Positions 1-33,290 of a stretch of DNA of 33,290 bases are shown in pieces. The position numbers were made by a program, and so were the translations under genes. Source of the stretch: a virus; IMG/VR virus record IMGVR_UViG_3300000279_000100, one strand, 5' to 3'. The notes under the pieces are model-generated. The model searched no databases, was not told where the DNA came from, and saw nothing but the letters and a program-made list of their open reading frames with translations. Every line of letters begins with the position of its first letter. Position 1 is the stretch's first letter.

Positions 1-54
1 TTATAGCATAAGCTTTATTAAGACATGTTGAAAATCGTTGTGTTTGTGTTTTGT
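1..54. repeat. Left copy of a 54-bp terminal direct repeat (att core or circular-contig overlap).
   Basis: ttatagcataagctttattaagacatgttgaaaatcgttgtgtttgtgttttgt is identical to 33237..33290. The repeat starts exactly at the window edge. Confidence 0.9.
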
Positions 55-124
55 CGATTTTACCGAGTGGCCAAGAAATAATGATAAAAACAACAACCGT
101 TAAAATGCGGTATTTTAGCTAAAA

Positions 125-145
125 TTTTTGCCGTATTTTTGCCGC
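125..145. repeat. Two tandem TTTTTGCCGY repeats with 11-bp period; putative integrase arm-type sites.
   Basis: tttttgccgt at 125..134 and tttttgccgc at 136..145. Same motif and orientation as 33168..33188, next to int, on the other side of the terminal repeat. Confidence 0.4.
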
Positions 146-151
146 TCAAAG

Positions 152-179
152 AAAAAAAAGAGCAGGGATTTCTCCCCGC
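152..179 (-). terminator. Intrinsic terminator downstream of the 188..787 gene.
   Basis: Minus strand reads GCGGGGA-gaaa-TCCCTGC followed by TCTTTTTTTT. Confidence 0.55.
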
Positions 180-187
180 CCCGTCTT

Positions 188-787
188 TTAATTTGCTTTG
201 CAGAACCACATTCGGAGTGCCAGCATTGCTCTATGTATACTTTGCACGTTATGAATTTTCCATCCTAAATATATTTTCCATCGGTAATTCGTGTTCAGAA
301 TTCGCATAGAATTATATATTTTCCAGTATTTTAAATCCCGCGTAACAAATATATTTCTTTCGGACTCTCCTGCTCTATAATCATTAATGACTACTACATT
401 ATCTGGATTGATTGTCGCTCCGAACCAGTCAATTGCAAAACCATATGCACAGTTTCTTGACAACCAGAACACACGGCAACAATATCGCTTCAATTTATCG
501 ATTAACGGCAGCGACGCAATGTTAATCGATCTTTTCATAACCCGTCCATAGTTCGGATCATATCGTTTCTCCGCCCAGTAGTATTTATAGAAATCATACC
601 GCATCCAGTCTGGTACATATTTTGTCACGCAGTCTTCGCTATCGCATGAATCATCAAATGTTTGCCATTTTCGCAAAAATCCATGCAGTTCCCCGTTTTT
701 GTCGGCAAACAATACTACAATAGGGTTCGTGATATAGCAGATTATCATAATGAGTAATTGCAATGGTGCATATAAAAACCATCTCAT
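188..787 (-). CDS. Hypothetical membrane-anchored protein (N-terminal TM helix, W/Y/C-rich C-terminal domain). AT-rich cargo gene next to the genome end.
   Basis: 199-aa ORF. AAGGAGG RBS directly upstream of the ATG. Own terminator. About 28% GC against 50-60% in the structural genes. No recognisable family. Confidence 0.6.
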   Translation of the reverse strand: MRWFLYAPLQLLIMIICYITNPIVVLFADKNGELHGFLRKWQTFDDSCDSEDCVTKYVPDWMRYDFYKYYWAEKRYDPNYGRVMKRSINIASLPLIDKLKRYCCRVFWLSRNCAYGFAIDWFGATINPDNVVVINDYRAGESERNIFVTRDLKYWKIYNSMRILNTNYRWKIYLGWKIHNVQSIHRAMLALRMWFCKAN

Positions 788-800
788 ATAATCCTCCTTA

Positions 801-850
801 AAAAGAAAAAGAGCCCTGATGCAATTTCCATGTCAGAACTCTTTTTCTGG
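801..850 (-). terminator. Hairpin flanked by T-runs on both strands; terminator of the late/lysis operon.
   Basis: gagccctga(811..819)...tcagaactc(833..841), with ttttt on the plus side and tttttcttttt on the minus side. Confidence 0.5.
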
Positions 851-912
851 TCCGCTTTGTGCAATACTCCACGGCTCAACTAATTATATTATACCATAGA
901 TTAAGTTTAGGA

Positions 913-1365
913 TCACCTCCGGGAGATGGCCGCTCCCACGGCTACTACTGTTGTCATTATCCATAGATTTTTTTGTCGAGTTTTAATTCTTATTTTCCGT
1001 TCTGCCTCTTTCTCGTACTCGTTGAATAATTCTCTGGTTTTCTTCAATGAGTTCTCTGTCGCTTCGTTCGATTTTCTTAATTTCTTTATTTGTTCGTTTG
1101 CTATCTGCAATTCGTTTTCTGCTTTCGCCGATTTCATCTCGGCTTCGTTCAATTGCTTCTCCTGTTCTATTAATAATTTGTCTTTCTTTTCGCTGTTCAC
1201 TTTCTGCATTTGAGAGTTCATTTCTAACTGCGTCAGCTCCATTTCGGAGATCGTGTACTGTGCTTCTGCCTGCACATGCTGCATATGCGAACCACAGAAT
1301 AATGGCGACAACCACAGCGACAGCAAGACCGCCGATAAAATAAGCCCTTTTCTGATTTTCCACAT
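913..1365 (-). CDS. Lysis-cassette accessory protein: N-terminal signal/TM segment, long E/K/Q coiled coil, C-terminal TM helix.
   Basis: 150 aa. ATG immediately follows the endolysin stop. GGAGG sits 5 nt upstream. A second complete ORF in another frame (983..1363, GTG start, N-terminal TM plus R/E-rich tail) overlaps it almost fully. Confidence 0.45.
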   Translation of the reverse strand: MWKIRKGLILSAVLLSLWLSPLFCGSHMQHVQAEAQYTISEMELTQLEMNSQMQKVNSEKKDKLLIEQEKQLNEAEMKSAKAENELQIANEQIKKLRKSNEATENSLKKTRELFNEYEKEAERKIRIKTRQKNLWIMTTVVAVGAAISRR

Positions 1366-1956
1366 TTAACCCTCCATCACGACATCTGCATCAAACAATT
1401 TCCCTTCAATGTTTTCAGATTTCGTGTACTGCCAGATATGGGCACCCGGATAATCACATTTTGAATCAAACTGCGCACACCATATTGCACATCCGCCCAG
1501 CTGATCAACATCCAGAATATTCACCAGCCAATCATAACAAGAATACAGTCCCACATATTTATAGCCCGCATCCCACAAGCGATTAATAAAGACGTTGCAG
1601 ATGTTTGTCAGTTCCTGATTATCCGGCATGCCATGACGTTCTTTATAACCATCACCATCTTCCATATCAAACCATACACCCATCGGTAATTTATCTGTAG
1701 TCAAACCGCACTCTTCAAGCGTCTGAATAACAAAATCCGCTTCGATACCTGCCACATCGTCAGATAATGCATAAGAATAATGGTAAATGCCGATTTTCAG
1801 TCCTGCTTTTAAAGCGCCATTCACATTGTCGTAAAACTGACTGTCTAAGTGCCCTTTGCCGTAACCAATGCGGATAATAGCAAACTCAAAACCTGCCGCT
1901 TTTACAGCACCCCAGTCTACCATTCCATTATTTTCAGATACGTCTATTCCCTTCAT
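1366..1956 (-). CDS. Endolysin, GH25 (Cpl-1-type) muramidase. Catalytic domain only.
   Basis: MKGIDVSENNGMVDWGAVKAAGFEFAIIRIGYG matches the GH25 N-terminal signature. AAAGGAG RBS before the ATG at 1956. The upstream part of the 231-aa ORF is rejected as an extension. Confidence 0.85.
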   Translation of the reverse strand: MKGIDVSENNGMVDWGAVKAAGFEFAIIRIGYGKGHLDSQFYDNVNGALKAGLKIGIYHYSYALSDDVAGIEADFVIQTLEECGLTTDKLPMGVWFDMEDGDGYKERHGMPDNQELTNICNVFINRLWDAGYKYVGLYSCYDWLVNILDVDQLGGCAIWCAQFDSKCDYPGAHIWQYTKSENIEGKLFDADVVMEG

Positions 1957-2260
1957 TGTTTGCCGCTCCTTTCTCTGCCGCGTCAGAATCACCGTTCCGG
2001 TTTTTATTAACCGAAAAAATTGATATAAAAGTAACAGCCCCGACCACCGCCGGAGCTGCATACTCTTTGAAAAATGTAATTAATTGTGCCGTATTAGCTG
2101 CTCCTGTTCGGTAAAAATCATGAAGCCACGAGAAGAGAACCATAAAAAACAGAATCAGAAGTCCGGCTCCGTAAAGATAAACAACTTTTAAAGATGTGTT
2201 CGCACGTCTTGAAATACGCGGAACATATCGCGTCCACAGTCCTTTAATTTTATCCATCAT
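1934..2260 (-). CDS. Holin-like small membrane protein (two TM helices, charged C-terminus).
   Basis: 108 aa with hydrophobic segments LYGAGLLILFFMVLF and AAPAVVGAVTFISIF. Lies immediately upstream of the endolysin and overlaps its start. Confidence 0.5.
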   Translation of the reverse strand: MMDKIKGLWTRYVPRISRRANTSLKVVYLYGAGLLILFFMVLFSWLHDFYRTGAANTAQLITFFKEYAAPAVVGAVTFISIFSVNKNRNGDSDAAEKGAANNEGNRRI

Positions 2261-2262
2261 GA

Positions 2263-2586
2263 TTAACCATCCTTTTGAATATGCAGCCTTCGAAGTTCTT
2301 CCATAATCGCTGTCCCTGTACCGTTGCCGCCTAAACCGTGATAAGCCTCATACATAGTAGACGCTCGTTCCAATTCTGTATATGTGATGGCATTTCGCTT
2401 TACGGCACAGGCATGAATACTGATAAGCCTATCCTTGAGAAGCGCTCTGACGCCGTCCTCTGTCTTTTCCCTATTTTCTTGCAGGCCTTTAGCTTTATTC
2501 CAAAGAAAGCCTACAGCCATTGAAAGTGCCACATATACAATGTTGCTTGCGATCGGAAGCAGTGCATGAAAAAGTTCATGTTCCAA
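2263..2586 (-). CDS. Second holin-like or lysis-associated membrane protein (one TM helix).
   Basis: 107 aa. TM segment LLPIASNIVYVALSMAVGFLW. Sits between the last virion gene and the holin. Confidence 0.4.
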   Translation of the reverse strand: MEHELFHALLPIASNIVYVALSMAVGFLWNKAKGLQENREKTEDGVRALLKDRLISIHACAVKRNAITYTELERASTMYEAYHGLGGNGTGTAIMEELRRLHIQKDG

Positions 2587-5500
2587 TTATTTAATACTCT
2601 CCTTTCCTAATGCTCGTCTTGCAATTCGGACTTGCGACATTTGTATTTCATCCAGCCTCTTTCGTTTAGCATCACTGGATAAATCACTTTTCATGACTGC
2701 CTTCTTTGCCAGGTTAATATTCTGAAAAGCTTTCACGGCATTCTTCATCTGTTCAAATTCTCGCGGATCGAATCCGTCCATCCGCCTATGTAGTTCCCGC
2801 CCCGCATTAAATAATTTCAACTGCCTGTCATAGGCATCATAAACTTCCTGCACGCTTTCACTACTGGAATAAGGTGTGGCAGTAAATCCACGAATCCCCG
2901 GCTGTTCCGTCCATCTCTTTGCCGGACGTGTTTCATCCAGTCCTGCCACTCCGTCTGTAAGCGTCAATCCCAGTCCAGCAAGACTGCCGCCATATCCGCG
3001 GATTGTATTATCTATCTTTCGGGGTGAAACGCCGAACGTTTCACCTATTTTGCGACCTACCGCTGACGTGTAAGGGCCATACTGCAGTTCAGGGATTGTA
3101 TTCTGTTGGCTTTGTGGTACGATATCGCGCCCCATAAAGATGGAATGATTGGTCATTGCTTCAATAGCCGGCACTAATGCAGTCGGCAGGAATGATGGAG
3201 CCATAGAATCAAGTACAGAGCCGGCAAGGCCTTTGAATCCCACTCCCTTTTGTTTTCTTTTTTTGTCATAATCCCACTGCAGCATACGTTCCGGAACGGT
3301 ACCGAAAAGAATTCCCAGTTCAAAGGGTTTGGGGATTTTAATCAGAGTGTCTTTTGTAGGGATAATCCAGAAAATATCTTTCTGCCATTGTGGTAACTCC
3401 TGATACCGTGGATCGTCCTTGTTGAGTTCCCAGAGCAGGACTGACGGCAAGGTAATCCACATAGCCGTTTTTACCGTCATATCCCGTGGGTTAGCTTTCC
3501 ATTCACGGAACATCTTATCCGTCCCCTGAATGGCTGCATTGAAAAATGCAATCGTCTTATTCAGTGATTTTGTATGAGACCCTATTCGAGAGAAATCCAA
3601 CGTTACATCACGGCTTTCAAGCGCCGCTTCTTGAATACTGCCCGGATTTCGCTTTCTGCTGAACAGCCGATTTCCGATACCTGTATACCCTTTCCGGACA
3701 TTATGAAATTCTGCCAAGCGTGTAGCCATTTCTGTGGCTTCGGACAATCCGCGAAGTACTTCAATCGGATTTGTGGTTACCATCTTTTTGACGCTTGGCC
3801 GCTGCAACAAGTCTCTCATCTGTCCGGAAAGGTAATTTCTATCAAGAGAAACAAGATTAGCCTGTGCCGCGCCTGACCGCATGTATTCCCAGTAAGTATC
3901 GCCTTTCTGCAGATACAGCCCTAACCCTTTAAGAGTGTCTACAACGGGGATAAATCCATGCTTAGAGTAGATCGTAGCGGAAATCATGTCGCGGACAGGA
4001 TTTCGCAAGATAAATTCGGGCCCTAACGTCGCCCCGGCACGAAGCCATTTTGCCGGATAAGAAAGAAGCTTCGTAAACATGTTTGCACCTTCCGGATTCA
4101 ACATTTTAAATGCCTGATACAATTCCGGTGTCGTGTTATAAACGACTTTCTTTCCGTTTCTCCACACACTGAAACTATGATCCGTCACCTTTGCCGCACC
4201 GGACACTTTTTCAATCAATGCTCCCATGCCATCAACGTTTGCCAGTTTTACAATAGACTGCCCGACTTTATTCCGTTCGATGGCACTCATTATTGAGAAA
4301 GTATTCCGGATTATTCCTTCCAGTGGGTCTACTACATCTAAAGTGCTGCCGCGCATTTTCTTTGTGACAGCCCCCACATTAGCAAATCCTTTTCCTGTTC
4401 CATTCCTTTGTGCTTCTGCAGCTTCATAAAATTCACGGAAGAACGGTACATAATGAGGATATTTATTCTTCATGGCCATTGCAGCCTTTACCGATAACAT
4501 ACCGGCATCTACAGCATTTGCAAGCAGGAAATCATTATATCTGTGGATTTCCGTAGCGGCTTTCGCGAAAACAGGATTCTTCTCATAATGCTTGATGACG
4601 TCAAAACATTCTGATTTTGTAAATCTCGTAATCAGTGGTGTTTCATCTCGCGGTAAGAATGTATTCCAGTGGTTCATATCCAATTCGCGTAATGCGGTCA
4701 GATATGTAGAAAAATCTTTCAGCTGATTATCCGGGATTTTTCGGATAATCTCTTTAAAAGCGGGGATTCTATGCTTGGGCGAACCATTCTGCAGAAGGGC
4801 TTCTGCTTTACCTGCCCAACCGCGCGCAAGCCACGCCTGTTTGAATGCGTTTTCTTCTATCCTTAACTTTCTTCCCGTGCGTTTTTCTACTTCACCGATA
4901 AGTTCCTCTAATGGATGAAGTTCATCCACCATTGTAGTATACGGCTCATGATAAACTTTCCGTGCGACTTCCTTAGAATCCTTAAAGAATTTCAACGTTT
5001 TCCGCAGTAGATTTTCTTTACCGCCAAAAGAAACAGAACCTTTCATCCGTTCCCACACAGGCTGCGCATACCATTGATGGCCGACATAAGACAATTTGTC
5101 TACTGCAGCATGCAGGTCTTTATCACCTTCCAATATTTGTTTAAATTCCTTATAAAACAGTGGGAAATCAGAGGCTGCTGTTTTACGGCGCGTAACATAG
5201 TCATGGAAAAATTCAGCAATCCCTTCCTTTCGGATGGTTTTTATGCCACCTTTGTTATAGGCATTTCCGAAACGTTTATGGATAACATTGGAAAATTCTG
5301 TATCAAAACCAGGACGGTTGCTGAATTTAAACCTTGCATCCACATAGTGACCAAGTTCATGCATAACAGTTCGGGGATCCCCGAATGTTCTTGTTCGTAT
5401 AATATCCGTTTTAGGGTTATACCAGCCGTTGGTGCCTTTCTTACCGACACGCCCCTTCTTGATCGTAGCCCCGAAAATGCTATTTACATCATCAAGAATC

Positions 5501-7734
5501 TGCTTGCGTGAAATCGTCTCTCCCTGCCATGTGGTCAAGTCACTACCTGCTGCTTCTTCAACAGGTTTTACCATAAATGACCGTTCATCACCCGGCAATT
5601 TTACTTTTCCTGTTTCTTCTGCTACAATAGAGTTGCCAGATGGGTGGAGCTGGGTATCCGGCGTTGAACCCCTATCACTGGAGGGTTGCAGAGGATACCC
5701 TGACTGACGACCTCGAATATTTTCGCCGACGTAAATTAATTCGTCGGCGTTTTTTATATCTCTTGAAAGCTGATTAATAGCATTGTTTCGATGTCTGGGC
5801 TTATCCATAGCCGTACTTGAAGAGATAATTTTCCCTTTATCGGTTTTATCCATGCTGACCGCTATTTGATGTAACAAATTATCTTTTCCGCGCCATAGAT
5901 TCACATAGAGTTTTCTTCCGTTCTTTTGCTTAAGAATAAAATCCGGATTTTGAACAGTATCTTTTATCAACCCAGTTGCAAATGCACGGCTGTCAGAAAT
6001 AGACATATTTTCGCCATGTCCGGAAGTAAAAGCTTTAACTGCGTCATTTACTGCATTTTTGTTTTCTTTGTCAAAAATAACTCTTACTTTTTCTCCCATC
6101 GGATCGTCTATTCCGTCAGCAAGTTTAAGCGTTTCTTGACGTGCATATTCAAACTTCTGTTTTTCTGGTAAATCTTTAAATGCGTTATATCCCGCTTCAT
6201 CATAAGTACGGAACACTTCCTTGGGAATTGTCCCATCTTTGATACGATTGGACAATTCTTCCGGCGTAATATCTCTTACAGGATCTTTCATGAAATTCAG
6301 ACTTGCTTCTTCCGGTGCTGCCTGCTTCACATCTTCCACAAAATCATTGAAATTGTTCTGCTGTATAGAACGCTGCACAGGGCGAACACTACGACCGTCA
6401 TAGACTTCTCTGGCAACCTGCTGGCGGTATGCGTCATTGGCCACTGCCGGATCCGGACGTTCATACTGTTCGCGGACAATATGCGCCGCTTCTTCCGGAG
6501 TGATATTTGGATTTTTGCGGAGTGCTTCAAAAGCCGCCCGTTCCGTTGTATTCATCTCTTCGGAGATAAAATCTACCTGTGTACGCCAATCTTTAGGATC
6601 CAGTCCGTTTTCCCGGGCGAATTGCTCTAAATGCGCCTTTCTGTCGCCTGTCCACTGTACCAGCCCGTGGGAATTATATCCATCTTGCGAAAGCGCTTCC
6701 GTATCAAACATGGATTCTTGCGCAATATTTCCGGTAATCCCCGCCGCTTCGGAATCAGTAAATCCGTTCTGGCGGAGACGGTTGTAAACATCTGTTTTTA
6801 TATCTCCTGTTTCGCCGTATTCGGGCGGCAGGTTTGTTTCTTTAAGTGACTGCGTGCCCATCTCGGTATCACGGGCTAAATCGTCAAAACCTGTTTCTCC
6901 GCCACGTTTAAAAGAATCAAAAAAACGACCTTTGGCGTTGGCGAGGCCACTCTTCACCGGGTCAATAACATGTTCATTAAACGGTTCCGTCACATGCTCG
7001 CGGATAGGCTCGCTGATACTTTTCGGCGTTGCTTTTTTTATGCCTTTTGCCGCTCCGTGAATGACCGCGCCCGGTAAGAACACTTTATCCCACAATTCGG
7101 TCGGATTATCCACAAGGCTCTGTACATATTCTCCCGGATTGGTGACCGCCTCTTTAATGGGATTAATGACCGGATCCAAAAGAGCCCCTTTTGCTGTGCT
7201 GATAACAGGCGTGCCGTCGTCATTTGCAATGTTCTGGTCATAAGTCTGCATCGTAGAATCGACAAGAGTCGGGACAGCTAAAGCACCGCCTGTCATGCGG
7301 ACAATGCCGGGCATACCTGGTGTGATGGCAGCGTATCCGGCAGGTTTGCCTACCAGTTCATTGTAGACATTCATTTTCGCCCTGTTATAGTTTTCACCTT
7401 CAAAGCCTTGTGTCGGGTCTTCCATGTTGATGGATTCTCCGTTGTTATATGCTTCCATGGCACGTTCTCCTGCAGCCGTAATTTCATTGCCGTAATTTTC
7501 TATCGCTTTGCCGGCATTAGCCGCGTAATCAGAAAGAGTATTCCATACATTGGCTTTTGTCTTCTCCCACTGCGCTTTACGCGCTGCACGCCCTTCTTCA
7601 TAGGATTCATCTATGCTATTTAAAAAGCCTTTGGCCTTATCAAGCAAAGACGAATCCTGCGGCGGCTGATTTTTGAATTCATCAAAATATCTTTCACCAC
7701 CGCTGGTACGTTGAAATTCATCAAAATAACCCAT
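2587..7734 (-). CDS. Giant polyvalent virion/ejection protein. Contains a phage-tail-lysozyme-like domain and a zincin HExxH metallopeptidase motif.
   Basis: 1715 aa. ITGNIAQESMFDT...GLVQWTGDRKAHLEQFARENG...VDFISEEMN matches the phage tail lysozyme (PF18013-like) pattern. Zincin motif VMHELGHYVD. Last gene of the virion module, before lysis. Confidence 0.6.
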   Translation of the reverse strand: MGYFDEFQRTSGGERYFDEFKNQPPQDSSLLDKAKGFLNSIDESYEEGRAARKAQWEKTKANVWNTLSDYAANAGKAIENYGNEITAAGERAMEAYNNGESINMEDPTQGFEGENYNRAKMNVYNELVGKPAGYAAITPGMPGIVRMTGGALAVPTLVDSTMQTYDQNIANDDGTPVISTAKGALLDPVINPIKEAVTNPGEYVQSLVDNPTELWDKVFLPGAVIHGAAKGIKKATPKSISEPIREHVTEPFNEHVIDPVKSGLANAKGRFFDSFKRGGETGFDDLARDTEMGTQSLKETNLPPEYGETGDIKTDVYNRLRQNGFTDSEAAGITGNIAQESMFDTEALSQDGYNSHGLVQWTGDRKAHLEQFARENGLDPKDWRTQVDFISEEMNTTERAAFEALRKNPNITPEEAAHIVREQYERPDPAVANDAYRQQVAREVYDGRSVRPVQRSIQQNNFNDFVEDVKQAAPEEASLNFMKDPVRDITPEELSNRIKDGTIPKEVFRTYDEAGYNAFKDLPEKQKFEYARQETLKLADGIDDPMGEKVRVIFDKENKNAVNDAVKAFTSGHGENMSISDSRAFATGLIKDTVQNPDFILKQKNGRKLYVNLWRGKDNLLHQIAVSMDKTDKGKIISSSTAMDKPRHRNNAINQLSRDIKNADELIYVGENIRGRQSGYPLQPSSDRGSTPDTQLHPSGNSIVAEETGKVKLPGDERSFMVKPVEEAAGSDLTTWQGETISRKQILDDVNSIFGATIKKGRVGKKGTNGWYNPKTDIIRTRTFGDPRTVMHELGHYVDARFKFSNRPGFDTEFSNVIHKRFGNAYNKGGIKTIRKEGIAEFFHDYVTRRKTAASDFPLFYKEFKQILEGDKDLHAAVDKLSYVGHQWYAQPVWERMKGSVSFGGKENLLRKTLKFFKDSKEVARKVYHEPYTTMVDELHPLEELIGEVEKRTGRKLRIEENAFKQAWLARGWAGKAEALLQNGSPKHRIPAFKEIIRKIPDNQLKDFSTYLTALRELDMNHWNTFLPRDETPLITRFTKSECFDVIKHYEKNPVFAKAATEIHRYNDFLLANAVDAGMLSVKAAMAMKNKYPHYVPFFREFYEAAEAQRNGTGKGFANVGAVTKKMRGSTLDVVDPLEGIIRNTFSIMSAIERNKVGQSIVKLANVDGMGALIEKVSGAAKVTDHSFSVWRNGKKVVYNTTPELYQAFKMLNPEGANMFTKLLSYPAKWLRAGATLGPEFILRNPVRDMISATIYSKHGFIPVVDTLKGLGLYLQKGDTYWEYMRSGAAQANLVSLDRNYLSGQMRDLLQRPSVKKMVTTNPIEVLRGLSEATEMATRLAEFHNVRKGYTGIGNRLFSRKRNPGSIQEAALESRDVTLDFSRIGSHTKSLNKTIAFFNAAIQGTDKMFREWKANPRDMTVKTAMWITLPSVLLWELNKDDPRYQELPQWQKDIFWIIPTKDTLIKIPKPFELGILFGTVPERMLQWDYDKKRKQKGVGFKGLAGSVLDSMAPSFLPTALVPAIEAMTNHSIFMGRDIVPQSQQNTIPELQYGPYTSAVGRKIGETFGVSPRKIDNTIRGYGGSLAGLGLTLTDGVAGLDETRPAKRWTEQPGIRGFTATPYSSSESVQEVYDAYDRQLKLFNAGRELHRRMDGFDPREFEQMKNAVKAFQNINLAKKAVMKSDLSSDAKRKRLDEIQMSQVRIARRALGKESIK

Positions 7735-7745
7735 ATTTTACCTCT

Positions 7746-9014
7746 TTACGGTACCCATGCTGCATAGAAACCAAGACCTTCGTTTCTCAATGCTTGCTGT
7801 ACCTCTTCTTTGGACATTCTCTGCCGCATTTCTATAATTTTATTACTAAGCCCCTGCTCATCATTAACAAGCTGTTTCTGCCCGCCTGTTACATCTTCCG
7901 GCTGTCCGGGCTGCTGTGGTTTTAAGACTTGCTGCAGTCGTGCATAATAAGGAGATTTTGCGGGATCGAAATCATCATCATACATATGTTGCTTCTCGTA
8001 CATCTGCTGCAAGTGACTTAGCTGTGAAATAATCTGTGAATTGTACCCGCTCGTTCCGGGCCCTTGCACTTCTCTTGCCGTACCAGGAATAATCTGCCCG
8101 CTTCTGACATCAAATAATCCGCCGCCGGTATTCACATAAAAACGTCGCGGATCTTGCGGCGGTGCATAATTCCCCATTTGCTGGACAGCTCCTGTATCGC
8201 CATTGATTCCTACAAGCTGGCCATTTGGCATTGTCTTATAAGAAATATTCGGCTTATCCAACGCGTTGATGTTATTTAGCATATTCATATCAATCTGTGG
8301 AAGCCCCAGCTGCTGAGCACGGTAATTATAAGCGACAATCCGCGGCGCCATTGCCTTAAGTTTTTTCGGATCATAACCGCTGACTGTCGCATTCCCGTCT
8401 TTATCCGTGGTATAGACAAGCTGATTCAGAATATCCTGTCTTGCCGGCTCAAGAACGCTGTCCTGATAGGCGCTAAGCTGTTTACCAAATTCTTCGGCCG
8501 TATCATTTTCAAGCATTTCTTTTGCCATGCGTGCCGCTTCTTGCTGTCCATAGCCGCTCTTGATGAAGCTGACATATGCCGCCCCGGCTTTATTCCGAAG
8601 CGACTGCTTAATTTGGTTTTTGTCAGGTGCACTCAGGCGCGCTTGTGTTTGCGGCTGTGTCTGCTGCATATTCAACTGATAATGAGGGACGGCCTGTTCT
8701 AATGCATCTTGCCCCGCCGTAGTTGAAGACTGCAAAGGCTGTGTGCCGGCAGTGTTGATCTTGAAATGAGGCATTGCTTTTTCAAGACCGTCCTGCGCAA
8801 AAAGACCGCTGCCCATCTGCGGGGTCTGCGGCTGTGTCAATTGAGACAAAAGTCCCGGGGACTGTTCCTCTTGATAACCCCCGAATACTCTTGTTGCATA
8901 ATCTTTAGCATTGCGGGTATCCTGTATCTTCTGCAGACGGGTTGCCGCCCACAGTCCCGCCAGATTCCCAATCTGATCCCATGGTGATTTATCCTGTACA
9001 TAGATAACACTCAT
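7746..9014 (-). CDS. Q-rich putative internal/ejection virion protein.
   Basis: 422 aa, Gln/Pro-rich and low-complexity. Tightly packed between two other large virion proteins. Confidence 0.4.
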   Translation of the reverse strand: MSVIYVQDKSPWDQIGNLAGLWAATRLQKIQDTRNAKDYATRVFGGYQEEQSPGLLSQLTQPQTPQMGSGLFAQDGLEKAMPHFKINTAGTQPLQSSTTAGQDALEQAVPHYQLNMQQTQPQTQARLSAPDKNQIKQSLRNKAGAAYVSFIKSGYGQQEAARMAKEMLENDTAEEFGKQLSAYQDSVLEPARQDILNQLVYTTDKDGNATVSGYDPKKLKAMAPRIVAYNYRAQQLGLPQIDMNMLNNINALDKPNISYKTMPNGQLVGINGDTGAVQQMGNYAPPQDPRRFYVNTGGGLFDVRSGQIIPGTAREVQGPGTSGYNSQIISQLSHLQQMYEKQHMYDDDFDPAKSPYYARLQQVLKPQQPGQPEDVTGGQKQLVNDEQGLSNKIIEMRQRMSKEEVQQALRNEGLGFYAAWVP

Positions 9015-9016
9015 GA

Positions 9017-10672
9017 TTATTTACCCGCTTTCTTAGTAACCGTCTTTCTTCTTGTTGCCGGCTTCTTAGCTGCCGGCTTTTTCTTTTCTTCTGCTTCGTT
9101 ACTCTCTTCTGCAGATGCTTCCGTTTCCTGCATAGGTTCTTCTGCAGAATCTTCTGTTTTCTGTTCTGCAGGAACAACGTCAACCGCTTCTGCAGGAATA
9201 ATGTCGCCATCCGGGCCATTACCCGCTTTGTCAGCTTCTGTCAAGCCTTCCGCCAAGATACCGTTTGCATAGAACATATTGTCACCGGTCAATTCCAGTT
9301 CATAAACCTTTTCTTTTCGACCGGTTTCTACAATTGATGTAATCGGTTCAAATCCGTTTACTGTCATGACACTCTCACCTTCGGAAAGTTCGGTTAAAGG
9401 TTTCTTTCCATCAGGCGTCATGAATACTTCCGTCTGTGTGGTTTCTACCGTGCAGGATGGCGTGCGCAGTTCATAAATATCCGCCTCGCCCATATTATGA
9501 AGTTCTGTAACCTCATTCACTGCGCCAAGAGAAACAACCTGATCACCAAATGTCATCTGTTCAATGGCAACTGCACCTTCCGGTGTTGAAATTTCTGTTC
9601 CTACTGTAAAGCATGCAAAATAACTTCCTAATCCGCTCATAAGACCTCCAAAGAATCCGCCGCTCCCTTGACGTACAACCGTCTGTGCAGGAGAAGCTAC
9701 TGAATACCGCTGTTGTGATAATTGAGATAATAACCCTTGCGTTGGTGCGTTCTGTCCTGTCGCCATCGCTAAATATTTCATCGGCGTGTTGGTCGCCGCT
9801 TCCTGCGCCGTTGCCGCTGTTTTAATCGGATCCGTTGCCATCTGCTGCGACTGGTTCGCCAGCTGTGACAGCGTTGAAATCCCCTGCTGCCGGTTGTTAA
9901 AATTCGTATTTGCCAAATCAGCCTGCTGCCCGTAGCCGGAAAGTTGGTTCCTGAACATATCACCCAATAGCCCCGCCTTACCGTTAATGCCCGCCAATTG
10001 ACTGTTATAGGCCTGTCCGGCAAGCCCCGCAGCTGTCTGCATATCATTTCCATACTGCGCGGCCAGCGTATTGGACGCATTTCGGGAAATATCATTGAAT
10101 GCGCTGTCCGCCTGTGAAGAATTAATAATTCCCCGGCTGGCCAGTCCGGACAATGTATTCCCGACTGTATTCGTTAAATCAGCTTGTAATGCCTTTTGTC
10201 GATTTTCCGCATAAGAAGATGGCAGCACACCGTTTAACAATCCTTGCATAGCAGTATTATTATTCTGCATGGCCGTATTGTATTCGGACGCCAGTTCTTT
10301 ATTTCCCTGCGTCATAGACTGAATAGCATTCCCCAGCAGCCCAGAGAAACGATTGTTAGCCGCTGCATTAGCGTCTGTATTTGCATTTACTTGCGGAATC
10401 AATCCTTGTACCAATTGATTATTGGCGGCTGTCTGATTCTGCGCTCGGTCATACAATGTCTGCCAGTTGGGATTCGGTGTAACCTGTTGGCTGCTTAGTG
10501 CTTGATTAGCCATATTCAGTAGGTTTTGTGCCACCGGCTGTGTAGTCTGTGCCCATTTCAGCTGTTCGCCAAGCAGCCCTTTTTCCTCATCGGACATCTG
10601 GGGTACTTGCGCCGGTGTTGTCGTTATCTTTGTCCCCTTTTTCCCGAACAGCTGTAAATCAAATAATAGCAT
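9017..10672 (-). CDS. N/Q-rich virion protein with C-terminal Hint (bacterial intein-like) domain, acidic linker and lysine-rich basic tail.
   Basis: 551 aa. GSYFA|CFTVGTEISTPEGAVAIEQMTFGDQVV matches Hint block A. TELH is block B. VYELELTGDNMFYANGILAEG matches the C-terminal blocks but lacks the His-Asn dipeptide. Tail KKKPAAKKPATRRKTVTKKAGK. N-terminus MLLFDLQLFGKKG. Confidence 0.6.
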   Translation of the reverse strand: MLLFDLQLFGKKGTKITTTPAQVPQMSDEEKGLLGEQLKWAQTTQPVAQNLLNMANQALSSQQVTPNPNWQTLYDRAQNQTAANNQLVQGLIPQVNANTDANAAANNRFSGLLGNAIQSMTQGNKELASEYNTAMQNNNTAMQGLLNGVLPSSYAENRQKALQADLTNTVGNTLSGLASRGIINSSQADSAFNDISRNASNTLAAQYGNDMQTAAGLAGQAYNSQLAGINGKAGLLGDMFRNQLSGYGQQADLANTNFNNRQQGISTLSQLANQSQQMATDPIKTAATAQEAATNTPMKYLAMATGQNAPTQGLLSQLSQQRYSVASPAQTVVRQGSGGFFGGLMSGLGSYFACFTVGTEISTPEGAVAIEQMTFGDQVVSLGAVNEVTELHNMGEADIYELRTPSCTVETTQTEVFMTPDGKKPLTELSEGESVMTVNGFEPITSIVETGRKEKVYELELTGDNMFYANGILAEGLTEADKAGNGPDGDIIPAEAVDVVPAEQKTEDSAEEPMQETEASAEESNEAEEKKKPAAKKPATRRKTVTKKAGK

Positions 10673-10684
10673 GCAATCTCCTTT

Positions 10685-11086
10685 CTAATGTAGATTCTCA
10701 ATTGTGCCAGTCAGCACATAGTAATGACGCCCCTCGTAGTCATAATCCTGTTCCGGATGGTGAATCATTTTCCATCTGCGTATATGTGCTTTCGGATTGC
10801 GCGTCGTCATTGTCACGATATCTTTTACTTCGTTAAGCGCCATCACCTCTCTGATGTAGTCAACCATTTTGTGAAACTTGCCGTATGTTTCAAGAATTTG
10901 GAAATAAACGATTCCCTCATACTTAATCAACTGCCAGAAAAGAAATCCGGCATTCGGAAAAAACTTGAAATGAGTTCCCTGTTTATCATGAAGATCATCA
11001 TCAAAAGAGAACCCTTCAAAGCTGACGGATTCGCCAGTGATACGTTCATAATCTTTTATCATTTCCTGTAAACTTGATAATTTCAA
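10685..11086 (-). CDS. Hypothetical protein in AT-leaning tail-module insert.
   Basis: 133 aa. Weak RBS AGGGTGATGAG before the ATG. No motif recognised. Confidence 0.4.
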   Translation of the reverse strand: MKLSSLQEMIKDYERITGESVSFEGFSFDDDLHDKQGTHFKFFPNAGFLFWQLIKYEGIVYFQILETYGKFHKMVDYIREVMALNEVKDIVTMTTRNPKAHIRRWKMIHHPEQDYDYEGRHYYVLTGTIENLH

Positions 11087-11109
11087 TTCATCTCATCACC
11101 CTATCTTGT

Positions 11110-11604
11110 TCATGAATTATTGATCTCTTGTGACCACCAAACGATAAGCGGGTCATTTGCTTCAAACAAAGAAACGAGAACATTCCCCCCAACGTATATC
11201 ACCCATTTATGTTCTTTGAAACTTTTAACACACATAAACGTGTAAACTGTTCCCGGAGTGACATTTACATATTTATCCCATTCTCCCGCCGATGTACATT
11301 TTATTTTCGTAATCAATCGAGGACATGTCCAGTCATAAGACGCACCATTATAATTTTGTGCTGTAAAGCTGCCAGTTGGGATTGCTACTTTTAAAATCGC
11401 AAATTCCCGTCTTGCACTGGCTACATAACACCGTAAAGGACTTGCCTGCGGGTCATTAAACTCCCCCAGTTTTACATAGCCATCTCTTCCGTCTACGTTG
11501 ACATACGTTCGCGGGTCTGGACATTCGTTCTGGTCATCATATACATCACACTGTCCTGTTTCCCCGTTCTCTTTCTGATAACATAAATGTTTAAAAACAC
11601 TCAT
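11110..11604 (-). CDS. Cysteine-rich hypothetical protein; possible tail accessory.
   Basis: GAGGTGG RBS before the ATG at 11604 (MSVFKHL...). The ORF extends further to 11643. About 10 Cys in 164 aa. Confidence 0.4.
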   Translation of the reverse strand: MSVFKHLCYQKENGETGQCDVYDDQNECPDPRTYVNVDGRDGYVKLGEFNDPQASPLRCYVASARREFAILKVAIPTGSFTAQNYNGASYDWTCPRLITKIKCTSAGEWDKYVNVTPGTVYTFMCVKSFKEHKWVIYVGGNVLVSLFEANDPLIVWWSQEINNS

Positions 11605-11614
11605 GAACACCACC

Positions 11615-12979
11615 TCACGTAAACCATATGTAATTATTACCAATTTTTAGCTTATTCTCATTGTTTGTGCCCACAATCTGATACCAATTGTTTGTGTTAT
11701 CTATCTCATCTGGTGTATTCAGATAGCGATAAAACAAGCCGTTAGAATTAGCAAAAAACAGCTGTGTTATTAATGCTCGTCCGTCATGTGCTGGATAAGC
11801 ACTTATTAAAACAGTTCCCCATTGCTTATTGCCGTTAATTACAATTTCATAGGCACGATACGCACGACAAGCATAGACTTGCTCATCTTTATAATGTTGA
11901 CGCAACCAGTCATTCATTTGTTGTGTACCATCAAAAGAACCAGAACACAAATTGCCATCAAATGCCTTTGCGACAATATCAGCTAATCCGCCCTGCGTGC
12001 CATTGCCAAAACGATATGTGTTAATATTGTGGTCACGAAAGCCGAATTGTATGGTATTTTCGGTTCCCGCAAAATTAACTTCGTTACTATAAGTTACCGG
12101 CAAAGGAATCCCTTCACGATAATAGCGGGAATCAGCCTTATCCTTAGTGTAGTAATTATCGGGATCAAATATTTCTTTTTTGTTTGCTATATCTATCGTT
12201 ATTTTCGAACCATCTGCATCCGGAGTAATTTTAATGTTATCCCCAGCGATTAATTCAAGGACAGCCTGTTTCACTGCCGCAACAAGTTCTTTATCACCGA
12301 TTTTTACTTTAGAAAATGCGTTTTGATTAACTTCTGCCTTGTCTTCAATACCTGACAGCTTTTCTTTTTCAGCATCCGTCATTTCTACCGCTGCCGCATT
12401 ATTCATATATTCAATCTTTGTTACGCTGGTTGCATTCGTCGTTACCGCTGCAATAAAAACTCTTACGAATGCTTTCCATTCTGTACCATTGTAGTAATAC
12501 ATCTTCTGCTCAAGTGTGTTGAACACATGAGTATTTGTTGCGACGCCGGATGGCAAAGAAGCAGAAAATACTGGTTTTGTTGTTACGCTTCCGTAAGACA
12601 AAGCACCCGCGTTATTTCGTTCTACAAACAGATAGCTTATTGCGTTAATTGGCAGCGTCCATGCGCTGATTTTCTTGTTAATTGTTTCTACGTAATCTTT
12701 CGCGCCGTTTTCATCAAAACCATCTGCCAGCGTTAAAACAACAGGTATCACACTTCCGTCAATAATGACCGACAATCCATCGCCGGAAAGAAAACTGTAC
12801 TTCCCGCCGCTGTTTTTTCCGTATAAAATGCGCTGCCGAAGACCACTCCCGCCGCCTTTTGATTGTGCGGAAAGCGCATTCCCGATTGTCTTGATTTCTT
12901 CCCTATTCTTTAGTACAGCTTCTTTCGTGCTGTCTCCCTGCGGCGTCGGGTTCAAAGGATATTTTTCCGTATAAGGCAT
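11615..12979 (-). CDS. Putative tail needle, fiber or receptor-binding protein.
   Basis: 454 aa. Sits downstream of the hub-like gene. Central helical, repeat-poor region and C-terminal globular part. Assigned by position only. Confidence 0.35.
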   Translation of the reverse strand: MPYTEKYPLNPTPQGDSTKEAVLKNREEIKTIGNALSAQSKGGGSGLRQRILYGKNSGGKYSFLSGDGLSVIIDGSVIPVVLTLADGFDENGAKDYVETINKKISAWTLPINAISYLFVERNNAGALSYGSVTTKPVFSASLPSGVATNTHVFNTLEQKMYYYNGTEWKAFVRVFIAAVTTNATSVTKIEYMNNAAAVEMTDAEKEKLSGIEDKAEVNQNAFSKVKIGDKELVAAVKQAVLELIAGDNIKITPDADGSKITIDIANKKEIFDPDNYYTKDKADSRYYREGIPLPVTYSNEVNFAGTENTIQFGFRDHNINTYRFGNGTQGGLADIVAKAFDGNLCSGSFDGTQQMNDWLRQHYKDEQVYACRAYRAYEIVINGNKQWGTVLISAYPAHDGRALITQLFFANSNGLFYRYLNTPDEIDNTNNWYQIVGTNNENKLKIGNNYIWFT

Positions 12980-14404
12980 TTAAACCTCCTCGTAAGTATA
13001 ATCAAACTGCCGCAAAGCGATAGCGCCCTTGGCAACAAATATTTTTATCTGCAGATGGCGGTTCGCTCCGCCGCCGATCTTATTTACTTTCGTATACTCA
13101 TTGCTATTCAGCCTGCCGATTGAATTAATCAACTTTTCATTCGCATAGTATAACTTTGTACCAGCCGCTTTGAATGTAACAGGTTTTGCCCGTTTATCGC
13201 TGATTGTAATGCTGCCATAACCTTCAATGCGGTTACTTGATACAAAATTATATGAAAACAGCAGCAAGAACAGTCTTTGCGCCAATCGGTTACCTGAAAC
13301 AATCGACGTCGTAATCTGTTCTCCATCATCAGTATCTATACTTGAATCAAGAATGCCTATCTTGTTGCCATATGCAATGTAAATCTCTTTACCGACGGTC
13401 AGGACATCATGCAGATCATGAACGAAACTTCTTGAAGTAAAAACACCTCTTCCATCTTCATATCTCGGTAGATAGTGATAAATAAACACATCTTGATTTT
13501 TTCCCGGTTTAATCCACAGCTGTTTTTTGCCGGGGAGGTGCCACATTCTGGCTTTTTCTGTCGTGATAGTTGTCAACTGTGCATTGATATTAAGACCTAC
13601 CTCAGAAGGCTGAATATTTGCATACGTGTTCGTTGGCACAAAGCTCATTAATCCTGCGTTACCCAGATAATAACTTCGGTCATCAATGCTGATAGAACTA
13701 CCGCAACACAAAGCCGTTTCAGAAAGAGGATAAACAGCAAGTGTTTTCTCATGGGGATTACCCACAACTTGATATGCCCTACCGTATTCTTTATATACAA
13801 TGATTGCTTTTGATAAGAAATCAATAGCTATAATACAGCCGGGATCTTTATAACCAACCTCTACATACTGCGCAGAAGCGGAATTATTGCTGTCCGGCGT
13901 CCACGATCTATAATCACCAACAGCTGACCATGTGATACGGTGTCCATAAATAGACGCCACAATGACAGAGCCGCTGTGGCTGCTCACAAACTCGCAAGTA
14001 GGGCTTTCATCTACAGTAGACAGCACGCCAGCACCGGAAACAGCCTGCAATTTACCGCCGGAAGCAATCAAAATGTCATGATCAAAAGCATGATACTTCG
14101 GAGTGCTGTTCCCCGTTAGCGTTCCCAGCGGCGTTACTGTTACCCAATCTGCCGTTTTGTACAAATCACGTCCGCAGGAAAAGTAAAACTGCTTGCGGTA
14201 ATTGTCATAATACAGGCTCTCGATATCCGCCGTTCCCGTATAAATTGTTTTTACGCCGGGTATCGTTTGAAGCGCACCGTCTGTCGGACTGTATTCACAG
14301 TTAATCGCCTGCGTCAGACTTTGAATATCAATGCTTTCCGCAGGCTTGCTCCAGTCCAATCCTAATCTGAAACCGTTTGTCGAAGCAAAGAAACGCTCAC
14401 CCAT
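12980..14404 (-). CDS. Putative tail hub/nozzle protein (P22 gp10-like by size and position).
   Basis: 474 aa. Third gene after the capsid gene. Beta-rich composition. No motif confirmed. Confidence 0.35.
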   Translation of the reverse strand: MGERFFASTNGFRLGLDWSKPAESIDIQSLTQAINCEYSPTDGALQTIPGVKTIYTGTADIESLYYDNYRKQFYFSCGRDLYKTADWVTVTPLGTLTGNSTPKYHAFDHDILIASGGKLQAVSGAGVLSTVDESPTCEFVSSHSGSVIVASIYGHRITWSAVGDYRSWTPDSNNSASAQYVEVGYKDPGCIIAIDFLSKAIIVYKEYGRAYQVVGNPHEKTLAVYPLSETALCCGSSISIDDRSYYLGNAGLMSFVPTNTYANIQPSEVGLNINAQLTTITTEKARMWHLPGKKQLWIKPGKNQDVFIYHYLPRYEDGRGVFTSRSFVHDLHDVLTVGKEIYIAYGNKIGILDSSIDTDDGEQITTSIVSGNRLAQRLFLLLFSYNFVSSNRIEGYGSITISDKRAKPVTFKAAGTKLYYANEKLINSIGRLNSNEYTKVNKIGGGANRHLQIKIFVAKGAIALRQFDYTYEEV

Positions 14405-14405
14405 A

Positions 14406-14876
14406 TTATCGCCCTCTTGCCGCTTGGATTGCCGTTGTTAAATCAGCAATAAACGCTTTATCTGCACTGGCATAATCCAGCATTAAAGATTTCTTTTTGA
14501 CAAGAAATGAGACCAGCTGCACAAGCACGAAATGAAAGATTTCGCTGAATGGAATCGAATCAGTTTCATCCGATATATGCGGCTTTTTCACAGCGTAAAA
14601 TACATCATTGACAGTCTTTCCACCGTACGTCTGGAAAGACCCGTTCACAATGCGGACAGGGTAACCCGCCGTAGGAATAAACGCTGTAAAATCACCGGGT
14701 ACCGGATTATTGTCGTTAATGTCCATACTTTTTACAACTTCCCTGTCTTTCATCGGGACCAAAATCATCACGAGACAATCAATGGCTGCATTAATATAGG
14801 GGATGTATTCCGCACTGTCATCTAATATTTCATTTGTGTCCAGATTAATCATCGTAATCAGTTCGCCTGCTGTCAT
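14406..14876 (-). CDS. Putative head-completion/tail-adaptor protein.
   Basis: Start is ambiguous: ATG at 14876 with AAGGGGGG RBS, or ATG at 14852. The ORF is open up to 14963. Confidence 0.35.
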   Translation of the reverse strand: MTAGELITMINLDTNEILDDSAEYIPYINAAIDCLVMILVPMKDREVVKSMDINDNNPVPGDFTAFIPTAGYPVRIVNGSFQTYGGKTVNDVFYAVKKPHISDETDSIPFSEIFHFVLVQLVSFLVKKKSLMLDYASADKAFIADLTTAIQAARGR

Positions 14877-15396
14877 ACGGCCAATACCCCCTTGCAATAA
14901 AACCGCTTTCATCGTCCATTTGACGTGCCATTTCGGAAATCGTATCTTCCCATCCGGAAACAAACGATAAATCCGCCTTCAGGATCCGCGCTACCATATA
15001 ATTTACAAGAAGACTTTCTATTTCCGCCGGATAATCGCTTTCATCATCCATCTCTTTATAATCTGCAGACGGGATATATACGACGGTTAATCCTCGTTGC
15101 AGCGCATTTTTCGCAGTAATGATTTTGTGGCCTTCCATCGTGTAATCAACAGAATGACCATACATATCCTTTACTGATACAATCTGCAATGCGAAAGAAG
15201 AAAGCGCAATCGTCGGCCTGTTCGGAATTCCCGTCTCCGTTACACGTAAAATATCCGGAATATACCGCAGTACAATCTTATGCAGAATATGATTTCCTTC
15301 GTTATAAAACTCCAGAAACTGATACGGCGTGTAGTTCACCTGCGACGTATCGCCCACCTGCATATACGCACGGTTAATCAAATCTCTTACTGTCAT
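14845..15396 (-). CDS. Putative head-to-tail connector (P22 gp4-like position).
   Basis: 183 aa. First gene after the capsid terminator. AAGGAG RBS. Confidence 0.35.
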   Translation of the reverse strand: MTVRDLINRAYMQVGDTSQVNYTPYQFLEFYNEGNHILHKIVLRYIPDILRVTETGIPNRPTIALSSFALQIVSVKDMYGHSVDYTMEGHKIITAKNALQRGLTVVYIPSADYKEMDDESDYPAEIESLLVNYMVARILKADLSFVSGWEDTISEMARQMDDESGFIARGYWPYDSRRTDYDD

Positions 15397-15408
15397 GGTT
15401 ACTCCTTA

Positions 15409-15439
15409 AGAAAAGGAAAGAGGGCTTTTACAGCCCTCA
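15409..15439 (-). terminator. Intrinsic terminator directly after the major capsid gene.
   Basis: Minus strand reads GAGGGCT-GTAAAA-AGCCCTC followed by TTTCCTTTTCTT, then the AAGGAG RBS of the next gene. Confidence 0.55.
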
Positions 15440-15456
15440 CCTTATCTCCATTGCAA

Positions 15457-16425
15457 TTACTCTACAGCACCACCGGTCATGACCTGAATCACGCCATAAT
15501 CTTTGCTGTTGTAGATGGATTTTTCAATGCCGCCGAAGAACGCGATACCGTTCCCCTGTACATTGCCGTAATCATCCTCATCTTTAATGAAGCGAGCCTC
15601 GCGGGCTACAGCGAAGCATGCCGCCTGCTGCCCTAAAAGCAAATTATGAACAACATTTGCGGAAGACGCACCGGTTTTCGTATTCATGATACGTTCATAT
15701 TCATACAGAACGACGCCGTCATATTCGCCGAGCGCTCCAGTGAAAATCGGGTTTTTGCTGCCGCGGATTGCCGCGTTCTGCTGTGCCGCCTGCCATACCG
15801 GATCTGCTTTCAAGTCACGCGCTGCCCATGTGCCGACAAGCATGATGTATTTCTCCTGTCCGTCAATCTTAAGCGGTTTCACTGTCGGTTCATGCATTTT
15901 AGCCTTGCGTTTTGCGCGGCCGATTACCGCACAGGTCAGCTTGTCATTAGCCGTTAAAGAAACCTCTGTTCCTGCCGTAGACGCAATAAGACGTTCACCG
16001 GTTGTCGGATTGGCGGTCAATGCGGAAATCAGCTTGTTATCTTTCCAGTCAGACAGCCACTGCACCAATACCCCCTTGATAAGAGGCAAATTTTCGTACG
16101 GAGATTTCTGGTCATCCGCCTCAAAGCGCGTAACTGCGTTTCTGACCAAAGTAGTCTTTACGCTGAAATCATACATCTGCATTTCTTCTTCATTGCCTTT
16201 AAGCGTGTTGTTACCAGAAACACCGTTCCCTTTAAGATTCATTGCCAGTCCAAAGTTTACTTCATCGCCTTTAGCCTGTTTTAGATCTTTATTCGTATGA
16301 ACAACATTACTCCCATTAGTAGATGTAAACTTATCAAAATAAGAAGCTTTTAAACCTTCTCTCCATACCTTTTTCGTCCAGAGCTTAGGAACTAATTTTT
16401 CAGGAATTTTAAATTCATGTGCCAT
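15457..16425 (-). CDS. Major capsid protein.
   Basis: 322 aa. Immediately downstream of the scaffold gene and followed by an attenuating terminator. Assigned by position; no motif confirmed. Confidence 0.55.
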   Translation of the reverse strand: MAHEFKIPEKLVPKLWTKKVWREGLKASYFDKFTSTNGSNVVHTNKDLKQAKGDEVNFGLAMNLKGNGVSGNNTLKGNEEEMQMYDFSVKTTLVRNAVTRFEADDQKSPYENLPLIKGVLVQWLSDWKDNKLISALTANPTTGERLIASTAGTEVSLTANDKLTCAVIGRAKRKAKMHEPTVKPLKIDGQEKYIMLVGTWAARDLKADPVWQAAQQNAAIRGSKNPIFTGALGEYDGVVLYEYERIMNTKTGASSANVVHNLLLGQQAACFAVAREARFIKDEDDYGNVQGNGIAFFGGIEKSIYNSKDYGVIQVMTGGAVE

Positions 16426-16451
16426 ATTTCATTCTCCTTTTTGTAAAATAA

Positions 16452-17360
16452 TTAATCACCGCAGAGGTCATCAATCTGCTTTCTGATTTCCGCCGGCAGC
16501 TCACTTTCACGACCCTCTTCCACATATTTGAGGATTTCTTCCTCAGACAGTTTCGCGCCGGTCGGAGCACCGCCGTTTAACGCGCTTGCTTTGGGCAGTG
16601 TTTTTGCCGTTTCAAGCGGATTTTGCACAGGTGCGGCCATCGCCGATTTTACTTTTTCAGCAAAATCACGAATAACTTTGAAGTCTGCATCTGTACCTAC
16701 CCCATGATCAACACGGTTGAATGCCGCATCAATCGGGGCAGCGTCTTTTCGCGTCATGCCGTCCAGCATTTCAGTGCCTTTCTGCCACAGCTCGCCGATA
16801 TTCGGAATAGCCTTAAGCTCGCCAATAAACGCTACATTTTTCTGATAGGTTTCCTGCCGCTCTTCCTGCTGGCGTGTCATCTGATATTCAATCCGTGCCT
16901 GTTCATGAAGCAGTTCCTGATACTTCTGGGCGTCAGTGAACATCAAATCAGACGCGTCATCAATTTTGAGCCGACGTGCGGCTTCCTGCTGCGCATAACT
17001 GCGAATTTGATTCAAATCTTCCGGAGATAATACCGGTTTCTGTGACATGCTCATCTGCGAACGCAAAGTATTAGCCGCTTCTTCGGCCGCTTTCCTGCGA
17101 GCCCTTTCTTCTGCCAGTGCTTTCTTCAAATCACCGCCTGCCGGATTGTCTTCTGGTTCTTTTGTCGGTTCAATTTTCGTTTTAGGTTCCGATTCAGGAT
17201 CAGGGTCAGTTTTCGGCTGTCCGTCTGCAGAATTGTCTTCCGGTTTCTCTGGATCATTACCCGCTGAAGTTGCCGGTTCCTGCTTATCAAGACCTGCTTC
17301 TTTCAAATCTTCTGCATCGAATCCCAAATCTTCTGCGTTGAGCATTGCTTCGTTTTCCAT
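16452..17360 (-). CDS. Scaffolding protein.
   Basis: 302 aa. Very acidic, low-complexity N-terminus and helical charged body. Lies between portal and capsid. GAAGGAG RBS. Confidence 0.55.
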   Translation of the reverse strand: MENEAMLNAEDLGFDAEDLKEAGLDKQEPATSAGNDPEKPEDNSADGQPKTDPDPESEPKTKIEPTKEPEDNPAGGDLKKALAEERARRKAAEEAANTLRSQMSMSQKPVLSPEDLNQIRSYAQQEAARRLKIDDASDLMFTDAQKYQELLHEQARIEYQMTRQQEERQETYQKNVAFIGELKAIPNIGELWQKGTEMLDGMTRKDAAPIDAAFNRVDHGVGTDADFKVIRDFAEKVKSAMAAPVQNPLETAKTLPKASALNGGAPTGAKLSEEEILKYVEEGRESELPAEIRKQIDDLCGD

Positions 17361-17484
17361 TATTATCTCCTTCTGCCGTTTTAACGACGTCGGCGGTCGA
17401 ATGATTTTTTGTAGTTTACCGTCTCTTTTCGGACGAAAGAAAAAAGCCTTTTAACGTCGTTGCTTAGGACGATATATCAAGGCA

Positions 17485-19446
17485 TTACTGCCCTAATAGC
17501 TGTGGTTGTTGTATCGGAATTTGTGGCTGCACCGGCGGAGCGATTGCACGCCCTTTCAGTGCTAATCTTTCCTGCATAATCTGCTGTGGTGAAATATTCA
17601 CGCCGATAGACTGTAGCGCCGTTGATAGTGCTTCCGCCGGTAAATCTTCAATACTTGCGCTGACTTTAAGGTCCGGTATCTTCGGCTGTTCGGAAGCCTG
17701 CTGCATACGCTTCTTGACCGTTTCTTTTTCCGGGAAATCCATGAAGTCAAGAATGATATCCATCGGTATGTCAACACCCGCTTTCTTCGCCTCAAGCAGC
17801 TGATACAAATTCGCCCGCCGTGCGGTAGCGCTTGCCTGCGATGTTGTGATCACAATGTCGAAATCAAAAGCGGATAAATCATACAGTACCTTCGTGACCG
17901 GATCTCCGTTTTCATCTGTTACCGGCATACCGTTCTGATCTACCGCCTGCTGTTCTTGCATTGCTTGTCCCAGTCCTGGCTGTATCTGCACAAATTCTTT
18001 CTTGCCGTCTTCACCGAGAATCCGCATAACCTTGTTTTTGTTGTAAAACTGCGGAATCAGTCCCGGTGCATTTGTGTCCCCCCATAAGAGTTTTACAATC
18101 TGCAGTTCCGCTTCTTTTGCTTTGTCGAATATTTCCGCTGTCTGCACCGTGGTAACTGACTGACGAAGGTCAATCGCTTTGCCGCTCATTGCTCCGATAC
18201 TGCCTGACAGGCTCTCCGGAGTAATCCCGGAAATCGTGTAGAAGTCACTGCTTGAGCGGTTTTCCAGTTCTATGTTGTTGACTGACTGCGCCGACGGAAG
18301 ACCATCGGTAAATGTCACGCCCGGTTTCAAGAAAATGTTCGCGCCCGGCGTTGTAGACAAATTTCGGATTTCCCGTTTTTCTTTTTCGTTAAACTGTGGT
18401 CCAGTCCAAAAGCGAACACCGAGCGACTGTTGATTAACAATGTGCATGCGCTGACTGCGGTTTTTATTAAGTTCGCGCTGTGCGTCTTTTAGATCCCGCA
18501 CAATGCCCGCCGGTTCCAATCCGTCATCTAAGTCCTCGCCGTAACCGGATAAGTAGCAATACTGCCGCACAAGTGGGAATTGATTGTGTTTATAAGGACT
18601 TTCTCCCTCTTCGAGTAATACATCTCCGCAGAACGTTGCGTATCTGATTTTCGTAACCGGTATTTCTTCCGGTTCCGCTCCAGACATTAAAAAAGCCGAA
18701 TATAAATCCGGCTGCGATTCATCGACGATCATTCCGTCTGCAGAAAATATTTTCTTCCGTGTGTATTCTTTATACCAGTACTGCACCACACGAAGCTTTT
18801 TCAAATCCCGCGAATACCAGAGCGGCTCTGTATTAACGGTTTCCAATTCGCTGTCATCGTACTTATGCGCAAGCATAGCGATTTCATCTGCTTTGTCCGC
18901 ATATATTTGCTTCAATTTATCCGGACTTTCCCAGCTGTATCTGCCGCAGTAGAAGGCATCTGACAAATCATCTTCTTTGCATTCCGGATCCACAAACACA
19001 TCAAAAGGACTGACGTTTTTGATCTGTATCCGTCCATCCATCCGGGCGTAATCAAATTCATAACTGACCCAATAATTTCCGACGCCACAGATGACAGCGT
19101 CTTTGAATGCCTTTTTCTTAACGCTTTGATAATTCGTCTTGTCAAAAGTGTACTTTGTAATACCTTTGGCCACACGCGCTACCCGGTCATCTTCTTTTGA
19201 ACGAGGCAGAAAATCCGGCTCCGTTTCATTCTGCGCTGCATAGCCGGAAAGAAGATTGACGACTGGACGGATACGGTTAATTGTAATGACCGGACGGGAT
19301 TTCTGTTTCATTACTTTCAAATCTGCGTCTGTCCACTGTTTACCGCGCATGAAATCATAATCTTCTTTCGCGCTTTTGCGCCATTCACTGGTTAGCTGCA
19401 GTGCCTTTTTTACATTATTCCGCGCTTCGGACAAATCAAAACTCAT
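17485..19446 (-). CDS. Portal protein (large, podovirus-type).
   Basis: 653 aa. Directly downstream of terL. ATGA-type coupling to the upstream small gene. Acidic C-terminus. Confidence 0.6.
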   Translation of the reverse strand: MSFDLSEARNNVKKALQLTSEWRKSAKEDYDFMRGKQWTDADLKVMKQKSRPVITINRIRPVVNLLSGYAAQNETEPDFLPRSKEDDRVARVAKGITKYTFDKTNYQSVKKKAFKDAVICGVGNYWVSYEFDYARMDGRIQIKNVSPFDVFVDPECKEDDLSDAFYCGRYSWESPDKLKQIYADKADEIAMLAHKYDDSELETVNTEPLWYSRDLKKLRVVQYWYKEYTRKKIFSADGMIVDESQPDLYSAFLMSGAEPEEIPVTKIRYATFCGDVLLEEGESPYKHNQFPLVRQYCYLSGYGEDLDDGLEPAGIVRDLKDAQRELNKNRSQRMHIVNQQSLGVRFWTGPQFNEKEKREIRNLSTTPGANIFLKPGVTFTDGLPSAQSVNNIELENRSSSDFYTISGITPESLSGSIGAMSGKAIDLRQSVTTVQTAEIFDKAKEAELQIVKLLWGDTNAPGLIPQFYNKNKVMRILGEDGKKEFVQIQPGLGQAMQEQQAVDQNGMPVTDENGDPVTKVLYDLSAFDFDIVITTSQASATARRANLYQLLEAKKAGVDIPMDIILDFMDFPEKETVKKRMQQASEQPKIPDLKVSASIEDLPAEALSTALQSIGVNISPQQIMQERLALKGRAIAPPVQPQIPIQQPQLLGQ

Positions 19447-19634
19447 TCGACAAGTTCTCCTTTAAACATCATTCCATACATTTGTTCAAGCTGCCACTGC
19501 GGCATTTGAGACACAAACGCCGCCAGCTCTTCATCGCTTTTCTTTGCCGGAATTAAAATTCCATTCTCCATACATTCACCATACTCTGACTTAAGCACTC
19601 TGTATGCATAATCTCTTAATGCTCTGTCACTCAT
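19443..19634 (-). CDS. Small protein between terminase and portal.
   Basis: Translationally coupled at both ends. Alternative start at 19646. Confidence 0.4.
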   Translation of the reverse strand: MSDRALRDYAYRVLKSEYGECMENGILIPAKKSDEELAAFVSQMPQWQLEQMYGMMFKGELVE

Positions 19635-20995
19635 TACACTCCCCATGCCGTCGGTTCATCTCCTTCCTCATCTTCATATTTGTATCCATCATTAAATGGC
19701 TTTTCTGCTTTTACCGGCTGAATCGGACGGCTCATCAAGAAATATCTAACGCTGTCGTAACTATGGTCTTCTTGCTGTGTATCTACATCTTCAACCTTGT
19801 GTTTATCGTATATTAGCGCCGGCAGCGTCCGTATCAAGTGATAACACGTTTTGAATATCTTGAGCTTTCGTTCTTTTAGCCTTAGATGTACCTGCATTTT
19901 CCCTGCTAATCTGTCATTATCCGCCGGATACCAAGGCACGCCTTCCGCCGCGAAAACTTCTGCAATCGACGGCCCGTCATGTCCAGTTTTCTGCCAAATG
20001 GCAGGGTCCGCAATACCGAACTCGCTACCCAAATGCTTAATTTTCTGCGCGACTTCCCGCGCCGTTTCCTGCGTACCCGTGTTGACCGTTCCCGGCTTGC
20101 AGCCGTACCACTCATTAATTACATAGACAATACCGTCATAATCTACTGCATATTCGTATATTGCATACGGCTTGCTGTATCCCCAGTCCATAGACCGCCC
20201 GCGCTGCCAGCTTTTCGGGATTTCAAACGGTTCAACAACGTGTATATTCGTCCTGAACTCTTCAAAAACCTGTCCTTCGAATATATTCCAATCGCCCTCG
20301 CGGTATGCTTTCCGAAGCTTATCCGGCAGTGTGTCAAGTGCGTCACTGTATCCCGCCGGTAAGTACGGATTGTCATCTATCCGCGCTTGCACGAAAGCAA
20401 TTTTATTTGAAAAATCCCGCATTTCCGGCGGTATATTACGGTCAATGAATAAGCTTCTAACCCACATGTGTCCTTTGCCGCCAGGGTTCGTTCCGGCAAT
20501 CAGCTTAGGATCCTCAACGCCGACCCAGCGGAGACGCATGCGGAGAAAATCAAAAACAGTCTGCTCATTCAGCGTCAGCTCATCAATCGCAATCGCCGCA
20601 AACTCTGATGATAAATACTTAGACGGATTATCCAAATTCCTGAAACATATCACACCGCTGCCGAACGCCGGATTTAATGTAAATTCATGCGTCGCTTCTT
20701 TGTAGCTGCCAAGCCATTCCGGAAATTCCATTTTTATCTTTGACAGCTGCCGGTCACGCAGTGCCGGATAATCTTCACAAAACAACCCAACACGGATACC
20801 TTTTAATTTCAGATGTTTATACCATCCAATTAAGAGATAAACCAGTTCCCATCGTAAGATATACGATTTTCCGCCGCCTGCTGCACCGCCATAAAGAATG
20901 TATGTGTTATCCTTGACCGCCCGCATAAATTCACGCTGTTTCGGCGTCGGATGAATAATGTCATTGACAAGATTAATCGTCTGTGCTGATGTCAT
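19634..20995 (-). CDS. terL: Terminase large subunit.
   Basis: 453 aa. Walker A motif YILYGGAAGGGKSY. C-terminal nuclease-like half. Sits downstream of terS. Confidence 0.85.
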   Translation of the reverse strand: MTSAQTINLVNDIIHPTPKQREFMRAVKDNTYILYGGAAGGGKSYILRWELVYLLIGWYKHLKLKGIRVGLFCEDYPALRDRQLSKIKMEFPEWLGSYKEATHEFTLNPAFGSGVICFRNLDNPSKYLSSEFAAIAIDELTLNEQTVFDFLRMRLRWVGVEDPKLIAGTNPGGKGHMWVRSLFIDRNIPPEMRDFSNKIAFVQARIDDNPYLPAGYSDALDTLPDKLRKAYREGDWNIFEGQVFEEFRTNIHVVEPFEIPKSWQRGRSMDWGYSKPYAIYEYAVDYDGIVYVINEWYGCKPGTVNTGTQETAREVAQKIKHLGSEFGIADPAIWQKTGHDGPSIAEVFAAEGVPWYPADNDRLAGKMQVHLRLKERKLKIFKTCYHLIRTLPALIYDKHKVEDVDTQQEDHSYDSVRYFLMSRPIQPVKAEKPFNDGYKYEDEEGDEPTAWGV

Positions 20996-21446
20996 CGTCT
21001 ACCACCAAATTAATCCCGATGTTGCCGAAAAATTCCTTCTCCTGCTTGTCTCTCCATTCCTGTTTTCGGTTCGTCAGCCAGAATACAATAGCTTTCACAT
21101 CCGGCGGTACATGTCGCGTCACACGCTTAGTTACCTTCATCACCGCTTTATTTTTTGCGTTTTTATCCGCAATCAGCTCCGATGTCGTCTCTATATAGTC
21201 ATATCCTTTGGCTCTTTTTAATAATGCGTTCTCAACTTCAATATCGACAACTTCTTTCCCGCGCGCTAATGCCTCAGAAAAAGCAGGATATTTCTTTTTC
21301 CAGTCGTACAATGTAGTTGTAGTAATACCAATATTATGCGCTATTTGTTCATCACTTAAACCATCTCGTGCCCACGCCTGCAGGCGCAGAAGATTATCCG
21401 GAAGAAGCCACTTTGCATATTTACCCCTTGCGCCCACAGTAATCAC
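20973..21446 (-). CDS. terS: Terminase small subunit (HTH type).
   Basis: 157 aa. HTH LSDEQIAHNIGITTTTLYDWKKKYP. Overlaps the terL start. GTG start at 21446. Confidence 0.65.
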   Translation of the reverse strand: MITVGARGKYAKWLLPDNLLRLQAWARDGLSDEQIAHNIGITTTTLYDWKKKYPAFSEALARGKEVVDIEVENALLKRAKGYDYIETTSELIADKNAKNKAVMKVTKRVTRHVPPDVKAIVFWLTNRKQEWRDKQEKEFFGNIGINLVVDDDISTDD

Positions 21447-21468
21447 CGCCTTTTAGATAAACAAACGA

Positions 21469-21499
21469 AAAGCACGCACTTTGGTAGAGTACGTGCTTT
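21469..21499 (-). terminator. Hairpin with downstream T-rich tract between the late regulator gene and terS.
   Basis: aaagcacg(21469..21476) pairs with cgtgcttt(21492..21499) around a 15-nt loop. On the minus strand it is followed by TCGTTTGTTTAT. Confidence 0.35.
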
Positions 21500-21558
21500 C
21501 TTATTTCAGGGAGGAATTCCTGAACTTTTACACTATCATAATACCACTTTTGAATGTC

Positions 21559-22059
21559 TCATAATGTCTCATGTTTCATTTTTTGCGAAATTTCTTTTAT
21601 CGCTTCATCTTTCAATCGATAACAATGACTTCTCACATAATGATGTTCCAGCGCTATTTTCTCCCAGAGCTTGTTCATAAAATACCGGTCAATCATGATT
21701 GATTTCTGCTCTGGATCGGAAAGTAAAGCAAGCAATCTGAATCCTCTTGTGATCATATCACCATATCTGTTGAGCTCTTTTATCCGCAGTTCTTCTGCTT
21801 GTGCCATCTTCTGTTCAAAAGCGATGACGATATCCGATAAATCAGAAGACGTTCCGCCGTCGACAGGCTCCTTGTCGTATCGACAGCCTTTGAGTGAAAA
21901 CAGATCCATTTCATACTGCAAGCGGTACTGATTGAGCGAATCGATATGTTTTCTGCATCGTCGGATTTCTTCAAAAAACGCTTCGATATCATTCGGATCC
22001 GGGTTATGAAAAATGCCCGGTCGCATTCCGTTATTCATCATCTTCTCCTTATCATTCAC
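21559..22059 (-). CDS. Late-gene transcriptional regulator (sigma-70 region-4-like HTH; RinA/ArpU/DUF1492-like).
   Basis: 166 aa. SIMIDRYFMNKLWEKIALEHHYVRSHCYRLKDEAIKEI resembles a sigma region 4 HTH. Last gene before the packaging genes. Confidence 0.5.
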   Translation of the reverse strand: MNDKEKMMNNGMRPGIFHNPDPNDIEAFFEEIRRCRKHIDSLNQYRLQYEMDLFSLKGCRYDKEPVDGGTSSDLSDIVIAFEQKMAQAEELRIKELNRYGDMITRGFRLLALLSDPEQKSIMIDRYFMNKLWEKIALEHHYVRSHCYRLKDEAIKEISQKMKHETL

Positions 22060-22062
22060 TCT

Positions 22063-22590
22063 TTAAAACTCAATACTTCTGTTCCACCATTTATGACATC
22101 CGATTCTCATTAGCCCGATTTTTACTTCAATCGGGATTTTATCCACCTTGAAATATTTCGGCTTCTTTTCAATAGAACACACATGTTTATTGACTACAAT
22201 TATTCCTGCCTCCGGGAGTTTATCATTAAGTTTTTTGTGGATTTCATCTTTTTTGACTGCATATAGTTCTCCATCAAACGCATAATAAACGCTTCTTGTG
22301 TATTTCGTTATGTGATTTTCTTTTTTACGGAAATCTGCTAAAAAATCGCTGTAACTACATTTACATTCGATTTCATTCATATAGTCATTTTCGTTTATTG
22401 TGATTAAATCCGCTTCGTGCCTGATACCCTCAAACGGATAATCAAACCTTTCTAAATCCCCTCTCTTGTTATATTTTGGAATTTTACAGCTTGCCCATGC
22501 AAAATTAACGTTAGGTATGGTTATTTGTTTTATACCAAAGAAATTAGCAACACGGTACTGTATCTCTGCTTCCTTGTTTCCTTTTGGCAT
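22063..22590 (-). CDS. VRR-NUC / PD-(D/E)xK family nuclease with C-terminal extension.
   Basis: EAEIQYRVANFFG ... HEADLITI ... NEIECKCSYSDF fits the VRR-NUC E..D..ExK pattern. Confidence 0.5.
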   Translation of the reverse strand: MPKGNKEAEIQYRVANFFGIKQITIPNVNFAWASCKIPKYNKRGDLERFDYPFEGIRHEADLITINENDYMNEIECKCSYSDFLADFRKKENHITKYTRSVYYAFDGELYAVKKDEIHKKLNDKLPEAGIIVVNKHVCSIEKKPKYFKVDKIPIEVKIGLMRIGCHKWWNRSIEF

Positions 22591-22593
22591 AGT

Positions 22594-22953
22594 TCATCCC
22601 CCCTTAATCGTTATCTCAATCCTTGGATTTTCTCTGTCGGTAAACACCTCTTGCGTCAAATGTACATACTTCCGGCTGTCATTCAGGATAATATCCATAT
22701 CCTGCAGCGCGTCAAGTATAAACTTTGCCGCGCTCATCACATTATCTTCATCCCGGCGCATATCCTTTTCGTAATACTCAATGCGGATATTTACTTTTTC
22801 GGTAAACCTTTGTCCTTGCACTTGCGGCTGCAGAATCAGAATAATTTGTCTCTGCGTTTTCTTCTTGACGCCTGCCCCCGCGTATTTGTTCAACCGGTTA
22901 GCAGCGATCAGGTCGTTCATACATGGCAGCCGCCCGGGTATTATGAGCTTCAT
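22594..22953 (-). CDS. rusA: RusA-like Holliday junction resolvase.
   Basis: MKLIIPGRLPCMND start and C-terminal RRDEDNVMSAAKFILDALQDMDIILNDSRK (RusA D-x-DN...D...DD pattern). The ORF is open up to 23016. Confidence 0.6.
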   Translation of the reverse strand: MKLIIPGRLPCMNDLIAANRLNKYAGAGVKKKTQRQIILILQPQVQGQRFTEKVNIRIEYYEKDMRRDEDNVMSAAKFILDALQDMDIILNDSRKYVHLTQEVFTDRENPRIEITIKGG

Positions 22954-23141
22954 ATGCCACCGCCTAATCGAATCAAACCGTATGTCAGCGCCACTAATAT
23001 TCCGATAAGAACGCACTGTATAAGCATCAGATATAGTTCAAACTGTCCTAAAAGATAATATTTATCCCCTCTGTCACTGTAAAGTTTCACTTCATGCTCC
23101 TCTCTCGTCGCCAAAAGTGGCAACGATGGTGATCAAGTTGT

Positions 23142-23279
23142 TCATTTTTCGTGCCTCTCTCTGTAAATCCGCTCTTCTTCGTTGCGCAGCTTTCTTGCTG
23201 CTTCGTCAAGCTTGATAGCCGCGTACATGGTCAAGACAATAAACAATACGACACTTGCTGCATCCATTACTGTATCCAT
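23142..23279 (-). CDS. Small single-TM protein (45 aa).
   Basis: GGGGGAAGAGAA RBS before the ATG. MDTVMDAASVVLFIVLTMYAAIKL... Not in the ORF table (<60 aa). Confidence 0.3.
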   Translation of the reverse strand: MDTVMDAASVVLFIVLTMYAAIKLDEAARKLRNEEERIYRERHEK

Positions 23280-23306
23280 TTCTCTTCCCCCTTAAATTTG
23301 CTTTTC

Positions 23307-23522
23307 TTAGACATAAACGTCTATTCTCCCGAATTCATAAGCGCTCTTTATTTCAGCAAAAGCAATTCTTGCGTTTTCTTCTGTTTCGTATTCCAGCTCA
23401 AGCTGTTTGTACGTTCCGGGCATGTAGATGATAAGATTTTTCCCTTTTTGCTCAACATACGACGGATTCATTGCGATAATTCCCCTTTTTTCCGATACGA
23501 CCATAAATCGATTACTTCCCAT
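23307..23522 (-). CDS. Hypothetical early protein.
   Basis: AAGGAG RBS before the ATG at 23522. ORF extends further to 23564. Confidence 0.4.
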   Translation of the reverse strand: MGSNRFMVVSEKRGIIAMNPSYVEQKGKNLIIYMPGTYKQLELEYETEENARIAFAEIKSAYEFGRIDVYV

Positions 23523-23817
23523 CTCTGTTACTCCTTTCTTCTGCTTCATTTCTTCCGATTCCACCCCAGAACATAAGCCTTTCTATCGCCTGTTCTTTGT
23601 CTATACATTCAACTATCAGCGGGGTTCCATTTCTATTGTCTATCGCAAGATGTACAAGCCGGTTTTCATAATCGTCTTCATAAGCGCAATAGAACAGTCC
23701 CTTTTGCTTGAATTTCCCATCTTTTCCAGGAACGGAAAAATGCATGTTGAAAAATTTCGTATCTATATTTCTGTAAATTTTTTCATCCTTTGCCGCTCCA
23801 GCTATCGCCTTATCCAT
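23512..23817 (-). CDS. Hypothetical early protein.
   Basis: AAGGGGTGG RBS before the ATG at 23817. The ORF extends to 23886 and overlaps the dnaC end. Confidence 0.4.
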   Translation of the reverse strand: MDKAIAGAAKDEKIYRNIDTKFFNMHFSVPGKDGKFKQKGLFYCAYEDDYENRLVHLAIDNRNGTPLIVECIDKEQAIERLMFWGGIGRNEAEERSNRDGK

Positions 23818-23830
23818 GTTTCGCCACCCC

Positions 23831-24541
23831 TTAAACCTCATTTTTCCGCAGGCTTTCACCTGCCTCGACAAGTAATCTATTCGCATGCTTTAGCCTGTCA
23901 AAAATCCGTGCCATGTACCTCTGATTCATTTCTTCCGGCGTCTTATTTGTCGTAATAATTACCGGCAGGAGTTCGTTGTACCGTTTAGATATAATTGCAT
24001 CGACCGCGTTCAGTACCCAGTCATTTTGATACTCCGCTCCCATGTCATCAAGAATCAGTAAGTCCGTTTCTTTTGTGCGTGTTCTCACCTCTTGTGAAAG
24101 ATTGTTTTGCAGAAGGCTGTCCATCAATTCCGGCATCGTGATGAAATACGCCCGGTTATAATCTTTCATGATCTCCTGCGCAATGGCGACCGCCATCGTG
24201 GTCTTCATGCGTCCTACCGGTCCAGCGAAGATAAGCCCTTGCCCTTTTGCCTTATGTGTTTTGAAATTCTTAGCGTAATCTTTCGCAATTGCATAATGGC
24301 TTTTCAGCAGCTTAGAATCCGGTAATCCTTTTCTTTCAATGTTCTGAAACGTGCAGGCATGGTACCGCCTGCCAATCCCGGCTTTATACAGCCGATTTGT
24401 CCATTTTTTTCTTTCTTCTGCCGCCTCTTCTGCTTCTGTCTTTTCGTTTTGCTCATTTAAGCGGCCATTGTTTTTGATAAATGTCTCCATTTTTTTCCGG
24501 AGATCATCCATATCCCGTCTGATTCGTTCCATTGTCACCAC
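23831..24541 (-). CDS. DnaC/IstB-like AAA+ helicase loader.
   Basis: Walker A GPVGRMKTT and Walker B LLILDDMG. Sits downstream of the replisome organizer. Confidence 0.8.
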   Translation of the reverse strand: MVTMERIRRDMDDLRKKMETFIKNNGRLNEQNEKTEAEEAAEERKKWTNRLYKAGIGRRYHACTFQNIERKGLPDSKLLKSHYAIAKDYAKNFKTHKAKGQGLIFAGPVGRMKTTMAVAIAQEIMKDYNRAYFITMPELMDSLLQNNLSQEVRTRTKETDLLILDDMGAEYQNDWVLNAVDAIISKRYNELLPVIITTNKTPEEMNQRYMARIFDRLKHANRLLVEAGESLRKNEV

Positions 24542-25377
24542 CCATCTTTAATACCTTTCCACTCTTCCGGAGAAGCAATATGTCCGTAGCTTCCTCCCGC
24601 TTTTTTCTGCTTTGGTCTTTTGAGTGACCAGAATCCGAGCCATTGATTTTCAATTGACTGCTCTACAATGAGAATGGCGTCCTCTATATTCCCGTTTGAT
24701 AATTTTTTGAGTTGTGTCAAATTCTTTTTAAGAGCCGTCGGTGATACAGAAGCTTTCCTTTCTTCTCTCATGTCCAACCACCTTCGGAGTGATTCTTCCA
24801 ATTCAGGATTGGATGAAAAGTAAGATTGAATGATTTCATCTTGAGAAGAAAGAACGTTCTTTTCTTCTTCCTTTTCTTTACTTTCCTTTTCTTTACTTTC
24901 CTTTCCTTTTCTTTTCTTTACTTTACTTTGTTCATTACTGTATACATTAATCGAGTTATTGCATACATTAATTGAGTTATTGTCGACATTAACGGAAATG
25001 AGTGCAAAATCCCTACGGAGAAACGCTGCTTTTCTTCGAGAAGTTACCTCCAAAAATCTTTTTTGGATTCCCGCAGAAGTCAGAATTCCATGTTTTTCCT
25101 TCATGCTTGCATCAAAGAAACCGACCTGTAAGGCTCTTTTAACAACCTCTTGTACGCATCCTTCCGTGACGCCAATCTCATCCGCCACTATGAAAGGCAA
25201 ATCCTCTGTCCACCAAATGTAGTACCCCTCGTCTCGATAGCAGCTACCCAGCAGCCAGATTAGTACTGAAATTGCCGACGCACCGCATGACTTAATTATC
25301 CGGCGCACTTTCATATCCTGTAAAAAGCCGACATCCAAGGGAAAGTAATCAAGCCCTTGTTTGAGCGGCCGTGCCAT
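24535..25377 (-). CDS. Replisome organizer / replication initiator (DUF4373-type N-terminus, DnaD-like C-terminus).
   Basis: N-terminus MARPLKQGLDYFPLDV. Internal iterons and a low-complexity KEKESKEKE linker. Confidence 0.7.
   Translation of the reverse strand: MARPLKQGLDYFPLDVGFLQDMKVRRIIKSCGASAISVLIWLLGSCYRDEGYYIWWTEDLPFIVADEIGVTEGCVQEVVKRALQVGFFDASMKEKHGILTSAGIQKRFLEVTSRRKAAFLRRDFALISVNVDNNSINVCNNSINVYSNEQSKVKKRKGKESKEKESKEKEEEKNVLSSQDEIIQSYFSSNPELEESLRRWLDMREERKASVSPTALKKNLTQLKKLSNGNIEDAILIVEQSIENQWLGFWSLKRPKQKKAGGSYGHIASPEEWKGIKDGW
24945..24996. repeat. Iterons: 2.5 tandem copies of a 21-bp unit inside the initiator gene; putative origin of replication.
   Basis: acattaatcgagttattgcat / acattaattgagttattgtcg / acattaacgg. 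An AT-rich run follows at 24850..24930. Confidence 0.5.
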
Positions 25378-25404
25378 GGCATCACCCCTTTCAATTAACC
25401 AGCA

Positions 25405-25788
25405 TCATTCCAGCGGATATAGAGTTCCGTCTACATACTCATAGATCCTGATTCCTTTTGCTTTTGCATAACCGTATTCGGACATGCATCCTTTGCTCTG
25501 TCTCCAGTATCCGGACAAAATCAGAAGAGTGCAGTTGTTGAGAAGTCTAAAATCGTACCGGAGAATCTCCGTTTCTTCCATATTTTTTCCTTCCAAGAAT
25601 GAATACGCATGGAGAGGAGAAATGATCGTCAGGTTGGGGTATTTCTTCATGATTTTATACGCGATGTCTCCTGTTTCCTCTACATTAGCCTCCTTAATTT
25701 CTTCCGCAAATACTTTCGCAAATACTTTCGAGCTTTTAGCGACGGGAGCGTAGGGAGTGTGGGATGGGCCAAGTAGGCCATCCCACAC
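25405..25788 (-). CDS. DUF4406-like (nucleoside 2-deoxyribosyltransferase-like fold) protein.
   Basis: CTLLILSGYWRQSKGCMSEYGYAKAKGIRIY matches the GW..S.G...E...A..G motif. GTG start with GGAG 6 nt upstream. Start uncertain. Confidence 0.45.
   Translation of the reverse strand: MWDGLLGPSHTPYAPVAKSSKVFAKVFAEEIKEANVEETGDIAYKIMKKYPNLTIISPLHAYSFLEGKNMEETEILRYDFRLLNNCTLLILSGYWRQSKGCMSEYGYAKAKGIRIYEYVDGTLYPLE
25757..25788. repeat. Near-perfect 14-bp inverted repeat spanning the GTG start of the DUF4406 gene.
   Basis: gtgtgggatgggcc-aagta-ggccatcccacac. No U-tract on either strand. Confidence 0.6.
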
Positions 25789-25812
25789 TCCATCTCCGGA
25801 AGAGGATTTCTC

Positions 25813-26649
25813 TTAATTTCTTCCATCGCTCAGTACCTCCCCCGTTTCCTTGTCCACCGCAGGCGGTATTTCATCAAATGGGATTTCTTCGTCCTGCGGT
25901 GTTTGTGCTTCCGCATCGATGGTTACCGTTTCGTCCGGCAAGTCCGTCATGTTTTCCGAAATACTGGTTTTAATTGTTTCGTCTTCTTTGACCTGTTTTG
26001 CGAAATCAGATTTTAAAGGCGCGTATTTCAAAACTTTCTTAAGTACGGTCTTCTTTGCCATTTCGTCAAAATCCGTTTGCCATGGTCCATTTTTATATGT
26101 TTTAGACTTCGTCCGCGCAAATTGATCTACATCCTCCCGGCTCATAACTTCGAATCCTTCTCCGCCGTTTTTCAGCTTGATGACAGCGTAGTATAAGATG
26201 ACCGGGCCCCTGTCTTTCATAGCTGGTACGTGTTTCAGTTTTGGGTTCAGCCCAAGCTCGTATTCAAATGTATCGTTTTCGTGCACTTCGTGCGCCTGTA
26301 TGCTCTGTACTTCACCGCTTCTATAAGCAAGATCAATCAGTCCTTTATATCCAAGTTGAAATTGCACCTGATTGCCGTACGGAATTAAGTATGCCTGTCC
26401 GATGGGGGTATTCGGCTCTACACCCAACTGTGCAGCCTGCATCATTGCACCGAGAAAACTTTCCGGTGTGCACGCCTGCAGCTTTTGGTTGCTCGACAGC
26501 GCCGTAAATACCATCCGGGTAAATCTCTCCGGTGTAATGACCGACGGTAATGCCTTTTTAATCTCCGGCTCCATCGCCCGAATTAGCCCCTGCAGAGATG
26601 GCTTTTTGTTCTCTTGCTGTGTTTTTACGATTCCTTTTGCTGCGTTCAT
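25813..26649 (-). CDS. recT: RecT-family single-strand annealing recombinase.
   Basis: ITPERFTRMVFTALSSNQKLQACTPESFLGAMMQAAQLGVEPN is a classic RecT core. Paired with the YqaJ exonuclease. Confidence 0.85.
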   Translation of the reverse strand: MNAAKGIVKTQQENKKPSLQGLIRAMEPEIKKALPSVITPERFTRMVFTALSSNQKLQACTPESFLGAMMQAAQLGVEPNTPIGQAYLIPYGNQVQFQLGYKGLIDLAYRSGEVQSIQAHEVHENDTFEYELGLNPKLKHVPAMKDRGPVILYYAVIKLKNGGEGFEVMSREDVDQFARTKSKTYKNGPWQTDFDEMAKKTVLKKVLKYAPLKSDFAKQVKEDETIKTSISENMTDLPDETVTIDAEAQTPQDEEIPFDEIPPAVDKETGEVLSDGRN

Positions 26650-26664
26650 GTTTCATACCTCCTG

Positions 26665-26886
26665 TTAAATTTGAAAACCTTCCGTATATTTTGTACTCAA
26701 CGGACGATAATTTGCTCCGTCCTGCTCTGTTTTTCCGCACTTTTTACATTTCATTTCCGGGATCACATTCTGATGAAAATAAACGTCATCGTATCCCGGT
26801 TTTTCCTCTTCATGCCCGCAAAAAGGACAGATAAATAATGCTCTGAAATCTCTTCTGTGCTGCGAAAGTATCTCCTTAATTCTCAT
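26665..26886 (-). CDS. Small zinc-ribbon protein (two CxxC pairs).
   Basis: CPFCGHEEE...CKKCGK. ATGA overlap with the upstream gene. ORF open up to 26925. Confidence 0.45.
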   Translation of the reverse strand: MRIKEILSQHRRDFRALFICPFCGHEEEKPGYDDVYFHQNVIPEMKCKKCGKTEQDGANYRPLSTKYTEGFQI

Positions 26887-27083
26887 CTGAACTCCTCCTG
26901 TTTTAATTTCATATAATGCGACCAAATCAAGATTGGCTTTCCCGAAGGCGTATGCCCTATTTTGACAAGAGCTGATTCGTTCACCTTATCTGCCAGTGTC
27001 CCGGAAATGGGCGGGGCTTTCAGCCCCCTTTGTATTCTCACTTTCACCCCCGTTTTTAGGGCTGTAAACTCTTCAATGTTCAT
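26883..27083 (-). CDS. Hypothetical small protein.
   Basis: 66 aa. ATGA coupling to the yqaJ stop. Confidence 0.4.
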   Translation of the reverse strand: MNIEEFTALKTGVKVRIQRGLKAPPISGTLADKVNESALVKIGHTPSGKPILIWSHYMKLKQEEFR

Positions 27084-28045
27084 CAGTAGACCTTCATCAT
27101 GCGGCCTGCTTCGCCGACTTTGATAAATCCCATCGCTTTGAGTGCCTCATAGCTGCCGCTGTCTTCTTTTTTAACGCGTGATAAGCTAATAGATTCTCTC
27201 GGCTTGATTGCCTTCCATGTGACTTTTCTGTCACCGAGGTGCCCGACTTCGTTTTCTCCAAGCAGTGCCATTAATTCATTTTTTGCCGCCTGTATAGCCT
27301 CTTTTGCCTCATTTTCTTTTGCTTTGGCCAAGTCATATTTTTCAAAAATCCGCAATGCTTCTTCAGGCAGGTCTATCTCTTTCCCGTTTGGCGTATTGTA
27401 CAGCCCGACAAGTGTGTGAACTGTAGAATCACTGCCGTCTACCGCAGGCATTGTCTGTTCTGTGACATGGTTCCAAAATTCTTTTTCTTGCTCCCGGATG
27501 TACTTGATATCGTCTTCGTTACGCATGATCTTTTTTACCCGGAAATCGTTTCCGCCGATAAGGGCTCCTATGTACCAGTAATCGGCCCCTGTGACTGCCA
27601 TGTAATGCATGCACTGGCAGTAGTAGCTGTCTGGTACTGTCATGTCCTGCGGATCGTCTTTATCGCCCCACTGCTTGCTCATGCGCCAATCTGCCGTCTT
27701 GATTTCAAGCCCGGCATTCTCTCCGACTATCCAGCGGTCAATATTGGCCAGCATATACGGATAATCGTTGTCTCGAAGAGTTCCTCTCCGGCGTACCTTT
27801 TTATCTGTAATTTCCTCAAATCTTTGTGCGATTACCGGCTCCATGTGGCTGCCCCACCAGACCCTTTCGTTTTTTGACAGGTCTTCGGGCTGCATCATTC
27901 CTGTTTTTTCTGACCAAAGTGTCAATGCTGATTTATACGGATTGAGTCCGAGGATGCTTCCGCAGTCTGACCCGCCTAATCCTGTATTTCTTACTTTGAG
28001 CCAATCCTCACGCGAAGCATCGGCATTCAATATAAGTTCTGCCAT
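27083..28045 (-). CDS. YqaJ-type viral recombination exonuclease (lambda Exo-like PD-(D/E)xK).
   Basis: GLGGSDCGSILGLNPYKSALTLWSEKTG is the YqaJ N-terminal signature. Sits upstream of recT. Confidence 0.85.
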   Translation of the reverse strand: MAELILNADASREDWLKVRNTGLGGSDCGSILGLNPYKSALTLWSEKTGMMQPEDLSKNERVWWGSHMEPVIAQRFEEITDKKVRRRGTLRDNDYPYMLANIDRWIVGENAGLEIKTADWRMSKQWGDKDDPQDMTVPDSYYCQCMHYMAVTGADYWYIGALIGGNDFRVKKIMRNEDDIKYIREQEKEFWNHVTEQTMPAVDGSDSTVHTLVGLYNTPNGKEIDLPEEALRIFEKYDLAKAKENEAKEAIQAAKNELMALLGENEVGHLGDRKVTWKAIKPRESISLSRVKKEDSGSYEALKAMGFIKVGEAGRMMKVY

Positions 28046-28077
28046 TTGTCTATTTCTCCATTTTCTGATAATATAGA

Positions 28078-28138
28078 GGCGGAAAGTCTTAGCGATTCTT
28101 TTCCGCCTGCCGATTGATAATTGCAGTTATCAGTCGGC
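28078..28138. repeat. Two adjacent hairpins in the leader of the exonuclease gene.
   Basis: ggcggaaa...tttccgcc (28078..28107) and gccgattgataa-ttgcag-ttatcagtcggc (28109..28138). Confidence 0.5.
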
Positions 28139-28146
28139 TTTTTCAT

Positions 28147-28308
28147 TTAAAAACCTTGACTGTCTAAATCTGACTCTATTCCGCGAATAATGCATTCGAT
28201 TTCGTACTCCATAAATGATGACCCATCCTCTTTGCAGATCTCCAGTGCGGTCAGAACTAAATCCCAATCTTCTTTAGCCAGTGTTACGGTAAATTGTCTG
28301 TCATCCAT
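28147..28308 (-). CDS. Small acidic hypothetical protein (53 aa).
   Basis: GAGG RBS before the ATG at 28308. MDDRQFTVTLAKEDWDLVLTALEICKEDGSS... Below the 60-aa cutoff of the ORF table. Confidence 0.3.
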   Translation of the reverse strand: MDDRQFTVTLAKEDWDLVLTALEICKEDGSSFMEYEIECIIRGIESDLDSQGF

Positions 28309-28600
28309 TCCGCGCCTCATCAACTCTGACTACAATCAACATGCCCGGCTGCAGATTGCCCACGTCCCGGATCCTGTTGTCTTTCTTCGCCTGATAAACC
28401 AGTTTCCGCAGGTCCTCTTTATCTGTCACTATCTCACCGCAGATTGTCCATAGGGTATCTCCCGGTCTTACCTCCCGGCGGTACTCGACAATCTTTGTCT
28501 CCGGGAAAAACCGGTGATAGATTTTGCCTGCGTCTACCGCGGCACCGGCTACCAATGCTGCCGACATGAGAGCCGCTGTGAAAATTAATGGCTTGTTCAT
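28301..28600 (-). CDS. Secreted LysM-domain protein.
   Basis: Signal peptide MNKPLIFTAALMSAALVAGAAVDA, then YRREVRPGDTLWTICGEIV...LQPGMLIVV (LysM-like). Confidence 0.5.
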   Translation of the reverse strand: MNKPLIFTAALMSAALVAGAAVDAGKIYHRFFPETKIVEYRREVRPGDTLWTICGEIVTDKEDLRKLVYQAKKDNRIRDVGNLQPGMLIVVRVDEARNG

Positions 28601-28899
28601 AACCCCTCCTGCACTGCTGCCGTATTAGCGGCTATACAAATCTGCCGGATGACGCCCCGCAGTCGTGCGTTTTCCTGTTTCTCAAGAGACAATTCATTCT
28701 TAAGTCTTCGTAATGCAGACGGGCGGAAATCGTCAGGCTTCTCACCGACCATCGCCAGCACATCGCGCTTTAGAAAACGGATGGCAGACAGATTTTTCAC
28801 CGCCGGAAGGATGCCGTCATTTTTCATGCGGTAGACGACATCCGTTGATATGCCCAAGATTTCAGCGGTTTCTGCGACGGTGTATGTCCTTCGTTCCAT
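28597..28899 (-). CDS. Excisionase/AlpA-family HTH DNA-binding protein.
   Basis: YTVAETAEILGISTDVVYRMKNDGILPAVK is a winged-helix Xis/MerR-like motif. Confidence 0.55.
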   Translation of the reverse strand: MERRTYTVAETAEILGISTDVVYRMKNDGILPAVKNLSAIRFLKRDVLAMVGEKPDDFRPSALRRLKNELSLEKQENARLRGVIRQICIAANTAAVQEGL

Positions 28900-28963
28900 T
28901 TTTCTCTCCTTTCTTGTTTTTAAATTCCGTGGTAGGTTGTTACAATTCTCTTTCTGTTCACTC

Positions 28964-28972
28964 TGTTATAAT
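28964..28972 (+). promoter_or_regulatory. Extended -10 promoter (TGtTATAAT) for the plus-strand cassette.
   Basis: tgttataat lies 25 nt upstream of the ATG at 28997. Confidence 0.4.
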
Positions 28973-28996
28973 GTTGGCAGAGAGGAGGTGAACACT

Positions 28997-29278
28997 ATGA
29001 TATTTGCTTTAAAAATCAAGAAACGCCCCGGTGTCGGTCTGTTAAATTTTGACCTTTGGGAAATTTCAGAAATATTCCTTAGCGGTGATGGAATATTAGG
29101 ATATTTCCCTAAAGAAGAAATTCATGACTATTTATTAACTCATCCGCACAGCATAAGAGTTAATCGCGGGAATATGCCGTTCCTTGAACCTCGAATCAGT
29201 AAAAACGGCGAAAAATACGTTGCCTCTGAAGCAAATGACACAATTTTAGACAATCTTTTATCACTACCCCAGGAATAA
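28997..29278 (+). CDS. Hypothetical 93-aa protein. Self-contained plus-strand cassette embedded antisense in the early operon.
   Basis: Strong RBS GAGAGGAGGTG 7 nt before the ATG. Own extended -10 promoter and own terminator. About 35% GC. No recognisable domain. Confidence 0.6.
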   Translation: MIFALKIKKRPGVGLLNFDLWEISEIFLSGDGILGYFPKEEIHDYLLTHPHSIRVNRGNMPFLEPRISKNGEKYVASEANDTILDNLLSLPQE

Positions 29279-29471
29279 GGAACCAAGAAGACAGCGCGTT
29301 TCCGTCGTGCTGTTTTTCTTTTGAATACCTTCCCCTGTATCGTTCATATCGTTTTACTTCTTCAAAAAGGTCCACATCCAGTACATCAAAAACGTGGAAT
29401 AGCATTGCACGCTTGTAGTTTTCATGCGAATTCTTATTTAAGACATAACCATTAATATTTACCTCTTCCAT
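29196..29471 (-). CDS. Hypothetical early protein (ORF overlaps the 3' end of the plus-strand cassette).
   Basis: RBS GAGGTGAGGAG adjoining the ATG. Overlaps 29196..29278 convergently. C-terminal residues look atypical. Confidence 0.35.
   Translation of the reverse strand: MEEVNINGYVLNKNSHENYKRAMLFHVFDVLDVDLFEEVKRYERYRGRYSKEKQHDGNALSSWFLIPGVVIKDCLKLCHLLQRQRIFRRFY
29291..29323 (+). terminator. Intrinsic terminator after the plus-strand cassette.
   Basis: ACAGCGCG-tttccgt-CGTGCTGT followed by TTTTTCTTTTG. Confidence 0.55.
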
Positions 29472-29716
29472 CTCCTCACCTCTCTTTCTTGCATATTATG
29501 CAAGTTTAAGTTAAAAAAAATACTTATACTCTCCTCATTATTCAAACATAACAAACGTTTAAGCTTTGTGGCCTCCCAGCAAGAAAAAGGCCTCTTCCCG
29601 TTGATTTTATCGCTAAACGAATTTACTGAAATAGATAGATAATCTGCACACTCTTTATAATTCTTTTTATTTGCTACTATAGCTCCTTTTAGTTTGAGCA
29701 TTTCCATTTGTTTCAC
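29459..29716 (-). CDS. Cro-like small HTH early regulator.
   Basis: 85 aa. LKGAIVANKKNYKECADYLSISVNSFSDKINGKRPFSCWEATKLKRLL. AAGGAGGAGGTG RBS. Divergent from the repressor gene. Confidence 0.6.
   Translation of the reverse strand: MKQMEMLKLKGAIVANKKNYKECADYLSISVNSFSDKINGKRPFSCWEATKLKRLLCLNNEESISIFFNLNLHNMQEREVRRWKR
29488..29504. promoter_or_regulatory. Perfect 17-bp palindromic operator CTTGCATATTATGCAAG.
   Basis: Perfect dyad. Two related copies lie in the switch region. Confidence 0.55.
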
Positions 29717-29732
29717 CTCCTCCTTATCTTAA

Positions 29733-29749
29733 CTTGCATATTGTACAAG
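29733..29749. promoter_or_regulatory. Operator variant CTTGCATATTGTACAAG, just downstream of the predicted early promoter start site.
   Basis: Shares the half-site CTTGCATA/TGTACAAG with the 29488 and 29830 copies. Confidence 0.5.
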
Positions 29750-29762
29750 TTTTACTATCCTA

Positions 29763-29790
29763 ATTATACGTGTTCAAAAGATATTGTCAA
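29763..29790 (-). promoter_or_regulatory. Consensus sigma-A promoter for the cro-like operon (TTGACA - 16 nt - TATAAT on the minus strand).
   Basis: Plus-strand tgtcaa at 29785..29790 and attata at 29763..29768. Confidence 0.55.
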
Positions 29791-29829
29791 GCACTACATA
29801 CAAGTTTTTTTATCACAACAGAAAATATA

Positions 29830-29846
29830 CTTGTATCTTGTACAAA
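29830..29846. promoter_or_regulatory. Third operator-like 17-mer CTTGTATCTTGTACAAA overlapping the candidate repressor-gene promoter.
   Basis: Related half-sites: TACAAGT at 29799..29805 and TTGTAC at 29851..29856. TTGTAT-17-TACTAT is a candidate PRM. Confidence 0.4.
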
Positions 29847-29886
29847 ATTATTGTACTATTATTTTAATAGAATCGAGGTGAAATAA

Positions 29887-30534
29887 ATGGATGAATTACA
29901 ATATAACAGGCATGTGGGCTCACGTATAAAAGAAATGCGAAAGTCCAGAAAAATGACATTAAAGGAACTCGGTGAGCATATCGGACTTAGTGAAAGTAAC
30001 ACCAAGCGTTATGAAGATGGGCAGATAAAGACAGTAGGAATAGATATCATAAAAAAAATTGCAATGGCATTGGATGTACCTGCATCGTATCTCACAGGAT
30101 GGGAAGATATTCCTCAATATCAAAAACTCTCAAATTATGTGCCGATTGCAAGGAAAAAAATCCCCCTTTTGGGAGAAATTGCCGCAGGAGAACCTATCTA
30201 TGCAGATGAACATATAGAAGAATTCTTGCCAGCCGATGATAAATTGCATGCTGACTTTGCCTTGAAAATCAAAGGTGACAGTATGATAAATGCCCAGATA
30301 AACGATGGCGATATTGTTTTTATACGTCAGCAGTCCGATGTAGATGATGGACAAATAGCTGCCGTTTTAATAAACGACAGTGCTACATTAAAACGCATTT
30401 ATCATATGAATGGCTTTCTACAGCTGAATGCAGAAAACCCTGCTTACAAACCTATTATATGCAGTCCTGAAACCTGTGACGAATGCCGTATTCTGGGACT
30501 TGCGGTCGCTGTATTAGGAAAAATAAAGTATTGA
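29887..30534 (+). CDS. cI/LexA-type prophage repressor (XRE HTH plus S24 autopeptidase).
   Basis: HTH LKELGEHIGLSESNTKRYEDG. S24 motifs GDSM and DGDIVFIRQ...LKRI (Ser/Lys dyad). Confidence 0.85.
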   Translation: MDELQYNRHVGSRIKEMRKSRKMTLKELGEHIGLSESNTKRYEDGQIKTVGIDIIKKIAMALDVPASYLTGWEDIPQYQKLSNYVPIARKKIPLLGEIAAGEPIYADEHIEEFLPADDKLHADFALKIKGDSMINAQINDGDIVFIRQQSDVDDGQIAAVLINDSATLKRIYHMNGFLQLNAENPAYKPIICSPETCDECRILGLAVAVLGKIKY

Positions 30535-30555
30535 TGAAAGAGTGCTGATATCACC

Positions 30556-31029
30556 ATGCAATATGTTTTATATTTTTGCGGAGAGATTGTTTTCCTATTC
30601 ATTCTGTCTTGGATTTATGCGCGTTTATCGGAAAAGGGAAATCCGCGAAGGTCATTAAATCGTATCGGAAGAAAACTTTATTCAAAAATAATAAAAAGAG
30701 AAATGGAGAACGCAAAAAAAGAAAATCGCCTACCAGATGACTGGTATCCATTAAGGATCCTCTATTCAGAAATAAGAGAACAATATCCGGGGTATGCACT
30801 TTCAGATATTTACACAAAAGAGGGTAAATATTTATCCGACCTCGTTTTAGAAGAATCTACAATTTACGGAAAATTCATTTCATCGGAATTGGAGCATTCA
30901 ATAAAATCTATTGCTTCAAAGATTAATATATGTGCTTTACTCGTATTAGTTAAAGTGGCAGAAGAGAAATACGGTAAGGAAGAAGCCAGAAAATATGCAT
31001 ATGATATTTTAATTGGACGACTGGAATGA
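30556..31029 (+). CDS. Hypothetical protein with N-terminal TM anchor; first gene of the repressor-linked cassette.
   Basis: 157 aa. TM segment IVFLFILSWIYA. About 30% GC. Starts 21 nt after the repressor stop. ATGA overlap with the next gene. Confidence 0.5.
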   Translation: MQYVLYFCGEIVFLFILSWIYARLSEKGNPRRSLNRIGRKLYSKIIKREMENAKKENRLPDDWYPLRILYSEIREQYPGYALSDIYTKEGKYLSDLVLEESTIYGKFISSELEHSIKSIASKINICALLVLVKVAEEKYGKEEARKYAYDILIGRLE

Positions 31030-31580
31030 GGGATACTTCAATGACATTCGAATTTACACTTTTCATGATCTTTTCGCTGTATCCATTAGTGTTTTTATTA
31101 GGCGAAAAAGGATGGGATAACACGATTGAACGATATCTATCTTTTAAAAGTATTCTTCCTACAGAATATTTTGTTCCTCGTTTTTTATGGACAACTTTTA
31201 TTTCTGCCATTTTAATTTATTCTGCCCCCAGTATGTGGGCAAATAATTATGAATATCAAGACTATATAACAGGACATGAATATGTTTATTCATTGCCAGA
31301 AAAACGACAAAGACAAATTTTTTCGATTTTGACTAAACAGCAAGCCTACCTTACATCTCGTTATGGAGTCACTAATACACAAGAAAAAGTTGACGCCGCC
31401 GCAGTTCTTCAAGAGAAAAATATTAAATATAATATTTTTCATCTCTCTCCGCTCCATCCACAAATTTATTTCGAAGATCACTTCTTTATTGCAAGAAATA
31501 TTCGAATAATTATATTTTTATTATTCGCCCCAATATACATTTCCCTTTTTGTTCGTTTTATTAGATTTATAGGTTGGTAA
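31026..31580 (+). CDS. Hypothetical polytopic membrane protein.
   Basis: 184 aa. At least three hydrophobic helices: FTLFMIFSLYPLVFLLG, FLWTTFISAILIYSAPSMW, IRIIIFLLFAPIYISLFVRFIRF. About 30% GC. Confidence 0.5.
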   Translation: MRDTSMTFEFTLFMIFSLYPLVFLLGEKGWDNTIERYLSFKSILPTEYFVPRFLWTTFISAILIYSAPSMWANNYEYQDYITGHEYVYSLPEKRQRQIFSILTKQQAYLTSRYGVTNTQEKVDAAAVLQEKNIKYNIFHLSPLHPQIYFEDHFFIARNIRIIIFLLFAPIYISLFVRFIRFIGW

Positions 31581-31606
31581 CAAAATTACAGAAAGAAGGC
31601 GTAAAA

Positions 31607-31828
31607 ATGTTCAAGAAATCTATTCTCACACTTTCATTAGCTGCTGTACTGTCTGTTTCCATTGCCGGCATAGTAGATGCCTACATCGGGAATCTCCGCA
31701 GCCACAAATTCCATGAAGACTATTGCAGTAGTGTCTACCAGATGAAAGATCGTAACAAAGTCTATTTCGATACGCGTGATGAAGCGATAAACGCAGGATA
31801 CGTTCCCTGCAAAAGATGTAATCCATAA
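31607..31828 (+). CDS. Small secreted protein with Ada-N-terminal-like zinc-ribbon domain.
   Basis: AGAAGG RBS. Signal peptide MFKKSILTLSLAAVLSVSIAG. YFDTRDEAINAGYVPCKRCNP resembles E. coli Ada FYANASEALAAGFRPCKRCQP. Confidence 0.5.
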   Translation: MFKKSILTLSLAAVLSVSIAGIVDAYIGNLRSHKFHEDYCSSVYQMKDRNKVYFDTRDEAINAGYVPCKRCNP

Positions 31829-31876
31829 GCCATTTCTTTACAAAGCACTCCATTATTTCTATAATGATTCCAGAAC

Positions 31877-31897
31877 AAAAAACGGTTTTCCGTTTTG
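31877..31897 (+). terminator. Short hairpin with U-run ending the lysogeny operon before int.
   Basis: aaaacgg-tttt-ccgtttt. Confidence 0.35.
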
Positions 31898-32095
31898 CGG
31901 GGATGGTTTCGTTATAGATACCATCCCTATTTTTTATTCAATTATAAAATCCCGCCGCCATACCGCAAATATGACGACGGGAACCGGAACGATAGAGGGT
32001 ATCCTTCCGGCAATTGTAACAACCCTACCACAGGCTGGTTACGCATATATTATAGCACAATCAGCCCTGTTTCAGAAAAGGAGCTGATTTTTATT

Positions 32096-33166
32096 ATGGA
32101 ATATTCATTTTCGACGCGTGAGAAGAACGGCAGTATTTGCCTTATTCTGTCATATAAGGTAAATAGCAAATGGAAGCAGAAAACCAAACAAGGATTTAAA
32201 ACCTTGCGGGAAGCCAAACAATACCAAGATAAATTATTAGCCGCTGCCAAAGAAGATGCCGCCTGCGGAGCAGATCCGGAACTTGCGGATATTACCTTTA
32301 AAAGTTTCACACAGAATATATACTTGCGGGATAAAGGATCCTCTTTAGAATATAGCACAAAAAGGAACTATTTCTTTATGCTCCGCAGCATTCCTACCCT
32401 GAGCAATAAACAAATACGGGAGATCACCGCCGGAGATGTAATTAATGTTTATCAGGATATGGGGCGATTCAGCGAAGGCACAAGAAAGAATCGTTTCGCT
32501 CAGATTCGTGCCATCTTTAACTATGCTATTAACCCGTATAAAATTATTACAGAAAATCCTGCGAATAGCGTTACACAAACAAAAGATAAAACTATCCGGA
32601 AAATAAAAGCATTGACTGAAAAAGAATCATTGCAATTGCTTGATGCCTTAAGTGATACCCCCACTTTTTACATGATTGCTTTCATTGCCTTAAATACAGG
32701 TATGAGATACGGGGAAATAGCCGGATTGACATGGAACAGTATTAATTTAACAAGACAAACAATTACCATAGATAAGCAATATAACTGGATATCACCCCAA
32801 AAACGGGGATTTAAAGCCGTAAAATCACGGAACGGAAATCGAACTATACACATGAATACAAAATTGGCCGCCAAGTTAAATGAATGGAAACAGACCGCCC
32901 CTGTATCCATTGACGGGCGAATTATTCCTACAACACCAAGCACTCATCCACTCATGAATAGGCAGCTGCGTATATTAAAACAGGGTATCTCTGTTCATAC
33001 TTTGCGACACACCTTTGCCACCATGCTTTTATCAAAATCAAAGGATATTAATCTTGTTGCGGCTGTTTTAGGGGATAATGTCGCTACCGTAGCAGCTACC
33101 TATATTCATTATACAGATGATATTCGCAAAAAAGCAGACCAATATATAGAAACCATGTACAAATGA
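32096..33166 (+). CDS. int: Tyrosine site-specific recombinase (phage integrase).
   Basis: AAAGGAG RBS before the ATG at 32096. Catalytic signature GMRYGEIAGLTW (Arg) ... HTLRHTFATMLL (His-x-x-Arg) ... ATYIHYTDD (Tyr). The upstream ORF extension to 31895 is rejected. Confidence 0.9.
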   Translation: MEYSFSTREKNGSICLILSYKVNSKWKQKTKQGFKTLREAKQYQDKLLAAAKEDAACGADPELADITFKSFTQNIYLRDKGSSLEYSTKRNYFFMLRSIPTLSNKQIREITAGDVINVYQDMGRFSEGTRKNRFAQIRAIFNYAINPYKIITENPANSVTQTKDKTIRKIKALTEKESLQLLDALSDTPTFYMIAFIALNTGMRYGEIAGLTWNSINLTRQTITIDKQYNWISPQKRGFKAVKSRNGNRTIHMNTKLAAKLNEWKQTAPVSIDGRIIPTTPSTHPLMNRQLRILKQGISVHTLRHTFATMLLSKSKDINLVAAVLGDNVATVAATYIHYTDDIRKKADQYIETMYK

Positions 33167-33167
33167 A

Positions 33168-33188
33168 TTTTTGCCGTTTGTCTGCCGT
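33168..33188. repeat. Two TGCCGT-containing repeats with 11-bp period, immediately after the int stop codon; putative arm-type sites.
   Basis: tttttgccgt at 33168..33177 and tctgccgt at 33181..33188. Matches the left-end copies. Confidence 0.4.
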
Positions 33189-33196
33189 CTACACAA

Positions 33197-33223
33197 AAAA
33201 GTCCCCAAATAACGGGGACTTTT
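33197..33223 (+). terminator. Terminator hairpin after int.
   Basis: aaaagtcccc-aaataac-ggggactttt is a perfect 10-bp stem that includes the U-run. Confidence 0.55.
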
Positions 33224-33236
33224 CAGCTTATACCTT

Positions 33237-33290
33237 TTATAGCATAAGCTTTATTAAGACATGTTGAAAATCGTTGTGTTTGTGTTTTGT
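33237..33290. repeat. Right copy of the 54-bp terminal direct repeat.
   Basis: Identical to 1..54 and ends exactly at the window edge. Confidence 0.9.

Follow-up and report, generated by a model that had tools for sequence, protein, structure and literature searches.

What do three small genes do between the repressor and the integrase of a temperate phage, and could they protect the lysogen against other phages? The genes, here g1, g2 and g3, lie in the window (the whole 33,290-nt stretch of DNA that was analysed). The window represents a complete temperate tailed phage (33.2 kb) whose host is Dialister invisus; it has genes for terminase, portal, head, tail and endolysin (the last at 1366-2061) and a 54-nt terminal repeat. 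The host was assigned from the RefSeq members of the 90% clusters, and the flanking copA shares 73% identity with a Dialister sequence. D. invisus lives in the human gut and belongs to the Negativicutes, which are diderm Bacillota. Prophage genes between repressor and integrase have been shown to encode exclusion and abortive-infection systems. To our knowledge, next to nothing is known about them in the Negativicutes, although this group is abundant in the human gut and mouth.

We identified a cro-like gene (29459-29716, minus strand) that is divergent from the gene for a cI/LexA-type repressor (215 aa; 29887-30534, plus strand). The switch region between them (29717-29886, 26.5% GC) contains operator-like palindromes around TTGTACAA (29732-29749 and 29829-29848) and a perfect TTGACA-16-TATAAT on the minus strand (29790-29763). 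The repressor has an N-terminal HTH and a C-terminal Peptidase_S24 domain (PF00717 at 6e-30 and HTH_19/HTH_3 in Pfam; phrog_4 repressor at 2e-41 in PHROG). Also on the plus strand are g1 (157 aa; 30556-31029), g2 (184 aa from the ATG at 31026; 31026-31580) and g3 (73 aa from its ATG; 31607-31828). They are followed by an intrinsic terminator on the same strand (31879-31938), consisting of hairpins at 31879-31896 and 31899-31928. The second hairpin (9+2 bp) is followed by AUUUUUUAUU, with the U-run at 31929-31938, and the terminator folds with an MFE of -30.4 kcal/mol (z = -4.29, 0/200 shuffles equally good). A tyrosine integrase gene (int; 356 aa; 32096-33166, plus strand; Arm-DNA-bind_4 and Phage_integrase domains, phrog_1 at 1e-56) forms the far boundary of this accessory slot.

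An earlier, sequence-only reading of the locus had pointed to the 21-nt gap and shared orientation of repressor and g1 (the repressor ends at 30534), to the ATGA overlap of g1 with g2 and to a terminator ahead of int. All three observations hold, and the ATGA overlap is also kept in a 77%-identical relative. From the repressor start onwards, the plus strand shows no terminator-like site until g3 has ended, and neither Rfam nor tRNA scans gave a match in this region. The 21-nt gap, the lack of an internal terminator and the terminator after g3 support co-transcription of the repressor, g1, g2 and g3 in the lysogen, in a transcription unit that the terminator probably closes ahead of int.

The genes are real: more than 12 related loci keep them, and pairwise dN/dS values (0.31 for g1, 0.16 for g2 and 0.09-0.16 for g3; 0.09-0.31 overall) indicate purifying selection. 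Positive selection was not found by pairwise dN/dS, with a value of 0.42 for the central domain of g1. The apparent frameshifts in g1 and g3 of one related locus (L003) were both set aside: yqaJ is split on the same contig, which makes assembly indels the probable cause. GC content of the cassette is 33.9%, compared with 43.2% for the genome, and falls in the lowest 0.6% of equal-size windows. The earlier figure of about 30% needs adjusting to about 34%; only g1 (33%) and g2 (31%) are low, and g3 is at 41.9%.

The g1 protein has an N-terminal TM helix (approximately residues 3-22), a basic juxtamembrane stretch and a C-terminal domain of about 130 aa that is predicted to be all-helical and contains the conserved C-terminal motif YGkEEArKYAyDIl.GrLe. 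A profile search of 1.84 billion proteins recovered only 14 representatives (clusters at 50% identity), all of them 150-200 aa long and aligning end to end. Family members have one or two N-terminal TM helices, a basic juxtamembrane segment (often NG.PWRR) and a helical domain that ends in YG.EEA.KYA.DI.TGKLK. The positive-inside rule predicts that the conserved domain faces the cytoplasm in 14/14 members, and K/R counts give this placement for both the 1-TM and the 2-TM variants. The pattern search for g1 used a 4-member subset; the full 14-member alignment has no sufficiently conserved stretch. We found no match for g1 in Pfam, NCBIfam, PHROG, PADLOC or (by profile search) the PDB, and none by tblastn among 50,697 phage records. 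Comparison of the 14 family members with PADLOC-DB v2 gave a single chance-level hit (E = 0.0086). A candidate assignment to Csx1_HEPN (E = 0.06) was rejected, as the family alignment has no conserved R-x4-6-H motif. The AlphaFold2 model of g1 (3-sequence alignment, pLDDT 48) is too poor for fold comparison. By the profile evidence, g1 appears to found a small, previously unannotated protein family, and g1 itself shows both the sequence traits and the location between repressor and recombinase by which we define it.

The second gene encodes a polytopic membrane protein with about three predicted TM helices (1-21, 48-66 and 155-175) and a soluble loop of about 85 aa. Two candidate starts, 31026 and 31041, are given because in most homologous loci (179-180 aa; 179 aa here) gene callers favour a second in-frame ATG, here at 31041, which has a conserved GAGGGA Shine-Dalgarno sequence. 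In the phage group of the window g2 always follows g1, and it was never seen without g1. Relatives of g2 below 78% identity were not found. There are two relatives in IMG/VR and none in 185,579 GTDB species genomes; none turned up in the 50,697 phage records or, by profile search, in the PDB. A DNA search of the same phage records returned nothing for the whole region. Pfam, NCBIfam, PHROGs and PADLOC contain nothing credible for g2, and its profile matches none of the ORFs adjoining distant g1 homologues. The AlphaFold2 model of g2 (4-sequence alignment, pLDDT 45) is also too poor for fold comparison. We infer that g2 is a lineage-specific 3-TM partner of g1.

In contrast to the other two, g3 can be assigned to a known family. 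It encodes a Sec-type signal peptide (MFKKSILTLSLAAVLSVSIAGIVDA, followed by YIGN) and a mature part of 48 aa that is an ADA_N-like zinc finger alone. The match to Pfam Ada_Zn_binding (PF02805) scores 31.2 bits against a cutoff of 23 (E = 2.2e-7), and precomputed PF02805 matches exist for 28/31 of its relatives. The predicted ligands are H36-x3-C40 ... C68-x2-C71, which in the 1ADN/1U8B alignment correspond to Ada C38/C42/C69/C72. C40, C68 and C71 fall on C42, C69 and C72, and we count the four-ligand pattern as present with His as the first ligand where Ada has C38, a replacement seen in all relatives inspected. The motif EAxxAGYxPCKRCxP is conserved. The methyl acceptor of Ada is C38 or C69, and the literature is divided on which. 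Unlike the Ada repair protein and regulator, g3 lacks the HTH, AraC and methyltransferase parts, is only 73 aa long, has a signal peptide and is carried by a prophage. Assignment as a full Ada protein (NCBIfam NF011964) was rejected at 18 bits against a cutoff of 345, as was the NCBIfam 'sunset' domain (NF051437; 14.7 bits against 27), which shares a related C-terminal motif only. Literature searches on the sunset domain, on PF02805 and on prophages of Dialister brought up no work on g1-g3.

PF02805 domains also occur fused to Endonuclea_NS_2 nucleases in gut phages. Signal-peptide-bearing proteins with an ADA_N-like domain are listed in ECOD (e.g., C. difficile Cwp27 and ComEC), and the function of these domains beyond Ada is not known (PMC12353581). 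In Cwp27 and ComEC the domain is fused to other parts, whereas g3 is the domain alone behind a signal peptide. A homologue with 46% identity lies in a Selenomonadaceae housekeeping neighbourhood (AMMECR1 - g3-like - fmt - ruvB), so g3 is probably related to a chromosomal gene family of the Negativicutes.

These results revise the sequence-only reading in several respects. It recognised no family for any of the three proteins. This stands for g1 and g2, for which Pfam, PHROG, PADLOC, PDB and hhalign comparisons revealed no remote homology, but not for g3, and the zinc ribbon that it saw in g3 is replaced by the ADA_N-like finger. Its view that all products are membrane-bound or secreted agrees with the anchor of g1, the polytopic g2 and the signal peptide of g3, although for the conserved domain of g1 a cytoplasmic location is predicted.

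The location of the genes between repressor and integrase, also claimed earlier, proved to be the rule. Among about 17 distinct g1 arrangements with enough flanking sequence, 16 lie between a repressor (or repressor plus ImmA) and a recombinase, which may be of the tyrosine or the serine type. The g1-like gene is on the repressor strand, usually directly next to the repressor module and 1-120 nt past it. The single exception is a homologue beside a type III R-M system. Distant g1 homologues in unrelated prophages occupy the repressor-recombinase slot, and in two of these loci (L034 and L044) an Abi_2 gene shares it with them. Conversion genes that have no part in defence also typically lie in the lysogeny module, and strict adjacency to the repressor could equally mean a regulatory role.

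Comparison of the window with a related locus (L001) shows 71% identity for the repressor, 97% for g1, 100% for g2 and 57% for int. The g1-g2 pair moves as a low-GC block between prophages that differ in immunity region and integrase. The mosaic breakpoint in the repressor (30133) is at the HTH/S24 domain boundary, and the g1-g2 block begins there. The breakpoints of g3 are exactly at gene borders (31599 and 31836), and dS between the window and L001 is 1.24 for g3 and 0.01-0.02 for g1 and g2; therefore, the history of g3 differs from that of g1-g2. Within the phage group of the window g3 is absent from L004-7, L045 and L047. An unrelated 63-aa gene replaces g3 in some loci and sits alongside it in L008 and L046. 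Most lineages have g1-like genes alone (L020, L024, L028, L042 and L049-54). One unrelated prophage (L026/L027), however, has a g1 homologue (P0012, about 30% identity) followed by a 98-aa polytopic protein, which a profile search found to have no relation to g2, and by a g3 homologue (70 aa, signal peptide and PF02805 at 27.9 bits). Within the phage group of the window, g1-g2 is the constant, co-inherited core, and g3 comes, goes or is replaced on its own.

Several known systems resemble this one in position or architecture. Sie2009 of the lactococcal phage Tuc2009 (orf2) is in the same slot and on the same strand as g1 (repressor-sie-integrase; int-orf2-cI2009 in Tuc2009), and both proteins (173 and 157 aa) have a single N-terminal TM helix. 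The sie2009 gene is expressed in the lysogen and its product blocks DNA injection. However, the g1 family profile matches Sie2009 with an hhalign probability of only 0.2%. In Sie2009 a basic N-tail, a Ser/Thr-rich linker and a C-terminal part that is not helical together imply an N-in/C-out topology, whereas g1 has no N-tail, a basic stretch past the TM helix and a predicted all-helical cytoplasmic domain. In lambda cI-rexA-rexB the accessory genes also adjoin the repressor on its strand, and rexA and rexB are co-transcribed with cI. RexB (144 aa) and g2 (179 aa) are both small polytopic membrane proteins. RexA, however, is a soluble protein of 279 aa whereas g1 is membrane-anchored, and g1-like genes mostly have no g2-like partner. 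The hhalign probabilities are 0.1-0.2% (0.2% for the g1 family against RexA, 0.1% for g2 against RexB), and no Rex family is among the matches listed at E <= 1 in the Pfam scan of the region.

SieA of phage P22 is an inner-membrane protein of 162-164 aa with three predicted TM helices, is expressed from the prophage and blocks DNA injection by itself (PMC10883804). It is like g2 in size class and TM count, by analogy only, and the similarity is not significant (hhalign probability 3%). Unlike g1-g2, sieA does not follow the main repressor but has a promoter of its own, in the immI region; it works alone, whereas g2 was never seen without g1. PdpSau of S. aureus prophages and AbiP of Lactococcus have an N-terminal anchor and a cytoplasmic domain and cause abortive infection; in these systems a single protein from a prophage accessory gene suffices, and the membrane is depolarised (PMC10127798). 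In architecture they are the closest analogues of g1. PdpSau differs in its size (278 aa), in its OB-fold-like, positively charged domain and in the position of its gene after the amidase in the lysis module, whereas g1 is predicted to be all-helical and lies behind the repressor; the two have no Pfam, PHROG or PADLOC family in common. Traits of Ltp-type lipoproteins were not identified: the signal peptide of g3 ends in AGIVDA ahead of the Y, with no lipobox Cys, g1 and g2 lack a cleavable signal peptide, and no lipoprotein-type family is listed for g1-g3 in the Pfam and PHROG scans.

On genomic context, exclusion or abortive infection expressed in the lysogen is the best-supported explanation. 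Our tentative preference is that these are accessory genes of the lysogeny operon, with g1 (and g2 here) acting at the cytoplasmic membrane against superinfecting phages, and with g3 a separate add-on. The order repressor, g1, g2, g3, terminator and int would make g1-g2-g3 the accessory ('moron') part of that operon, and read-through from the repressor promoter would express them in the lysogen. At the cytoplasmic membrane g1, together with g2 in this lineage, might block the DNA-entry step, like P22 SieA, or might sense infection at the cytoplasmic face and trigger membrane collapse, like RexAB or PdpSau/AbiP. The add-on g3 may bind nucleic acid in the periplasm, given that secreted non-specific nucleases and ComEC carry this domain as their C-terminal module. 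Homology to characterised exclusion or defence proteins was not found for g1-g3 (no family at E <= 1 in PADLOC-DB v2, nothing in PHROGs).

Other explanations account for parts of these data. Membrane-tethered g1 could be a lysogeny-control accessory that works with the repressor/ImmA module and not on incoming phages; it might, for instance, sense signals from the envelope or from an infection and adjust the stability of the repressor or prophage induction. Consistent with this, the g1-like gene is nearly always next after the repressor or an ImmA-type M78 protease (with gaps of 1-21 nt in many loci), its domain is predicted to be on the cytoplasmic side, as is the repressor, and the g1-g2 mosaic block starts inside the repressor, at the start of the S24 domain. 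A breakpoint at the HTH/S24 junction, however, is also to be expected when temperate phages exchange the DNA-binding (immunity) region of the repressor. We consider such a role unlikely, given that the family occurs rarely and sporadically (14 clusters in 1.84e9 proteins) and that g1 partners three repressor architectures (S24, HTH + M78, and a short HTH with intervening genes in L022). Moreover, another gene separates g1 from the repressor in L004-6, and the member by the type III R-M system has no repressor on its short contig. The sequence-only reading saw a single three-gene cassette, in which g1, g2 and g3 would be obligate parts of one envelope-spanning exclusion system. Although the pattern of g1-like protein, membrane protein and g3 homologue occurs twice (here and in L026/L027), this now seems very unlikely: g3 is absent, replaced or accompanied by the 63-aa gene within a single phage group, its breakpoints lie on gene borders, it differs from g1 and g2 in dS (1.24 against 0.01-0.02) and GC content (41.9% against 31-33%), most g1-like genes, including distant homologues, stand without g2 and g3, and the 98-aa protein is unrelated to g2.

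Somewhat less doubtful, but still improbable, is lysogenic conversion without phage defence, in which the membrane pair and/or g3 would change the envelope physiology of the host. More specifically, periplasmic g3 could bind DNA and inhibit natural transformation, guarding the prophage from chromosomal curing. The chromosomal homologue of g3 is in a housekeeping neighbourhood, so its family has a role in the cell; the slot also contains further secreted or envelope morons, such as the Adhesin_E-like and PG_binding proteins of L022; the ADA_N-like domain is found in ComEC and secreted nucleases (PMC12353581); and conflict between MGEs and competence is documented (PMC12378983, PMC12637031). Against this, no host pathway is linked to g1 or g2, and the neighbours in the slot include Abi_2, RhuM and R-M genes, which point to conflict systems. 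A toxin-antitoxin (addiction) or holin/antiholin-like lysis-timing module, by chance in the lysogeny region, would fit small membrane proteins with an N-terminal TM helix and adjacent, possibly translationally coupled genes (g1 and g2) that are mobile as a block. We regard it as highly improbable, as the lysis genes are elsewhere (endolysin at 1366-2061), Pfam, NCBIfam and PHROGs show no similarity to holin or toxin-antitoxin families, and the solitary g1-like genes of most lineages are unlike a two-part toxin-antitoxin system.

We return to action at the cytoplasmic membrane against superinfecting phages as the preferred reading. It has an extended form, in which g1 (alone or with g2) founds a repressor-coupled, membrane-based anti-phage system in prophages of Negativicutes and other Bacillota; its cytoplasmic helical domain would detect or block phage DNA delivery at the inner membrane, and in some lineages the periplasmic ADA_N-like finger would bind incoming DNA. 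We consider this form unlikely; if true, it would provide the first function for extracytoplasmic ADA_N-like domains. New here are the compact g1 family with its consistent position after prophage repressors, the lineage-specific membrane partner g2 and the prophage-borne periplasmic ADA_N-like finger g3. If g1 is not protective, these genes would be ordinary hypothetical prophage morons and a small family, with no conflict with current understanding. If it is protective, g1 would represent a new one- or two-gene membrane defence and a means of studying how phage DNA enters diderm Firmicutes.

The right end of this genome is a plus-strand lysogeny module, with a switch region, a repressor gene, the genes g1, g2 and g3, two hairpins and an integrase gene. 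Palindromes of the TTGTACAA type occur in the switch region (29717-29886, 26.5% GC), as does a perfect sigma-70 promoter directed leftward (TTGACA-16-TATAAT, 29790-29763). Putative operator repeats, ACTTG(C/T)AT(A/C)TTGTACAA, were identified at 29732-29748 and 29829-29845, and the next leftward ORF has a related palindrome, CTTGCATATTATGCAAG, upstream of it (29488-29504). The repressor (29887-30534, 215 aa, HTH plus Peptidase_S24) is followed by g1 (30556-31029, 157 aa), g2 (31026-31580, 184 aa), g3 (31607-31828, 73 aa), the two hairpins, the second of which precedes a U-run (hairpin and U-run at 31899-31938, z = -4.3), and, at the end of the module, a tyrosine integrase (32096-33166). The coordinates and layout in the sequence-only reading were largely correct: the gap between repressor and g1 measures 21 nt, as claimed, and the ATGA overlap of g1 and g2 is present and also conserved. 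Likewise conserved is a second in-frame ATG in g2 (31041, preceded by GAGGGA; 179 aa), taken as the start by gene callers in most homologous loci. With either candidate start, g1 and g2 are near enough for coupling. The GC content, given as about 30% and the lowest in the genome, was imprecise; the three genes have 33.9% versus 43.2% overall, within the lowest 0.6% of equal-sized windows, due to g1 (33%) and g2 (31%), g3 being at 41.9%. A near-consensus promoter-like site (TTTACA-17-TATAAT, 11/12) occurs at 31837-31865, between the g3 stop and the terminator hairpins.

The window is the complete genome of a temperate tailed phage. Positions 1-54 and 33237-33290 are a perfect 54-nt direct terminal repeat, and this exact repeat indicates that the genome is complete at 33,236 bp and was assembled as a circle (or is terminally redundant). 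Genes for terminase, portal, major head protein, a 1715-aa tail protein, endolysin, a YqaJ exonuclease and an HTH_17 protein are on the minus strand. Residues ~300-445 of the tail protein (2587-7734) match a tape-measure family, and its C-terminal ~950 residues match phrog_9854, a large family whose function is not known. The early-gene region includes overlapping near-tandem, CT-rich repeats (TTCCTTTTCTTTAC... units) at 24868-24929. An ORF matching DUF3892 (28850-29278, plus strand; 25.1 bits versus a cutoff of 22.3) sits amid minus-strand early genes and may be another accessory gene, independently transcribed. The attP site is expected between the end of the integrase gene (33166) and a 199-aa DUF7338 gene (188-787, minus strand). 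The host is Dialister invisus. Two RefSeq proteins, WP_337462424.1 and WP_337939895.1, both annotated as 'hypothetical protein [Dialister invisus]', belong to the clusters that g1 and g2 form at 90% identity, and copA flanking a near-identical prophage has 73% identity to a Dialister MAG sequence. In the near-identical integrated prophages L001 and L002, a Fic-domain gene (13208-14290 in L001) lies directly past the integrase, outside the circular phage genome.

Sequence comparison marks g1, g2 and g3 as genuine genes. All are kept in related prophages from human-gut metagenomes, with pairwise dN/dS of 0.31, 0.16 and 0.09-0.16, respectively. In one of these prophages (L003, 10001-11251 of a 1.58-Mb contig) g1 and g3 look frameshifted and yqaJ is split too, probably through assembly indels rather than as pseudogenes.

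The g1 protein has a single N-terminal TM helix, then seven K/R within 20 residues and a predicted all-helical domain. Nothing in Pfam, NCBIfam, PHROGs, PADLOC, PDB or 50,697 phage records matched it, and when 1.84 billion representative proteins were searched with a profile, just 14 relatives reached E < 0.001, each 150-200 aa long and alignable end to end. Common motifs are a basic juxtamembrane stretch (often NG.PWRR) and a C-terminal CPQLVIAK..E..YG.EEA.KYA.DI.TGKLK. Some relatives have two TM helices, with an uncharged loop of 1-6 residues between them and mostly K/R in the N-tail; the remainder have one helix and almost no N-tail. Four to seven K/R follow the last helix in 14/14 family members. 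The positive-inside rule predicts a cytoplasmic location of the conserved domain in both architectures, which corrects the description of g1 as envelope-targeted. At the same locus in other prophages, a comparison proposed with the sequence-only reading, the g1 family recurs between repressor and recombinase. Most distant homologues (24-30% identity) are solitary, flanked by an S24 repressor and a tyrosine integrase (L020, L024, L042, L049-L054). Elsewhere the homologue lies amid secreted morons ahead of a serine recombinase (L022), adjoins a type III R-M system (L033), or has Abi_2 as the next gene (L034, Veillonella intestinalis).

The g2 protein (179 or 184 aa) combines about three TM helices with a loop of ~85 residues. 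It was found solely in the window's phage group, at identities of at least 78%; no relatives were identified in GTDB species genomes, phage records or PDB. The claim that none of the products matches a recognised family holds for g1 and g2 and fails for g3, which was taken for a zinc ribbon and matches Pfam Ada_Zn_binding (31.2 bits versus a cutoff of 23). This protein has a typical signal peptide, with predicted cleavage after VDA, and a 48-residue domain. Since Dialister is a diderm Negativicute, a Sec signal peptide sends the protein to the periplasm. C40, C68 and C71 align on C42, C69 and C72 of Ada structures, with H36 in the C38 position; the score and this alignment identify an ADA_N-like His-Cys3 finger. 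An Ada protein was ruled out (18 bits versus a cutoff of 345). ADA_N-like domains occur at the C-termini of the secreted or wall proteins Cwp27, ComEC and ArfC, and ECOD curators call their function unknown (PMC12353581). A recurrent fusion places such a zinc domain at the C-terminus of Endonuclea_NS_2 non-specific nucleases (210-339 aa) in gut Heliusvirales phages (PV036429, PV036445 and PV036446), a hint that the domain may bind nucleic acids. Exported stand-alone proteins of 70-73 aa make up a g3-like family. A 71-aa member (46% identity) is found in Selenomonadaceae chromosomes (contigs L036-L039), in the conserved neighbourhood AMMECR1/LigB - g3-like - fmt - ruvB, where its stop overlaps the fmt start. 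Thus, prophage g3 looks like a captured type of cellular gene.

The proposal that the three genes are a single unit is contradicted by the variable third slot, the separate history of g3 and the mostly solitary distant g1 homologues. Within the window's phage group (window, L001-L008, L043-L048) g2 always follows g1. The third slot holds g3 (window, L001-L003, L043), an unrelated 63-aa cytoplasmic protein (MPKHDPRLDDLDYIMKNM...; L004-L007, L045, L047), both (L008, L046), or the 63-aa gene and then an Abi_2-like gene (L044). In L004-L006 a gene for a 203-aa polytopic membrane protein sits between repressor and g1. DNA breakpoints at 31599 and 31836 are the exact g3 borders, and dS between the window and L001 is 0.01-0.02 for g1 and g2 versus 1.24 for g3. 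The g1-g2 block is itself mobile: identity to L001 is 71% for the repressor, 97% for g1, 100% for g2 and 57% for the integrase. The common block starts at 30133, the repressor HTH/S24 junction, a breakpoint that recurs in several related prophages; immunity specificity is therefore exchanged separately from the S24 domain and the g1-g2 block.

Direct comparisons, including the remote-homology check proposed with the sequence-only reading, placed g1 and g2 in none of the characterised families tried (Sie2009, RexA, RexB, SieA, Ltp, PADLOC). Sie2009 occupies the same slot as g1; its hhalign probability with the g1 family is 0.2% and the predicted topology is opposite. The repressor-g1-g2 order resembles that of lambda, where rexA-rexB adjoin cI on the same strand and are co-transcribed with it; hhalign probabilities are 0.2% for the g1 family with RexA and 0.1% for g2 with RexB. 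For P22 SieA the probability is 3%. A Ltp-type lipoprotein is excluded, there being no lipobox, and PADLOC gave no defence-family match for the three genes.

Position, linkage, predicted topology and domain identity are observed, and function is inferred. Since the genes follow the repressor closely in the same orientation, and no plus-strand terminator-like site was found until after g3, the repressor promoter would be expected to read through g1-g3 in lysogens. This layout, the low GC, the transfer as a mosaic block and the defence genes in the same slot lead us to favour, tentatively, the view that these genes act against phages at the inner membrane and are expressed in the lysogen, g1 being the portable core and g2 its lineage-specific partner. 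It could plausibly block the inner-membrane step of DNA delivery, as P22 SieA (3-TM, 162-164 aa) does alone (PMC10883804). Also plausible would be abortive infection set off from the cytoplasmic face, as with PdpSau and AbiP, which depolarise the membrane and share with g1 the plan, predicted for g1, of membrane anchor plus cytoplasmic domain (PMC10127798). RexAB of lambda is a further example of this second mode.

Lysogenic conversion unrelated to defence, including competence inhibition by g3, is an unlikely explanation of the same genes. In L028 and L034 the g1 homologue is downstream of an HTH + ImmA pair; a role for g1 as regulatory partner of the repressor/ImmA module seems rather improbable. 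An obligate three-part system of g1, g2 and g3 would find its pattern repeated in the L026/L027 lineage (g1-like gene, unrelated 98-aa polytopic protein, g3 homologue), but g3 was gained or replaced independently across the window's phage group, and we give such a system little chance. L026/L027 may reflect a loose g1-g3 association, outweighed by independence in other loci. A TA or lysis module is very improbable. The defence function is reasonable, if unproven. Repressor-linked membrane morons of prophages are already a well-known kind; g1 and g2 are new protein families, and a useful lead, open to testing, is how consistently the g1 family is positioned.
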